Source: Promethearchaeota archaeon (GTDB taxonomy: Archaea; Asgardarchaeota; Lokiarchaeia; Sigyniarchaeales; SOKP01). Taken from it: a stretch of DNA of 64,000 bases. Within the stretch, counting starts at the first letter, position 1. Every line of letters begins with the position of its first letter. Shown one piece after another: positions 1-64,000 of the stretch. Position numbers and translations under genes: made by a program. Where the stretch lies: contig JBHLNS010000009.1 of NCBI GenBank assembly GCA_048941285.1, forward strand, positions 36,893 through 100,892. The letters are read 5' to 3'. The notes under the pieces are model-generated. The model ran no database searches. It saw nothing but the letters and a program-made list of their open reading frames with translations, and was not told the origin of the DNA.

Positions 1-2
1 TT

Positions 3-374
3 CAAGCACAATTAATTTTGTCATCAATTTATCTAATTTCAAAATTTAGCCCCGATCATATAATTATTTCAGGAGATATCTATGATGTACACTCAGAGAT
101 TAGAGGATTGATACCTGGTGTTAGACAATTGACTAAAAGAAGGATAAGTGACTATATTAATGAATTAACATTAGCAGGGATAATTTCTGCAGAGATTAAG
201 TCTATGGGACATTATGGGAGAACTAAAATAATTAAACTTGATATAGGGTCTGAATTATTAGAAAACGTATTATTAGAGAATGAAAAGATAAAAGGTATTA
301 TGAATCATAAACCCGTTTTTTTACGGACAGATAAAGTAAAGTTGAAAAATAATATATTTAAAAAGTTAATTTAA
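3..374 (+). CDS. cdc6: Orc1/Cdc6 replication initiator, C-terminal winged-helix part (gene starts before the window)
   Basis: Frame is open from base 3. GDIYDVH..LTKRRISDYINELTLAGII..GHYGRTKII matches the Cdc6 C-terminal wHTH. Confidence 0.85.
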   Translation, partial: QAQLILSSIYLISKFSPDHIIISGDIYDVHSEIRGLIPGVRQLTKRRISDYINELTLAGIISAEIKSMGHYGRTKIIKLDIGSELLENVLLENEKIKGIMNHKPVFLRTDKVKLKNNIFKKLI

Positions 375-1051
375 GTAATAAAATCCCACGAATCAATATT
401 TTCAGCAATTTTACCAAGAAAAAACTCTGCAAGATTCTGATTTTTATCTTTTAATAATAAAAATAATTTTGCTAAATGTTTACAAAATTTTTTATTATCA
501 GCTCTCCGTGTTTCAAAGTCATGGCAGTTATGATGGATAAATTTATCATTAGTGTTAATTTCTATTAGATAAACTTCTTCTTTAGAACCTTGTACCTTTG
601 ATTTAATAATTCCTTTAGAACAGTCATATTCCAATTTCTCAAATGCAGCATCAGAAACAGATACAGATCTATTTAATGTGCTCTTATCTACAAATGCACT
701 AATTAAAACACTAAAATTAGTTGATTCTTTTGAAATATCGTTTTTTAATTGTTTAACTTTATTTTCAGTGTCAATATTTTCTATGATTTCCATTTTTCTT
801 TTTTTTTGCCACTCAATTAATCTTTTTTTTAAATTCTCAGATAATTTAAGATGGTTGTTATTATCCTTAATAAGCAATTGTTCTTCAATACATTTATTAA
901 TAAATGCTTTAGCTTTTTCTGGGGGTTCAAGAAATAAATCATAGGAAATTCGAAAAAGCAAATCATTGTATGATATAAAAGGGAGATCGATGATTTTCCA
1001 TATATAAAATAACTTCTCTGAAATATTTGTTCTAGGAATTGCGAGATTCAT
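371..1051 (-). CDS. SWIM-type zinc finger protein
   Basis: C-terminal HNCHDF...FCKHL (HxC..CxH SWIM variant) preceded by the typical VQGSKEEVYLIEI beta region. Confidence 0.65.
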   Translation of the reverse strand: MNLAIPRTNISEKLFYIWKIIDLPFISYNDLLFRISYDLFLEPPEKAKAFINKCIEEQLLIKDNNNHLKLSENLKKRLIEWQKKRKMEIIENIDTENKVKQLKNDISKESTNFSVLISAFVDKSTLNRSVSVSDAAFEKLEYDCSKGIIKSKVQGSKEEVYLIEINTNDKFIHHNCHDFETRRADNKKFCKHLAKLFLLLKDKNQNLAEFFLGKIAENIDSWDFIT

Positions 1052-1090
1052 TGTAATTAATTTATGTTTTTTATGATTTAAGAAGAATAA

Positions 1091-2884
1091 TTAAATATTA
1101 GTTTTTAAGTCTAATTGTATACCTTTTAAGGTATCTATTTCAATAATTGAAAGAATTCCTGGAGTAGGATGTAAGCCTAAAGAATTCATAAACTCTGTTT
1201 GAGACTGAAAACATCCAGAATTTACTAACACAACATTATTGTAATAATCCATACCGTTAATATGAATGTGACCTGTATGAAAAATGTCTGGGATCTTATC
1301 GATCACAAGCCAATCTTTACTGGTTGGAGCAATTTGCGTTTTTTTTCCATAAATAGGGGCTAAGTGCCTACATTTTAATAATTCAATCATTGTGTCAACT
1401 GGTTTGTTGTTATCTAAACCTGGGATTAACATGTTTAAATCAAGTATACTATCACCGTGAAAAACTAAAGTGTTTACGTTATGTGTTTGTAGAAGTGCGG
1501 GGTTTCCTATACATGATACGCCAAAATCTAAAAGTTCTGCAGAATATTTTTTTGGTACCGCAGGTCTTGGAATTGCATTTCTCACTGGTTCGTGATTTCC
1601 AGAACTATAGAATATTTTAATATATTCTGGGATTCCAGAAAGAAGTTTTGATGCTTTTTTAAACTGATTATGTATATCTGTTATAAGAAGATCATTCTCT
1701 TGGGAGGGATAGACTCCAATACCATCAACTAAATCACCATTAATTATAATATATTTAATTCTTCCTGCTCGTTCTCTTTGAATTTTGTTTCCGATATCCC
1801 CATTCAAGAATTTTATGAATCTCATCCATAATTTTTCCTCAAATTCTTTACTACCGATATGTGTATCGGAAATTAAAGCGATAGACAATGGATCTGGTGA
1901 TAAATTGGGTTTAAAATCTCTTGGAATATCAATTTTAGTTATGTAATTACAATAAATAATTCCACTTTTACCTCTTTCTGCTGGTTTGTATGTTCCTTCA
2001 ATATAAACCATTTGATCATTTACTGTTCTTTCCGCTATTTTTACATTTTCTTGGTTCTCTGAATCTTTCCGTATAATTACATTAATAATGTTGGTAAGAT
2101 CTTCCAATATTAGAAAAAAGTTTCCACTTTTAGTTTTTCGTATGTCATTGACTAATCCGATTACTGAAACTTCAACACTATTAGCTAGTCTTAATATGTT
2201 ATTAATATTGTTTGCTGAAAGAACATCGGGTCTTTTCTTTATTAGATCCCTTAGTTTATTAAATTTATCTATTGTAAGATTATAAAAATCTTCATAATCT
2301 CCACTTGTATAAAGCTTACCAGTGGGATCTTTTAAAATATCATAAGAAAATGTATAATCTTTCGCTATAGGTTTATAGGTTAATGATGATTTAGAGCGTT
2401 GAAAATTTGTTCTGGGGAATTTATTATTTTCGACATTTATTTTTGAATTTTTATGATAATTATCTAATATTTCCTCACCATTATTTAATGCCAAATTTTC
2501 TTGGATTTGTAGAGAATATTCAGGGCTTTCATTAGTTTTTTGCCTTATCTTCCCAATTGTTGAGATTTTAAGTTCAGAAGAATGCTCATTTTTAACATCT
2601 TGCTTTAATTCTGCCTCCTGAATAGTTATTGAATCAATATTTTTAATTAAAACGTTTTTTAATGATTTCTGTGATTGCTTACTTGAAAAATTCTGTAAAA
2701 TTTCTTCTGTTAGATGACTATCAAAATTCGGAAGAAAGCTAACATTTTTAATTATTGATTTAACTTTTTTTAATGGATTATCCATATTCAAAAGAATTTC
2801 TAAAGTTGAGGGTGTTATGTTGATTCCAGAATTAACTAATTCTTTGATGATGTTTTCTTTTTCATTTAGGTTATCGTCTTTCAA
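1091..2884 (-). CDS. polB: DNA polymerase D small (exonuclease) subunit DP1
   Basis: OB fold plus metallophosphoesterase motifs SDTHIGS, GDLVDGIGVYP, GNHE, FHG and HTGHIH; TTG start. Confidence 0.95.
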   Translation of the reverse strand: MKDDNLNEKENIIKELVNSGINITPSTLEILLNMDNPLKKVKSIIKNVSFLPNFDSHLTEEILQNFSSKQSQKSLKNVLIKNIDSITIQEAELKQDVKNEHSSELKISTIGKIRQKTNESPEYSLQIQENLALNNGEEILDNYHKNSKINVENNKFPRTNFQRSKSSLTYKPIAKDYTFSYDILKDPTGKLYTSGDYEDFYNLTIDKFNKLRDLIKKRPDVLSANNINNILRLANSVEVSVIGLVNDIRKTKSGNFFLILEDLTNIINVIIRKDSENQENVKIAERTVNDQMVYIEGTYKPAERGKSGIIYCNYITKIDIPRDFKPNLSPDPLSIALISDTHIGSKEFEEKLWMRFIKFLNGDIGNKIQRERAGRIKYIIINGDLVDGIGVYPSQENDLLITDIHNQFKKASKLLSGIPEYIKIFYSSGNHEPVRNAIPRPAVPKKYSAELLDFGVSCIGNPALLQTHNVNTLVFHGDSILDLNMLIPGLDNNKPVDTMIELLKCRHLAPIYGKKTQIAPTSKDWLVIDKIPDIFHTGHIHINGMDYYNNVVLVNSGCFQSQTEFMNSLGLHPTPGILSIIEIDTLKGIQLDLKTNI

Positions 2885-3125
2885 AGCAATATTCTTTAAA
2901 ATGGAATTACTAATATTAATTGAAGTATAACATTAAATTATTTTTTATTAAAGGAAAAACAAATTTTCTTTTATAAGTAGAGACTGTAGAAAATTAGCAT
3001 TCTCCCTAAGTTTATAAAAGAAATAGCTGATTAATAAATGAATTTAATTAAATTCAGAAAAATAAGTATTATAACTCTTATTTTTAATACATTAGTTTTT
3101 ATTAACTTTAGAAATAGGGAATTTT

Positions 3126-6100
3126 ATGGTAGATATAAGTAAAACAATGGAATTGTACTTTAATACAATTCAAAAACAAGTTGATAAATGCTATTCAATT
3201 GCAGAGCACGCCCGCGAAAAAGGACTTGATCCTGAATTAGAAGTAGAGTCTCCTCAGGCAAAAGATTTAGCCGGTAGAGTTGAAAAGCTTGTTGGTCCAA
3301 AAGGTGTTGCAAACATAATAAGAACATTAAAAAAGAAAGGTTTAACAGAAGATGAACTTGTCTTCAAGGTTGTTGCTGATATTTTGGATAATAAAATTGG
3401 AAATATTGAATCTTTAGAAGCCCGAGTTGATAGAGCAATAAGAATTGGATTAGCGATAAAAACTATGGGCGTAGTAAGCGCACCGCTTGAAGGAATCTCT
3501 AAGATTTCAATTAGAAATAACGGATATGGGAGTAATTATTTATCCTTATATTTTGCAGGACCAATTAGAGCTGCAGGAGGAACTACCGCAGCTTTGTGTG
3601 TATTAATTGCAGATTATGTAAGAAGAAAGTCTAAAATTCCTAAATATGAGGCTACTGAAGCAGAAATTGGTAGATATGTAGAAGAAGTAAAACTATATGA
3701 TCGAAATGTCCATTTACAATATCCTTCATCAAATAAAGAAATCAGATATGCTGTGGGGCATTTACCAATAGAAATCAACGGAGACGCAACTGAAGATGAA
3801 GAAGTTTCTGCTTTTAGAGATTTACCTCGGATTGAAACAAATCACATAAGAGGTGGAGCATGCCTAGTTTTAAATGACGGTATTCTGCTCAAAGCCCCAA
3901 AATTACTTAAAATTGCCAATGCTATGAATCTGGAAGGCTGGAATTGGCTTGCTGAATTAAAAAAAATTGCTCAAAACCAAGAAAAGGTGGAAAAAAATAA
4001 AGAACAAGATTTAAAAGAAGAAATTAAAATCCCTCCAAACTCTAAATATGTTGCAGATATTATTGCCGGACGCCCAGTTTTTAGTCACCCCTCTAAAATA
4101 GGAGGTCATAGAATAAGATATGGAAGGTCTCGAAATACTGGTTTAGCTGCTGCAGGAATCCATCCTGCAACAATGGTTATTTTAGATGAATTTGTAGCAA
4201 TTGGAACACAATTAAGAATTGAACGACCTGGAAAAAGCACAAGTGTATGCCCCGTAGATAGTATTGAACCACCTATTGTTAAATTGAAGAGTGGTGATGT
4301 TCTGAAAATATCAAATATCAACAAAGCAAAACAAATATTTCCAGAAATTAAAAAAGTATTATTTTTAGGAGATCTTCTATTTGGATATGGTGAATTTACA
4401 GAAAATAATCACATATTAATACCCTCTGGATATGTAGAGGAATGGTGGGCATTAGAACTAGAAAAATCTATAAAAGATATAGAAATAATAGATAAAAGAT
4501 CAAAAGCTTTTATTGAAAACCCATTTGAAAATATTCCTACTCCTGTAGAAGCTATTAAAATTTCAAGAGAATATAATATTCCTTTACATCCTTGTTATTT
4601 AGATTTTTGGGGTAATATAACATTAGAAGATTTGGAATTGCTGAGAAATGCACTTATCAAGAATTTTTCCAACTCTGAACAAAGAATTACGTTAAATTAT
4701 GAAAAATCAATTAAAAAAATTCTAGAAAAGGCATTTATCCCTCACAAAATAAAGGATAATAAAATATTACTTAGTTTAAAAAGGAGTTTTATATTTAAAG
4801 AAATATTTAACTTAGAAGACAAAAAAACAATAGAAACAGAAAAAGATGATGATGTTTTTACTTATTTTTTTAAAGTCTCTTCAATTAAAGTCAAAAATAA
4901 AGCGCCATACTATATGGGATCACGTATGGGCAGACCAGAAAAGTCAGAAAGGAAAAGTATGAAAGGAATTCATGCATTATTTCCTCTGAGTGATATTGTT
5001 GGTAGTTCAAGATTATTTGAAAAAGCAATGGGATATAGTGCTAGAAAAAATGATAGTAATAATTCAATCTATAAAAAAAAGAAATCTTTCGATTTTGGAA
5101 ATAAAAATAATATTGTAGAAACCGGTAAAGTTAAAATAGAGGTCTGTAGGAAAAAATGCGTTAATTGTGGAACATCAAGTATTTTTAATATATGTCATAA
5201 CTGTGGAGGTCATACTGAATTACAGAAAATATGTCCACGATGTAAAATACTTTTTCCCACTTTTGAAGAAAATTGTTCAAGATGTCATGAGCCATTGAAA
5301 ACTTCAATTGAAGCAAAATTTAATATAAGAAAGTATGTAAACTTAACTTTGAAATCACTTAATGTGCCTTTTCCCCCAAAATTTAAAGGTATTATTGGTT
5401 TAACGAATGAATATAAAGTTCCAGAACCTATAGAGAAAGGAATTCTAAGAGCCAAAAATGATGTTTTAGTTTATAAGACTGCTGAAATAAGATATGACGC
5501 TACTGATATACCATTAACCCATTTTAAACCATCAGAAATTGATACCTCCATAGAAAAATTAAGAGATATGGGATATGAATTGGATATTAAAGGAAATCCT
5601 CTAAATGATAAAAATCAGATTTTAGAGTTGAAAGTACAAGATATAGTTCTTTCTGATGATTGTGCTAATTACTTTATTAAAGTTGCTAATTTCTTAGATG
5701 ATGAATTAGAGCTATTTTATAAAGAAGATCGTTTCTATAATATTTCAGCTAGAGAAGATCTATTAGGACATTTAGCTGTAGGTTTAGCCCCACATACTAG
5801 TGCGGGAATAATAGGTAGAATAATTGGATTTACCTCTGCGAGAGCAATATACGCTCATCCATATTGGCATGCCGCGAAAAGACGAAATTGTGATGGGGAC
5901 GAAGATGGTGTTATGCTACTCTTAGATCCTCTATTGAATTTCTCAAGGCATTATCTTCCAAGCAAAATTGGTGGAAGAATGGATGCAACTTTAGTTATAG
6001 GTACTAAAATAGATCCCAATGAAATTGATGTTGAATCCCACAATTTAGATACTTTAGATCGATATCCATTAGAGTTCTATGAAGCAACAGAACGATACGC

Positions 6101-6647
6101 TCTACCATCTGAGATAGAAGCGCTAATGAGCCTGGTTAAAAGTTGTTTGGGAACATTTAGACAATATGAAAACATCGGATTCAATATCCCAACAAGCAAT
6201 ATTAATGAGGGCCCAATAACAACAGCCTATAAATTATATGAGACAATGGATGAAAAAATTGAAGCACAACTTAATTTGGCAAAACTTATTAAAGCTGTAG
6301 AAGCAAAAAAGGTAGCTGAAAAAATTTTAACTACCCATTTCAACCCAGATATACTAGGAAATTTGAGAAAATTTGCCATTCAGAGTTTTCGATGTGTTAA
6401 GTGTAATGAAAAATTCAGACGTCCGCCTTTATTGAACAGTGGAAAATGTCCTAAATGTGGAAATAGAATTATCCTGACAGTAAATCGTGGAGGTATTGAA
6501 AAATATATACCTCGTGCTTTGAAAATTTGTAACGATTTTAATTTGGACAATTACACCAAGCAAAGAATGGAATTAATTGAGGAGTATGTAGAAAGCCTAA
6601 CAAATAACCCAAAAATTAAACAGCATAAGTTATCTGACTTCTTTTAA
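3126..6647 (+). CDS. polC: DNA polymerase D large subunit DP2
   Basis: YFAGPIRAAGGT, RYGRSRNTG, catalytic KRRNCDGDED, zinc fingers and a C-terminal PIP box QHKLSDFF. No intein seen. Confidence 0.97.
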   Translation: MVDISKTMELYFNTIQKQVDKCYSIAEHAREKGLDPELEVESPQAKDLAGRVEKLVGPKGVANIIRTLKKKGLTEDELVFKVVADILDNKIGNIESLEARVDRAIRIGLAIKTMGVVSAPLEGISKISIRNNGYGSNYLSLYFAGPIRAAGGTTAALCVLIADYVRRKSKIPKYEATEAEIGRYVEEVKLYDRNVHLQYPSSNKEIRYAVGHLPIEINGDATEDEEVSAFRDLPRIETNHIRGGACLVLNDGILLKAPKLLKIANAMNLEGWNWLAELKKIAQNQEKVEKNKEQDLKEEIKIPPNSKYVADIIAGRPVFSHPSKIGGHRIRYGRSRNTGLAAAGIHPATMVILDEFVAIGTQLRIERPGKSTSVCPVDSIEPPIVKLKSGDVLKISNINKAKQIFPEIKKVLFLGDLLFGYGEFTENNHILIPSGYVEEWWALELEKSIKDIEIIDKRSKAFIENPFENIPTPVEAIKISREYNIPLHPCYLDFWGNITLEDLELLRNALIKNFSNSEQRITLNYEKSIKKILEKAFIPHKIKDNKILLSLKRSFIFKEIFNLEDKKTIETEKDDDVFTYFFKVSSIKVKNKAPYYMGSRMGRPEKSERKSMKGIHALFPLSDIVGSSRLFEKAMGYSARKNDSNNSIYKKKKSFDFGNKNNIVETGKVKIEVCRKKCVNCGTSSIFNICHNCGGHTELQKICPRCKILFPTFEENCSRCHEPLKTSIEAKFNIRKYVNLTLKSLNVPFPPKFKGIIGLTNEYKVPEPIEKGILRAKNDVLVYKTAEIRYDATDIPLTHFKPSEIDTSIEKLRDMGYELDIKGNPLNDKNQILELKVQDIVLSDDCANYFIKVANFLDDELELFYKEDRFYNISAREDLLGHLAVGLAPHTSAGIIGRIIGFTSARAIYAHPYWHAAKRRNCDGDEDGVMLLLDPLLNFSRHYLPSKIGGRMDATLVIGTKIDPNEIDVESHNLDTLDRYPLEFYEATERYALPSEIEALMSLVKSCLGTFRQYENIGFNIPTSNINEGPITTAYKLYETMDEKIEAQLNLAKLIKAVEAKKVAEKILTTHFNPDILGNLRKFAIQSFRCVKCNEKFRRPPLLNSGKCPKCGNRIILTVNRGGIEKYIPRALKICNDFNLDNYTKQRMELIEEYVESLTNNPKIKQHKLSDFF

Positions 6648-7854
6648 CTCCCTCTTTTCTTATATCAATACTTCTTAAAGCTTGATGACAAATATTAATG
6701 CAACCGTTTAAGGCTTCCAAAGAACATTTATCAGGAGTATCTTTTATTGAATGGATATATTTCGAATCTGCACTTGAATGAAAACAGCTTACTTGAAATT
6801 TACTATTAGTTTTTTTAGCATATTTTTGAAATGATTTATAATCACTATTAGGTTTAATAGCTTTATTATAAATTTTTAATGGAATATTCAATTGATTTGC
6901 TGTTGCCCCAAATATATCATTTAGACTTTTATTCGTTTTTCTTCTAAAAATTATTCCAGATTTATTTAAAAGACCTATATAAGAACCTACCATATCGATA
7001 TTAATATTAAATGAATTATCAAGATCATAAATTTTTTTCAGACTTTTGAAATGAGTTTTACAAAACCTTCTTGAGCCCTTTAGCCCCCATTCTTCAGCTC
7101 CAGGCCATAAAATCAAAACATCCATATTATTGAGCGGATTTTTTTTTAAAATCTTTGCTAATTCAAGTGAAATAGCTATTCCACTCGCATTATCAACTGA
7201 TCCTGATGATGGGCGTTCTCTAAAAACTAAATATAAGATTGGGATTGATAAAAACACTCCTCCAATTGATGAGAAACTTATAAAGATTATTAAAAGATTA
7301 GACAGAGAGAGACGAATTAATGCGAAAAAATCAAAAAGAAAGATAGCTATAAAGACTACAAAAACTATAATATAAAAAACTACAATTAATCTATAAATGA
7401 AAAAAATAATTACTTGCAACCTATATGGAATATTTGCAGAAATTGAATCATAATGGGCAGATATAATTACTAATGGTCTTTCTGGTGTTTTTTCTTTAGC
7501 TTTAATTAATGCGAAGATGTTTTTGGATTCTTCACTCTTTATGAAACTAACTTCGCGAAAATTAGCAAACGAATATTTTAAAATAAAATAAGCGACAACA
7601 ATTAAAATCATGCGAAAAAGTATTAGATTGATTATTATAAGAAGATAACTTGTTCTCATAAGTATTTTTAAAGGACCTGTCCAATCAAAATGTTCGACTT
7701 CGGGAGTAATATTATTTTCTATTAATTCTTTCTCTATATAGTTTAATGCTTCAGTTTCTCCAACAGATGAAGCTGTACGATTAAAGGCTAAAGATTTTAT
7801 GTGTTCCATAGCATTTGGCTCATCATACAATTGTAAATTTGAAATAGGCATCAC
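6616..7854 (-). CDS. M28 family peptidase with transmembrane insert
   Basis: SAHYDS, GSVDNASG, GAEEWGLKGS, NIDMVG and IHSIKDT motifs. The 3' end overlaps DP2 by 32 nt. Confidence 0.85.
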   Translation of the reverse strand: MMPISNLQLYDEPNAMEHIKSLAFNRTASSVGETEALNYIEKELIENNITPEVEHFDWTGPLKILMRTSYLLIIINLILFRMILIVVAYFILKYSFANFREVSFIKSEESKNIFALIKAKEKTPERPLVIISAHYDSISANIPYRLQVIIFFIYRLIVVFYIIVFVVFIAIFLFDFFALIRLSLSNLLIIFISFSSIGGVFLSIPILYLVFRERPSSGSVDNASGIAISLELAKILKKNPLNNMDVLILWPGAEEWGLKGSRRFCKTHFKSLKKIYDLDNSFNINIDMVGSYIGLLNKSGIIFRRKTNKSLNDIFGATANQLNIPLKIYNKAIKPNSDYKSFQKYAKKTNSKFQVSCFHSSADSKYIHSIKDTPDKCSLEALNGCINICHQALRSIDIRKEGVKRSQITYAV

Positions 7855-8083
7855 TTATTTAATTTATTATGTGTTCTTATAATTCAATAATAAATAGAAT
7901 TATAACAAATATAAATGCTCATATTATAGAATTTGAACTAATCAAAATATTAAGTTAGGTAATCTATATCGAAAAAATTAAATGTTTTATATCTATAAAT
8001 GTATTTTATGATAATTAGGTTAGAATATGGCATTTTTATATTTCATCCACAATTTATTGAGATTTATTTGCCTAAAATTAGTG

Positions 8084-8256
8084 TGCAGGAGGTGGGATTC
8101 GAACCCACGAATTTAGGTCGAGGAAGCAATTCCTTCGAAGACCTATGTCACTAGAGCCTCAGTTACGCCATAAACGTATTATTACGTAGTATTCTAGCGC
8201 CGTAGACCAGGCTTAGCCATAAACGTATTATTACGTTGTATTTTGGCAACTCCTGC
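8084..8256 (-). tRNA. tRNA-Leu(GAG) with three introns (8213-8242, 8164-8193, 8112-8139)
   Basis: Removing the three inserts gives an 85-nt cloverleaf: acceptor GCAGGAG/CTCCTGC, anticodon stem CTAGA/TCTAG with GAG at 8160-8158, a long variable arm, and T arm GTGGG-TTCGAAT-CCCAC. Each insert forms a bulge-helix-bulge-like structure. Confidence 0.92.
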
Positions 8257-8488
8257 ATTATGAAAAAAATTGTAATCCAATAATTTAGAGTTTATGAATT
8301 AAGATAATGAATTTAATTTTTAAAATTTTTTTCCTTTAAGATTAATTTATTAAATTCGAACTTTAAATTTTAAGGCTTTCTAACGTTTTCGTTTTCTATA
8401 AATTTTTATAACGAACGTATTATATACAATAATATATTTCAGTTATTTAGTAATACAGTTGCAACCAAAGTAAAAAGGATGTGAGCTA

Positions 8489-9502
8489 TTGTCGGTCGAT
8501 CGAAAAAAACTTGAAGCGCTACTTAAATGGTATAAGCAAGAGATTGGAGAAAACTTAATCGCGACTCTTATTGTGAATAGAGAAGGGTTGGTAATGTCTG
8601 CATTAAAAGGATCTTCTGATACGGAGGTAGAAGAAGATGTTATAGCAGGTGTAAGTGCACTTGTAGAACCTGTTCTGACTAGAATTACAGAAGAATTTAG
8701 TTCTGGTTCTTTTGGAACAGGAACTTTTGACACAGAAGAGCAAAGGTTTATTTTTTGTGAAGCTGGCCCCGAAGCAATTTTTGTGACTGTATTGAAAGCT
8801 GTTGCTATGGTAGATCCTGTATTTCCCTATGCGTATTTAGCTGCTGAGAAGATTGCGAGAATATTTGATGGGAGATCAGTAAGTCCGGTAATTCCTAAAT
8901 TGATCACAGAGAAAGAATCACAAAATATTCAAAGAAAAATAGACAGCCTACAAAAAATTAAGATCAAATCTGGAGAATATGCGTTTAAGCTTATACTTGG
9001 CGGAGAGGGTGGAGTTGGAAAGACTAGTATGGTTCATCGATTCGTAGAAGATTCATTTCAGGTTGACTATAAATCTACAATTGGCACGTCAATAATGAAA
9101 AAGGAATGTGATTTTCAAGGATTAGAGTCAAAAGTTCGTTTTGTAATCTGGGATTTAGCTGGACAAGCACAATTTAAACGAGTGAGACAGACGTATGTTG
9201 CAAATGCTGAAGCAGGTATTTTAGTCTATGACGTTACTCGTAAAGATACTTTGGATAGTTTAGAAAATTGGTTTAATGAGATTAAAAGTGTTTCACCAAC
9301 AATATCAATGATTCTCGTTGGAAATAAGATAGACCTTGAGAATGATCGTGTTATATCCTCTGAACAAGGCGAAAGGATCGCAGAAAAATTAAATCTTTCA
9401 TATATTGAAACATCGGCTAAAACTGGTGAAAATATTAATGATGCTTTTAAAATGCTTGCATTACAAATGATTAAACGTTATGTATTTACAGAAGAAGTAT
9501 GA
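8489..9502 (+). CDS. Roadblock/LC7 domain fused to a Rab-like small GTPase
   Basis: N-terminal roadblock (ATLIVNREGLVMSA). C-terminal GEGGVGKT, WDLAGQ, GNKID and ETSAK. Confidence 0.88.
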   Translation: MSVDRKKLEALLKWYKQEIGENLIATLIVNREGLVMSALKGSSDTEVEEDVIAGVSALVEPVLTRITEEFSSGSFGTGTFDTEEQRFIFCEAGPEAIFVTVLKAVAMVDPVFPYAYLAAEKIARIFDGRSVSPVIPKLITEKESQNIQRKIDSLQKIKIKSGEYAFKLILGGEGGVGKTSMVHRFVEDSFQVDYKSTIGTSIMKKECDFQGLESKVRFVIWDLAGQAQFKRVRQTYVANAEAGILVYDVTRKDTLDSLENWFNEIKSVSPTISMILVGNKIDLENDRVISSEQGERIAEKLNLSYIETSAKTGENINDAFKMLALQMIKRYVFTEEV

Positions 9503-9506
9503 GTAG

Positions 9507-9607
9507 AGCCTCTGGGGGGATTTGAACCCCCGACCTACGGATTACGAATCCTTAACATTTCATTCAACACGAAATAAAATGTTGCTCAACCGCTAAGCTA
9601 CAGAGGC
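9507..9607 (-). tRNA. tRNA-Thr(CGT) with a 29-nt intron at 28/29 (9552-9580)
   Basis: Acceptor GCCTCTG/CAGAGGC. Anticodon stem ACGGA/TCCGT is restored after removing the insert. BHB has central helix AGCA/TGTT with bulges ACA and AAG. Confidence 0.9.
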
Positions 9608-9674
9608 AAAGGCAATGTAATAATACAAGTTTATTCAAAAATCATAATTGTAAAGAAATTTTAAAGTTTATTTT

Positions 9675-10700
9675 ATGAAAAATAATATTTACTTGGGAGA
9701 TATTGGAGAAATTAAGTTAATTAAATTAGTCGAACAACAAATTTTAAAAAAGACTGGTAAAGAGTTAATAATTGATGATTCTTTTTTTTTTGATGTTAAC
9801 GATAAGAAACCAGGTATTAAAATAGTCCTAAATTCTGATATGTTAGTATCTACAACCGATGTACCTACTCTTATGAATTCTTATCAGATCGGTAGAAAAT
9901 CTGTGATAATGAATGTTAGTGATTTAATTGTTAAAGGTGTTAAACCAGAAGGCATAATCATTTCTTTTGGCTTACCAAAGGAACTTGAAAAAAAATCATT
10001 CATAGATATCGTAAATGGAATCATAGATTGCGGTATAGAATTCGATCTGGATTATATAGGAGGAGATATTAATGAAACAAAAGAACTAATAATAAATCCT
10101 ACTGTTTTCGGCTTTAAACACCCCTCAGAAATAATCTATAGAAAAGGTATTAAAGTAGGAGATATTTTGGTTGCTAATAACAAGTTTGGATTAACAGGTG
10201 TAGGATTTAATATTCTCCTAAAAAAGAAAGGAGGTCTCAATGATTTTCCTTATTATAAAAGAGCAATAATGAGTGTTCTAGAACCAGTAATCTCAGCTAG
10301 GGAAGCATTTACGTTAGCACAAAAAGATTTAGCAACTTCTAGTATAGATTCTTCTGATGGGCTCTATAAATCTTTAAAAGATCTAATGATTTCTAATCCA
10401 AATCTTGGATTTGAAGTTGAATTTAATGATAATTTAATTGATGAGGAAGCAATTAATTATTCAAAAGAATATAATGTTTCTTTGGAAGAATTAGTTTTAA
10501 ATGGGGGGGAAGAATTTATACATTTATTTACAATAAATCCTGAAGATTTCAAACAGGCCCAAAAAGAAATCCGATCGGCGAGAGGAAATATTTTTAAAAT
10601 CGGAAAAGTTATTTCAGAGGATTATATTTCTATTTCTAAGGAGGGAGAAAAAAAAGAGATAAGTAATTATGGATTTGAACATTTCATTAAAAGGGTTTAA
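9675..10700 (+). CDS. thiL: Thiamine-monophosphate kinase
   Basis: IGEIKLI, NSDMLV, MNVSDL, IGGDIN, IDSSDGL and GGEEF motifs. Confidence 0.92.
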   Translation: MKNNIYLGDIGEIKLIKLVEQQILKKTGKELIIDDSFFFDVNDKKPGIKIVLNSDMLVSTTDVPTLMNSYQIGRKSVIMNVSDLIVKGVKPEGIIISFGLPKELEKKSFIDIVNGIIDCGIEFDLDYIGGDINETKELIINPTVFGFKHPSEIIYRKGIKVGDILVANNKFGLTGVGFNILLKKKGGLNDFPYYKRAIMSVLEPVISAREAFTLAQKDLATSSIDSSDGLYKSLKDLMISNPNLGFEVEFNDNLIDEEAINYSKEYNVSLEELVLNGGEEFIHLFTINPEDFKQAQKEIRSARGNIFKIGKVISEDYISISKEGEKKEISNYGFEHFIKRV

Positions 10701-10825
10701 ATAGTGACAGAATTAATGAAAATAATTTACATTTGGACGAAAGGAACTGATTTAGATAAAATTTTTATATTATTATAGATTTATACTCATACTATTTAAG
10801 CTTAAACATTTAAAAAATTCTTGAT

Positions 10826-10932
10826 GGGCTATTGGCGCAGGCAGGTAGCGCAGCAGGCTTTTAACCTGACATTTATGGGAAGATCTCCCATAAAAAGAAA
10901 GGTCGGGGGTTCAATTCCCCTATAGCCCGCCA
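10826..10932 (+). tRNA. tRNA-Lys(TTT) with encoded CCA and a ~30-nt intron near 44/45 (about 10871-10900)
   Basis: Acceptor GGGCTAT/ATAGCCC, anticodon loop CT-TTT-AA, T arm GGGGG-TTCAATT-CCCCT. The insert has hairpin TTTATGGGA/TCCCATAAA; exact splice sites are uncertain. Confidence 0.88.
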
Positions 10933-11047
10933 TTGTTCACCTTATTATATATAAATTTGATTTTAAAAAGATAACTAGAGTTTAAGAAAAATTTATGAGA
11001 TCTTTAAATTTATAATTAATAAAAAAAACCCTTCATAACAATACCAT

Positions 11048-12052
11048 ATGGAAAATTTAGAATTTAAGCTTCCATCCGATGAACCTGAGCAGTTATTAGT
11101 TAAATCTCAGGATGATACAAACCCAGATTATGGATGTGAACCAAATAAAAGAAGTATTGAAGCACTTCTACAATACGGTGTGATAAATCTAGACAAACCT
11201 AGTGGCCCTACTAGCCATGAAGTTGTCTCATGGGTTCGTAAAATTTTGAATATATCAAGCGCAGGTCATGGAGGAACGCTCGATCCTAAGGTTACTGGTG
11301 TATTACCATGTGCTTTAGGAAATGCAACTCGTGTATTATCCGCATTATTAAGTGCTGGTAAAGAATATGTTGGGGTAATGTATTTACATACGTCAGAAAA
11401 ACAAGAAAGGATAGAAAAAGTATTTAAATTATTTACTGGAAAAATTTATCAAAGGCCTCCATTGAAGTCATCAGTCGTTAGAAAGCTAAGGATAAGAGAG
11501 GTATATTATTGTGAAGCTATCGAGGTTGAGAAGAATTATGTTTTATTTAGAATTGGATGTGAAGCTGGAACTTACGTCAGAAAATTTTGCTTTGATATAG
11601 GAGAAGCTCTCTGTTCAGGAGCTCATATGCTCGAGCTTAGAAGAACTAGAGTTGGGAATTTCAAAGAAAATGACAACCTTACATCGCTACAGAATTTAAA
11701 GGATGCATATACAATTTATCAACTAGAAGAAAATGAGTATTATTTGAAAAAAATAATCTATCCCATGGAAAAGATGGTATCCCATTTGCCAAAAATTTAT
11801 GTTAGGGACACTGCGGTCGACGCATTATGCCATGGAGCAGATTTGGCATCCGCTGGTATTTGTTATATTGATGCTAGAATAAAAAAGAATATGTTAATAG
11901 CATACATGACTTTAAAAAAAGAGTTAGTTGGATTTGGGACAACATTAAAGGATGCTTTACAAATTTATAAAGCGAAATCAGGAATTTTAGCAAAAACCAA
12001 TAAAATTTTTATGGAAAGAGGAATATATCCGCGATGGAAGGAGAAAAAATAA
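11048..12052 (+). CDS. cbf5: H/ACA RNP pseudouridine synthase Cbf5
   Basis: LDKPSGPTSHEV, GHGGTLDPKVTG, GTYVR and LRRTRVG motifs; C-terminal PUA domain. Confidence 0.95.
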   Translation: MENLEFKLPSDEPEQLLVKSQDDTNPDYGCEPNKRSIEALLQYGVINLDKPSGPTSHEVVSWVRKILNISSAGHGGTLDPKVTGVLPCALGNATRVLSALLSAGKEYVGVMYLHTSEKQERIEKVFKLFTGKIYQRPPLKSSVVRKLRIREVYYCEAIEVEKNYVLFRIGCEAGTYVRKFCFDIGEALCSGAHMLELRRTRVGNFKENDNLTSLQNLKDAYTIYQLEENEYYLKKIIYPMEKMVSHLPKIYVRDTAVDALCHGADLASAGICYIDARIKKNMLIAYMTLKKELVGFGTTLKDALQIYKAKSGILAKTNKIFMERGIYPRWKEKK

Positions 12053-12071
12053 AATATTCTAAATTTATATC

Positions 12072-12701
12072 ATGGCTGAAAAGAAAAATCATTATTTCAG
12101 TAAATTTCCCGATGTTAATGTAAAAATTTATACAATATCTGAAAGTTTAAGAAGGCATCTTTTTATTTTTAAGACTGTAACTGGAGTTTTTTCTTTTAAT
12201 AATATCGATCTTGGAACCAGAGTTTTAATAAACAATATGTATATTCCACAAGATCCTTCTGTTTTGCTTGATTTAGGTTGTGGTTATGGGGTAATAGGTA
12301 TCGTTTTAGGCTATGAATCACCTCATAGTTCTGTTTATTTAATAGATATTAATAAGCGAGCGATCTGGTGTGCTAAAGAGAACATCAAGATAAATTTGCC
12401 AGATCAAACTAAAAAGGTTGTTGCTTTATCTGGAAATTATTTCAGCCCCATTCAAAATAAGAATATAAAATTTGATGGAATTTATATGAATCCTCCATTA
12501 CGTCAGGGAAGGAAAGAATTTCTAAATCTTTTAAATGATATTCAAAATTATCTAAAAAAAAATGCTTCTTTTCAATTTGTAATAAGAAAAAAAATGGGAG
12601 CTCCTTATATTTTAAAATATTTTAAAGATACCTATCCAAATGAAAAGATTGAGATTCTATGCAAACGAAGTGGATATTGGGTTTTTAGATGTTTTCATTA
12701 A
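12072..12701 (+). CDS. RsmC-like small SAM-dependent methyltransferase
   Basis: GVFS..IDLGT, LDLGCGYGVIG and MNPP motifs. Confidence 0.85.
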   Translation: MAEKKNHYFSKFPDVNVKIYTISESLRRHLFIFKTVTGVFSFNNIDLGTRVLINNMYIPQDPSVLLDLGCGYGVIGIVLGYESPHSSVYLIDINKRAIWCAKENIKINLPDQTKKVVALSGNYFSPIQNKNIKFDGIYMNPPLRQGRKEFLNLLNDIQNYLKKNASFQFVIRKKMGAPYILKYFKDTYPNEKIEILCKRSGYWVFRCFH

Positions 12702-12815
12702 TGATAATTTAATAAAAACCTCGTTTGTTTTAAGAAAATAAACGAAAAAATGGAAAAATTTTTTAGATTAGTATCATTTGAATATTTATAATTCGTAAAA
12801 ACAGAGGATTTTTCC

Positions 12816-13073
12816 TTGACTAAAAAGAAACAGATTGATGTTTTACTCCATAAATTCGTTCCTAAACATGTACTTTTAACTAAAGAAGAATCGCAAAATC
12901 TTCTAGAAAAGTTCCGCATTGAAGTAAATGACCTACCTCAAATATTTGAAAAAGATCCAGTTGCAATTGCTATCGGGGCAAAAGAAGGAGATATCATAAA
13001 AATAATAAGAGATTCCGAGACAACGGTTAAATCAGTAAATTATTATAGATATGTAAAAAAGGAAAAAGCTTAA
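12816..13073 (+). CDS. rpoH: RNA polymerase subunit Rpo5 (H)
   Basis: HKFVPKHVLL, LPQI..DPVA..IGAKEGDIIKIIR..YYRYV. Confidence 0.95.
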   Translation: MTKKKQIDVLLHKFVPKHVLLTKEESQNLLEKFRIEVNDLPQIFEKDPVAIAIGAKEGDIIKIIRDSETTVKSVNYYRYVKKEKA

Positions 13074-13117
13074 TATTATTTTTTATTGAAAAAAAAATTA
13101 GTAGGGTTTATTGTATT

Positions 13118-16100
13118 TTGAGTTCTGAAAAATTATCAAATGAAGATAAATGGGTTATTTTAAAGAGTTTATTTGATGAAAAGGGATTAGTACGTCAACA
13201 TTTAGATTCTTATAATAATTTCATTGAATATGAAATGCAGACAATAGTAGATGAATCTGGCGAAGTAATTCCCGATATACCTGGTTTTAAGATAAAATTT
13301 GGAAAAATTAAAGTGGGAGTACCTAAAGTTAGAGAAGCTGATGGTGCTACTATGGAAATCACTCCAATAGAAGCAAGAATTAGAGAACTTAGTTATGCTG
13401 CCGATATTGCGCTGGAAATGACTCCAATAACTATTGATGAGCGAACTCAGAGAGAAGAAGCTGAGGAAACTCTTGACATTTATATAGGCAAAATTCCTAT
13501 AATGCTTAAAAGTTGTCGATGTCCATTAGAAAGTCTCTCTGAGCCTGAATTAATCAATAGGGGGGAAGATCCTTTAGATCCAGGAGGATATTTCATAATA
13601 AACGGAACTGAGCGCGTTCTCGTTACACAAGAAGATTTAGCGCCAAATAGAATTCTTGCTGAGGAAGCCAGTAGAAGTTCCAGTGCAACTCATCAAGCTA
13701 AAGTTTTTTCAACAAGAAGTGGATTCCGTGCACCTGTAACAATTGAAAGGAAAAAAGATGGAAATTTAAGAGTTTCTTTTCCTTCAGTTCCAGGTAAAAT
13801 TCCGTTGGCAATTCTTATGAGATCTTTAGGATTACATTCAGATCGAGAGATTTTTGAAGCAATATCTGAAAATGATGAAATCCAGAAAGAATTAATACCT
13901 GTGATAGATGTAGCATCAGAGATCCAAGTTTTAAAAGATCCCGAAAAATCACAACAAAATGCACTTGATTATATAGGAAAGAGAGTTGCAATTGGACAAA
14001 CTAAAGATTATCGTATTAGAAGAGCACTTCAAGTCTTAGATAGATATCTTTTACCTCATATAGGGAATGCGGAAGAAGATAGAATCAAAAAAGCTTATTA
14101 TTTAGGACAGATGGCGCAAAAAGTAATGGAACTTGCTTTGGGATTAAGAGAGCCAGATGATAAAGATCATTATGCTAATAAAAGACTAAAGTTGGCAGGA
14201 GAATTATTTACTTCGTTGTTTAGAGTTGCTTTTTTAAATCTTGTTAAAGATATTAAATATCAATTAGAAAGAACTGCTGTTAGAGGAAGAGCTCCGAATA
14301 TAAAAACCGCTGTCAGAGCAGACGTCATAACTGAAAGAATAAGGCATGCATTAGCTACTGGGAACTGGGTTGGTGGAAAAGCTGGGGTTAGCCAACTTTT
14401 AAATAGAACTAATCATGTTGGAACTTTGAGCCATTTGAGGCGAGTAATATCACCATTAAGTCGCAGTCAACCTCACTTTGAAGCTAGAGATTTACATCCA
14501 ACTCAATGGGGAAAAATCTGTCCCGCAGAAACTCCTGAAGGCCCGAATTGTGGCTTAGTTAAGAATTTAGGATTAGCCTCAATAATCTCTGTTGGCACTG
14601 ATGAGAGAATTATTGAAAATATCTTAATTGATTTAGGAGTGATTCCAATAAACGAAGTTAAAAATGTGAGAGGAGAAAAGGTAAAAGTCTTTTTGAACGG
14701 GAAATTAGTAGGTATACATCAACAGCATAATCCATTTATACGACAACTAAGAGAAAAAAGAAGAAAAGGAGAAATTGGGCAACATGTTAATATTGGATAT
14801 TATCATGATTCAAAAGAAATTCAAATCAATTGTGATGCAGGAAGGGCTACCAGACCTTTATTTGTTCTAAGAAATAACAATTTACTTGTTTCAAAAGAAG
14901 ATATTGAAAAACTCAGACAGAATAAATTTATTTGGTCAGATTTAGTTCAAAAAGGTGTTATTGAATATTTAGATGCTGAAGAAGAAGAAAATGCTTATAT
15001 AGCAATGTTTGAAGAAGATATAACACCCGAACATACTCATTTAGAGATATCACCTGCAGCAATTTTAGGGATTTGCGCTTCAATTATTCCATTTCCAGAA
15101 CATAACCAATCTCCTAGAAATACTTATGAAGCAGGAATGGTAAAACAAGCATTAGGTTTATTTGCTGCAAACATGCATCTAAGATTAGACACTCGAGGGC
15201 ATACCTTACATTATCCTCAACAACCTTTAGTAAAAACCAGTCCAATGGAGATCATAGGAATAAATAAAAGACCCGCTGGTCAAAATTTTATCATCGGAAT
15301 GATGAGTTTCGAAGGCTTTAACATAGAGGATGCAATAATCATCAATAAGGCATCAATCGAGCGAGGTCTTGCACGAAGCCATTTTTTTAGGACATATGAT
15401 GCTGAAGAGAGGAAGTATCCAGGGGGCGAAGTTGATAAATTTGAGATCCCAGAACGCGGTGTAAGGGGATTTAAATCTGCCGAGTCATATAGATTACTTT
15501 CTGAAGTCGATGGAATTATTGAACCAGAAACTCAAGTCAATGGAGGAGATGTATTAATAGGAAGAACATCTCCACCTAGATTTATTAAATCTTATGAAGA
15601 ATTCGAATTAATGCAACCTAATAGACGTGAGACTTCAAAAAATATGCGTCATAATGAACAGGGAATAGTAGATACTGTTATTATTTCAGAAACTGTTGAT
15701 GGCAATAAATTAGTTAAAATAAAAGTCAGAGATTTAAGAATTCCAGAATTAGGAGATAAATTCTCTTCCCGACACGGCCAAAAAGGTGTATTAGGATTAG
15801 TTGTTGAACAAGCAGATATGCCATATACTTCTTCTGGAGTAATTCCAGATATCATTGTAAATCCACACGCAATGCCCTCTAGAATGACTTTGGGACAACT
15901 TTTTGAAGGCATTAGCGGAAAAATTGCATGTACTACAGGAAAATTAGGAGATGCAACTGCTTTCGAATGGACAGATATTACAAAACTTCAGGAGCAATTA
16001 GTTGCAGCAGGATTTGAATTTAATGGAAGAGAAGTAATGTATAATGGTATCACTGGAGAAAAATATGAAGCAGGAATTTATTGTGCACCAATTTATTATC

Positions 16101-16489
16101 AAAAATTATATCATTTGGTTGCAGATAAGCTTCATGCTAGAGCAAGGGGACCAGTACAAATATTAACAAGACAACCCACAGAAGGACGTGCTCGAGAGGG
16201 AGGCTTAAGATTTGGAGAAATGGAGAGGGATTGTTTAGTTGGACATGGATCAGCGTTACTCTTAAAAGAACGCCTCTTGGATGAATCTGATCGAACAGTA
16301 ATATTAGTATGTGAAAAATGTGGACTTCTTGCTGTTTATGATAGAAACAGAGATAAACGTTATTGCCCAGTTTGTGGAGAAGGAACTATTATTTCCAAGG
16401 TTGTCTGTTCTTACGCTTTTAAATTGCTCTTACAAGAAATGATGAGTCTGGGATTAGCGCCTCGTTTAAAATTGAAAGAAAAAATCTAA
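13118..16489 (+). CDS. rpoB: RNA polymerase subunit Rpo2 (B), unsplit
   Basis: DPGGYFIINGTER, ETPEGPNCGLVKN, GDKFSSRHGQKG and GGLRFGEMERD motifs. Confidence 0.98.
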   Translation: MSSEKLSNEDKWVILKSLFDEKGLVRQHLDSYNNFIEYEMQTIVDESGEVIPDIPGFKIKFGKIKVGVPKVREADGATMEITPIEARIRELSYAADIALEMTPITIDERTQREEAEETLDIYIGKIPIMLKSCRCPLESLSEPELINRGEDPLDPGGYFIINGTERVLVTQEDLAPNRILAEEASRSSSATHQAKVFSTRSGFRAPVTIERKKDGNLRVSFPSVPGKIPLAILMRSLGLHSDREIFEAISENDEIQKELIPVIDVASEIQVLKDPEKSQQNALDYIGKRVAIGQTKDYRIRRALQVLDRYLLPHIGNAEEDRIKKAYYLGQMAQKVMELALGLREPDDKDHYANKRLKLAGELFTSLFRVAFLNLVKDIKYQLERTAVRGRAPNIKTAVRADVITERIRHALATGNWVGGKAGVSQLLNRTNHVGTLSHLRRVISPLSRSQPHFEARDLHPTQWGKICPAETPEGPNCGLVKNLGLASIISVGTDERIIENILIDLGVIPINEVKNVRGEKVKVFLNGKLVGIHQQHNPFIRQLREKRRKGEIGQHVNIGYYHDSKEIQINCDAGRATRPLFVLRNNNLLVSKEDIEKLRQNKFIWSDLVQKGVIEYLDAEEEENAYIAMFEEDITPEHTHLEISPAAILGICASIIPFPEHNQSPRNTYEAGMVKQALGLFAANMHLRLDTRGHTLHYPQQPLVKTSPMEIIGINKRPAGQNFIIGMMSFEGFNIEDAIIINKASIERGLARSHFFRTYDAEERKYPGGEVDKFEIPERGVRGFKSAESYRLLSEVDGIIEPETQVNGGDVLIGRTSPPRFIKSYEEFELMQPNRRETSKNMRHNEQGIVDTVIISETVDGNKLVKIKVRDLRIPELGDKFSSRHGQKGVLGLVVEQADMPYTSSGVIPDIIVNPHAMPSRMTLGQLFEGISGKIACTTGKLGDATAFEWTDITKLQEQLVAAGFEFNGREVMYNGITGEKYEAGIYCAPIYYQKLYHLVADKLHARARGPVQILTRQPTEGRAREGGLRFGEMERDCLVGHGSALLLKERLLDESDRTVILVCEKCGLLAVYDRNRDKRYCPVCGEGTIISKVVCSYAFKLLLQEMMSLGLAPRLKLKEKI

Positions 16490-16631
16490 GAAATCAAATT
16501 TGTTTTTTATGTCTTATTTTTTAAGTATTAGATATGACTCTTTTAAAATTTCTAATTATCCTAAGATTTTTTTTTTAAAAATAAATTTAGAAAAAAAAAT
16601 AGGAATTAATATTTGTCCAATTTCTTGCTAA

Positions 16632-17048
16632 TTATAATGAAAACCCGAGGAAGCTAGCGAACCCTGGGATTAAAGTGTACAATAGGAATAATATAAACAG
16701 CGTCAATAATGAAATCCATACAGAACTGTCCCAAGCAACATCAAGAAGAAATTTAACAAGGATCATTATTATTAAAAAGCCAATAATTGGTACTAATAGC
16801 ATCAAATAATTTCCATCGCTCCATGGGATTTGACTGAAAACCGCAAATACTGCGCTAATTGCTCCCAGTACTATTGGAATCACAAGTACAATTATAAAAG
16901 CTACTAAGATAATTAAAAATTTCTTATCTGAGGCTTTAGTTTTTGAAACTATAACTATAACAGCAATATACATAATCAATGTAACGATAACTGTTGCCAA
17001 AATAAGCCAGATTATAAACCAAAGAGTAGGATCAAGTTGAAATAACAT
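16632..17048 (-). CDS. Membrane protein, about 4 TM
   Basis: Hydrophobic ORF with an upstream AGGAG Shine-Dalgarno-like site. Confidence 0.7.
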   Translation of the reverse strand: MLFQLDPTLWFIIWLILATVIVTLIMYIAVIVIVSKTKASDKKFLIILVAFIIVLVIPIVLGAISAVFAVFSQIPWSDGNYLMLLVPIIGFLIIMILVKFLLDVAWDSSVWISLLTLFILFLLYTLIPGFASFLGFSL

Positions 17049-17225
17049 TTTATTCTCCTTTTTTTCTATTTAATTGAAGAAATTGTGATTATTAGAGGAA
17101 AAATTTTCTTCTTTTTTAAATATTGACAAAACCAATTCTATTTCAAAACTGATAGGAAGTAAACAAAAATTTCTAAAACTTCTAAGAAAATTGATAATTT
17201 CAAGTAAATTTATTGATTTTATGAT

Positions 17226-17426
17226 TCATAATCCATATGAAAGCAATAAAAAGTGAAAGGCGAATGCTAAAAATACAGCAGAAATCACAGCGGTAATAAT
17301 GGATAACTTAATTGATATCTCTCTCCCATACTTGGTATATATGATTAAAATTGTTAATGAAATTATTCCTATAATAAGAAAAAACCACGCTAAGACCCAT
17401 ATTGTTAGAGATGGAACAACAGCCAT
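17226..17426 (-). CDS. Small 2-TM membrane protein
   Basis: Two hydrophobic helices; fills the intergenic gap. Confidence 0.65.
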   Translation of the reverse strand: MAVVPSLTIWVLAWFFLIIGIISLTILIIYTKYGREISIKLSIITAVISAVFLAFAFHFLLLSYGL

Positions 17427-17568
17427 ATTCCGTACATCAAAATTTTTTTATAATCTGTATTTTTAGATATGTTTTATTTTTTTTTAATTTTATTAATGAA
17501 AAAAATTTATAATTATAATCTTTTGATATTTATTAGATAAAATTAGAAATAAATAAAAAGAAACTTAA

Positions 17569-18363
17569 ATGGATAATAAAATGCACTTTCTAAGAAAAAT
17601 TATTCAAACCCCAATTCTGGATGATCCTGCTAATAATTATAAGGAAATTCATCGGCACTTTTATAGGTATTCGAGAGGAGATTTTATAGGCCCTGCTTTG
17701 AAAATAAGCCAAACTAAGACAAAATTCACACTGAAAGGTAGTCATGAGTATGAGGATTTGATCCAAGAATTAGTTGTAAATGGAATTTCAAATCCTAATG
17801 ATAAATTTGAAATTAAAGGAAGATTAATCACTGGGGAAGATATTCATGATGAAATTATTAAATTAGGATTTAATTGGGATCTTAAGCAATCTACAGGTCA
17901 AACAAAAAACTTTAAGGTGGATATTATTGATAAAGCAAATAAAGAGTCATTATTACAGGGTATTGAAGCTTTTCGGGAAACCAGTTATTTTCTAATATCT
18001 TTCAATGTAAACCCAGCTTGCAAGGTATCAACTAATAAAAATATCCCTCAACCTTCTAAAAAAAAAGTTGAAGAAGATGATGTAAATAAAAGGATTCAAT
18101 TTTGTACTGGATATCTTAATAATACTGATAAAAATCTAAATAATATAATAGATAATGCATTATATGATTTTAAATCTGATTTTCCAAAAAACTGGAAATC
18201 ACTCATTATTTTTAACAATTATAAAATAACTGATATTGAAATCCCTAAAAAAGTTTCAAATTCAAGATTGTTAAGAATAATGGCAATAAGAAAAGGCAAG
18301 CTGTTTCGTATTCTTGATATTGATGGTGAAATTATAGAAAAACAATATTCAATTGTCGTTTAA
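17569..18363 (+). CDS. Hypothetical protein
   Basis: 264-aa ORF directly upstream of tfe; no function recognised. Confidence 0.7.
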   Translation: MDNKMHFLRKIIQTPILDDPANNYKEIHRHFYRYSRGDFIGPALKISQTKTKFTLKGSHEYEDLIQELVVNGISNPNDKFEIKGRLITGEDIHDEIIKLGFNWDLKQSTGQTKNFKVDIIDKANKESLLQGIEAFRETSYFLISFNVNPACKVSTNKNIPQPSKKKVEEDDVNKRIQFCTGYLNNTDKNLNNIIDNALYDFKSDFPKNWKSLIIFNNYKITDIEIPKKVSNSRLLRIMAIRKGKLFRILDIDGEIIEKQYSIVV

Positions 18364-18489
18364 ATATTAATTTCAAATTTTTCTCATAGGAATTTTCAAA
18401 AAAATTTAACTTTTATAAATTATTTATCTATTAAATTTAAATTGATTAAATGAACGAGGCTAAGTCATATTAAAGAACTGAATCCTTAC

Positions 18490-19044
18490 TTGCGATCTTT
18501 TTTATATATTATTGGTGGTGAGATTGCCATATATGTTGGTGTAGAACTTCTAAAATCTGAAGCAGAAGATATTACTGATGAAGACATAACTGAAAGCATA
18601 AAACAGAGTATTGAAGGTACAGACATCGATTTCGAACCAGATGATTCCGAAATCTTAAAATTAAATACTGTTCGTAAAACACTTTATAAATTATATTCTG
18701 AAAAGCTTGCTCAATTTAGACGCATAAGAGATAAATCTACAGGATGGTTTATCTATTATTGGTGGCATGAATTCGATTTGCTTGAAGAAATTCTTCTTGA
18801 GAAAAAGAAATTGATTGAGAGTAAATTAAGAGATAGATTAGACTTCGAACAAACTAATTATTTCTTTATTTGTAATAATTGCCAAGATTCAAATATGAAA
18901 TATAATTTTGATGAAGCTTTTGAACTTAATTTTAGATGTCCTGATTGTGGGGGCCCACTTGAAGCTCAAGATAATCAAACGATCATTGAATTTTTGAAGG
19001 AAAAAATTGGTCAAATTCAAAATACACAAATTTCAATTGAATAA
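18490..19044 (+). CDS. tfe: Transcription factor E (TFIIE-alpha homolog); true start uncertain
   Basis: ITDEDI..KLNTVRKTLYKL..RDKSTGWFIYYW and zinc ribbon CNNC..FRCPDCG. Confidence 0.93.
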   Translation: MRSFLYIIGGEIAIYVGVELLKSEAEDITDEDITESIKQSIEGTDIDFEPDDSEILKLNTVRKTLYKLYSEKLAQFRRIRDKSTGWFIYYWWHEFDLLEEILLEKKKLIESKLRDRLDFEQTNYFFICNNCQDSNMKYNFDEAFELNFRCPDCGGPLEAQDNQTIIEFLKEKIGQIQNTQISIE

Positions 19045-19134
19045 ATAAATTCGCATTTATTACTAAAAATAGTGTTTACAATAAGGTTTTTTTAGCTGGA
19101 ATATTATCTATTTTAAAATTTAATCTATATCCAT

Positions 19135-21177
19135 ATGAAAGGAAAACATTCTTTTAGCAAATCTAGATTTGGCACATGCTCAAAAGATTGTTATGGTTCA
19201 TGCGTTTTTAAGGGATATTGGGACGATGAGGCATTAGAGCATAAATTTTTAATAGCTGTTCCGTTGAAGAAGCATCCGTTTACGAATGGATTTTTTTGCC
19301 CTAAATTTAAACAAAGAGAGAATTTATTGTATCATCAAGCGCGATTGAGAACTCCATTAATCCGAACCGGCCCCAAATCAGAAAATCTATTCCGAAAAAT
19401 TTCTTTAGAGGAAGCAATCGATCATATTGCTGGAATAATAAAAAAAGTTTGTAAAAATGATAATAATAGGTCTATTTTAGCAGCTTTTTATTCGGGGAAC
19501 TCTGGTATTATATCCCAGTTTGCACCAATAAGATTCTTCGAGACTTTAGGTGCAACAATTACAAGCGGTGGGATATGCAATGAAGGAGGTTGCGCGGGTC
19601 TTAAGGAGCTATTTGGTACATACTCTACTACAAACCCTTTTCAAATAACAAATCCTTCTACTAAATTAATAGTAAATTGGGGTAGTAATATATCAGAGAG
19701 TAATAACCATGCTTATTATTTAGTAAAAAAAGCATTAAGAAATGGGTCAAAACTTGTGGTCGTAGATTCGCGAAATACAGTTGTTGCAGAAAAAGCTAGT
19801 TTATTTCTTCACATCTTTCCAGGTACTGAACATTTGTTAGTTAAGTTAATAATTAATGAATTAATAGCTTGTAATGTCCATGATATAAATTTTTTAGATG
19901 AATATTGTGAAGCTTATTCATCAATTTTTCAGGAAGTGGCTAAGGTTAATAGAGAGAAACTTTTAAGGTATATAGGAATTGATATTAAGGCATTCCGGAA
20001 TTTTATTGAATTATTAATAAAATTCAAACACCATACTTTATTCAATATAGGATATGGTGTTCAGAAAGATTTTTTTGGCGGAAAAATAGTTAAGAGTATT
20101 GCCTTAATTCAGGTTATCCTGGGAAATATAGGAAAATCTGGTACGGGAATCATATATTCTCAGAGTGATTTTATAAAACCACTAATTCAACCACTTCAAG
20201 AGTATATAACTAATATAAGAGGTGAAGCAAACCTCAAAAAAATTCCTTTAATTAAGCTTGGTTCTTTTTTATCCTCAAGGGATTATCAGTTGTTATTTAT
20301 TTATAATTTCAATCCAGCAAGTTCACTACCTAATCAAAATCTATTAAGAAAAGCATTATTGAGAGAAGATTTATTTGTAATAGTATTAGACATGTTTCTT
20401 AATGAAACCACTAAGTATGCAGATATTGTCATCCCCGCTAAATTTGATTTAGAGTCATATGATTTATTTTCTCCCTATTATATACCCGGTTTATCAATAA
20501 ATATCGGAGGTCCGTGTCCATATCGGGAATGTGTGTCTAACTATGAGTTCTTTCAAAAATTGGCGGTGGCAATTGGTCTCGATTCAATGCAAGTTTTTCA
20601 AGAATCACAAGAAACAATTTTTAAAAATAGTCTAGAAATGCTACCTCCAGAAGTACAAGAAGATCTTAATTCTGCAGGTTATTTTTTATTATTTGATAAT
20701 GATTCAATTCCTTTCAATGACTTAAAATGGCCTACTCCTAATGGTAAAATTCAAACAGTTGGCCCACATTTTGGATTTGGAGAAGAGGAACAAAAATGTA
20801 AATTAAATTTGAAAAAAAATGAGCTTTTACTCATCTCTCCTTCTCATTCTTATTTTTTACATTCTCAATTAGGAGAATTAAATAAAAAATACTTAAATGA
20901 TTTTAATAAAATATTTTTAGCACCAAAAGATATTAAAATTTTGGATTTAAAAGTTGGATGCAAAGTCCATATTTCTAATAAATATGGATCCGGGATATAT
21001 ATCTTAACGCAATCTTCAATTTTGAAGCCTAAGACCGCATTAATATATTCTGGGTTATCTTCAAATTTGGAGAACACCCCCAATGTTAATTATTTTATCC
21101 CTGAAAGACCAGAACAATTAGGTTTTTCGGGAGCATACAATTCTGCAATCATCAAAGTAAAAAAATTTGATTCCTAA
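19135..21177 (+). CDS. Molybdopterin-dependent oxidoreductase catalytic subunit
   Basis: CSKDCYGSC...CPK Fe-S motif, WGSN, VVVD, NPASSLPNQ and DMFLNETTKYADIVIPA. Confidence 0.88.
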   Translation: MKGKHSFSKSRFGTCSKDCYGSCVFKGYWDDEALEHKFLIAVPLKKHPFTNGFFCPKFKQRENLLYHQARLRTPLIRTGPKSENLFRKISLEEAIDHIAGIIKKVCKNDNNRSILAAFYSGNSGIISQFAPIRFFETLGATITSGGICNEGGCAGLKELFGTYSTTNPFQITNPSTKLIVNWGSNISESNNHAYYLVKKALRNGSKLVVVDSRNTVVAEKASLFLHIFPGTEHLLVKLIINELIACNVHDINFLDEYCEAYSSIFQEVAKVNREKLLRYIGIDIKAFRNFIELLIKFKHHTLFNIGYGVQKDFFGGKIVKSIALIQVILGNIGKSGTGIIYSQSDFIKPLIQPLQEYITNIRGEANLKKIPLIKLGSFLSSRDYQLLFIYNFNPASSLPNQNLLRKALLREDLFVIVLDMFLNETTKYADIVIPAKFDLESYDLFSPYYIPGLSINIGGPCPYRECVSNYEFFQKLAVAIGLDSMQVFQESQETIFKNSLEMLPPEVQEDLNSAGYFLLFDNDSIPFNDLKWPTPNGKIQTVGPHFGFGEEEQKCKLNLKKNELLLISPSHSYFLHSQLGELNKKYLNDFNKIFLAPKDIKILDLKVGCKVHISNKYGSGIYILTQSSILKPKTALIYSGLSSNLENTPNVNYFIPERPEQLGFSGAYNSAIIKVKKFDS

Positions 21178-21194
21178 TTTAAGTTAAATTCAAT

Positions 21195-21728
21195 CTATTT
21201 TTTCTTTTTAATGAAGGCAATATCACCAAGAGAAGTCCCGGTTGATTTTTTCATGAATTTATCATTTTGGATTTTTGCTTCAATCTCATCAGCTTTTTTT
21301 AGAATTTTGATGTTATAAATATCTTCTATTTTTTTAGCTAATTTTATTGTAGGTTCTACTTTTCCTGTTTCAATTCTTCTTAGTAAGGAAGGTTTTTCAT
21401 TCAGTTTTTGAGCAAATTGATCTTGGTTCAATCCAAGTGAATTTCTCTTATTTCTTATTCTTTTAGCGTAATCGGGAATTAATTCTAATTCATCAATTAA
21501 ATCTTTTTTGATAATTTGACGTTTTATTGAATTTTTTTTATTATATGTATGGGTTTTTTCAATTTGGGGTTTTTTGGATGGTTCTTGGATTTTCTTACCA
21601 TGCTGAGCACAATTATGGCAAACCGTTATTTTAGCTCCTTCTAATAACACTTTTTGGCCCTTTCCCCAAATAATACTGCCACAAATAGGGCATTCCTTAT
21701 CAATTTCATTATATCGTGATTTAGGCAT
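21195..21728 (-). CDS. mbf1: Archaeal multiprotein bridging factor aMBF1
   Basis: CPICG..VCHNC zinc ribbon, HTH GLNQDQFAQKL..IETG, and C-terminal TSLGD. Confidence 0.92.
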   Translation of the reverse strand: MPKSRYNEIDKECPICGSIIWGKGQKVLLEGAKITVCHNCAQHGKKIQEPSKKPQIEKTHTYNKKNSIKRQIIKKDLIDELELIPDYAKRIRNKRNSLGLNQDQFAQKLNEKPSLLRRIETGKVEPTIKLAKKIEDIYNIKILKKADEIEAKIQNDKFMKKSTGTSLGDIAFIKKKK

Positions 21729-21972
21729 AATGAATTATTGAGTATAAATTATTGAAAGAAAGATTCTATATATATAGAATTTGTTTAAATATTCTTATAA
21801 TTTACGTTTTACAGTCATTATATTTTATAATGTATAAATTTTTTAAAAATCGACATTTTTAAGAAATATTATAGAACTAGCCTTAAATTTAAATGATTAA
21901 AAGTTTATTATTAAATTAAATCAGTTTCTTAAAAAAGTAAATTAAAGTTAGAAAAGAAGGGGTATACTTTTT

Positions 21973-23181
21973 TTGACAACGACTAAAGAAAAGCGAAAAA
22001 AAGAAGAAACAAAAGATGGAGAATATCTTATAACCTATACCAGACACTTAGAGAAGCGACTTAGAAACTTGGAGACCGAAAAACAGTTATTAGATGCAGA
22101 ACGTCTAAGATTGGAACAGGAGTTACATAGTTTAAGAAATGAAATTGACAGACTGAGAGAACCTCCATTAGTCTCCGCCACCATCATTGACTTTTTGGAT
22201 GAAAAAGGCAGAGCTATTGTAAAAAGCTCAACAGGGCCCAGTTTTGTTGTTAATACTAGTCGAAAAGTTAAAAATGAAAAGTTAGATCCGGGAACTAGGG
22301 TTGCATTAAATCAAAGAACTTTTGCAATTATGGAAGTTTTACCGACTAAATTGGATCCTTTTGTAAAAGGTATGGAAGTAATTGATTCTATTCCAGATAT
22401 TTCTTATGCTGATGTCGGAGGTTTAGAAGACCAAATGCAAGAAGTAAGAGAAACTGTAGAATTACCTTTGAAAAAGCCAGAACTGTTTAAAAGAATTGGA
22501 ATTGAACCTCCCAAAGGGGTATTATTATTCGGCGCACCTGGAACTGGGAAAACACTATTAGCGAAAGCCGTTGCCCATGAGACTGAAGCAACTTTTATAA
22601 GAATTATTGGCTCTGAATTGGTGCAAAAATTCATAGGTGAAGGTGCTCGGTTAGTTAGAGAAATTTTTAATTTAGCAAAGGAAAAAGCCCCTACTATCTT
22701 ATTTATTGATGAATTAGATGCTATTGGATCTCAAAGACTTAAAATAGCAACTTCGGGAGACAGAGAAGTTCAAAGAACTCTTATGCAATTATTAAGTGAA
22801 TTAGATGGATTTGAACAAAGAGGAGATGTAAAAATTATTGGTGCTACGAATAGAGTAGATATTTTAGATCCGGCGTTATTGAGACCTGGAAGATTTGATC
22901 GTATGATAGAATTTCCCATTCCTGATGAGGAAGCTCGAGAAGCGATATTTAAAATACATACAAGAAATCTGAATATCGAAGAAACTATAGAATTTAAAAG
23001 ATTAGTAAGTCTTACAGAAGGAGCAACTGGAGCTGATATCAAAGCAATATGCACAGAAGCAGGAATGTTTGCAATTCGTAAAGATGCAGATATGATTATT
23101 AATAAAGATTTTTTTGATGCTGTAGATAAGGTAATGAATAAAGTAAAAGATCAATTTTTTGAATCCCGACTTTACTCATAA
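21973..23181 (+). CDS. pan: Proteasome-activating nucleotidase
   Basis: N-terminal coiled coil, GAPGTGKT, FIDELD, DPALLRPGRFDR, and C-terminal HbYX motif LYS. Confidence 0.96.
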   Translation: MTTTKEKRKKEETKDGEYLITYTRHLEKRLRNLETEKQLLDAERLRLEQELHSLRNEIDRLREPPLVSATIIDFLDEKGRAIVKSSTGPSFVVNTSRKVKNEKLDPGTRVALNQRTFAIMEVLPTKLDPFVKGMEVIDSIPDISYADVGGLEDQMQEVRETVELPLKKPELFKRIGIEPPKGVLLFGAPGTGKTLLAKAVAHETEATFIRIIGSELVQKFIGEGARLVREIFNLAKEKAPTILFIDELDAIGSQRLKIATSGDREVQRTLMQLLSELDGFEQRGDVKIIGATNRVDILDPALLRPGRFDRMIEFPIPDEEAREAIFKIHTRNLNIEETIEFKRLVSLTEGATGADIKAICTEAGMFAIRKDADMIINKDFFDAVDKVMNKVKDQFFESRLYS

Positions 23182-23236
23182 TTTATTTATAGTCCACTTG
23201 CTTTTCTTAATTTAACTAATTATTAATCATTGATCT

Positions 23237-23728
23237 ATGGAAAGTAACTTTTTACTAGGTTTAAGACAAATTAAGGGAATCTCAGATTACCAATTTGGGA
23301 AAGATATTACGGATATTCTTTTTGATGATATAGATCACATAGACTTTAAAAGATCATCAAATACAAAAAAAATAAGATATGTCTTCTATAACAGTAATTT
23401 ACTACTTATATTAAGGCCTAATAATGGATTTTTTACTTTAACTCTTTTCTCAGCTAATAAAATATTGAAGAAGACTAAAATTCCAAAATTAAGAGTTATT
23501 GTATTGAATGAAATCTCAGAGTTTATAAAAAAAGGAAGAAATGTTTTTTGTAAACATGTTGTAGATATTGATGGTGATTTACGACCATTAGATGAAGTAA
23601 TAGTAGTAAATCAAAATGATGAATTGTTAGGGATCGGTAAATTAAAAGTTCCGGTTTCATATGTAAAAGACTTTAATGTGGGGATTGCAGTAAACATTAG
23701 AAAAGGATTTTATAAGTCAAACATTTAA
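23237..23728 (+). CDS. PUA-domain protein (ArcTGT C-terminal-like)
   Basis: DYQFG..KIRYV..GRNVFCKHV..LRPLDEVIVV..LLGIG. Confidence 0.85.
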   Translation: MESNFLLGLRQIKGISDYQFGKDITDILFDDIDHIDFKRSSNTKKIRYVFYNSNLLLILRPNNGFFTLTLFSANKILKKTKIPKLRVIVLNEISEFIKKGRNVFCKHVVDIDGDLRPLDEVIVVNQNDELLGIGKLKVPVSYVKDFNVGIAVNIRKGFYKSNI

Positions 23729-23780
23729 ATCTCGAATTATTATATATATCACGTTATAAACCAATTTAAAGTGAAAGGAA

Positions 23781-24260
23781 TTGGTAAAATTACCAAAAGA
23801 AATGCAAAAGAAGGAAAAAAGTAAACCTAAACGGCCCCAACCAGTTGTAAAGCGAGAAGGTCAGCAATATGGGTCAAGACAAATGCGAAGAAGAATGGCA
23901 CAGCAAGGTATAGATATGGAACAAGTTGATGCGACAAGAGTTATTATAGAGGGTCCAGAAAAGACAACAATCATTGAACAACCTGAAGTTTTTCTTATGA
24001 AACAAGCAGGTCAAGAAATTTATCAAGTTATTGGACAAAGTGAAGAAGTTTCTCCTGAAGAATTGATAATCGAAAATGCAGATACTAGTGGAGGCCTTGA
24101 AGCTTTAGAAGAATCTGAAATTAAACCAACTATAACAGAAAATGATATAATGCTAGTTGCTACGCAGGCAAATGTAGAAAAGCAAGAAGCAGAGGCGATT
24201 TTAAGAAAATTTGATGGAGATATTGCTAAAGCGATTTTATATCTTAAAAACAGACCTTAA
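23781..24260 (+). CDS. nac: Nascent polypeptide-associated complex protein
   Basis: RQMRRRMAQQGIDMEQV..IYQVIG and UBA-like DIMLVATQANV..GDIAKAI. Confidence 0.92.
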   Translation: MVKLPKEMQKKEKSKPKRPQPVVKREGQQYGSRQMRRRMAQQGIDMEQVDATRVIIEGPEKTTIIEQPEVFLMKQAGQEIYQVIGQSEEVSPEELIIENADTSGGLEALEESEIKPTITENDIMLVATQANVEKQEAEAILRKFDGDIAKAILYLKNRP

Positions 24261-24339
24261 TGGGAAAAAATAAATTAAATCATAAAGATTAAGAATTATA
24301 AAATTTTTAATATTCAAAAAGCATACATATTATTTTTAA

Positions 24340-24693
24340 ATGTCAAAAATTAAGAAAAAACCAGTCATTAGCCCTTCTAAAGTTTCAGAATTAGATATGA
24401 ATTTTAAAAAAATTCTTCAGTTTTCAGGTTGGTTTTTTTTATTGGGTCTTCTGGGATTTTTGGGTGGCTGGTTAGTCTTAGATAATATTTTGGATATTAT
24501 TAATTTAAATTTAGATGTTGTAGAATTCTCGATAATAATTTTTACTGGCACAAACTCAGCAATCAGTTTTGCTTTAGCTTCTAAGATAAAAAATAATCTA
24601 GAGAAGAAAAGACAATATTTTCTAGATTGGTTATTAGCAGAATTTTTGTTTTGTATGCTCGCAATTTTTACAATTGCCGCATATCAATGGTAA
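24340..24693 (+). CDS. Membrane protein, about 3 TM
   Basis: Hydrophobic ORF with ATG start. Confidence 0.65.
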   Translation: MSKIKKKPVISPSKVSELDMNFKKILQFSGWFFLLGLLGFLGGWLVLDNILDIINLNLDVVEFSIIIFTGTNSAISFALASKIKNNLEKKRQYFLDWLLAEFLFCMLAIFTIAAYQW

Positions 24694-24730
24694 TATTTTC
24701 TTATTTTTAAAAAATAAAAAAAAATTCATA

Positions 24731-25060
24731 TTATTTATAATCTTCTCTAGAAGGATGAAAAACTTCAATAATTTCAGCTTTTTCAATTATAAAAGCTCCA
24801 TGTTTTTCATTAGAGTCAAAAACATAGCTATCTCCTGTTTTAGCAATAAAATCCCCATTATCTGTTAAGAATTTGATTTTACCATAAATTACATAACCAA
24901 TTTGGTATTCTTGATGTCTATGTTTCGGAATTTTAGCATCTTTTTCAAGTAAAAAATGACATAACATAACGGAATTATTATAAGTTAAGGTTTTCCGAAA
25001 AACTCCTTCAAGAGCTTTTATTGGCTTAATATTGTCTTTATTTGTAGTTCTATTCGACAT
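24731..25060 (-). CDS. Cupin-domain protein
   Basis: PKHRHQEYQIGYV..GDSY..NEKHG..EVFHPSREDY. Confidence 0.88.
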   Translation of the reverse strand: MSNRTTNKDNIKPIKALEGVFRKTLTYNNSVMLCHFLLEKDAKIPKHRHQEYQIGYVIYGKIKFLTDNGDFIAKTGDSYVFDSNEKHGAFIIEKAEIIEVFHPSREDYK

Positions 25061-25483
25061 AGTAATCAGTACGAATTTGAATTTGACGATCTTTTTTGTT
25101 TAAATATATCTATAATTAATTCTTATAAAGGTTTTACAGATAAATTAAAGATACATCTATGATGTCTTCGACATTATTTTATATTAAACGTAATTTAAGA
25201 TTGAATAAATTAGAAATTGAGAAGAGTCCAAAGGATTAAGAATTTTTTCGTAATTTTAATAGGCAGCTTTCAAAAGATCAAATAAAGTATTAATAAATTA
25301 AGTTTAAATTGGAAAAACAAATAAATTTTTATATCAAAAGAGGTAAAATATTAACGATAATAAACAGTTAATAATTCTCTTATTTCAGTTCATATTACCG
25401 ACAAAATTTGTAAATTAAAATAGTATATTATTTCACTACATAATAAATGTATATATAAGAATCAAAAAAAGGTATGAGATCAA

Positions 25484-27619
25484 TTGGTATTAGTATCAGA
25501 TTCAGAGGCCATAAAAGAAAAAAAGAATGAAAAAATAAATCGCAAATATTTGACAAAATTACTGCCACAAGTCTTTCGAACTGAGGGTGATGTAGTATCA
25601 TTCGACCCTTTAAAAATTGAACAGAGTATTATATATGAAACAGGGTTGGATCAAAAATACGCTGATAAAATTACGGAATTAGTTGTAAGAAGAATAATAT
25701 CTTCTGGTATTCGTTTTTTATCTGGTCCTCATATTAGAGAGATTGTTTGTTCAATATTGTCAGAACAACATTTTGAAGATGAGCGTAAATTATATACAAG
25801 AATAGGAATGCCATTAATGGATTATGAGGCAATTTTGGAATATGGAGTAGATGAAAATGCAAATCAAGATATGAATCCTGAGAGTATTCATCATTGGGCG
25901 GCAAATAGAATATCAGATGAATATGCGTTATTAAGGATTCTAGATTCTGAAGAAGCTCATGCTCACTTATATGGAGATATTCATGTTCACATGTTGCGAT
26001 ATTTCGATTTAAGACCTTTCTGTCAAGAATGGGACCCGCGAATGATTCTTGAACATGGGCTCCCTCCAGTAGAAAGTTGGGCGCATTGTAGTAAATCAGG
26101 TCCGGCTGGAAGTTTACGTGTTGCAGTAACTCATCTCGCAAAATGGCTAGGGATAATTCAAGGTGAATTCAGTGGAGGTCAAGGATATGATTATATTACA
26201 ACATTTTTAGCTCCTTATGCTCGTAATTTAAATGATAGAGAAATTGAACAGTCAATGCAATGCCTAATTTTTGAAACAAATCAAATATTCGCAGCAAGAG
26301 GAGGACAAGTACCATTTACTTCAATTTCTTGTACTCCTACAGTCCCTGATGGCTTATTAAATATCCCTGCTGTTGGACCTCATGGAAAAATAGTAGGTAA
26401 ATATGGCGATTATAAAGATGAATGTCTTAAACTCTTTGATGCTTTAACTGATGTGTATATTCAAGGGGATCATAATGGAAAGCTTTTCGCCTTTCCAAAG
26501 CATGAGATTAAAATTAAAAAAGAATGGTTGCAGGAATTTGAACCTTCTTACTTAAAAATAATGGAGGAAGTAGCAAAAATGGGAACTCCCTACTTCCTTA
26601 ATATGTGCCCTGATTGGATGCCAGATGAAATTCATAGTCAATGCTGTAGGAAATTTTTAAGTGGAAATCAAATCATTGAACAATGTATTCTTGATCCAGA
26701 GAAGAGAAAAAATGCAAATGTATGGGAAAATTATGTTACCATTGGTTCATTGCAGAGTGTTAGTTTAAATCTTCCCAGGTATGCATATTTATCTAAAAAT
26801 GAAGATGACTATTTCAGAATATTAGATGTTAAGATGGAACTTACAGCTCGAATTCTGCAAAAAAAATGGAGGTTAATGGAAAAGAGATTAAAAACTAGGC
26901 ATTTACCTCTATGTAGTGGTATGATAAACGATAAACCCATTTTTAGTATAAAAGACCAGAATCTCTCGATTGGATTCACTGGGTTAAATGAAGCTGTAAA
27001 AAGTATTACTGGATATGAATTACATGAAAATAATACTGCGTACGATTTTGGAAAAAAGATATTAAATTACATGGTCGCAAAGTGTAATACTATGACAGAA
27101 AGGGATCAGAAATATTATTCGCTTTGGGAGCAACCGGCTGAATCTAGTTCTGGGCGTTTTGCTAGATTGGATCTGAAACACTTTCCTAAAAAAGCAATTG
27201 TACAATCAAATGGTAAATCTGCTTATTATACCAATTCGGATCATTTTAGATATGATGCTGAAATTCCGCTATCTGAACGAATCAAGAAGCAAGGAGATCT
27301 TCACCCAATTGTAAATGGAGGTGTTATTACGCATATTTGGCTTGGTGAGCAAAAACCAGATATCAATGGTTTATGGGAACTTACCAAAAATATCTGTCTA
27401 AATACAAATACAGCTTATTTTGCTTATTCACCAGATTTCACTTTCTGTCCATATTGTAGAAAGATGTTCCGAGGGAGAAGCTTTATATGCCCGCAGTGTA
27501 ATTCTAGAGATGTAAAAATATATTCAAGAGTTACCGGTTATTATAGTGAAGTAAATAGATATAATCCTGGAAAGAAAGCGGAGTGGGAAGCTCGTAAGCG
27601 AGAGATTTTGTTTGTTTAG
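25484..27619 (+). CDS. nrdD: Class III anaerobic ribonucleoside-triphosphate reductase with ATP cone
   Basis: N-terminal ATP cone, GDIHVH, SQCCR, NLPR, PAES, YYTNS, CxxC..CxxC and glycyl-radical motif YSRVTGYY. Confidence 0.95.
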   Translation: MVLVSDSEAIKEKKNEKINRKYLTKLLPQVFRTEGDVVSFDPLKIEQSIIYETGLDQKYADKITELVVRRIISSGIRFLSGPHIREIVCSILSEQHFEDERKLYTRIGMPLMDYEAILEYGVDENANQDMNPESIHHWAANRISDEYALLRILDSEEAHAHLYGDIHVHMLRYFDLRPFCQEWDPRMILEHGLPPVESWAHCSKSGPAGSLRVAVTHLAKWLGIIQGEFSGGQGYDYITTFLAPYARNLNDREIEQSMQCLIFETNQIFAARGGQVPFTSISCTPTVPDGLLNIPAVGPHGKIVGKYGDYKDECLKLFDALTDVYIQGDHNGKLFAFPKHEIKIKKEWLQEFEPSYLKIMEEVAKMGTPYFLNMCPDWMPDEIHSQCCRKFLSGNQIIEQCILDPEKRKNANVWENYVTIGSLQSVSLNLPRYAYLSKNEDDYFRILDVKMELTARILQKKWRLMEKRLKTRHLPLCSGMINDKPIFSIKDQNLSIGFTGLNEAVKSITGYELHENNTAYDFGKKILNYMVAKCNTMTERDQKYYSLWEQPAESSSGRFARLDLKHFPKKAIVQSNGKSAYYTNSDHFRYDAEIPLSERIKKQGDLHPIVNGGVITHIWLGEQKPDINGLWELTKNICLNTNTAYFAYSPDFTFCPYCRKMFRGRSFICPQCNSRDVKIYSRVTGYYSEVNRYNPGKKAEWEARKREILFV

Positions 27620-27656
27620 ACTTTTATTTTTTTCTAAACTTTACCAGATGTTGCCT

Positions 27657-27698
27657 TCATTCAAATATGGGATTAAATTTTCTTTCTATTTTGAATGA
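27657..27698. other. Inverted repeat/hairpin downstream of nrdD
   Basis: TCATTCAAA (27657-27665) pairs perfectly with TTTGAATGA (27690-27698); extendable by GCC/GGC. Confidence 0.45.
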
Positions 27699-27779
27699 GG
27701 CTCATAGCAAAAATATAAGGTAAAGACTTAAATTAGTTTTTTCTTGCGATTTTTTAAACAATCAAAAAATATTCTATAT

Positions 27780-28097
27780 ATGTTTGATAAGATTTCACTT
27801 AGTGAGATCCAAAAGGTGATACATGATTGGATCACAAAACATGGGGGCTATTGGCCTCCCTTGGCTATGTTATCTGCTATAATAGAAGAAATTGGTGAAT
27901 TAGCAAAAGAGATTAATCATCTTGAAGGCTTTAAACCAAAATTAAATAAAAACGAAGAATTTAAAATTGGTGAAGAATTAGCTGACGTTCTTTATGCTTT
28001 AATATGTATTGCAAATTACTATAAAATTGATTTAAATCATGAATTAGATAATGTGATAAGTAAATATTCAACCAGGGATTCAAAACGATTTATTTAA
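27780..28097 (+). CDS. MazG-like nucleotide pyrophosphohydrolase
   Basis: GGYWPPL..EEIGELAKEINH..GEELADVL; ATG at 27780 preferred over the ORF-track TTG. Confidence 0.88.
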   Translation: MFDKISLSEIQKVIHDWITKHGGYWPPLAMLSAIIEEIGELAKEINHLEGFKPKLNKNEEFKIGEELADVLYALICIANYYKIDLNHELDNVISKYSTRDSKRFI

Positions 28098-28208
28098 ATC
28101 TTTCTATGATTTTAAGTTTTAGATGTAAAATTTTAATTATTTAAAATGTTCTTCTTGTTAAGTAAAATTTGGTAAGAAAATAAAGTTAAACAATATAATA
28201 TAGGAAAG

Positions 28209-29387
28209 ATGCAAGAAAAGGGCTTAGAGAAACAAGAAATTCTTAGGATTTTAGAAAAGAAATTGGAAAAAGATTGTTCATATAAAGATGGGTCAATTTT
28301 AGGATCTATGTGCACTGAACCTTTTGAATTTGGGGTTGAAATTTACATGAAATATGTTTCTAAAAATCTAGGAGACCCAGGTTTGTTTTTAGGAACCACA
28401 ATATTAGAAGAAGAATTAGTTTCAGAAATTGCTGAGCTTTATAATGGAATGAATGTAACTGGAACTTTCACAACTGGGGGTTCAGAAGCAAATTTGATAG
28501 CTATGAGAATTGCTAAAAAATTAAGACCTGAAATTTCTAATCCTGAAGTTGTGGTGCCTCAATCAGCACATATATCTTTTGATAAAGCTGCTGATTTGCT
28601 CGGTATAAAATTAAGAAAAGCAAAATTACTGAATAATTTTGAATTAGATTTAGATCATTATGAATCACTTATTAATAAAAATACTTGTGGCGTTGTAGGC
28701 ATCGCAGGAACCACTTCGTTAGGTTTGATTGACCCAATAGAAGATATTGGACACATTATAGAAGATAAAAATATTTTTTTTCATATTGATGCAGCATTTG
28801 GAGGTTTTGTGTTGCCTTTTCTAAAAGAGTTGAATTATAAGATTCCCGCTTGGGATTTTTCTGTAAAGGGTGTTGATTCTATTACAGCTGACCCACATAA
28901 AATGGGTTTAGGAATTATACCCTCAGGAGGATTTTTTTTAAGAGATTCTTCGATTTTACAAAATTTAGGATTTGAAATTCCTTATTTAGCTGGAGGGAAT
29001 TTTAAACACTTACATATAGTTGGAACTAGATCTGGAGGAACAGTGATAGCATTTTGGGTGATCTTAAAATCTTTGGGTAAAGCTGGGTTTAAAAAAATCA
29101 CGAGAAAGTGTATGGAAAACACAGAATTCTTATCTAATCGAATTAGTGAAATAAAAGGATTAAAGCTAGCAGCTAATCCCGTTATGAATGTTGTGGGGAT
29201 TACAACTGAAAGTGGAGAAAGCATTTGTCAAATTGATGAAGAATTACGAAAAAGAAATTGGATGGTTGGGAAATTTAAAGAGTTCAATTTAATAAGAGTA
29301 GTAATTATGCCACATGTTCAAAAAGCCCATTTACAAAACTTTACTGAAGATTTAGAGAAAATTATAAGGAAATTAAATATTTCATAA
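28209..29387 (+). CDS. mfnA: PLP-dependent L-tyrosine/L-aspartate decarboxylase
   Basis: ILGSMCT, NLGDPGLF, TGGSEAN, HIDAAFGGF and DPHKMG motifs. Confidence 0.92.
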   Translation: MQEKGLEKQEILRILEKKLEKDCSYKDGSILGSMCTEPFEFGVEIYMKYVSKNLGDPGLFLGTTILEEELVSEIAELYNGMNVTGTFTTGGSEANLIAMRIAKKLRPEISNPEVVVPQSAHISFDKAADLLGIKLRKAKLLNNFELDLDHYESLINKNTCGVVGIAGTTSLGLIDPIEDIGHIIEDKNIFFHIDAAFGGFVLPFLKELNYKIPAWDFSVKGVDSITADPHKMGLGIIPSGGFFLRDSSILQNLGFEIPYLAGGNFKHLHIVGTRSGGTVIAFWVILKSLGKAGFKKITRKCMENTEFLSNRISEIKGLKLAANPVMNVVGITTESGESICQIDEELRKRNWMVGKFKEFNLIRVVIMPHVQKAHLQNFTEDLEKIIRKLNIS

Positions 29388-29674
29388 TGGAAGATTTTTA
29401 TCGCTGATTAAAGTTGAGTTATTTAATTTTTTTTTAAAATTTAATCTACTTTCTAACCGTTCTAATAAACTAGTAGAATATAAGAATGATAATTGTTATA
29501 TCTAATTTAGAACTCTTGAATTCACTTCTTTCTAATATGAATCTAATTAGAGCTCTTAATAAAAATATAAATTTTAATAGTAAAGTTGGATAAAAATATA
29601 TTTAGGAGTATTTATTATTTAATTAATAGAAGGTTTAAGTAGGAGTTTAATTTCAAAAACTTTGAAATAAAAAA

Positions 29675-30448
29675 ATGGGCAAAGAAAAAAAGAAACTCGG
29701 CATAAAAACAACTCGTTATTATACAAAGCAATGTGATAAGTGTAGCTTTGAATATCCTAATTGGTTTACTAATTGTCCTAAATGTGGATCATCATGGGAT
29801 AATACGGAGGTAATCAGTGCTCCTAAGGAGGCTCATAAAAAAACAATTAAAATTGTAGTTAAGATCACTGAAGAAACTTTTAATAAATCAATATTTACAG
29901 TAAATTTAATTTTTAGTGCTGACCAAGGAAAATCGTGGTATCAAATGGAAATGGATCCAAAAATGGATTACTTCATAGCAGAAATTGTAGAAGTTCCCAT
30001 TGGTTCTGTAATTATTTATTATGTAGAGGTTTATTTAGAGGATGGGGAGAAAATTGTTGAAAATAATGAGGGAAAATACTTTTTTTATAAGGTTGGAGTA
30101 CCAATTGGAGAGGCTGAACCTGAAGCTACAGCTCAAGAAAGTGAAGCGATCAAAAAAAGTATTGATCAATCCACTTATAAGCCTCAAAAATATCACAAAC
30201 CTCCAATAGAAGCTCCACCTCAAAAACCAAGTGTTACAAGAGAAATGGTTGAACATTCCAAGGCTATTCCTAAAGAAGAGATTAAAAGCCTTGAAGAAAG
30301 TCTTTCTCAAGAATATCATATGGAAACTACAACTATTTTTGGGAAACCTCAAACTGAAATTGATCCTGAATTAAAAATATGTACGCATTGTAATTCTAAA
30401 ATTAAAAAAATGTGGAGTATTTGTCCAATTTGTGGAAAAGCACTCTGA
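29675..30448 (+). CDS. Protein with N- and C-terminal zinc ribbons and a central Ig/CBM-like beta domain
   Basis: CDKC..CPKCG; FSADQGKSW..IIYYVEV..NNEGKYFFYKV; CTHC..CPICG. Confidence 0.7.
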   Translation: MGKEKKKLGIKTTRYYTKQCDKCSFEYPNWFTNCPKCGSSWDNTEVISAPKEAHKKTIKIVVKITEETFNKSIFTVNLIFSADQGKSWYQMEMDPKMDYFIAEIVEVPIGSVIIYYVEVYLEDGEKIVENNEGKYFFYKVGVPIGEAEPEATAQESEAIKKSIDQSTYKPQKYHKPPIEAPPQKPSVTREMVEHSKAIPKEEIKSLEESLSQEYHMETTTIFGKPQTEIDPELKICTHCNSKIKKMWSICPICGKAL

Positions 30449-30548
30449 GATTTTTCTCAAAGAACTCCCATTAACAAGCCTATTTTTGAATTATAAAGTG
30501 TTTTTAAGAAAATAAGAATAAAATCTATTAAGTTATTGTTTATTTCAA

Positions 30549-32165
30549 TTATAATTTTGATCCACACTTATTACAGAATTGATAATCACTGGATAATATT
30601 GCTCCACACTGTTTACAAATAATGATTTGCTTTCCAGAAGATTTTGTTTGTTTTTTCTGAACTGGTTGCGGTTGGGAAGGAGTAGCTTCTAGATCTGAAA
30701 CATTTGGTATTATCCTTAGTTTACTGGTCTCTTGGGTTTCGGTTTGCGTTTTTGCTGTAAATGGCATAAATGTTGGTAATGAAGTCTTTTCAGTCTCAGT
30801 TTTTTGAGATAATGCTTGGAAAAGGGAAGGCGTGGTCGTTGCTTTGATGATTGGTGTTGGTTCTGGTTGTACTATTTCTTCCTTTTGTTTCTTATCTTTT
30901 TTAGGTTTTGGTTTTTTTTCTTTCTTAGTTTGCTTCATTTCTTCCATTAATTTTTCTTGTCTTTCTTTTTCTTCTCTGAGTTTCTTTTCTTTCTCCTCTT
31001 TTTTCTTTTGTTTTTCGAGTTTTTTTTTATCCTTCTTAGAATATATTGGCTCAGGCAAATAATCCATTAAAGAATCTGATTTAGCCTCAGTGGTATGCTG
31101 TGTTGGAAAAAATGTACTAGCACCTGAAGAACTACTTTCAATAGATGGTGGTGATTTTTGAGGTTGAAATCCTTCTGGTGCGGGTGCTGGAACCGGTACT
31201 TTATTTGTAAAGGGAATTGCTTTGGGTTTATATGATTCTTCGCTGCTCGTAAAATTTACTGGTTGAGAAATAGTAGTTTGAGGTTCCTTTGGGATTTCAG
31301 TAGATAAAATCTCTTCTGGTGTTTTAAATTTAAATTCCACCGGCTGAATATCGATTTCAGCAACTTGAGGTTCAGGTAAAGGAATTTCTGGTTCAAATTC
31401 AGGTTCAAGGGCAGGTTCAGGTACGGGAGGTGCTTCATATTCATATTCAGGTTCTGGCTCAAATGATGATGAAGGTTCATTTATTTGGGGGGAAGCAGGT
31501 TCTGGAACTGGAGGTGCAGCAAAATCAAACTCAGATTCCAATTGTTGAACTGGAGTTGGATATGCCCCTATAGCTGTGATTGGAACTTGACCGGGACTGT
31601 ATACAATCCCTTTTGAGATAAGTTGATCAGGAACTCCTGAACCAATCATCAGACAGGCTAAAATATAAAAGCAGTCACCTACTCCTTCACCCGTCTTTGC
31701 TGAAGTTTCCATATAATATAAATTAAAATTATTTGTAAAACTATTGATTTCTTCTAAAGAAACAGCTCTTTGATCAACCAAATCACTCTTATTCCCAACA
31801 AGTAATAGTGGTATCTCGTTTTTTACGTTTGTTCTTACTTCTTCTATCCATTGGGGTAAATGCCCAAAACTAGCAGAATTAGTTAGATCAAAAATCAATA
31901 ACGCTCCTAGTGAACCTCTATAATACATTGGTCTAATCGAGCTAAATCGCTCCTGACCCCCTGTGTCCCATATCTGTAGTTTTGCACGAATAGGTCCTTC
32001 GACTGAGTCAATAGCAATTGTTTTTACATGGAAATCTACTCCAATTGTCATTTTATAATCTTCTGTGAAGAAACCTTTACTAAATCTGAGGGTTAATGCA
32101 GTTTTCCCTACCCCTCCATCTCCTACGACAATCGATTTAAAGAGATAATCATATTCTTCAGCCAT
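30549..32165 (-). CDS. Rab-like GTPase with long Pro/Glu-rich linker and C-terminal zinc ribbon
   Basis: YDYLFK, GDGGVGKT, TIGVDF, KLQIWDTGGQERF, YYRG, GNKSD, ETSAK; ends with CKQC..CNKC. Confidence 0.9.
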   Translation of the reverse strand: MAEEYDYLFKSIVVGDGGVGKTALTLRFSKGFFTEDYKMTIGVDFHVKTIAIDSVEGPIRAKLQIWDTGGQERFSSIRPMYYRGSLGALLIFDLTNSASFGHLPQWIEEVRTNVKNEIPLLLVGNKSDLVDQRAVSLEEINSFTNNFNLYYMETSAKTGEGVGDCFYILACLMIGSGVPDQLISKGIVYSPGQVPITAIGAYPTPVQQLESEFDFAAPPVPEPASPQINEPSSSFEPEPEYEYEAPPVPEPALEPEFEPEIPLPEPQVAEIDIQPVEFKFKTPEEILSTEIPKEPQTTISQPVNFTSSEESYKPKAIPFTNKVPVPAPAPEGFQPQKSPPSIESSSSGASTFFPTQHTTEAKSDSLMDYLPEPIYSKKDKKKLEKQKKKEEKEKKLREEKERQEKLMEEMKQTKKEKKPKPKKDKKQKEEIVQPEPTPIIKATTTPSLFQALSQKTETEKTSLPTFMPFTAKTQTETQETSKLRIIPNVSDLEATPSQPQPVQKKQTKSSGKQIIICKQCGAILSSDYQFCNKCGSKL

Positions 32166-32359
32166 TACAAGTTCCCACTTTACCTTTCAAAATATTATAT
32201 ATTGAGTAATTTTCTAGAATGTTCAAGCAATTATATATTATAACTATAAATACAAATTTATAATTTTATTTATAATAAAGAAATTCTGTGATTTCGCTAA
32301 TAACTAAGTAAGATATCATTATAATATATCTTATAAAATTAAGAAGATAAATAAAAATT

Positions 32360-33244
32360 TTAAATTAATTTATGAGCTTCTTCACAGATATCAACTTTTT
32401 CAATCCAATCGTTGATTTTAACTAATTCTTGTTGAGGAAATTCATATGAGTGTTCTCGATCCGGATAAACGCCATTTATAACTTCATCTTTATAATCATG
32501 TAAGGCACGTTGAATTTCTTCACCAATATTGCCAAAATATTTAAGAAATTTTGGTTTAAAGTCGGTAAAAATACCTAACATGTCATGGATTACTAATACT
32601 TGGCCATCACAATAAGGACCGGCACCAATACCGATAGTTGGAACATCTACACTATTCGTAATTAGCTCAGCTATTTGCCAAGGGATACTTTCTAACACAA
32701 TAGAAAAAACACCAACTTCTTCTAAATTCTTGGCATCTAAAATTAACTTTTTTGCTGATTCAATTGTTTTCCCTTGAACTAAAAAACCTCCAAACTTATA
32801 GATCGCTTGAGGAGTTAAGCCGATATGTCCCATCACTTGAATATCTGCATCTATCATTGCTTTAATTGTAGGACAAATTTCTGTTCCTCCTTCAACTTTA
32901 ACTGCTTCAGCACCACCTTCCTGGATAAACCTACCAGCATTTTTAACAGCTTCTACGATATCTACCTTATATGAAAGAAAAGGCATATCTCCTACTATTA
33001 ATGCATTTGAAACACCTTGACTAACTGCTTTTGTGTGATGAATCATTTCATCCATGGTAACTGATAAGGTATTTTTATTTCCAAGCATAACCATCGATAG
33101 AGAATCTCCTACAAGGATGAGATCAATTCCACTATTATCGACTATTTTTGCAAATGAGTAATCATAAGATGTGATAGTAACTATTTTTTCGCCTTTCTTT
33201 TTCTTCTCTATAATATCTTTAGTAGTGACTTTTTGTAAAGACAT
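32360..33244 (-). CDS. panB: 3-methyl-2-oxobutanoate hydroxymethyltransferase
   Basis: TSYD, LVGDSL, VGDMPFLSY, VKVEGG, GHIGLTPQ and IGIGAG motifs. Confidence 0.96.
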   Translation of the reverse strand: MSLQKVTTKDIIEKKKKGEKIVTITSYDYSFAKIVDNSGIDLILVGDSLSMVMLGNKNTLSVTMDEMIHHTKAVSQGVSNALIVGDMPFLSYKVDIVEAVKNAGRFIQEGGAEAVKVEGGTEICPTIKAMIDADIQVMGHIGLTPQAIYKFGGFLVQGKTIESAKKLILDAKNLEEVGVFSIVLESIPWQIAELITNSVDVPTIGIGAGPYCDGQVLVIHDMLGIFTDFKPKFLKYFGNIGEEIQRALHDYKDEVINGVYPDREHSYEFPQQELVKINDWIEKVDICEEAHKLI

Positions 33245-33491
33245 ATGTTCAAATAACTATTTCGTTTTCAAAAATTTTATGGTAATTTGAAGATTAAATT
33301 ATGAAAAACTTTCATATTAAATCTACTCTAATGTGATTTTTTTTGAAATTGACAAATTAAATCTCTCGAAAAATATATTTGACATATAAACTTGCTTAAA
33401 ATCTTGTTTAATTCAAACTTTTTTGATAAGATTTTTTAACAAACGCTTCATATATTAATCCTACTAATCTAAAAAAAAGAGATTGAAATTT

Positions 33492-34520
33492 ATGGTAGAT
33501 CCAAAAGATATTGATTTTTATTGTTTGGGTTTCAACTTTATTGAAACAAAAACAATGTTTATGGCGACACACAAAAATGGTATGTGGGGCGATGGAAAAT
33601 TAATACCATTTGGAAATTTTGAAATCTCACCCGCGTCATGTGTATTAAACTATGGCCAAGGAATTTTTGAAGGTATGAAAGCCTTAAGGGCAAAAAATGG
33701 AGAAATCACCTTATTTCGTCCCGAGGAAAATGCAAAGAGATTTAATTTTAGTGCTCGAAGGATGCTGATGCCCGAATATGATATAAATAAATTTGTTGAT
33801 GCAGTGAAGAGTGTTGTCAAGGAAAATATAGAATATATCCCACCTTCTGACAGCGGAGGAGCTTTATATATTAGACCCATTTTATTTGGCTATGGCCCAA
33901 TTCTAGGAGTACATTCAGCAAGAGAATTTAAATTGATTATTTTTACAGTTCCCGTTGGGCCTTACTTCCCAGAAGGATTTAAAGGAATTAATTTAGAAAT
34001 ATCAAAAGAATATACTAGAGCTGCTCCAGGAGGCACTGGATCGGCAAAAACAATATGCAATTATGCAGGGACAATGTTACCTGCAAAAGAGTCAAAAGCA
34101 AGAGGTTATGCTCAAATTCTTTATTTAGATGCGGTTCATCTTGAATATATTGAAGAGGTTGGAGCTGCAAATTTTTTTGCGATTATCAATGGTAAACTCG
34201 CAACTCCAAGAAAAACAGGAACCATTTTAGAAGGAATTACTCGAGAGTCTATTTTAAAACTTGCATCAAAAAAACTGGGATTAGAGGTTGAAGAAAGAGA
34301 TATCTCTTATAAAGAATTATATGAAGAATCATGTACAGAAACATTTTGTAGTGGTACTGCAGCAGTTATAACTCCAATCGCATCAGTTGCTTTAGAAGGA
34401 AAATTGAGAATATTTAATAATCGAGAACCCGGAGAAGTGACAACTAAACTCTATGAATTTCTAACAGGTATTCAAAGGTTAGATATCGAAGATGAATTTG
34501 GATGGGTTGTTAAAGTATAA
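33492..34520 (+). CDS. ilvE: Branched-chain amino acid aminotransferase
   Basis: LNYGQGIFEGMKA, LYIRP, GGTGSAKTICNY, EEVGAAN, ILEGITR and SGTAAVITP. ATG 33492 used; TTG 33483 is possible. Confidence 0.95.
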   Translation: MVDPKDIDFYCLGFNFIETKTMFMATHKNGMWGDGKLIPFGNFEISPASCVLNYGQGIFEGMKALRAKNGEITLFRPEENAKRFNFSARRMLMPEYDINKFVDAVKSVVKENIEYIPPSDSGGALYIRPILFGYGPILGVHSAREFKLIIFTVPVGPYFPEGFKGINLEISKEYTRAAPGGTGSAKTICNYAGTMLPAKESKARGYAQILYLDAVHLEYIEEVGAANFFAIINGKLATPRKTGTILEGITRESILKLASKKLGLEVEERDISYKELYEESCTETFCSGTAAVITPIASVALEGKLRIFNNREPGEVTTKLYEFLTGIQRLDIEDEFGWVVKV

Positions 34521-34543
34521 GTTATTTTAATTTTATAAAATAA

Positions 34544-35053
34544 TTAATTTGGTATTTTTTTTAATAAAGAATCAAAAGCATTCTCAACATTGTATCCTGT
34601 TTTTGAGGAAATCTTTAAATAACCGACGATATTATCATATTTTTTTACAATTTCTGAAATATATTTATCAAAAACTTTACAATCTTCAAGATCGATCATA
34701 TCACACTTGGTTCCTAATATAAAAGCAGAAATATTTCCATTTTGAGCTAATTTTTGTATCCATTCTTCTACAATTTCAAGAGTGCTAAGTCTTGATAAAT
34801 CAAATATAACAAATGCTGCCACAGAGCCATCTACAAAATTAGTTAATAATTGTTTAAATTGATGTTGACCCGCAAAATCCCAGATAATAAAATTATACTC
34901 ATGTCCATTTATTGAGAGTTTTTTTGAGAAAAATTCGACTCCTTTAGTTAACTCAGAGTCATTATTGAATTTGTCATGAATCAATCTATTGAGAAATGAT
35001 GTTTTACCAACACCACCATCTCCAGAAACAATAAGTTTCACTGTTTTTTTCAT
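34544..35053 (-). CDS. Rab/Roc-like small GTPase
   Basis: GDGGVGKT, TKGVEF, WDFAGQ, GTKCD and ISSKTG motifs. Confidence 0.88.
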   Translation of the reverse strand: MKKTVKLIVSGDGGVGKTSFLNRLIHDKFNNDSELTKGVEFFSKKLSINGHEYNFIIWDFAGQHQFKQLLTNFVDGSVAAFVIFDLSRLSTLEIVEEWIQKLAQNGNISAFILGTKCDMIDLEDCKVFDKYISEIVKKYDNIVGYLKISSKTGYNVENAFDSLLKKIPN

Positions 35054-35233
35054 TTCAATAAATTATTTTTTTTTTTAATTTAAAAAAGTACGATAAAATG
35101 TGATTTAAGTAATAGTAGAACATAAAAAAATTTTGGTAATCAACTGATATTTAATTTACTTAAATGTAAATTAGTATAAGAGAAAAAAATAGAAAACCTA
35201 AGAACAAAATGATTATGGAATCTAAGTAATATC

Positions 35234-35623
35234 CTATATTCTAAGAAGTTGCGAGCTGCCAGTAGATATTAGATCTCCAATTTCATTCCATATTTTTGCT
35301 TTACAAAAGAAGATATTTTTACCACTTTTTAAACATTTAGCTTTTGCCTTTAAACGTCCTTTAGAAACCGGTTTTAAAAATTCAACTTGCAAATCAATTG
35401 TTGTCACATACCCATCAGGTAAAATGAGTGAAAGTGCTGCACATGCACAAGTAGAGTCGATAAGAGAAGCTAAAACTCCACCATGGATCATACCATTTTG
35501 GGTTAGTTCTTTTCTAATTTCAATTTCAAAATGAGCTCTTCCGTTAGCAATTTCTTGTAGTTCAAAGCCTAAAGTTGAATAAAAAGGGATTTTATCATAA
35601 AGTAGTTTTATTAAATCAATCAT
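35234..35623 (-). CDS. PaaI family thioesterase
   Basis: GMIHGGVLASLID..TIDLQVEFLKP. Confidence 0.9.
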   Translation of the reverse strand: MIDLIKLLYDKIPFYSTLGFELQEIANGRAHFEIEIRKELTQNGMIHGGVLASLIDSTCACAALSLILPDGYVTTIDLQVEFLKPVSKGRLKAKAKCLKSGKNIFFCKAKIWNEIGDLISTGSSQLLRI

Positions 35624-35723
35624 ATTAATTATCTTACGATCTTACATTTTATTTGTATCTATTAACTATAAAAAAATAGTAATTTAAGACAAAAAATTAT
35701 ATCATAAAAACTACCTATTACTC

Positions 35724-36611
35724 TTGATGTTAAAATATTCAATCAATAAATACCTTGACCTAAGGTTCGAAGATGGTAAAACGAATATATATGTCAATGA
35801 TAAATTATTTAGACATTGCAAATATATCTTATTAAACAAAACAAATGATGGTTCTGAATATTTTGCTGAATTCGATTCTATAGATGATGCTGTGAAAAAA
35901 TTAGATGTGTCTCTTGAATCTTTAGAAAATAAAATAGATATTATTGCTCCTGAGATAGTATTTTGGGCTCATTGTTCAAATCTTCAAGCATGGTATGACA
36001 ATAATTATAATTCAAACCTAATTCATAGTAATTTGGCATTTCCACTTCTTAAGGAACTAACTAATGCAGGAGATCGAATAGCAAGGAAAATTTTTAAGGA
36101 GGAAATAGCAAAGAGGTTTGAAAAGAATAACATAAATATTATTCAATTCTTAATTTATAATGGATATTTGAATAATCTGAATGAAGATGAATTAGAAATT
36201 GTCATTGAACATATAAGAACTAATTTATCTGAGATTATAATAACCCAGTTAAATATATTAATGAAATCATCGCAATCTAACCATCAAAAAATAAAAAATT
36301 TAATTGATATAATACTTTTCATTGACTTAAAATATAATCAAAACCTAATTTTTAGTATCCTCAATAGACTGAAAGAGAATATAACCCTTCAATTTGTACG
36401 ATTTTTAATATTATATTTGAATTATAAAGAGTTCGTTAATTATAAAATCCCTTATGGAAGATTTTTTATATATTTTGAAAAAATTCTTGATTTCATATAT
36501 AATAACTATCCGGAAATTAAAGATTTATTAAAAATTATTGACTCAGGCTTTCTGAGTGGGTCTTTATCTTTAGATGAGACATTTTCATATGGTACTCAAT
36601 CTTATCCGTGA
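35724..36611 (+). CDS. Hypothetical protein of a lokiarchaeal-type family (domain often seen N-terminal to LRRs)
   Basis: INKYLDLRFEDGKTNIYVN..CKYILLN..FWAHCSNLQAW..HSNLAFPLLKEL; family call is from recollection. No LRRs here. Confidence 0.6.
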   Translation: MMLKYSINKYLDLRFEDGKTNIYVNDKLFRHCKYILLNKTNDGSEYFAEFDSIDDAVKKLDVSLESLENKIDIIAPEIVFWAHCSNLQAWYDNNYNSNLIHSNLAFPLLKELTNAGDRIARKIFKEEIAKRFEKNNINIIQFLIYNGYLNNLNEDELEIVIEHIRTNLSEIIITQLNILMKSSQSNHQKIKNLIDIILFIDLKYNQNLIFSILNRLKENITLQFVRFLILYLNYKEFVNYKIPYGRFFIYFEKILDFIYNNYPEIKDLLKIIDSGFLSGSLSLDETFSYGTQSYP

Positions 36612-36641
36612 GAAATTTAAGGGTTCTATTGATTTGATAAA

Positions 36642-37433
36642 CTATCTAATTTTACTTTTTTCAAGGTAATAGTAACTATAGGCTTTCTTAAATCCCAATT
36701 TAGCATACAATTTCATTGCTTCTTTATTTTCAGTTTCAACTTGTAACCATATAGCATTGACTTCACTCTTAATTCCCCATTTATTCATAATAATAAAAAA
36801 CATTGAAGTTGCGAGCTTTTGACGTCGAAATTCAGGATGTACTAAGACATCAACAATATATAAAAAACCATGAGGATCTAGAATTGCTGTAAGAGTTCCT
36901 ATAACTTTATTTTTATATTTTGCTATTATAACTCGTTTTTGAGGAATGATTATCCTATTAGATAATTTTTCTAATACATTTTGAGCTCTTTGATTTCTTT
37001 GAGAAAACTTTGCCAAAAATTTTGAACATGCAATTACTCGTTGTGGATAAACAATATATACAAAATTTTCATTTATCTCTTCATTTCTTAATTCCTTTAT
37101 AGTACTAATCATAGTATAAGTAACACAGCCTGATTGTTGATATCCATGCTCTAATAATTTAATATCTAAATTATTTGGTTCAAAATACTCTGGCATTGTA
37201 AAGATAGCCGGTAAATTATAAGAATTATAAGCTTTTTCAACATACGTTATATCTTGATCAAGAGTATCCAAATTTCCAGTATAATATAAAGGAAAAACTG
37301 AATTTGCACGAGCCGTTACGCCTTTAGTGAAGCGTAAAATCCATCCGTTTAGAAAGTAATAATGGTGAGCTGGCCAAACATTCAGCAATATTTCTTGTAA
37401 ACGTCTTATTTCCTCTTTTTCAAACATTAACAT
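36642..37433 (-). CDS. GNAT acetyltransferase
   Basis: GWILRFTKGVTARANSV; VHPEFRRQKLA..LQVETENKEAMKLYAKLGF. Confidence 0.85.
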   Translation of the reverse strand: MLMFEKEEIRRLQEILLNVWPAHHYYFLNGWILRFTKGVTARANSVFPLYYTGNLDTLDQDITYVEKAYNSYNLPAIFTMPEYFEPNNLDIKLLEHGYQQSGCVTYTMISTIKELRNEEINENFVYIVYPQRVIACSKFLAKFSQRNQRAQNVLEKLSNRIIIPQKRVIIAKYKNKVIGTLTAILDPHGFLYIVDVLVHPEFRRQKLATSMFFIIMNKWGIKSEVNAIWLQVETENKEAMKLYAKLGFKKAYSYYYLEKSKIR

Positions 37434-37621
37434 CTATTCTTAAATTTATGGTTGTATTTTTTATTACTTTTTTCTCTTTTTTTCAATCTTGGACTACTTA
37501 GATTAGCTCCACAAAACTTACATATGTTATCAAATGATTCTAATTCTTTTCCACACTCAGAACAATATTTTGGTCCTGAAAGGCAATTATTTTTGATATT
37601 ATTACACTTCTCCTGATCTGT
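37427..37621 (-). pseudogene. Zinc-ribbon reading frame with no canonical start (remnant or non-canonical start)
   Basis: Minus strand reads GPKYCSECGKELESFDNICKFCGANL; no ATG/GTG/TTG upstream of the motif before the in-frame TAA. Confidence 0.5.
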
Positions 37622-37689
37622 TTATTATAAATAGAATTATATCTAATTTTTCCTATTCTGTAATTTAAATCATTTAAAACTTGGGTTAA

Positions 37690-38520
37690 TTAACGGTTTT
37701 TCTCAAACCATTCTATAGCAAAATTTATCATTTCTCTTTGTGATAATAATCTCGTTTCTGCTAATCCAACCTTTCCAGGAGTATAATTAATTTTTGATTC
37801 AAAATCTGAACCTAATCTCTCAAAATCATCAGTATCTAGATCTAATTCCTCCCAGGAAACCCATTCTCTCTTCCCATTTAGCAAAATTGCAGAACCTGTT
37901 AATCTATATCTTTTATTTTTAAAAATGCTTCGGTATTCAGCAAGATGAAGCGAAGAATTATTTTCATGTGAAACACCTATGAGTAGGATTAATCCATCAA
38001 GGTCAAAAATACGAGCTAAAGGGGAATTTTCTCCTAAATCAGCTAACAATTCATGGTTTCTTGTAATAAGTCCAGCATGTTTCCCCCACGCAGCAAATGA
38101 AGACATAGGATGATTACTACGAAAAACATTAGGCCAATTTCTAAATATTTCTGCAATCACCCCTACTCCTCGTGTAGGGGTTTTTATAGGATGATAAGGG
38201 GGCATTTCATCACGGATTATATCCCACCAACTTTTTGGTACAGGAGGATTGTTCCAAAATGATGGATCAGAATTATCACCTGAAAATGTGGGCATTATTA
38301 AGGTTCCTTCTGATGTAAGAATTTGCGTTATTGCTTCTATTACTGCAACTGGACCACCTGCAGTCCAACCTATCTTACTTAATGAACTATGCATTATAAT
38401 TACTGATCCCGGTTTGACTCCAAGCGCTTTAAAATCATTTTTCAATGTGGTTATTGTATTAGGCTTTTGAGTAGATTTAACAACTTTATTTTCAGATTTT
38501 TTATTATTTTCAACTCCCAT
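37690..38520 (-). CDS. AAC(3)/YokD family N-acetyltransferase
   Basis: HSSLSKIGW, GTLIMPTF, RSNHPMSSFAAWG, LGENSPL and SSLHLAE motifs. Confidence 0.9.
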   Translation of the reverse strand: MGVENNKKSENKVVKSTQKPNTITTLKNDFKALGVKPGSVIIMHSSLSKIGWTAGGPVAVIEAITQILTSEGTLIMPTFSGDNSDPSFWNNPPVPKSWWDIIRDEMPPYHPIKTPTRGVGVIAEIFRNWPNVFRSNHPMSSFAAWGKHAGLITRNHELLADLGENSPLARIFDLDGLILLIGVSHENNSSLHLAEYRSIFKNKRYRLTGSAILLNGKREWVSWEELDLDTDDFERLGSDFESKINYTPGKVGLAETRLLSQREMINFAIEWFEKNR

Positions 38521-38639
38521 AAAGACTTAGAATTTAAAAAATTTAAAAAACTTTAACTAAAGTTTTGCTTTTATTTTCGACAAAAATACTAAATTTATAC
38601 TCTGTTTTTCTTTAAAAATGCACAATAATTGATAGATAT

Positions 38640-39365
38640 ATGGTTGATAATCATAGTTATAGTTTTTTTGGTCAAAAAGTTGGTCTGATTATTCAAAGTG
38701 CTCTAAAATCTGAACCATATATATTTTTTAGATTGATAAAGTGTAAGAACAATAACACTTGGGAAAAACCTAGTACTGGAGAGGGAAAAATTATCAAATT
38801 TTCGCTAGAAGAAATGGTTTGTATCCTTCGAGTGCTAGAAAAAGAGATAAATTCATGGTCAAGTTATCATACTTTTAAGGACAATAAAACACAGATTTCA
38901 TTTAAATGGGAAAATGAGGAAAAGAGTAAATTATGGATACATATTGGTTCTTATTCAAAGGTCCTTGATTATGCTCAGTTTATAATATTAGGGATGCTTT
39001 TGAAACACATCCTTAAAGAGAAAATTGAATTTGCTACTACTATTTCTTTTTCTACTAGCCCTAAAAAGAAAGAGTCTAACAAATTGAGTAATATTATTAT
39101 ACAAGAAGAGTATATTACAGAGAATGATAACAATGAGAACATTCTCGTTAAAGACGAGATTAATGGGAAACATAGGGAGGTTCAAAACATAACTGGATCC
39201 ATTAAAAGAGAGACAAATAAAGCCCTACTCATTCAATTTAACAGCGGAGCAGAAATTTGGATACCTAAATCCAAAATCCATTCAGGTTTCGATAATACTA
39301 AGGACTTAGTTCAAAAATTCAGTATAGATAGTTGGATCTTGAACAAAAATAAGATTATTTCTTAA
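38640..39365 (+). CDS. Hypothetical two-domain protein
   Basis: 241-aa ORF; C-terminal RETNKALLI..EIWIPKS small beta domain. Confidence 0.7.
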   Translation: MVDNHSYSFFGQKVGLIIQSALKSEPYIFFRLIKCKNNNTWEKPSTGEGKIIKFSLEEMVCILRVLEKEINSWSSYHTFKDNKTQISFKWENEEKSKLWIHIGSYSKVLDYAQFIILGMLLKHILKEKIEFATTISFSTSPKKKESNKLSNIIIQEEYITENDNNENILVKDEINGKHREVQNITGSIKRETNKALLIQFNSGAEIWIPKSKIHSGFDNTKDLVQKFSIDSWILNKNKIIS

Positions 39366-39372
39366 TTACATC

Positions 39373-39507
39373 ATGCCTGGTTATAATGAAATAATAAAAG
39401 ATAAATTTCGAATTATAATTTATCATGGTCATATTCACCTATTATCAGAATATGAAGAAATAGAAGATAATGACAATAAAATAGAAATTCAAAATCCTGA
39501 TTTCTAA
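39373..39507 (+). CDS. Possible 44-aa small protein MPGYNEIIKD...QNPDF
   Basis: ATG 7 nt after the previous stop; fills the gap before the reductase gene. Not in the ORF track. Confidence 0.35.
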   Translation: MPGYNEIIKDKFRIIIYHGHIHLLSEYEEIEDNDNKIEIQNPDF

Positions 39508-39553
39508 TTAATATAAAGTTTTAAAAATTATTTGAGCATTTTAAAATGTAATT

Positions 39554-40732
39554 ATGTATGATGTAATTATATCAGGCGCTGGACCCTCAGGATCAAAATG
39601 TGCTGAAACTTTAGCAAAAAAGGGATTCAAAATAGCCCTATTAGAAAAAGATATAAATTGGCGAAAACCATGTGGAGGAGGAGTGCATCATAGAGCTTTT
39701 TATTTGGTTCCAAAATTGCGAGAATTAAATATCCCCAAAATTCAAGGTATTGTTATGTATTCAGCTGATTATCATAAATTAGAATATAGATTGAGTGGCC
39801 AAAAATATGGTACTGTTATTGATAGATTAGAATTTGATAATTTAATGAGAAACACAGCTATTGATGGGGGCGCTGAGCTCTTTAATAAAAATATATCTCT
39901 AGATTTTATAGTAAAAAATAAAGTAAAAATTGGGATTAAAACTAGAAGTTCTTCAGGAATTAAGGACTATTATGGAAAAATTTTAATTATTGCTGATGGT
40001 ATGAGTTCTAAATTAGCACCAAGATCAGGTTTAAGATCTAAATGGAGAACTCAAGAATTAGGAATTGCCAAATGTTCTATAATGGAAGGAAATAATCAGT
40101 TGGATGAGGAATTTATCTATACTTATTTTAGACCTTACAAAGGGTATGGATGGATTTTTCCATTAGGGAATAAGAGGTTTAATATTGGTGTAACAACATT
40201 CGCTGAAGATAATGTCAACTATAATATAATCTCCCTTTATGATGAGTTTCTGAATAATCCTGATATAAAAAAGTATCTTTCGAGTTCACATTATAAGGTG
40301 ATTTGGACTGCGGCTTTTCCGTTTCCTGGTGAGGGTGTTTTAGAAAAAAGTTTATACGATGATAATTTAATGTTAATAGGAGATACTGGGGGCTTTGTTT
40401 CTCCTATAAGTGGTGAAGGAATTCATACATCAATTATATCTGGAAAATCGGCCGCAGAAGTGGCTGTAGAAGCTTTAGAGGAAGAAGATTGCTCCAAAAA
40501 AGTACTAAAAAAATACAAATATCATCCTGAAGTCAAGAAAATGATTAGGAATTTTAAACTTAAACGTTCAATGATCAAATTTTTCTATGAAAATAGGGGA
40601 GAGAATCTAAATAAATTATTAACATTAGCAGAAAATGATCCAGAATTTAGAGCCCACGTTGTTGATATGTTTTTATCAAAATCATTACCATCCCAAGAGT
40701 TTTTTTCAAAAATTAAAACAGCAAATTATTAA
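39554..40732 (+). CDS. Geranylgeranyl reductase family flavoprotein
   Basis: DVIISGAGPSGS, KPCGGG, DRLEFD, IADG, GYGWIFP and IGDTGGFVSPISGEGI motifs. Confidence 0.9.
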   Translation: MYDVIISGAGPSGSKCAETLAKKGFKIALLEKDINWRKPCGGGVHHRAFYLVPKLRELNIPKIQGIVMYSADYHKLEYRLSGQKYGTVIDRLEFDNLMRNTAIDGGAELFNKNISLDFIVKNKVKIGIKTRSSSGIKDYYGKILIIADGMSSKLAPRSGLRSKWRTQELGIAKCSIMEGNNQLDEEFIYTYFRPYKGYGWIFPLGNKRFNIGVTTFAEDNVNYNIISLYDEFLNNPDIKKYLSSSHYKVIWTAAFPFPGEGVLEKSLYDDNLMLIGDTGGFVSPISGEGIHTSIISGKSAAEVAVEALEEEDCSKKVLKKYKYHPEVKKMIRNFKLKRSMIKFFYENRGENLNKLLTLAENDPEFRAHVVDMFLSKSLPSQEFFSKIKTANY

Positions 40733-40964
40733 CAAATACTTTTAAGTCGTTTTATATCCCTGAAACATAGGAATGATTTTCATATATAAATCACATTAAT
40801 AATCCATAATTTTATTGTTTAGATATTTAATAATTTAAATGATTCTCTGAAAAAGCCAAAGAGTTATGAAACTATTTTAAAGAAATGAAATTTACATTAA
40901 TATCTTAAGATTATCTCCAAAGCACCTATAATCAATGTCTTTTGTGTACTTCTATCAGATGTAT

Positions 40965-41171
40965 TCACATTGAGGTGCTATAACAATATTTCTGGTGGTT
41001 ATTTATGCAGCTATTACAAAATGTCTCTCCACATAAAACGCAGGCGATTTCTTCATTATTAATTATATTCAATTCTTTTTCACATCGATTACAATGCCGA
41101 TATCTCTTAGCAAAAGAAGATCTATAATTTAATTGTTTCCTCTTTCTTAATTTAAGCAATATTTCAAACAT
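40965..41171 (-). CDS. Small Cys/His-rich zinc finger protein (B-box/treble-clef-like)
   Basis: CNRC-x13-CVLC-x4-CNSC-x3-H-x3-C. Confidence 0.65.
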   Translation of the reverse strand: MFEILLKLRKRKQLNYRSSFAKRYRHCNRCEKELNIINNEEIACVLCGETFCNSCINNHQKYCYSTSM

Positions 41172-41342
41172 CTCAAAAAAGTAAATGATTTCTACTCTTT
41201 ATTTCAAAAAATATCTTTTTAAACTTGTATAAAAATTAGAATAATTTTGATAATTATCATATTCAAAAGTATATTCAGAAATCGAATTTGCCCCTAAACT
41301 TATATTATTTCCGTTTATTACCTAATTAGTAATTGTTTTGCT

Positions 41343-41636
41343 TTATTTTAAATCCTCAACTAAATTAAGAAAATCTGAATACGCAATGGCCGTCCAGCTT
41401 TCAGCAAAAACGGCTCCAGCGGAGCGAGAGAGCAGCGACACTTTAGCAGCATCATGTTCATTTTCTACTTCAAAGATGTCAATAAAATCATAAGGCCCCA
41501 ATATGGCATAATGTGCAATCCATTTAATATCCGGAACTTTTTCTCTAACTAAATTTAAAAATTTTGCTCCTTGTTCTTTTCTTTTGTGAAATAAGTCAGG
41601 ATTTTGAAGTTTAGTTGCAAGAATATATATCGGCAT
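41343..41636 (-). CDS. GYD-domain protein
   Basis: HYAILGPYDFIDIFEV..AAKVSL..G...ESWTA. Confidence 0.85.
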   Translation of the reverse strand: MPIYILATKLQNPDLFHKRKEQGAKFLNLVREKVPDIKWIAHYAILGPYDFIDIFEVENEHDAAKVSLLSRSAGAVFAESWTAIAYSDFLNLVEDLK

Positions 41637-41707
41637 AAAGAAAAATATACCAGATGGAAATATAAATCTTGTTGCTCAATAAAATCTTAATTCACTAATA
41701 TAATATC

Positions 41708-42391
41708 TTAAAGTAAAAAACCTTTCAATATTGCTAAAGATCCAATATCAATAGTTATTAAGGCAATAATTTCGACTATAATTGATTCAATAACTCCTCC
41801 AATTATATTGATAATCAACGCTAAAATAACAATAATAATTCCTACTAAAAACCATTGTATTTTCTTCTTAGTAGTCTCCTCAACTTTTTTAGCTATTATA
41901 GCATATTTATAAACAATGTACATTGATAGAATAGCTCTTATAATATTTACAAAAATAAACCAATAAAGTGGAGTTTCAGTATCTACAATATGTAATCCGT
42001 ACCTAATTATGTTTAATGTTGGAGGCCATACAAAATAGCCAAAACTCATTAGTATTAATACAATTATCATCGATCCGAGGTATTTAAAGCTCATAGCAAC
42101 CTTTTTATATTTTTCTAATATAAATACTGTCATAACCAAAGATACTGGGAAAAGATTAAAAAAAATTTGGCCAGTAACCATTAAAGGGATAATTACATGA
42201 GGATTATTTAAAATTAAATGATAAATAGTATAAATTGCAAATCCTAAGGAACTAGATAAAAAAAATAATGTAAACCATCTATTCAGAGATTCACGTGGAT
42301 TTAGGCTATATACACGTAATCCAACAATAATTGATAGGATAAATGTAATAGTTGCTGCTATTATTTTAGCTAAATTGTTAATATCCATCAT
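41708..42391 (-). CDS. Stand-alone 7TM protein (HisKA_7TM-like)
   Basis: Seven hydrophobic segments; NPRESLNRWFTLFF after TM1; no cytoplasmic output domain. Confidence 0.7.
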   Translation of the reverse strand: MMDINNLAKIIAATITFILSIIVGLRVYSLNPRESLNRWFTLFFLSSSLGFAIYTIYHLILNNPHVIIPLMVTGQIFFNLFPVSLVMTVFILEKYKKVAMSFKYLGSMIIVLILMSFGYFVWPPTLNIIRYGLHIVDTETPLYWFIFVNIIRAILSMYIVYKYAIIAKKVEETTKKKIQWFLVGIIIVILALIINIIGGVIESIIVEIIALITIDIGSLAILKGFLL

Positions 42392-42396
42392 TACTA

Positions 42397-42939
42397 TTAG
42401 GGAGAACTTTTCAATTTGTATTTACTTTGTAATTCTTCAATAATGGCTTTGAAGGCTTTTTCAACATTTTGGCCCGTTTTAGCCGAAGTATGGTAATAAT
42501 CAATAAAAGAGTGTTTTTTTATAAACTTTTGAATTTTTTCGTCAGATAATTTGCTTTCATCAACCAAATCAATTTTATTACCAAAAAGGATCACAGGAAT
42601 ATCTCCACAAAATTTCTTAATTTCTTTATGCCAATCGGTTATATGTTTAAAACTATTTGTGCCTAAGTCATTTTCTTCTAGAGAAAATACAATTATAGAT
42701 GCTACACTTGATCTGTAAAAAGCAGGTCGTAAAAAATGAAACTCATCTTGGCCAGCTATATCCCAGAAAAATAATTCCCAGCGATCACCATCTCGTTCTT
42801 CAATATATTCAGAAAATTGCGCTCCTATTGTCTTAATATATTCTTCTTGAAAATTTCCTTGTGTGAAATTTCTTATTAATGAAGTTTTACCGACGAATCC
42901 ATCTCCTATTACAGTTATTTTATGTTTGAATTTGCTCAT
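42397..42939 (-). CDS. Rab-like small GTPase
   Basis: GDGFVGKT, TIGAQF, WDIAGQ, GNKID and TSAKTG motifs. Confidence 0.9.
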   Translation of the reverse strand: MSKFKHKITVIGDGFVGKTSLIRNFTQGNFQEEYIKTIGAQFSEYIEERDGDRWELFFWDIAGQDEFHFLRPAFYRSSVASIIVFSLEENDLGTNSFKHITDWHKEIKKFCGDIPVILFGNKIDLVDESKLSDEKIQKFIKKHSFIDYYHTSAKTGQNVEKAFKAIIEELQSKYKLKSSP

Positions 42940-43024
42940 TAAATCACTTTTTATAAAGAAATGTCACCTATTTATAATTATCAAACGATAGTTAATAAAA
43001 AACTTTCTATTATGATGAATTTTC

Positions 43025-43810
43025 ATGGTTGCAATCAAAACAAGTAGGATGGAAGTCTTATTTGGCTTTTTTGGAGCATTATTTATTTTAATAATATTGC
43101 CAATAACAATAGTTTTTACGCCAGGATACAGTCCTTTAGAACGAACCGTAAGTGTGCTAGGTGAAGGGGATGCAAAAACATTATTTAGTATTGGTTTTGT
43201 GGTATGTGGTTCATTATTAATTCCTTTTTATATTTATTTGGAGAGAGAATTGATAAATATCCAAGAAAGTGTGAGAAGGTTAGCCACTGGAATTTCTATT
43301 TTTACTAATGTATGTATAGCCCTTGTCGGAATAATTCCAGATGAAACATATAAAGCAGCTTTTGGCGCATTTCATACATTTGTAGCCTTGGTAAGTTTTA
43401 TTGGTTCTTCTATCTATATTGTATTGTATAGTATATTAATGTATCAGGGTCCTAAATCCAAAATGTATAAAGGACCATCATTTAAAAAATATCTGGCGTA
43501 TTATGGTTTTCTTGTAGGAATTATGTTGGTATTATTTTTTACCACCCGACATCCACTAATAGAATGGATATTATCGTTTTTAATAATCACTTGGGTTTTG
43601 ATTACAGCAATACAGTGTATATCATTTAAATTTTCCAAGATCCCTGGAGTATATTATAAAAGATCTCAATATCCAGAAGCATTAAGATTATTTGAAAATG
43701 CAATTCAAGTATTAGATAATCTTGAAATGGGAGATGAACCCATAATGGAGACTCTTAGAGAGAATATTGATTATATCAAAAGTGAAATGGAGAAAAAACC
43801 AAATAAATAA
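43025..43810 (+). CDS. DUF998-like membrane protein with C-terminal TPR-like helices
   Basis: PGYSPLERTVSVLG..LVGII..H..VA; C-terminal YPEALRLFENAIQV. Confidence 0.7.
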   Translation: MVAIKTSRMEVLFGFFGALFILIILPITIVFTPGYSPLERTVSVLGEGDAKTLFSIGFVVCGSLLIPFYIYLERELINIQESVRRLATGISIFTNVCIALVGIIPDETYKAAFGAFHTFVALVSFIGSSIYIVLYSILMYQGPKSKMYKGPSFKKYLAYYGFLVGIMLVLFFTTRHPLIEWILSFLIITWVLITAIQCISFKFSKIPGVYYKRSQYPEALRLFENAIQVLDNLEMGDEPIMETLRENIDYIKSEMEKKPNK

Positions 43811-44092
43811 AATCCTATAAAATTTGAATAGAATATGTATTTTACTTTAATTTTTTGCCTTTAGAATAATACATAAATAATCTAATGATTTGGGGATTGG
43901 CCAATCTTCTGCTGGTTCAAATTCATACTCTGGTATGTTAAATCCTTGAAATTAACAAGTATTGTGTGGTTTTGACTTAAATTTTGCCAATATAGGTTAA
44001 AGTAAATAAATCTAATGATGGAAAGATAAAAGATCATACCAAGAATTTATTTTGATTGGAATAAGAAAAAAATAAAAAATAAAACAAAAAAA

Positions 44093-44164
44093 TTATTTAG
44101 CTATACTTTGAAAAGCAAAACCAACGTTCTTAACAATTATTTGAGCCTGTTCATTTCTTTTCAT
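44093..44164 (-). CDS. Candidate 23-aa microprotein MKRNEQAQIIVKNVGFAFQSIAK
   Basis: GAGGT Shine-Dalgarno-like site before the ATG, upstream CTATAAAA TATA-like box, oligo-T tract after the TAA. Confidence 0.55.
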   Translation of the reverse strand: MKRNEQAQIIVKNVGFAFQSIAK

Positions 44165-44240
44165 TTTTTTTTACCTCTTTTTTAGAGTTTCTTTATTAAT
44201 TATATTATAGGTAAAATTCATTTTATAGTTTTTAATGTAA

Positions 44241-44256
44241 AACTTTCTGCGAAGTT
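44241..44256 (-). promoter_or_regulatory. Quasi-palindromic motif AACTTCGCAGAAAGTT, copy 1
   Basis: Exact reverse complement of 46053-46068. Confidence 0.5.
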
Positions 44257-44394
44257 CGAATCAATCTAAAAGTTTAAGAATATTTTATTCAAAACTGTTT
44301 TTATTGATTTAATAAAAAGATCCAATAATCAGAAAAAGAAATATATTAAGTATACAACTAATAATTCAGAACTATTGTAATAAAACGAGAAAAA

Positions 44395-44904
44395 ATGGAA
44401 GATTCATTAAAGCGTTGGTTAACCGATCATCATATTCAGTATGTTTTACACAATCATCCGGCAGTTTTTACAGTACCCGAAGCAAGATTGCATTGTGGTC
44501 ATATTCCAGGAACTCATTGTAAGAATTTATTTTTAAAAAATAAGAAATCTGAACAACTTTATTTAATCACAATACCTTATGAAAAGCGTTTGGATTTAAA
44601 TGAATTTCGAAAAATGATAGGAGCCCCAAAAGTACGTTTTGCTGGACCAGAAGTTCTTGCTAAGGTCCTAGGTATTACTCCTGGTGCTGTATCCCCACTG
44701 GGATTAATAAATGATATTAATAATAAGGTAATTTTCATTATTGAAGAAGATATATGGAATGCAAAAGAAGTTTGTTGCCATCCAAACATAAATACTGAGA
44801 CATTACAAATTCCTGGACCAGATTTTCGAAAACTAATAAGAGCAACTGGGACTTCTATGGAGATAAAAAAACTTCCATATTTGTCCTCAAATAGGCCTCA
44901 ATAA
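44395..44904 (+). CDS. ProX/PrdX (YbaK family) aminoacyl-tRNA editing protein
   Basis: HPAVFTV..CKNLFLKNKK..LGITPGAVSPLGL..HPNINT. Confidence 0.9.
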   Translation: MEDSLKRWLTDHHIQYVLHNHPAVFTVPEARLHCGHIPGTHCKNLFLKNKKSEQLYLITIPYEKRLDLNEFRKMIGAPKVRFAGPEVLAKVLGITPGAVSPLGLINDINNKVIFIIEEDIWNAKEVCCHPNINTETLQIPGPDFRKLIRATGTSMEIKKLPYLSSNRPQ

Positions 44905-44932
44905 AGAATTATATTACTAGTTATGTGTTTAT

Positions 44933-45223
44933 TTAATGCTCTTCATTAATTAATTCATTAAGGTGCAATAAACTATCGTATACGGATTTTCCTTTTTCTG
45001 TGAGTCCAATATATTCTTCTCCATTAATTTTTTCAAGATTTATTAGTTTTGATTCTAATAGTTTATCTTTAATTCGTAGAAAAGAATTGTAATTACTAAA
45101 ATCAATTAAAATTCTATAGAATGCCCCTTTTTCCGCCTTATATTCTTTAAATTGTGTTAGGACCTGGAACGTGTTAAAAAATCCTCGTTTATTTAAAACT
45201 GAATACAACTCCTTAAAACTCAT
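44933..45223 (-). CDS. Small winged-helix-like protein
   Basis: LLESKLI..YIGLTEKGKSVY wing signature. Confidence 0.6.
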   Translation of the reverse strand: MSFKELYSVLNKRGFFNTFQVLTQFKEYKAEKGAFYRILIDFSNYNSFLRIKDKLLESKLINLEKINGEEYIGLTEKGKSVYDSLLHLNELINEEH

Positions 45224-45473
45224 GTTATATCCCCACTTAATAAATATATTCTTATGAAGTCATATAGAAATATAGTACTTATTTATGTTTGCATATTTTT
45301 GTCGGATTGAATATATTTAATCATTATAGAAAATTTTCATTAAGGGATAAAATAAAATATTTTGATTATACTGTAGCTTCGCGAATATTTGAATTTTTGA
45401 GGCTATACGTCTAAAAGAAAAATAGTAAGAAATTAAAATAACTTTGAGGTTCCTATTTCATGGTTTTGTCATA

Positions 45474-45854
45474 TTATTTTAATAACGCATTACGAGCTTT
45501 TTCTAAGTTATCAACCCCAACAACGATTCTATTATTCTCGGCAAAATAGATTAAGTCAATATTTACACCTGCATCCCCTATTTTACGAGCCATTTTACCT
45601 CCTGTGCCAGGTTTTCCTACAATATGCCCGATGTCCATCACAATTACTTCACGTACTGCACGTACTTCAAAACCAGCATCTTCTAGTGCCCAGCGAGTTG
45701 TTTCTTCATCTTCAACTAAAATATGAACAACAGCTTCGTTTTTTAGTGGAAATCCACATAATCCCTCCATATTAATGCCCATTTTGCCTAGGGCTTCTCC
45801 CATATTTGCTAACATTCCCGGCTCATTTTTTAAAATTACAGTTAAATCTCTCAT
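45474..45854 (-). CDS. Tandem ACT-domain protein
   Basis: LKNEPGMLA..GINME and KPGTGG..AGVNIDLIY. Confidence 0.85.
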   Translation of the reverse strand: MRDLTVILKNEPGMLANMGEALGKMGINMEGLCGFPLKNEAVVHILVEDEETTRWALEDAGFEVRAVREVIVMDIGHIVGKPGTGGKMARKIGDAGVNIDLIYFAENNRIVVGVDNLEKARNALLK

Positions 45855-46052
45855 TTTTCTAATCCTCTTATTTTTTTTGTTCTATTTTTTTTAGTATATT
45901 CCTTATTTCAATATTACAGGACTTCTTTCCAATGCTTAATTATGTCTTTTCCTTATTTAAGATTTCTTTAAAAATATTTAATTACACTAGTGAAACTAAA
46001 AGAAAGATCATGAATAGCTACGATTCCTCTTTGTGTTTTATTAATTTCTTCT

Positions 46053-46068
46053 AACTTCGCAGAAAGTT
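46053..46068 (+). promoter_or_regulatory. Quasi-palindromic motif AACTTCGCAGAAAGTT, copy 2
   Basis: Identical to copy 1; 84 nt upstream of the 46153 start. Confidence 0.5.
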
Positions 46069-46152
46069 CCGTATAAAGAACTAGATAAGGAAGTTTAAAT
46101 ATACTTTAGTTAATAAACTCAATAAAAAAATTAAAAATACGAGGTTTATACC

Positions 46153-46500
46153 ATGAATGAAATAACAAATCAGGAATATGTAGTGGAAGATATTGATGAA
46201 AAAAAAAGCATAAAAAAAGAAAAGTTTGTAAGCACTAAGAAAACTCTAACTGGGAAATATTATGATCATTTATTACGAAAAGATCCAATAATTACCCTAT
46301 TAATTATTGGAGCAATTTTAGGGTGCGTTTTTTCAATTTATTTTGTCTCTGGTAGATGGGATTTGTGGTTATGGATTCCACTTAGCATATTCTTTATTGG
46401 CCCATTAGGGTTAGTTTTTATTGCATTAATCCTTCCATTTGTTCCTTGGATACTTTATTTCGCTCTTAGAATTTTCATTGAAATACTAGCAAACGCATAA
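46153..46500 (+). CDS. Membrane protein
   Basis: GAGGT Shine-Dalgarno-like site; hydrophobic C-terminal half. Confidence 0.7.
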   Translation: MNEITNQEYVVEDIDEKKSIKKEKFVSTKKTLTGKYYDHLLRKDPIITLLIIGAILGCVFSIYFVSGRWDLWLWIPLSIFFIGPLGLVFIALILPFVPWILYFALRIFIEILANA

Positions 46501-46668
46501 AAATAAAAAATTAATTTTTCTTTTTTTTCCTTTATTTATCACAATTCTTATTTTTTTTAAAAATGGATAATTTTTAACAAATATTTTAAAATATATTCTT
46601 AATTAAACTTTAAATCTGAATAATTGGATTTCAAGACTGAAAAATCTCTTTTTAATATAGAGTAGAGA

Positions 46669-46959
46669 ATGATGATTAATTGTCCAAATTGTGGAGCAAG
46701 AATTTCACCAGGGTATGATTTTTGTCTTTCATGTGGCTTTAGAATTGACTATAAAGCCCTTCAAAATGAGATCATAAAATCTCGTAGAAAAAAAATCCTA
46801 TGGTTGATTTTATTTGGGCTTATCTTGATAATTATTGTTATTCTATTGGCTATTTTAGTACCTCCTGTAAGATTTATATTGACTATAATACTTGCTACAA
46901 TATTTATGATATTCATATTTGCGATTATCATCTTTCTTTATTACTTTTTTTATAATTAG
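46669..46959 (+). CDS. Zinc-ribbon plus 2-TM protein
   Basis: CPNCG..FCLSCG followed by two TM segments. Confidence 0.75.
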   Translation: MMINCPNCGARISPGYDFCLSCGFRIDYKALQNEIIKSRRKKILWLILFGLILIIIVILLAILVPPVRFILTIILATIFMIFIFAIIIFLYYFFYN

Positions 46960-46980
46960 TGTTTAGTAGAAATTATCAGA

Positions 46981-47472
46981 TTAAAAATATAACTGCCTTA
47001 GATACAATCTTAACTCTTCAATATTTTCAAAGTAAAACAAGCTTTTTTCTTCCTTAAAGAAAGGTGTTAATAGACCTCCTCTCTTTAAGACTTCAGTTAT
47101 TTCTACATCCTTTAATACAAACACCTTTGTCTTTTCGAAATATTCTTTAAAGGAGAGAATAATTCCCATCTCAATCATGTGGCCTCCTTTATCATGTTCA
47201 ATAATCATGATAATTTCATTGGAAAATTTTGCGATAAGATCAAATTTTAAGATCAAATTCTCAAGATGGGTACGTCGAAAATCTTTTTCAAAAAATGCGA
47301 GATTGTTTTCAATGGTATTTACAGTGTTTTGTACTTCTTGAAGTGTAGGGAAAGTTTTATCACTATAAGACCCACATATAAAGATTTTGTTTTTATTTAA
47401 ATCATATACTGAAAAGATCTTAGTAAATTCTTCTAAAAAATCATCCCACGCTGAATCATGTGAAACTTTCAT
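46981..47472 (-). CDS. Nucleoside 2-deoxyribosyltransferase/TIR-like fold protein
   Basis: KIFICGS...SNEIIMIIE..GGHMIEMG resembles the NDT-like fold. Confidence 0.5.
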   Translation of the reverse strand: MKVSHDSAWDDFLEEFTKIFSVYDLNKNKIFICGSYSDKTFPTLQEVQNTVNTIENNLAFFEKDFRRTHLENLILKFDLIAKFSNEIIMIIEHDKGGHMIEMGIILSFKEYFEKTKVFVLKDVEITEVLKRGGLLTPFFKEEKSLFYFENIEELRLYLRQLYF

Positions 47473-47645
47473 TCCAATTTTCCCATTTTATATAAAATAA
47501 CTAAGAAATTCATTTATGCTATAAATTATTATATATCAATAATAATTGCCTCAATTAATTTTGAGTTAAATTTAAATATGAAATTATCCATTATTAGCAT
47601 AGAATTAGATGAAAAACTAAATTTAAATACAAGGAGGTAGAAGAT

Positions 47646-47987
47646 TTGGATACTCCTAAAAAACTTGAAAATATGAGGAAACAATTGGAAATTATATCAG
47701 AGAAAACGCGGTATAAGATACTACTTACATTATTAGCGAGTGAAAAATCCCTTTCATTTAGCCGGTTGAAGGAATTATTACCATCAATTCCTGAAAATAG
47801 CTTAAATTATCATCTTAATATACTTAAAGAAAATAATTTTATCAAAAATGAGAAAACGATGGAATATAAACGCTCAGAACCTCGATCGTTTTATTCTCTT
47901 AGTAAAAAATCAGTTGAATTGCTTGGAAATTTAGGATTAACTGCAGTTAAGGAAGAATTTCAAGCCCTATTTAAGCAAATGACATAA
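47646..47987 (+). CDS. ArsR-like winged-helix regulator
   Basis: TRYKILLTL..SFSRLK..LNYHLNILKENNFI..YSLS; AGGAGGT Shine-Dalgarno-like site. Confidence 0.85.
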   Translation: MDTPKKLENMRKQLEIISEKTRYKILLTLLASEKSLSFSRLKELLPSIPENSLNYHLNILKENNFIKNEKTMEYKRSEPRSFYSLSKKSVELLGNLGLTAVKEEFQALFKQMT

Positions 47988-48190
47988 TTTTCAAATTATT
48001 TTTATTTTCGGGTTGTATTAAAAATCATTTAATTATATCATTAAAAAATAGTTAATTGTATTTTCATTATTCTATACAACACTTATTTGAAATTCTACTA
48101 CTTTTTATTTAGTTTCTAATGAATAAATTAAAATATATGATTTGTGTAAAGATTAAAGTGATTAAATTATTACTTTTATTACTTTTCTTA

Positions 48191-48673
48191 CTATAGTTGT
48201 TCCTTTATTTGATTAGCGAATTGAATAGCATCTTTTGTTCCAATCCAAAATAGTTTTCTAAATCTTCTTTTGTCGATTACTTCGGCTCCTGCCTCCTCGA
48301 CTTTTTTTTTCATATACTCTATGGCCTTTTTACCAGTAAAACGAGCTGTATTGAATACAACAGCCGTTTTTCCATTAAGAGTTCCCAATCTCGTTATTAT
48401 CTCATCAAAAGCTTTTGGAGGTTTATCTCCATAAGTGGGCATACCAATAATAAATAATTCATAACCTGTAGCATCAAGATTGTTCAAATCAGTCTCTATC
48501 GCTGAATAATCTTTATTTTCAAACTTATCTAACATTTTTATTTTTTCAGTTAGTTTCCCTGTTAATTCGATAGAAAAATAGCTCACTTGATGAGTGTTAA
48601 GAGTACTACCAATAGCTTCTGCGGTTTTTTTCGTTCTTCCTCCCATTGTGAAATATACAATTAGTGTTTTCAT
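48191..48673 (-). CDS. Flavodoxin family protein
   Basis: IVYFTMGGRTKKTAE and IGMPTY. Confidence 0.85.
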   Translation of the reverse strand: MKTLIVYFTMGGRTKKTAEAIGSTLNTHQVSYFSIELTGKLTEKIKMLDKFENKDYSAIETDLNNLDATGYELFIIGMPTYGDKPPKAFDEIITRLGTLNGKTAVVFNTARFTGKKAIEYMKKKVEEAGAEVIDKRRFRKLFWIGTKDAIQFANQIKEQL

Positions 48674-48722
48674 AAGAAAAAATAATTCTCTTTGGTAAAA
48701 AACTTTTGATATTTAGCTCATT

Positions 48723-48740
48723 TGTTCAAAGATTTGAACA
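48723..48740. promoter_or_regulatory. Palindrome TGTTC-N8-GAACA, 46 nt before the 48787 start
   Basis: TGTTCAAAGATTTGAACA; the same motif occurs at the same spacing upstream of the paralog at 63412. Confidence 0.55.
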
Positions 48741-48786
48741 ATAAAATGTTTTTAAAGATTTAATGGATCTTATTCTTTGAGAATAA

Positions 48787-49323
48787 ATGCAGAAAAAGAG
48801 ATTGAATTCAGTTACTTTTAAAATTTTCAACATAATTCTATCATTACTAATCCTTATAAGTTGGTTATATATTGCCAGTCTAAATTGGACTGAACCCCCA
48901 TGGTTTACTGAACCCCCATGGCTTAGAGATCCATATTGGTTCTCTTGTATATGCAATAGTACTAATGATGTGCTGAAAAACTATATCCTAAATAATTTTA
49001 TACCAAATATTGCTTTATTATTTACTTTCATTAGTATTTTCTTCTTAAGAAACACCATGAGTGGAAATATTAACTATCTAGAGAGGAAACTCATGAAATT
49101 TACATTTTCCTGTATGGCACTTACATCTATACTATTTATAGGAGTATTCAGAATGCCAGAACCACAATATTTGATATTATATAATTATCAGGGATATATA
49201 AATTACAGTGAGCTTATCCAAAACTACTTCTCTTTCCTATCTGTTATTAATATCCTTATAATTTTTATTTCTCTAGTAGGACTTCTGCTTATGAGCAAAT
49301 TAAAATTAATCAGAAGGTTGTAA
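48787..49323 (+). CDS. 4-TM membrane protein, paralog of 63412..63969
   Basis: Shares SWL.I.SLNW, I.YLE..LMK.TF and Y.GYI; internal WTEPPW/FTEPPW duplication. Confidence 0.75.
   Translation: MQKKRLNSVTFKIFNIILSLLILISWLYIASLNWTEPPWFTEPPWLRDPYWFSCICNSTNDVLKNYILNNFIPNIALLFTFISIFFLRNTMSGNINYLERKLMKFTFSCMALTSILFIGVFRMPEPQYLILYNYQGYINYSELIQNYFSFLSVINILIIFISLVGLLLMSKLKLIRRL
48889..48921 (+). repeat. In-frame tandem duplication ACTGAACCCCCATGG x2 (18-nt period)
   Basis: Copies at 48889-48903 and 48907-48921. Confidence 0.85.
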
Positions 49324-49424
49324 AATCATAATTTAAAAATGTAATTGAGAAATTGATAATCCATCCTTCTCATCTCCAAGCATCCGATCCTTATAGCTTC
49401 ATTCACTTTACTTACTTGAGAATA

Positions 49425-49799
49425 TTATAGTACAAATGTGAATAGTAAATAAACAGATATCGCAATAATAAATATTATACAAATACTTTTCATTATTATA
49501 TCTTCTACTTTTGAACATAATTTCTTATTACAATTAAGGCATCTCAATCCACGAGTCATTGTTGGGTCTCCCAACAACCACCCTAAAGTGTGCTTTGGAC
49601 TATATGATTCTCTTATCGTTAAAATGTCCTTCTTATATCTTTTATAATATAATTCCTTTTGAATAGTTATTTCTTGCCAACCCTTACGTCCCATTGGTGG
49701 CCCAAATAGAAAAAATTTTATATTATGTGTACCACATTGAGGAGATTATTCTAAACTTTTATTTTCCACATATTATTCATTTTTACAATCATAACACAC
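49425..49799 (-). pseudogene. Decayed zinc-ribbon/membrane gene
   Basis: The 49425-49694 frame continues upstream as VCYDCKNE*YVENKSLE*SPQCGTHN, with two in-frame TAA. Confidence 0.55.
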
Positions 49800-50058
49800 T
49801 AATTTGATTCAAGACCACCATTTTATAGTAATAAATTCCCATTAGGAAATCTTATTTTACTGTAGTTTTATTTGGTTTTGATCTTAATAAAAATATTTCT
49901 ACCCATTACTAGTAATAAGCGAAAAATTACCTCCAAATTTATCAGTTTGAATGCAAATTAAGTTCGAATTATAGAGAAAGTTTATAATGTAAGCTGTTCA
50001 ATATTATAAATTAATCCATAATGCATTATAAAATTTGAAGGTCAAGTAGGAAATAAGT

Positions 50059-50589
50059 ATGTTTTGTCCTCATTGTGGTCAAAAATTAATTGATACGAAC
50101 CAAAAGTTTTGTCAACATTGTGGCGCTGAAGTTCTTACTGTGTCTAAAACACCTGATTATACTCCTGAAAGATTTCAGAGGGAACCCTCAACGAAAATAT
50201 ATTATGTTCCTGTGAAACAACAAACACAATTACAGAGGGGACCACCTGGAAAATATTCTAAAACGTGCCTTACAGGAGCTTTAGTATCCATCTTTATAGG
50301 AATCATATCTTTAATTATTGGATATTACTATCATGCGTTTTTCTACTTTGCCCATTATAGCTATTTTATAAATTTAATAGTATTGATTGGGTTCTTACTA
50401 ATGCGTGTGGGAGGATTAGTCTTGGCAGTTTTTTCTAAAGTAAATAGTTCAAAAGCCCAATTCCTCGAGCCCTATAATGATACTGAGAAAGCTGGAAGCA
50501 TCTTTGCAGTTTTTGGGATGATTATTAATGCAATAGGTATCTTTCTGTCTTTACTTGGTCCATGGTCTATTTTTAGTCCCCCATATTGA
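50059..50589 (+). CDS. Zinc-ribbon plus 3-TM protein
   Basis: MFCPHCG..FCQHCG followed by TM helices. Confidence 0.8.
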   Translation: MFCPHCGQKLIDTNQKFCQHCGAEVLTVSKTPDYTPERFQREPSTKIYYVPVKQQTQLQRGPPGKYSKTCLTGALVSIFIGIISLIIGYYYHAFFYFAHYSYFINLIVLIGFLLMRVGGLVLAVFSKVNSSKAQFLEPYNDTEKAGSIFAVFGMIINAIGIFLSLLGPWSIFSPPY

Positions 50590-50591
50590 TA

Positions 50592-50851
50592 TTATTTATT
50601 AATTTTCTTTCTCTTTATTAATTCGATTAATTCAAGTACCACTCCAAATACATTTACAGTATCCATGTAGACTTCTTTCATTCTTGGGGGAAACATGCCC
50701 GATTTAACTACATCTACTCTTTTTATTGAAAATTATCAATACATTTCTGAATATCGTCAACAAACACTCCAAAATGGTGCAGCGCTTTTTTCTGAGAATC
50801 CAAAGACTCTTTATATAAAGAATCACCTTTAAGTCATTGAAAAATCTCAAT
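50592..50851 (-). pseudogene. VOC/glyoxalase (methylmalonyl-CoA epimerase-like) pseudogene
   Basis: IEIFQ*LKGDSLYKE..ALHHFGVFVDD..FQ*, then a frameshift, then YMDT..FGVVLELIE; 5' half missing. Confidence 0.7.
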
Positions 50852-50914
50852 AGACGTAGTAATCACTATTCAAAATTAAATTTGACACTTTTATCTAATT
50901 GCTAAAATTTAAAG

Positions 50915-50990
50915 GAAAAATGCTGCTCAACAAAATACTCCAATAAATCTTCTCAACTCAAACTTCAACAAATAGACTTTTTACCCTCGT
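50915..50990 (+). repeat. Dispersed intergenic repeat family, degenerate copy (block B)
   Basis: ATACTCCAA is shared with 63206 and CTCAAACTTC with 61173. Confidence 0.5.
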
Positions 50991-51101
50991 ATACCGTTTT
51001 CTTTAGAAGTCTAATAATAACAGAATTTATTGAAAAAGGTTAATTATAATGGTTAATTAGGAATATTATAATCATAATTTGATTACAAAAGGTGGTCTAA
51101 A

Positions 51102-51563
51102 GTGAAAGTTCTAATAGTTTATTATACAAAGTATGGAAACACTGAAAAAGTAGCTAATTTAATTTCAGAAGGAATAACTTCAACTGAGGGTAACGAAGTA
51201 ATAGTTACTAATGTAAAAGATGTAAAACTTAAAAAAGATGATTCCTATGACTTAATCTTAATAGGATCTCCCGCTCATTTTGGAACTCATGTAGGGGCGG
51301 TAAAAAAATTTATTAATAAACTCCCAAATGCTCAATTAAAAGCAAAAACTTATGCAGTATTTGATACCTATATACCAGTTGATTTTGAGAAAGCAGTTAA
51401 AAAGATGGAGAAACAGATCAGTGAAAAGATGCCGGATTTACCAAAAGTAAGTCCAGGATTGTCCATAAAAGTTGATGGGATGAAAGGCCCTATAACAAAT
51501 GAGGATCTTCCAAAATGCAAAGAATTCGGCATCAAATTAGTACAAGCGTACAAATCTTTATGA
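51102..51563 (+). CDS. Flavodoxin family protein
   Basis: IVYYTKYGNTEKVA, IGSPAH, AVFDT and VDGMKGP. Confidence 0.88.
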   Translation: MKVLIVYYTKYGNTEKVANLISEGITSTEGNEVIVTNVKDVKLKKDDSYDLILIGSPAHFGTHVGAVKKFINKLPNAQLKAKTYAVFDTYIPVDFEKAVKKMEKQISEKMPDLPKVSPGLSIKVDGMKGPITNEDLPKCKEFGIKLVQAYKSL

Positions 51564-51693
51564 AGATTGGCATTATCTTATTTATTTTTTAATTTGTTAA
51601 TTCCTTATTATCCAAATTTATTATAGAAATAAGTAAAATTAGAAAAAAAAAGTGATTTGTGTAATTCTTATATAAGTTTTAGGATTTTCATTC

Positions 51694-52524
51694 TTATTTT
51701 ATTAATTTTTTCCTTAAAACATTCCAAACTTCTGGCTCAGCTGACTTACCAAAAATAGTAAATGGGCCTATTGCCTTAGCGCTAGGCATTGTAAAAGGAT
51801 GGATGCCATGAGTTCTCGCTATTTTTTTACCAGCGAGAAATAGATTATTAACAACAAGCTCCAATTTACTTTCTGGTATTGAAAAAATCATTTCATGATC
51901 TTGTACACCCGCTATAACGCGATCTCCCATTCCTGGTGAAACCACCTGACATTCATTAGTAAGATATGTTCGAATTATACCTTCTTTACAAGATGCTTCC
52001 ATCCCATTGAATTTACTTGTTATACAATCTCCATCGTAAGTAGCAGCTAAAATAAGATGTGATAAAATTAATGGTGTGACATATATCATCACTAAATGAG
52101 GTTTAATAATGGTTTGATTTAATGGAGAAATGACAAGTCCTTTAATTTGACCATAAGGCAGTTTCGCATCAGATTCGCGAGATTTTTTTTCCAAACTCGC
52201 ATTTCTTTTATAGGCTGCCTTTTTCTCCCACGCTTTATATAAGTCTTCAGTATCTGTTACTTGCTCTAATCCAAAATAACCTACACTTATTGGTTTACAG
52301 CCAATATCATTTTTTGTTAGATAAAAGGAAAACCCACTTCTACTACACCAAGTATAAGTTAAACATGCGGCAACTTCGGAACCGAACATATCTAATGGTT
52401 TTATTACGTTTGTTGGGACTTCTTCTTCTGGTTCTATCAACCTCACAGCAACGGGGTATGTAATAAGTTTCAATTTATTTATTAACGCATTTCCAATTTC
52501 TTTATAATGTTCTAAATCGGCCAT
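51694..52524 (-). CDS. DUF169-like protein
   Basis: LKLITYPVAV..C..GC..ISPL..P..C..GDRVIAGVQDHEMIFSIP. Confidence 0.75.
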   Translation of the reverse strand: MADLEHYKEIGNALINKLKLITYPVAVRLIEPEEEVPTNVIKPLDMFGSEVAACLTYTWCSRSGFSFYLTKNDIGCKPISVGYFGLEQVTDTEDLYKAWEKKAAYKRNASLEKKSRESDAKLPYGQIKGLVISPLNQTIIKPHLVMIYVTPLILSHLILAATYDGDCITSKFNGMEASCKEGIIRTYLTNECQVVSPGMGDRVIAGVQDHEMIFSIPESKLELVVNNLFLAGKKIARTHGIHPFTMPSAKAIGPFTIFGKSAEPEVWNVLRKKLIK

Positions 52525-52622
52525 ATTTTACTTCTTTATTTATTTTATTTTTATTTTAAAATAATAGTATTAAATTAGCTGGCTTTAATAATAAGCTTTT
52601 GTTGGAATAAAATTTCTATTTT

Positions 52623-52795
52623 TTTCAATGGAAATTCCAGTGAAATAAAACTCTGAATTTACTTTTGCGGCATAGAGGGCTAATACCTGTAAAAATGGTA
52701 AAAACAAGAAAAAAGAATAAAAAATTTGCTCTAGAACATACTCTCCCTAACCTTATTCTCTAATCTCTCCAAAAGCACTACTTATTCTCTCCTGC
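52623..52795 (+). repeat. Dispersed intergenic repeat family copy (blocks A and B)
   Basis: Palindrome at 52623-52645, CTCTGAATTTA at 52651, and TTGCTCTAGAACATACTC at 52726-52743, identical to 63194-63211. Confidence 0.75.
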
Positions 52796-52868
52796 TAATA
52801 AAATTTTTAAATTTTTGACTAATTTAATAAATATATTCGGGTAATATTAAGATTGAGGAGATAGATAA

Positions 52869-53666
52869 TTGAATTATAAACAATCATGGAGAATAATAGT
52901 ACCCATCATCTTAGGAATATCGGGTTTTATAATGATTTTAATTTCAGAAATAATTAATCAGATTCAAGGATCGAAAATTTTGATTATCGCCTGGCTTGCT
53001 AGTATTTTAATAACAATTTCAACCATTATTATAAGGTTTTATTCAATAGATCCTGAAAAATTTAAAGAGATCATTCAGAAGACAAATCCTGTAGAAAATC
53101 GTCAACTAAATCCACACCGCTTTTTAAACTGGATCACTATTGCAATGATCGTTGGACTTGTTGCCACAATTCTTATTGCTTATGACTTTATTATTGGAAT
53201 GATTATATATCTTCTAATGCAAATTTCCTTAATAATCGCCTTTTCTGGAATAGTTTTCATTAGCCCAAAAGTTCAAATAGGTCATCCAAAACTTCGTAAA
53301 ATCTTCTTAATATCTATCATATTTTGGATCGTGTTCATCCCACTGGTATTTTTTATCTTTGTTTGGAATGGTACAGAATCATTAATCGTAGTCCCTTATG
53401 TCGTTGCTATTGGCTCAATGGCATGTATATCTTGGTTTGGGGTTGGATACAATCAAAGATCAAAATTTTTTCGGTATTTTATTGTTGTCGCATCAAGTTT
53501 ATTTGTTTTTTCTGATCTCCTAATAGGAAATGCTAGATATGGAATATTGCGTATAGATGTTTATCTATTAATTGATATTACCTACGTCCTAAATATTTTG
53601 CTTATGTCTCATGCTCAACTTTTCTTACATGGCGTTCTAAGGCTCAATTCAAGTAAAAAAGAGTGA
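52869..53666 (+). CDS. YhhN/lysoplasmalogenase-like membrane protein
   Basis: Multiple TM segments; GMIIYLLMQI..AF, VVPYVVAIGSM and LFVFSDLLIG. Confidence 0.7.
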   Translation: MNYKQSWRIIVPIILGISGFIMILISEIINQIQGSKILIIAWLASILITISTIIIRFYSIDPEKFKEIIQKTNPVENRQLNPHRFLNWITIAMIVGLVATILIAYDFIIGMIIYLLMQISLIIAFSGIVFISPKVQIGHPKLRKIFLISIIFWIVFIPLVFFIFVWNGTESLIVVPYVVAIGSMACISWFGVGYNQRSKFFRYFIVVASSLFVFSDLLIGNARYGILRIDVYLLIDITYVLNILLMSHAQLFLHGVLRLNSSKKE

Positions 53667-53854
53667 AAAAACTATCTTAAGCTTGCCTTTCCAGTTTCTT
53701 TTCTTTATTAATTTCTTAACTTTTTCTTTTATTCTGTTCTTTAGGGGGTGTGACATCCCACCATAATATAAAAATTGCAATTAATGGACTCCTATTCTTT
53801 AATCAATCATCTTTGAGATGAATATATTAGATTTTAAAAAATCAAAATTCGAAA

Positions 53855-54604
53855 ATGAAAATGTCAAATATAGGTCTTAAAAAAGAATTCCATGATTTTG
53901 GGAAATATATCCAACTTGTAGCAATTTTAACTATTGTTAGCATTACCACTGGAATAGCTGGTTTTATCGCAATGATTTTTATTTTTATTGCTATGGCAAG
54001 TCTTAAAAGGGCAAATTATACATTAAATGATTCGTCTTTACATCAATTTCGCGCAAAATATATCAAGGGTTTTGTATCAAGAATTTGTGGTATGGTCGTC
54101 TTGATTATCGGAGGGGTTAATCTTGCTTTATTTTTCTTTATTTCATCCCCGTTCCCTATCTATATCTCGCTCTCTATACCTATAGTTCTCATGATATCAG
54201 GTATAGTGTTTATATATATAGGCGTAGCGGCTGAAATGAAAGCGTGGAAAAATCTGAAAATATTTTTTGAGAATAATTTTAAGATGTTTCCAGTTAATGT
54301 GTCTGAAGAGGCAATTAAGGGGTGTGATCAACTAAAGACAGGTACACTTCTAAGCTCACTATGGTTTTTAATTATTCCGGCAATCATCGGATTTATCTAT
54401 CAAGTAAAAGGATATTTTAATTTAGCAACATTAAACAAATTGTCGACTTATGACGCTCCAGAATCTTTAGATTTACAACCAGCCTTTCATGAGCCTGAAA
54501 TAATAAAAAAATCTGAAAGAAAAATCAATTTTTGCTCAAGTTGTGGAGCCAAATTATCTGAACTAGGAAATTTTTGTGCGTCATGTGGTTCAGAGATTAG
54601 ATAA
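53855..54604 (+). CDS. Membrane protein (DUF973-like) with C-terminal zinc ribbon
   Basis: TM helices; FCSSCG..FCASCG. Confidence 0.7.
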   Translation: MKMSNIGLKKEFHDFGKYIQLVAILTIVSITTGIAGFIAMIFIFIAMASLKRANYTLNDSSLHQFRAKYIKGFVSRICGMVVLIIGGVNLALFFFISSPFPIYISLSIPIVLMISGIVFIYIGVAAEMKAWKNLKIFFENNFKMFPVNVSEEAIKGCDQLKTGTLLSSLWFLIIPAIIGFIYQVKGYFNLATLNKLSTYDAPESLDLQPAFHEPEIIKKSERKINFCSSCGAKLSELGNFCASCGSEIR

Positions 54605-54914
54605 TATTTAATTTTTTTTTTTTTTAATTTATAACTATACATCTAGGCTTTTTTACGATTATTTGTAAAACTAGTAAAAGTTCTACTTTAGGTTCTGAGT
54701 AAACTCTTCTCCATGTTTGAGAACCTCAGCATTCTGTTTCCCCTTGTTTATAATATTAAAATAGGAATGGGTTGAAAAGTAAGTGTTCAAACACCCAGAA
54801 TGTTAATTTATGAGTGTTAAGTAATTAATTAGTGAAATTGTCCTACACTTTATATAGAATGTTTAACTATATTGCAGAAATTCAATAATTTAAATAGTAA
54901 AAAAGTGATTTTGA

Positions 54915-55229
54915 TTGCCAAAATGCCCTTTTTGTAAAGAAGAACTCGAATTAAAACTCGAAATAAGCCCAACACCCATCAATGACAAGTTTAAAAGTGA
55001 TTTATTAAATGCTTACGAAAGCTTTATAGAAATTCAAGCTGAAGTTGTCCCATTTGGGGGAAAGATGCTAAAAAGTATGGCAAAGTTTAGCCTAAAATTT
55101 GTTGATCGATATTTAGATCGAGTTGGAGCCATACCTCTAATATTACACTCTTGTTCAAGATGTGATTCTGTAATAACCTCCGAATCTTTGTTCGATTTAA
55201 TGTCTTCAAAAAGTTCAAGCTCATCATAA
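54915..55229 (+). CDS. Small protein with split zinc site
   Basis: CPFC...CSRC; TTG start. Confidence 0.65.
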   Translation: MPKCPFCKEELELKLEISPTPINDKFKSDLLNAYESFIEIQAEVVPFGGKMLKSMAKFSLKFVDRYLDRVGAIPLILHSCSRCDSVITSESLFDLMSSKSSSSS

Positions 55230-55528
55230 AAATTTTGACTTTTTTTCTATTTTCTTATTTTTTTTTTCTTATCCATTCTGAGAATGTAAGAATACAGACC
55301 ATTAAATATTATCACACACTCGTGCGGTTGAGAGTAGCGGGCTGAATATGTCGCTCGAAAGCTCCCCATGCCTACCTCCACCTCACTAACCCTGCTCTTT
55401 ATTAATATTTTACTTTCCCAACATAAAAACTGAAAAAATGGACTAATAAATGGAAAGGATAAAAATACTAATAAAAAAAAGAATAAAATTAAGTTATATT
55501 AATTGTATAAATATATCTTTTTAATGAA

Positions 55529-55927
55529 TTAAACCATAGCTAATTTAGATGTCTTAATAAGATTTGACCCAATATGGATTGGTTTTAATAAGCTTTTTAC
55601 ATCTCCATTACAATTTTGAAAACAATTCTTTAATTCTTGAATTACTTCTTTCATTTGTCCCTTATTTATATCTCTCTCGAGCTTGCTCTCTTCGTTTCTT
55701 ATCTTTATTATTGGAGATCCTTGATAGGAAATAAGCTTATTAGATTTTAAATCTCTTACAACTTTCTTTAACATATTTATCTCTATCTTTAAGAACTTAA
55801 TTTCCTCTTCTATATTAATAGGATTATCATGAAATTTTACAATTCTATAACAAGTGGGCCCATACCCTAATTTAATGCTTTTAGCTGATTTTAAAACTCT
55901 TCCACATCTCTTACACAAAAATACCAT
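55529..55927 (-). CDS. DUF6011-like zinc finger plus coiled coil
   Basis: CKRCGRVLKSAKSIKLGYGPTC matches the CxxCGRxL...G.GPxC pattern; AGGAG Shine-Dalgarno-like site. Confidence 0.75.
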   Translation of the reverse strand: MVFLCKRCGRVLKSAKSIKLGYGPTCYRIVKFHDNPINIEEEIKFLKIEINMLKKVVRDLKSNKLISYQGSPIIKIRNEESKLERDINKGQMKEVIQELKNCFQNCNGDVKSLLKPIHIGSNLIKTSKLAMV

Positions 55928-56259
55928 TTTTAACTCCCTTTCATAATAATTTACTAAAAGGCTTTTTTCTCACCTCGTTTTTGATCATAATAAAAATATG
56001 CTAATTTATAATTTTTGAATTTTGTCGAATGATCCTTAATTTTCATGTATGTCAATTGAAAATTATACAATTCTGTGATATTAACATAGCAAACATTTAA
56101 ACATTAAACTTATCATGTTATTAGTAATTTAAAAAAAAGAACATATGAAAAAGGTTGAGAGAAGAATTATTCTCATTAATTGAATTTCATTTCACAATAG
56201 AATATTCTTTCAACTGATTTTCACATTTTCAGAAATTTAATCGAAATGAGGTAAATTTT

Positions 56260-57000
56260 ATGGCACCAACTGACTATTCAGCCCTTAAGGATGAGGTTTT
56301 AGATCTTATTGCTAATAAAAAACACGGAAATGTTGTAAAGAAGCTATTAGGGGGATTTAAAAAGCTTGTACCCGATGAATATGATGCGATGGGTGAGATT
56401 TTCAAGGCTATCATCGAAGCAGACGTGGAGCAATTCAATGATAAAATATATAAAGGATTTATGTTCATGGCTTCAGCGAGATATGGACCAAAACTGGTTG
56501 ATTTTGAAAAGCATTTCATTAAGAAATTTTGTAAACTTCCAGGTGAGGAATTTAAGGTAATTACAGAAGGATGGCTACAAGACAGCAATTCAGAAATCAC
56601 AGGGATGCTTTACATATCGAATTATAGAATTATTGCTTCGGGAAAGAAGGAAATTAAACAAGCGAGATTAAGTGGAATGGGTTTGGAATTTATTAGACTG
56701 GGGTCTTATGCTGTCCATAAGTCAGTATCAGATTCCATAGCTAAATCCGTGGCAGCTGATATGGAGGCATCTAATATCTTGAATTATGGCCACATTTATC
56801 CATTTAAGGACAATTATGACATAGAAGAAAAGAAGATTAAAAAAGGTGTTATCAAGTATAAAGTAGACGTTCCTTTCACTGATAAAAAAGGGAAAGAAAA
56901 AGTTACTGACATGAATATTACCGTGATTGTTAAGAAAGGACCTGAAATGGATAAAGATATAGCTAAGGTAGCAGAAATACTCAAGAAAAATTCAAAATAA
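56260..57000 (+). CDS. Hypothetical protein with possible PH/GRAM-like domain
   Basis: LPGEEF..GMLYISNYRIIA resembles the GRAM/PH-like G.LY.T..RI.F pattern; GAGGT Shine-Dalgarno-like site. Confidence 0.6.
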   Translation: MAPTDYSALKDEVLDLIANKKHGNVVKKLLGGFKKLVPDEYDAMGEIFKAIIEADVEQFNDKIYKGFMFMASARYGPKLVDFEKHFIKKFCKLPGEEFKVITEGWLQDSNSEITGMLYISNYRIIASGKKEIKQARLSGMGLEFIRLGSYAVHKSVSDSIAKSVAADMEASNILNYGHIYPFKDNYDIEEKKIKKGVIKYKVDVPFTDKKGKEKVTDMNITVIVKKGPEMDKDIAKVAEILKKNSK

Positions 57001-57111
57001 TAGAAACTATTATAATTTTTTTTTTTGGTTTTCACTCCTCGAAAACATTTATATACTAATTCCAAATGCATTTATAAATTCTAAATATATTACATTTTTG
57101 GTGCAAAAATT

Positions 57112-57678
57112 ATGGTTGGAACAAAAGTTCATGTAGCATATGAGATTAAAGATCCACCACTAATAGTTAAGCCCAATGATGAAATTGAAGGAAAGATCAT
57201 TTTAACAAACGGAGAAAAAAAGGATAAAAAGTTAAAAAAGTTGTTTATTGAATTATTTGATATGTATAAAGAATTCGTCACTACCACAGATCCTCAATCC
57301 GGGGAAGAAACTGAAGCTTGGAGAGATCAAAAGAAGGAATTGAAGCAATGGGACATTATTTCTGGTGAGAAACTAAAGGCAGGTGAAACAAAAGAATATC
57401 CTTTTAAGATTAAATTACCAACATGGCAAAAAAAAAAGGGCAAGGGAAAAGAAGATGAGATATATAATAAATGGCGATTGGAGCTACATTTTAAGCAAAA
57501 AACAGCAATGGTAGCTTCTAGAGGATCTGAAAAACTAGATGCAACATGCATATTACCGGTAAAAGGCTCAAAATTAAATTCTTCATTTGGGGATGTTAAA
57601 TTAGCAAAAAAGCAGGCGAAACAAAAAAAAGCAGAAGAAAAAGCAAAAACAACGGAAGCAAAGAAAATTAATCCTTGA
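57112..57678 (+). CDS. Arrestin-N/SpoOM-like beta-sandwich protein
   Basis: PNDEIEGKIILT..KKLFIEL..LKAGETKEYPFKIKLP..WRL. Confidence 0.65.
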   Translation: MVGTKVHVAYEIKDPPLIVKPNDEIEGKIILTNGEKKDKKLKKLFIELFDMYKEFVTTTDPQSGEETEAWRDQKKELKQWDIISGEKLKAGETKEYPFKIKLPTWQKKKGKGKEDEIYNKWRLELHFKQKTAMVASRGSEKLDATCILPVKGSKLNSSFGDVKLAKKQAKQKKAEEKAKTTEAKKINP

Positions 57679-57725
57679 GAAGGTTTTTATAAATAATCTC
57701 TTTTTTTATTCCTCAATTGATTGTA

Positions 57726-57900
57726 ATTTTCTATAGAAATATTCATTGAAATCAGACTCTGCATTTAAATTTTCATGAAAAATGGAATAAGAAATAAAAT
57801 TTAGCTCTAGAACACACGTCTTCCTGCCTCATCTCAAACTAATCATCAGCTTAACTTAACGCTCCTTGCCACATCCTAAACCTGAACATTATGATTCCTA
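57726..57900 (+). repeat. Dispersed intergenic repeat family copy (blocks A and B)
   Basis: TTCATTGAAATCAGACTCTGCATTTA, GCTCTAGAACA at 57804-57814, ATCTCAAACT at 57831-57840, and CCTGAAC. Confidence 0.75.
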
Positions 57901-57938
57901 TTCAAGAAAAAAAAAAGATGAATTTTAGGTTTGATTTT

Positions 57939-58352
57939 TCAAACTTTAGGAGGGTTTTTTTCTGCCCAAGCAGGATATTTTTTAGCTAGTACTTCATAGT
58001 TCTCCATATATCTAGGCATCCCTATATCTTTTCTTATACCGAGAATAATTGGCTCTATTTTTTCCCACGTCATAGAACCCATTAAATCAAAGACTAGATC
58101 TTCACTAATAAGTTCCTTATTCACAAAAGTGCTTAAAAGCTCCATATAATTACAATAAGTTCTAATAAATCTGTTTCCTTCACTTTTCAATGGATATTTA
58201 GCTTTAAATTCGTCGTAATTCTCTATATCTAACTCTTCAAATATCCACCTATTAGCTTTTGAGAGTTTTTTATTTTGCCCCATTATTGCCAATAACTGAA
58301 GAAGTAAAGAAGCATCTTCTCTTGTTGGTTTTGACATTGGTGTCACCATCAT
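57939..58352 (-). CDS. DUF4760-like protein
   Basis: PTREDASLLLQL..YMELLSTFVNKELISEDL..WEKIEP..R..YMENYEVLA. Confidence 0.7.
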   Translation of the reverse strand: MMVTPMSKPTREDASLLLQLLAIMGQNKKLSKANRWIFEELDIENYDEFKAKYPLKSEGNRFIRTYCNYMELLSTFVNKELISEDLVFDLMGSMTWEKIEPIILGIRKDIGMPRYMENYEVLAKKYPAWAEKNPPKV

Positions 58353-58500
58353 TGGAAAATGAAAAATTGTTATTTAAGTCTTATGCTTCAGCTGTACTTC
58401 TTGTCTCTGAACAAATTTTACATTGCTCCATTTAAGACTCATCACAGACACTCTAAAACTTAAGATCTTGATATGACCATAATCTTTATTAGATTCGAGT

Positions 58501-59130
58501 TTAGATATTTCTTAGCATACACCAAAGAGGTACATCGGTTTCGGGGATTGTCACATGGTCAATGATTTCAAATCCATATTTCTGGTAAAACCCCAAATTT
58601 TTTTCATTATTAGTCTCCAAGTAAATAGGAAATCCTTCATTTTCAATTTTTGGAATCATAGCCCTTAAAAGGTGCCCTCCGTATCCTTTTCTTTGTTCTT
58701 CTGGTTTCACGGCAATATTTTGAAGATACCAATGATCAAATGGCGCAAGTTCTTTATGTTTAGTTTCTGTATAACCAAATACAGTCATAGTTCTCTTCAT
58801 TGCTTTTAATTTTAAACCTACTTTACGCATTGTATAAAACCCACCATTTCTCATCAAAGTCCAAGTCGAAGGAAAGGTCTTGTTGGGGGGTAACCATACT
58901 ATAATTCCTTCTAAATGATTAGATGTCGCATAAGCTACTCCATGTCTCATTCCATAATTATAGATCATTCTAAATCCATATTGTAGTTTTTCCTTTCTTT
59001 CTTTCTCATCAGGATATATAAATAATGTGGTGGGATCCTCTTGAAATGCTTCACCTGCCACTTTACATATTTTATCAATATAGTCTGGTGTCAGTTTAAA
59101 ATAACTGTCTAATTCTATATTCACCTTCAT
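58501..59130 (-). CDS. GNAT acetyltransferase
   Basis: HWYLQNIAVKPEEQRKGYG..YLET..NLGFYQKYGF. Confidence 0.9.
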   Translation of the reverse strand: MKVNIELDSYFKLTPDYIDKICKVAGEAFQEDPTTLFIYPDEKERKEKLQYGFRMIYNYGMRHGVAYATSNHLEGIIVWLPPNKTFPSTWTLMRNGGFYTMRKVGLKLKAMKRTMTVFGYTETKHKELAPFDHWYLQNIAVKPEEQRKGYGGHLLRAMIPKIENEGFPIYLETNNEKNLGFYQKYGFEIIDHVTIPETDVPLWCMLRNI

Positions 59131-59318
59131 ATTAGAATTAAAAAAAAAATTCTATTAAAAAAGATTCGTAGACCAATATTGAGTATTTTTCCACAAGGGA
59201 TGGGCTAGTAATTTTTTTTGATCGATTGTATAACTTTTAAATATTAAGATGGGTTTAAATATCTGGTGAAGCTAGAGCTAAATTTTTTTTCATATAAAAC
59301 CGGAATAGGTGTAAAATA

Positions 59319-60164
59319 ATGAATGAAATTTTAAAATTAGCGGAAAACAAGAAGATTCATAGCTTATTTATCCTTAAAGAATCAGGAATTTGTATTTATA
59401 GTAGAAATTTTACAAGTAAATTTGAAAAAGTAGATATTGATTTAGTGACTAATTTCTTTGCAGCTTTATTTTTATTTGCTGAAGAGGTTACTTCAGAAAA
59501 AATGGAAAATCTTGAAATGGTTAATGTGAATTTACTATTTATATCAAGTAAAGATTTCTTAGAAGGCACAAAGGAAAATCTTATCTTTTGTCTCTTGGCT
59601 GATATTGACGAGAACAAAGTGTTTTTAAGAAACAATTTAATAATGGTAATGACCCAATTTTACAATATCCATGATGATTTAGTGCCAGCTAGGGTCAAAG
59701 GAACTCCCAAAGCAGTGTGGGACGCCCAGAAAGATTACCTTGTAATAAAAAGTAATGAATTAGATACCTTTGTTGATTCAATAATGTCAGGAGAATGGGA
59801 AATAGATAGTTATGAAGGATATTACAAAGAAGTAGAAAATTATCTTCATAAACTGATCTCTGAGAATGAGATTCTGGGAGCTGCGTTATTATCTATCACT
59901 GGAAACGCTATAAATTACAGTTTATCACAGAAACTATTTAGGCGTGCTTTAAAAGAATTAGAAATTAGACTCCAGTTAGGATATTCAGATCTTCCCTTAA
60001 TGATTCATGTTTTAGAAGATGGATGTAAAATCTTTACTAAAGAAATTGTAAACAAAGAATTTTTAATTCTTCATTTCGATTCCTCAATCCCTTTAGGAAT
60101 GTGCGACATTACTTCGAATGGAATAGCAGATCACATTGGTAAGTTGTTCAAAAGTTGGTGTTAA
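59319..60164 (+). CDS. Longin-like domain fused to a roadblock-like domain
   Basis: IHSLFILKESGICIYSRNF..DLVTNFFAALFLFAEEV (longin); ILGAALLSITGNAI (roadblock-like). Confidence 0.7.
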   Translation: MNEILKLAENKKIHSLFILKESGICIYSRNFTSKFEKVDIDLVTNFFAALFLFAEEVTSEKMENLEMVNVNLLFISSKDFLEGTKENLIFCLLADIDENKVFLRNNLIMVMTQFYNIHDDLVPARVKGTPKAVWDAQKDYLVIKSNELDTFVDSIMSGEWEIDSYEGYYKEVENYLHKLISENEILGAALLSITGNAINYSLSQKLFRRALKELEIRLQLGYSDLPLMIHVLEDGCKIFTKEIVNKEFLILHFDSSIPLGMCDITSNGIADHIGKLFKSWC

Positions 60165-60189
60165 ACAAATGAGAAAACGAAAAGAAAAA

Positions 60190-60237
60190 TTTCTCAAGGG
60201 ATTTTTCATTAAAATCAGATTCTGAATTTATCTTTTC
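60190..60237 (+). repeat. Dispersed intergenic repeat family, partial copy (block A)
   Basis: TTTTCATTAAAATCAGATTCTGAATTTA at 60203-60230. Confidence 0.6.
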
Positions 60238-60325
60238 ATTCCAAGATAATTTAATATTAATGACAATTTTATTGAAACAAAATGCTAGAATTTCTCTTCA
60301 TAAAAATTACATAGGTCTGAAAAAG

Positions 60326-61060
60326 ATGTCATTTGCTATTTTTTTTGATGATGGAGGGGTGTTAAACGATAATGCCATTCGAGCTCCCCAATGGAAAAAG
60401 TTTTGTGGAGAATTTTTTCATTCGAGGTTTGGAGGAGATCCTAAAGTGTGGGGCGAGGCAAACCAAAAAGTGATGAAGTCATTGGAAATCCATGGAATGG
60501 ATCCAAAAGAGATTTATGATGATTACTTAACATTTTACAAGAACTTCAAGAGTGAATGGGTAATAAAGATGTTTGAAGAAGCTGGAAGATCTGTACCACC
60601 TAAAGCGGAGCATGAAAGAATTTTTGACACTACAGTAGAATATGTATGGCCAAAAGTTCACTCAGCAATACCCGGAATCATTGAAAGCATTAAGATGCTC
60701 TATTCAAAAGGTTTTACCCTTTATACTTCTACTGGACTACCGTCAAGAGAAATAAAAATGGTCCTTGAAGGAATGGGCATTAAACATTTTTTTAGTGGTT
60801 TTTATGGACCAGATCTTATAAATACATGGAAATCTAGCTCCAATTTTTTTGAGGCTATATCCAAAGATATAAAATTAGAATCAAAAAAAACTATTGTCAT
60901 TGAAGATCAACCTAGTTTTATTGAAAATGCTCTCAAAACGGGAGCTAACGTAATACAAGCATGTGTAACAAGCGAATTTCAACCAAAATATCCATTTTAT
61001 GTCGAAAATATGCATCACCTTCCTAAAGTCATTGAAAATCTTATAAAAACTCTAGATTAA
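60326..61060 (+). CDS. HAD superfamily hydrolase
   Basis: FFDDGGVL, ST, K and IED motifs; ATG 60326 preferred over 60260. Confidence 0.85.
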   Translation: MSFAIFFDDGGVLNDNAIRAPQWKKFCGEFFHSRFGGDPKVWGEANQKVMKSLEIHGMDPKEIYDDYLTFYKNFKSEWVIKMFEEAGRSVPPKAEHERIFDTTVEYVWPKVHSAIPGIIESIKMLYSKGFTLYTSTGLPSREIKMVLEGMGIKHFFSGFYGPDLINTWKSSSNFFEAISKDIKLESKKTIVIEDQPSFIENALKTGANVIQACVTSEFQPKYPFYVENMHHLPKVIENLIKTLD

Positions 61061-61064
61061 TAGA

Positions 61065-61280
61065 AATTTTCCTAGCAATTTTCATTAATTTCAGACTTTG
61101 AATTTACCTTTTCTGAAAAATAGAAAAAGAAATTTAAAAATTATATTCAAGAACATATTCCTCCTTCCTTATCTCAAACTTCTCCAAATATTTTATCTTC
61201 CTTCACGCTCTAAGCCTGAACCTTGAGATCCTCTTTCGAACGCTACACTCTTGTGAAGGTTATGAACACGCTCCACCTAT
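61065..61280 (+). repeat. Dispersed intergenic repeat family, longest copy (blocks A, B and C)
   Basis: TCAGACTTTGAATTTA at 61091, ATCTCAAACT at 61171, CTCCAAATA at 61182, TCACGCTCTAA at 61203 and TCCTCTTTCGAACG at 61229. Confidence 0.75.
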
Positions 61281-61286
61281 CTTAAA

Positions 61287-61688
61287 TTATTCTAAATCTT
61301 CTTCAATAGTAGATGCTGTTGCTGAAGAACCAGGAGGCTTAAAAGGCCCTAGACGACTAAATACATTTTTCTCAAATCCTTCAAACCCATCTTCCGTAGA
61401 AAGAAGCAAAATACCATAATCCCCAAAAGATACTAATAAAAGTTGCCCATCTGAACCCTGAATGAATATCTCGTCCAAATTTTCTTCTCCCAATTCCATA
61501 ATTGATTGACGCCCTAATGAAAATAACGCTGAAGTCATCGCAGCAATCCTCGTCTCATCTATCCGTTTAGAAACAGCTGAAGCTATGGGTAATCCCTCTC
61601 GAGACACAATTGCCGCTGCTTTAACCCCCAAATTCTTAACTAGCAGCTTTTTTAAAATATTATCAAGATTTTCAGTACCTAGAACCAT
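61287..61688 (-). CDS. Roadblock/LC7 domain protein
   Basis: GVKAAAIVSREGLPIAS..DETRIAAMTSALFSLG..IFIQGSDG; ATG 61688 preferred. Confidence 0.9.
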   Translation of the reverse strand: MVLGTENLDNILKKLLVKNLGVKAAAIVSREGLPIASAVSKRIDETRIAAMTSALFSLGRQSIMELGEENLDEIFIQGSDGQLLLVSFGDYGILLLSTEDGFEGFEKNVFSRLGPFKPPGSSATASTIEEDLE

Positions 61689-61943
61689 GGATGTCCAATG
61701 AAAGATTCGTCCAATTAATATTAAAATAAGAAAGTTAAGTATAAAAATAATACCAAAGAACATACCCTATATTTCCATCTTAAATCTTACTTTTCTATCA
61801 AAATCCAAGATTCTACTCGGAGTTTCCTGATAAAAACTATTATTGTATTCTACACTAGAATAGAATCACTCGAAATCTAATAAAAATATAATAGATAATT
61901 CAAAAATCTAACAATTTTATAATACTAAAGTAATGGCATTAAC

Positions 61944-63014
61944 TTACTTTTTCTTATTTGCAATCTTTATCATTAAATCTACAGAAGTTTCAGGTGGAAT
62001 GATGGGTTGTTCTTTATTTTTTAGATGAATTGCCTCAGATGGGCATTTAGATACACAGACACCACATCCAATACAACGTTCTCTATTAATGGACGAGACG
62101 TCATTTGTGTTTATCGCTTCCATTGGACAGAGATCTGCACATATACCACACCCAGTGCATTGCTGCTCGTCAATTTCGGCAAAAAAGTTAGAAGCAAATA
62201 ATCTGGCAGGATTTTCAAGTTTTTTAGCATGAGAAAGAATGCCACAACAACATCCACAGCATATGCAGAATCCGCGTGCACTTTTGGAATTTCCGGGTTG
62301 AATTACGAGTCCCTTTTCTTCTGCCTTTTCTAATATTTTAAAAGCTTCTGCTTTAGTGATTTTTCTTGCATTACCGCTATCAAGATAATCTTGACTATTT
62401 ACAATGCACCGTTCGAGCCAATCGTGTTTACATTTAATTCCAATTAACTCTTTGGATTGAACACATATACATGGTGCTACTGCATAAGGACCTTCTACAT
62501 TCTCAAGTACCTTTCGTGCGTTATCATAATCCATAATAACATTCTCGTGAGAAATTGATGTAATGATAGGAATTGTGCGCATTTGGGGAATACCAGTATT
62601 TTCTCCTAAAAACTCTCTTATAAACCGCTCACCATAATCTTCGCTTGCCTGTGCCATTTCTTTAGATAAGCGATTAACATGAGTTTCAAAAAATCCCATA
62701 GCATAAGGTAAATTTCCATACGAAATTTGGCTATTTTTAGGATTCACCTCCTTATATATTATTCTTTTTTCTACCATAGCGTCTAATTTCTCTTGAGTCT
62801 CCTCAAGTGACATTCCTCTTTTCTTAGTGTGAGAATAAATTTCTTTTAGAGATACGGGAGTAAAATCCAAAAATGTTGCAAGTTCCGCTTGCTGTGGAGT
62901 AAAAAAAGCTTTTAATACCTTTATATCAGACCCATCTTCGGTAGAGGGGAACCCAATAGGCATCTTATCGAGATGTTTTTGTAAATCTCGATATACATTG
63001 TCATTAACTTGCAT
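61944..63014 (-). CDS. 4Fe-4S dicluster protein
   Basis: CIC, ICCGCCCG, CTGCGICADLCP and CIGCGVCVSKCP. Confidence 0.88.
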   Translation of the reverse strand: MQVNDNVYRDLQKHLDKMPIGFPSTEDGSDIKVLKAFFTPQQAELATFLDFTPVSLKEIYSHTKKRGMSLEETQEKLDAMVEKRIIYKEVNPKNSQISYGNLPYAMGFFETHVNRLSKEMAQASEDYGERFIREFLGENTGIPQMRTIPIITSISHENVIMDYDNARKVLENVEGPYAVAPCICVQSKELIGIKCKHDWLERCIVNSQDYLDSGNARKITKAEAFKILEKAEEKGLVIQPGNSKSARGFCICCGCCCGILSHAKKLENPARLFASNFFAEIDEQQCTGCGICADLCPMEAINTNDVSSINRERCIGCGVCVSKCPSEAIHLKNKEQPIIPPETSVDLMIKIANKKK

Positions 63015-63174
63015 CCTAATATCTTATTAAAATAATTCCTACATATAATTTTTATATTACAAATCTAAAAGTGATCCTCATAATTAAAACCTATCAAGAT
63101 ATACATTAGTCTAAATTATATTAAAGAGGCTTTTAAGTGGGACTTAGAAATGATTAAAAAGGGGTGATAAATAA

Positions 63175-63300
63175 GAAAAAAACATTAGAAAACTTGCTCT
63201 AGAACATACTCCAACGATCCTTCTCGATTTATTTCAAATTACTCCAAATACTCAACGACCCCTCACGCTCTAAAGAATAAACGTCAACAACGTTCGTTCT
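63175..63300 (+). repeat. Dispersed intergenic repeat family copy (block B)
   Basis: TTGCTCTAGAACATACTC at 63194-63211, CTCCAAATA at 63242 and TCACGCTCTAA at 63263. Confidence 0.75.
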
Positions 63301-63347
63301 CTAATACTTAAAACATCTTCCTTTTAACTATATAAAATTGAAGAGAT

Positions 63348-63365
63348 TGTTCAGAAATTCGAACA
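63348..63365. promoter_or_regulatory. TGTTC-N8-GAACA motif, 46 nt before ATG 63412
   Basis: TGTTCAGAAATTCGAACA; matches 48723-48740. Confidence 0.55.
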
Positions 63366-63411
63366 GAAATAAATTTATAAAGAAAAAATGGATCTTATTC
63401 AAAGAGAATAC

Positions 63412-63969
63412 ATGCAAAATCAACAATTGAAGTCTATAATTTTTAGAGTTGTCAATTGTGTTCTAATATTCCTGACATTTTTTAGCTGGCTAATGATTAC
63501 CAGCCTAAATTGGAATGTTCCGGAGTATATCAGAACATTATGGATTAAAGAGAGAGATATTTATGATCCCGTAATTTCAGATCTTTTTATCATGTCCATG
63601 CAATATATCCTTAATATTTTCGTACCTTATTTTACTTTATTTTTAATTTCTGTTATCGGCTTTTTCTTTATCAATGCATGGAAGGGAAAAATTAAATATT
63701 TAGAAGAGTTATTAATGAAAATTACATTTTACTCTGTGATACTTACATCTATAATATATATTATCGTATTAAATACACCATTACCGCCACCTCAAGAATT
63801 GCCTTTATTATTTTATGGGTATATCAGAAATAGGGAAGTTATGCAATTCTATTTTACGTTGCTTTCAGTAATTGGTGTCATATTGATTATTATTGCTATA
63901 ATTGGACTTCATATAATGAGCGAATTTAATAAAAAAAGAGAAATTGAACTACTTATTTTAAAAATCTAA
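63412..63969 (+). CDS. 4-TM membrane protein, paralog of 48787..49323
   Basis: Sequence similarity to the paralog, whose alignment supports the MQN start at 63412. Confidence 0.75.
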   Translation: MQNQQLKSIIFRVVNCVLIFLTFFSWLMITSLNWNVPEYIRTLWIKERDIYDPVISDLFIMSMQYILNIFVPYFTLFLISVIGFFFINAWKGKIKYLEELLMKITFYSVILTSIIYIIVLNTPLPPPQELPLLFYGYIRNREVMQFYFTLLSVIGVILIIIAIIGLHIMSEFNKKREIELLILKI

Positions 63970-63986
63970 ATGATTAGTTATTGCTC

Positions 63987-64000
63987 TCCTCTTTCGAACG
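63987..64000 (+). repeat. Repeat family fragment (block C) at the window edge
   Basis: TCCTCTTTCGAACG is identical to 61229-61242. Confidence 0.55.

Follow-up and report, generated by a model that had tools for sequence, protein, structure and literature searches.

In the Thermoproteales, near-identical BHB introns occupy different tRNA positions, and reviews of archaeal tRNA introns (PMC4033280 and PMC4090602, citing Fujishima et al. 2010) attribute intron gain there to the copying of an existing intron. In the sections that deal with this subject, the same reviews suggest that the BHB requirement defines which target sites are possible (PMC4033280, PMC4090602), and 30/31 is listed as an archaeal intron position (PMC4090602). 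For Asgard archaea, the main text of a 2026 census (bioRxiv 10.64898/2026.10.13.758758) reports repeated gains with no general route of arrival, names gains for Jordiarchaeia and Atabeyarchaeia, and describes copying as tested only between tRNA types. The terms “intragenic,” “Lokiarch,” and “Prometheoarch” each have 0 occurrences in that main text. In the part of PMC5829648 that concerns them, Asgard archaea are credited with an (alpha-beta)2 EndA whose L1 loop confers broad specificity, and this loop is linked to the cleavage of relaxed motifs. The titles and abstracts searched hold no report of a tRNA intron copied within the same gene; Fujishima et al. 2010 or the supplements of the census (Table S11 and Note 4) might list one. 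Here, we describe a tRNA-Leu(GAG) gene with three introns, in which the 14/15 intron is a paralogue of the older 30/31 intron. We consider it probable that this paralogue has, most likely, one origin in an ancestor of at least 11 species and was then reshuffled.

The window, that is, the whole stretch of 64,000 nt that was analyzed, has about 30% G+C and belongs to a genome of 3.55 Mb in 101 contigs. The host is a Lokiarchaeial (Promethearchaeota) Asgard MAG and not a member of the Thermoproteales. The features at the locus are as follows.

8084..8256, minus strand: whole tRNA-Leu(GAG) gene, 173 nt; four exons of 14 + 19 + 24 + 28 = 85 nt and three introns.
8243..8256, minus strand: exon 1, tRNA nt 1-14 (acceptor 5' strand, U8, D-stem 5' strand, A14).
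8213..8242, minus strand: intron 1 (14/15), 30 nt; the derived copy, with a relaxed BHB; in 11/51 orthologues.
8194..8212, minus strand: exon 2, tRNA nt 15-30; 19 nt, including extra D-loop positions.
8164..8193, minus strand: intron 2 (30/31), 30 nt; the donor, with a strict hBHBh'; in 41/51 orthologues.
8140..8163, minus strand: exon 3, nt 31 onward, with the anticodon GAG, as far as the 3' strand of the variable-arm stem.
8112..8139, minus strand: intron 3 (28 nt), located at the base of the variable arm on its 3' side; central helix TAGG/CCTA.
8084..8111, minus strand: exon 4, comprising the last part of the variable region, the T arm, the 3' strand of the acceptor, and discriminator A73; CCA is not encoded.
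8279..8290, minus strand: candidate archaeal TATA-type promoter element, a box rich in A/T that lies 23-34 nt before nt 1 and is conserved among the 6 closest orthologues.
8074..8077, minus strand: candidate terminator, a T run 7-10 nt past the discriminator base.
8489..9502, plus strand: 5'-side flanking gene, 337 aa; synteny anchor and source of the genealogy of the intron-1 side.
6616..7854, minus strand: 3'-side flanking gene, 412 aa; second synteny anchor, with a genealogy that conflicts with that of the 5' side.

Removal of the three introns yields 85 nt that ARAGORN calls tRNA-Leu(GAG), with a 3-bp paired variable-arm stem. This spliced product is the exon sequence of the orthologues that lack the respective introns. 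The cloverleaf is restored, and U8, A14, G18G19, U33, T54-C56, and A58, the tertiary-contact bases, could be read directly in the ARAGORN fold. In its unspliced form, the gene was not detected by ARAGORN, and it scored 22.2 bits with the Rfam tRNA model, which is under the cut-off. Intron 3 was placed at 8112-8139 because BHB cleavage geometry and the orthologues without intron 3 fix the junction. At this register, the TAGG/CCTA helix is 3.91/4 paired over 23 orthologues, about 1/4 being paired if it is shifted by 1-2 nt, and it is the only register that gives both this helix and a paired variable arm. Intron 3 has no relationship to intron 1 or intron 2, with best ungapped overlaps of 10/25 and 11/25. 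A preliminary description of this DNA had proposed a three-intron tRNA-Leu(GAG) with these coordinates and sequences and an unrelated third intron closed by TAGG/CCTA, and both proposals are confirmed.

Among the 11 species that carry intron 1, exon identity is 98.9%, and identities for introns 1, 2, and 3 are 86.6, 77.3, and 79.2%, respectively. BLAST of the host's own genome with the anticodon exon found no second copy, and ARAGORN with introns allowed found 31 tRNA genes in that genome, none of them for tRNA-Leu. Sequence conservation argues that the locus is a functional tRNA-Leu(GAG) gene of a Lokiarchaeial Asgard archaeon, and it is probably the sole one. In the same genome, 24 tRNA hits were above the Rfam cut-off, and a large part of the tRNAs must escape detection because they carry multiple noncanonical introns. 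Elsewhere in the window, there are two further intron-containing tRNA genes, one at 9507-9607 on the minus strand (Rfam, 47.3 bits; ARAGORN, Phe(GAA)) and one at 10826-10929 on the plus strand (Rfam, 50.6 bits; ARAGORN, Lys(UUU)), both with introns at odd positions.

Introns 1 and 2 are both 30 nt long and are identical at 27/30 positions without gaps. A direct-repeat search found the same pair (32 nt, 91%, spacing of 49). The two strands of the genome hold 7,101,044 windows of 30 nt, and among these, the best match to intron 1 other than itself and intron 2 was 22/30, reached in 3 windows. Because 27/30 exceeds this genome-wide best, the two introns are homologous and not merely alike in composition, and the earlier claim that they are copies within one gene stands well above the chance ceiling. 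The similarity begins at the first intron base (within 2 nt) and ends 3 nt before the last. Since these limits match the intron and exon sequence was not duplicated, the unit that moved would have been of intron size.

It is vanishingly unlikely that this arrangement is an assembly artefact or that the gene is a pseudogene. The same 173-nt layout is found in 10 other species assemblies, which makes it common to 11 independent assemblies, and both copies are spanned by contig sequence from an independent run (X4, record 30, 833 nt, 7 differences, gapless). Short unitig pieces from 4 DNA runs confirm the layout. Among the pieces listed from these runs, there was no joint skipping 8213-8242, and the pieces are too short to exclude intron-less alleles. 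The exons are conserved, and the BHB is maintained. Misassembly, which the preliminary description had named as one finding that would overturn it, is excluded by the 10 other assemblies and the bridging independent contig.

To place the two introns in time, we used the genus, which comprises 54 species-level genomes including this one, with the gene lying between the same two protein genes throughout. It was complete in 51/54 genomes; those left out were one in which it is partly masked (L009) and two whose contigs end before the gene (L038 and L054). Intron 2 was present in 41/51 orthologues and intron 1 in 11/51, each of which also has intron 2. Five more distant syntenic orthologues (L094, L097, L099, L105, and L106) are intron-less 85-nt genes that differ from the tRNA described here at 9-10 positions. 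Because intron 2 is found in 41 orthologues against 11 for intron 1, which never occurs alone, and because the outgroups are intron-less, intron 2 is taken as the older donor and intron 1 as the copy. On this distribution, the polarity is clear, with intron 1 judged to be copied from intron 2. Alleles with zero or one copy, for which a search had been proposed, do occur in relatives, as intron-less genes in the outgroups and as donor-only genes elsewhere.

The 51 orthologues have almost invariant exons and eleven intron-content architectures. Introns at 14/15, 30/31, and the variable arm are combined in 11 genomes, 30/31 and the variable arm in 8, and 30/31 and the T loop in 7, and 30/31 stands alone in 6. 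A long D-loop insert with 30/31 and the variable arm is found in 5 genomes, 21/22 with the T loop is found in another 5, and six rarer combinations account for 9. Within the genus, the Leu(GAG) gene thus has at least 6 intron positions, namely, 14/15, the D-loop insert, 21/22, 30/31, the variable arm, and the T loop.

Several peculiarities of individual orthologues were recorded along with these architectures. Seven species (L039-L044 and L046) are without the 30/31 intron and have a 31- to 32-nt intron near 21/22 instead; in 5/7 of them, the T loop is interrupted as well, by an intron of about 35 nt. The D-loop insert, carried by ten orthologues (L010, L011, L012, L031, L032, L015, L037, L053, L035, and L047), is about 60 nt long and consists of two hairpins, the first of which is built on the palindrome TTCTAGAA. 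It is always accompanied by a different acceptor and position 9, GCAGGGGTA and not GCAGGAGTT. Members of both major clades of the flank trees have this 5' module in a scattered pattern, which looks like exchange by recombination. In one genome with the insert (G022), a truncated second copy of the gene's 5' half (L010:2104-2165, minus strand) lies about 480 nt upstream of the gene. It covers about nt 7-38 including the 30/31 intron and is of the type without the D-loop insert, whereas the complete gene has the insert; it may be the remnant of a replacement or integration event. The anticodon loop of one further orthologue (L048, in G069) and of the five outgroup genes L094, L097, L099, L105, and L106 reads CCGAGGC, with C at position 33. 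In tRNAs, position 33 is nearly universally U. Finally, the spacer between the 5'-flank gene and the tRNA, about 230 nt in other genomes, holds an extra 432-aa open reading frame in one genome (L122; G009:C82).

Next, we examined the splicing signals. Intron 2 forms a strict hBHBh' in 41 genes, with the central helix 4.00/4 paired and the outer helix 2.90/3 paired. In the 39 ungapped sequences, 96.8% of 380 cells of this BHB were paired, compared with 22.6-45.0% when the partners were slid. Two of its pairs change on both sides (C-G to U-A, and A-U to G-C or U-A), and the covariation score was 0.132 versus 0.100 +/- 0.006 for shuffled alignments, a value that 0/500 shuffles reached. Intron 1 has an inner helix and a 3-nt 5' bulge as in intron 2. 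In all 11 carriers, its GGCT faces exon TGCC with 3 G-C pairs and a T9·T28 mismatch, and it meets the relaxed, HBh'-like BHB form only. The preliminary description had the shared GGC pairing in both central helices. This is true in full at site 2 (4.00/4) and for three G-C pairs at site 1, where the fourth position is T·T. It had also read the differences at the 3' end of intron 1 as a retuning of the junction, a reading that is not supported in the 30-nt register, in which T28 faces T9 as a mismatch with no gain of pairing; the donor's G in place of T28 would have paired G·U. Splicing is predicted at all sites, and the exact cleavage register at site 1 is likewise a prediction. The minimum-free-energy fold of the whole precursor draws no BHB bulges, as expected, and was not used for or against splicing.

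One alternative at site 1 is a register with a GCCA/TGGC helix of four perfect pairs, in which 28 nt would be removed, two extra A residues would stay in the D loop, and the tRNA would have 87 nt. This register has canonical 3-nt bulges on both sides, and the minimum-free-energy precursor fold pairs GCCA with TGGC. It would also explain T28, which only weakens the helix in the 30-nt register; with 28 nt removed, the G-to-T change at intron position 28 would block a fifth pair with U9 and the helix would stay at exactly 4 bp. However, relatives without intron 1 have GCCAAGCC in exons that are otherwise 98.9% conserved, and intron-less orthologues, together with the covariation of pair 2-24, prove that 30 nt is the register at the homologous donor. 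In addition, the space between A14 and G15 is an unusual place for variation in D-loop length. Given these points, we regard the 28-nt register as unlikely and retain the removal of 30 nt.

The genome encodes a predicted endonuclease for noncanonical sites in the form of two EndA paralogues, which lie on other contigs (C70 and C68) and both have the N- and C-terminal EndA Pfam domains. The one of 198 aa keeps the Tyr/His/Lys residues, and in the alignment, K44 of the catalytic subunit from Aeropyrum pernix (3p1z_B, E 9e-35) corresponds to a Lys in its loop. The one of 201 aa has Asp at the position of the catalytic His. From these features, the host's EndA is assigned to the (alpha-beta)2 type with an L1 loop, the broad-specificity form.

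The preliminary description had inferred a recent transposition and intron mobility that is still active in the lineage. In favor of this are the 27/30 identity in this genome and the loop of its intron 1, in which 2 adjacent bases differ from those of the closest relative (L002) and both match the genome's own intron 2. These two bases could be a short conversion tract or a coincidence. However, 11/54 species genomes match the full 173 nt at 87-100% identity, with the copy at the same site. Because the copy is common to 11 separate species representatives, it is not recent, and from this shared presence, it is dated to before the split of at least 11 species. Furthermore, the identity seen here is at the high end of its range. 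Within genomes, the copies are identical at 27/30 (G000, this genome), 25/30 (G003), and 28/30 (G009) positions and at only 18-21/30 in the other 8 carriers, for a mean of 22.2. The mean between genomes is 21.8/30, and pairing copies from the same genome was no better than random pairing among the 11 carriers (permutation p = 0.14). General concerted evolution of introns 1 and 2 was considered as a separate matter and was not significant by the same permutation. As for continued mobility, a search for the family by a degenerate pattern, in which up to 3 mismatches were allowed, gave 21 matches in 14/54 genomes. All 21 lie inside the Leu(GAG) gene and not over different tRNA genes or isoacceptors of a genome, and the reversed-pattern control gave 0 matches in the 54 genomes. 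No third copy exists in the host's own genome, and neither that genome nor the 54 genomes of the genus hold the family in another host tRNA, where a search with the 30-mer had been suggested. In a genome-wide screen of 66 short-range direct repeats, the signature of an AT-rich repeat with a GC-rich spacer was found only at the tRNA-Leu(GAG) locus. Recent transposition with mobility still active is already contradicted by the shared presence of the copy, and we consider it highly improbable. We read the data as one old event and not an active element, with no sign of ongoing mobility.

Whether the old event was a single gain is a question on which the two flanks of the gene differ. Trees were made for the two flanking genes only and are not genome-wide; RpoB was dropped because the protein, at 96-98% identity, is too conserved. 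In the DNA tree of the 5'-flank gene, on the intron-1 side, placing the 11 carriers in one clade costs 1.63 lnL (p-AU 0.415), so a single clade is not rejected. In the tree of the 3'-flank gene, carrier monophyly is rejected (93.3 lnL, p-AU 3.7e-5), and a single gain therefore also requires recombination or loss. Several origins, by independent copying to 14/15 or by movement of the intron-1 allele between species through recombination, would suit this rejection and the discordant genealogies of the two flanks. The same holds for three other observations. One is that four noncarriers (L007, L026, L030, and L031) are sister to this genome's clade on the 3' flank and have an intron 2 that matches another group (25.4/30 versus 18.5/30). 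Intron 1 is also unusually uniform among carriers (26.0/30) compared with intron 2 in the same genomes (23.2/30), which simple vertical coinheritance does not predict, and the copies of G009 are 28/30 identical. Against several origins, all 11 intron-1 copies have the same site and the same two derived end bases (GGCTAA versus the donor's GGCG plus 2 nt). Because this derived 3' end and site are common to 11/11 copies, a single founding event is suggested, and we hold several origins to be improbable. These data are most simply explained if intron 1 was gained once and recombination then took place inside the gene or beside it, with the invariant exons as likely crossover sites.

The landing site resembles the donor site. 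Its 5' flank is GCCAA, that of the donor is GCTAG, and a count by eye over the 85 nt of the spliced tRNA gave no further GCYRR pentamer besides these two. According to the preliminary description, exon complementarity guided the insertion. The flank does mirror that of the donor, at the only other GCYRR, and to this extent the idea is supported; selection for spliceable sites fits as well. The landing site, as read from the sequence, fits a choice of site by the splicing motif or selection for that motif. Either the mechanism needs pairing of the GCC/GGC type, or only insertions at such a place would stay spliceable. The ends of the copy bear on its origin as well. If the copy was made precisely at the RNA level, its 3' end must have changed twice afterward; if it was a DNA-level insertion that duplicated 5 nt of the target, one change is enough, since GCTAA and GCCAA agree at 4/5 positions. 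That same match, between the last 5 nt of intron 1 and the 5 nt that precede it, is like a target-site duplication and would suit the independent arrival of both introns from an outside mobile element or hairpin module. This origin is nevertheless very unlikely, given that no family member was found outside the gene in the 54 genomes or in the host's own genome and that intron 2 is much more widespread than intron 1.

For a copy derived from the 30/31 intron of the same gene, we infer how it was made from these observations. The copy would have landed at the only other site whose 5' flank, GCC plus two purines, pairs with the GGC of the intron, and this GCC/GGC pairing would restore the central helix and 5' bulge required by the splicing endonuclease. 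Both copies would then have been inherited and would have diverged while remaining spliceable, and the allele would have been reshuffled among species via recombination within or next to the gene.

A more specific and speculative reading, which we think doubtful, is that BHB introns multiply when the excised intron RNA is inserted anew at a tRNA site that mimics the donor flank and that this locus is a fossil of such an event. The target could be in the same or another tRNA transcript. Intron and target would form a BHB in trans, the endonuclease and ligase would act in reverse, and the product would be copied back into DNA. Recombination through the invariant exons would then have carried the new allele from one Lokiarchaeial species to another, and if so, intron 1 would be more uniform than intron 2 because of that spread. 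Two like introns in one gene would also be an exon-skipping hazard, since the donor GGCG pairs with the TGCC of site 1, and this hazard would shape later changes at the junction.

With the 14/15 intron a paralogue of the 30/31 intron, a gained intron is traced to its source within the same gene, at a distance of 49 nt. The event is bracketed by intron-less outgroup orthologues, donor-only relatives, and 11 species with both copies, and this gives a dated pair of donor and recipient that bears on the way in which tRNA introns reach new positions in Asgard archaea. The landing site has the short exon motif that pairs with the intron, in direct support of the view that the splicing motif, and not the tRNA position, decides where introns settle. 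Because one precursor contains the same intron in both a strict and a relaxed form, the gene also offers a natural experiment on the substrate limits of Asgard EndA. Beyond this, one tRNA gene can hold at least 6 intron positions in eleven combinations within a single genus.

Compared with the systems described so far, the locus has parts in common with each. Like the introns in the main text of the Asgard census (bioRxiv 10.64898/2026.10.13.758758), those of this gene are multiple, noncanonical BHB introns, gained repeatedly along the tree. That text also describes many D-arm introns that standard callers miss and two EndA paralogues in most genomes, and both features have counterparts here. 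In relation to the noncanonical BHB and HBh' introns that PMC5829648 describes as cut by (alpha-beta)2 EndA, intron 2 is strict and intron 1 is HBh'-like. The activity of the Lokiarchaeial EndA is predicted from its genes, as is cleavage of the 3-pair helix at site 1. There is also a likeness to the intron families of the Thermoproteales as the reviews present them, with high-identity BHB introns at different sites (27/30 in our case), canonical or not, and with gain by copying. In those accounts, however, the copies are in different tRNA genes and form large families, whereas the Lokiarchaeial donor and copy are in one gene, with two members per genome, in an Asgard host.
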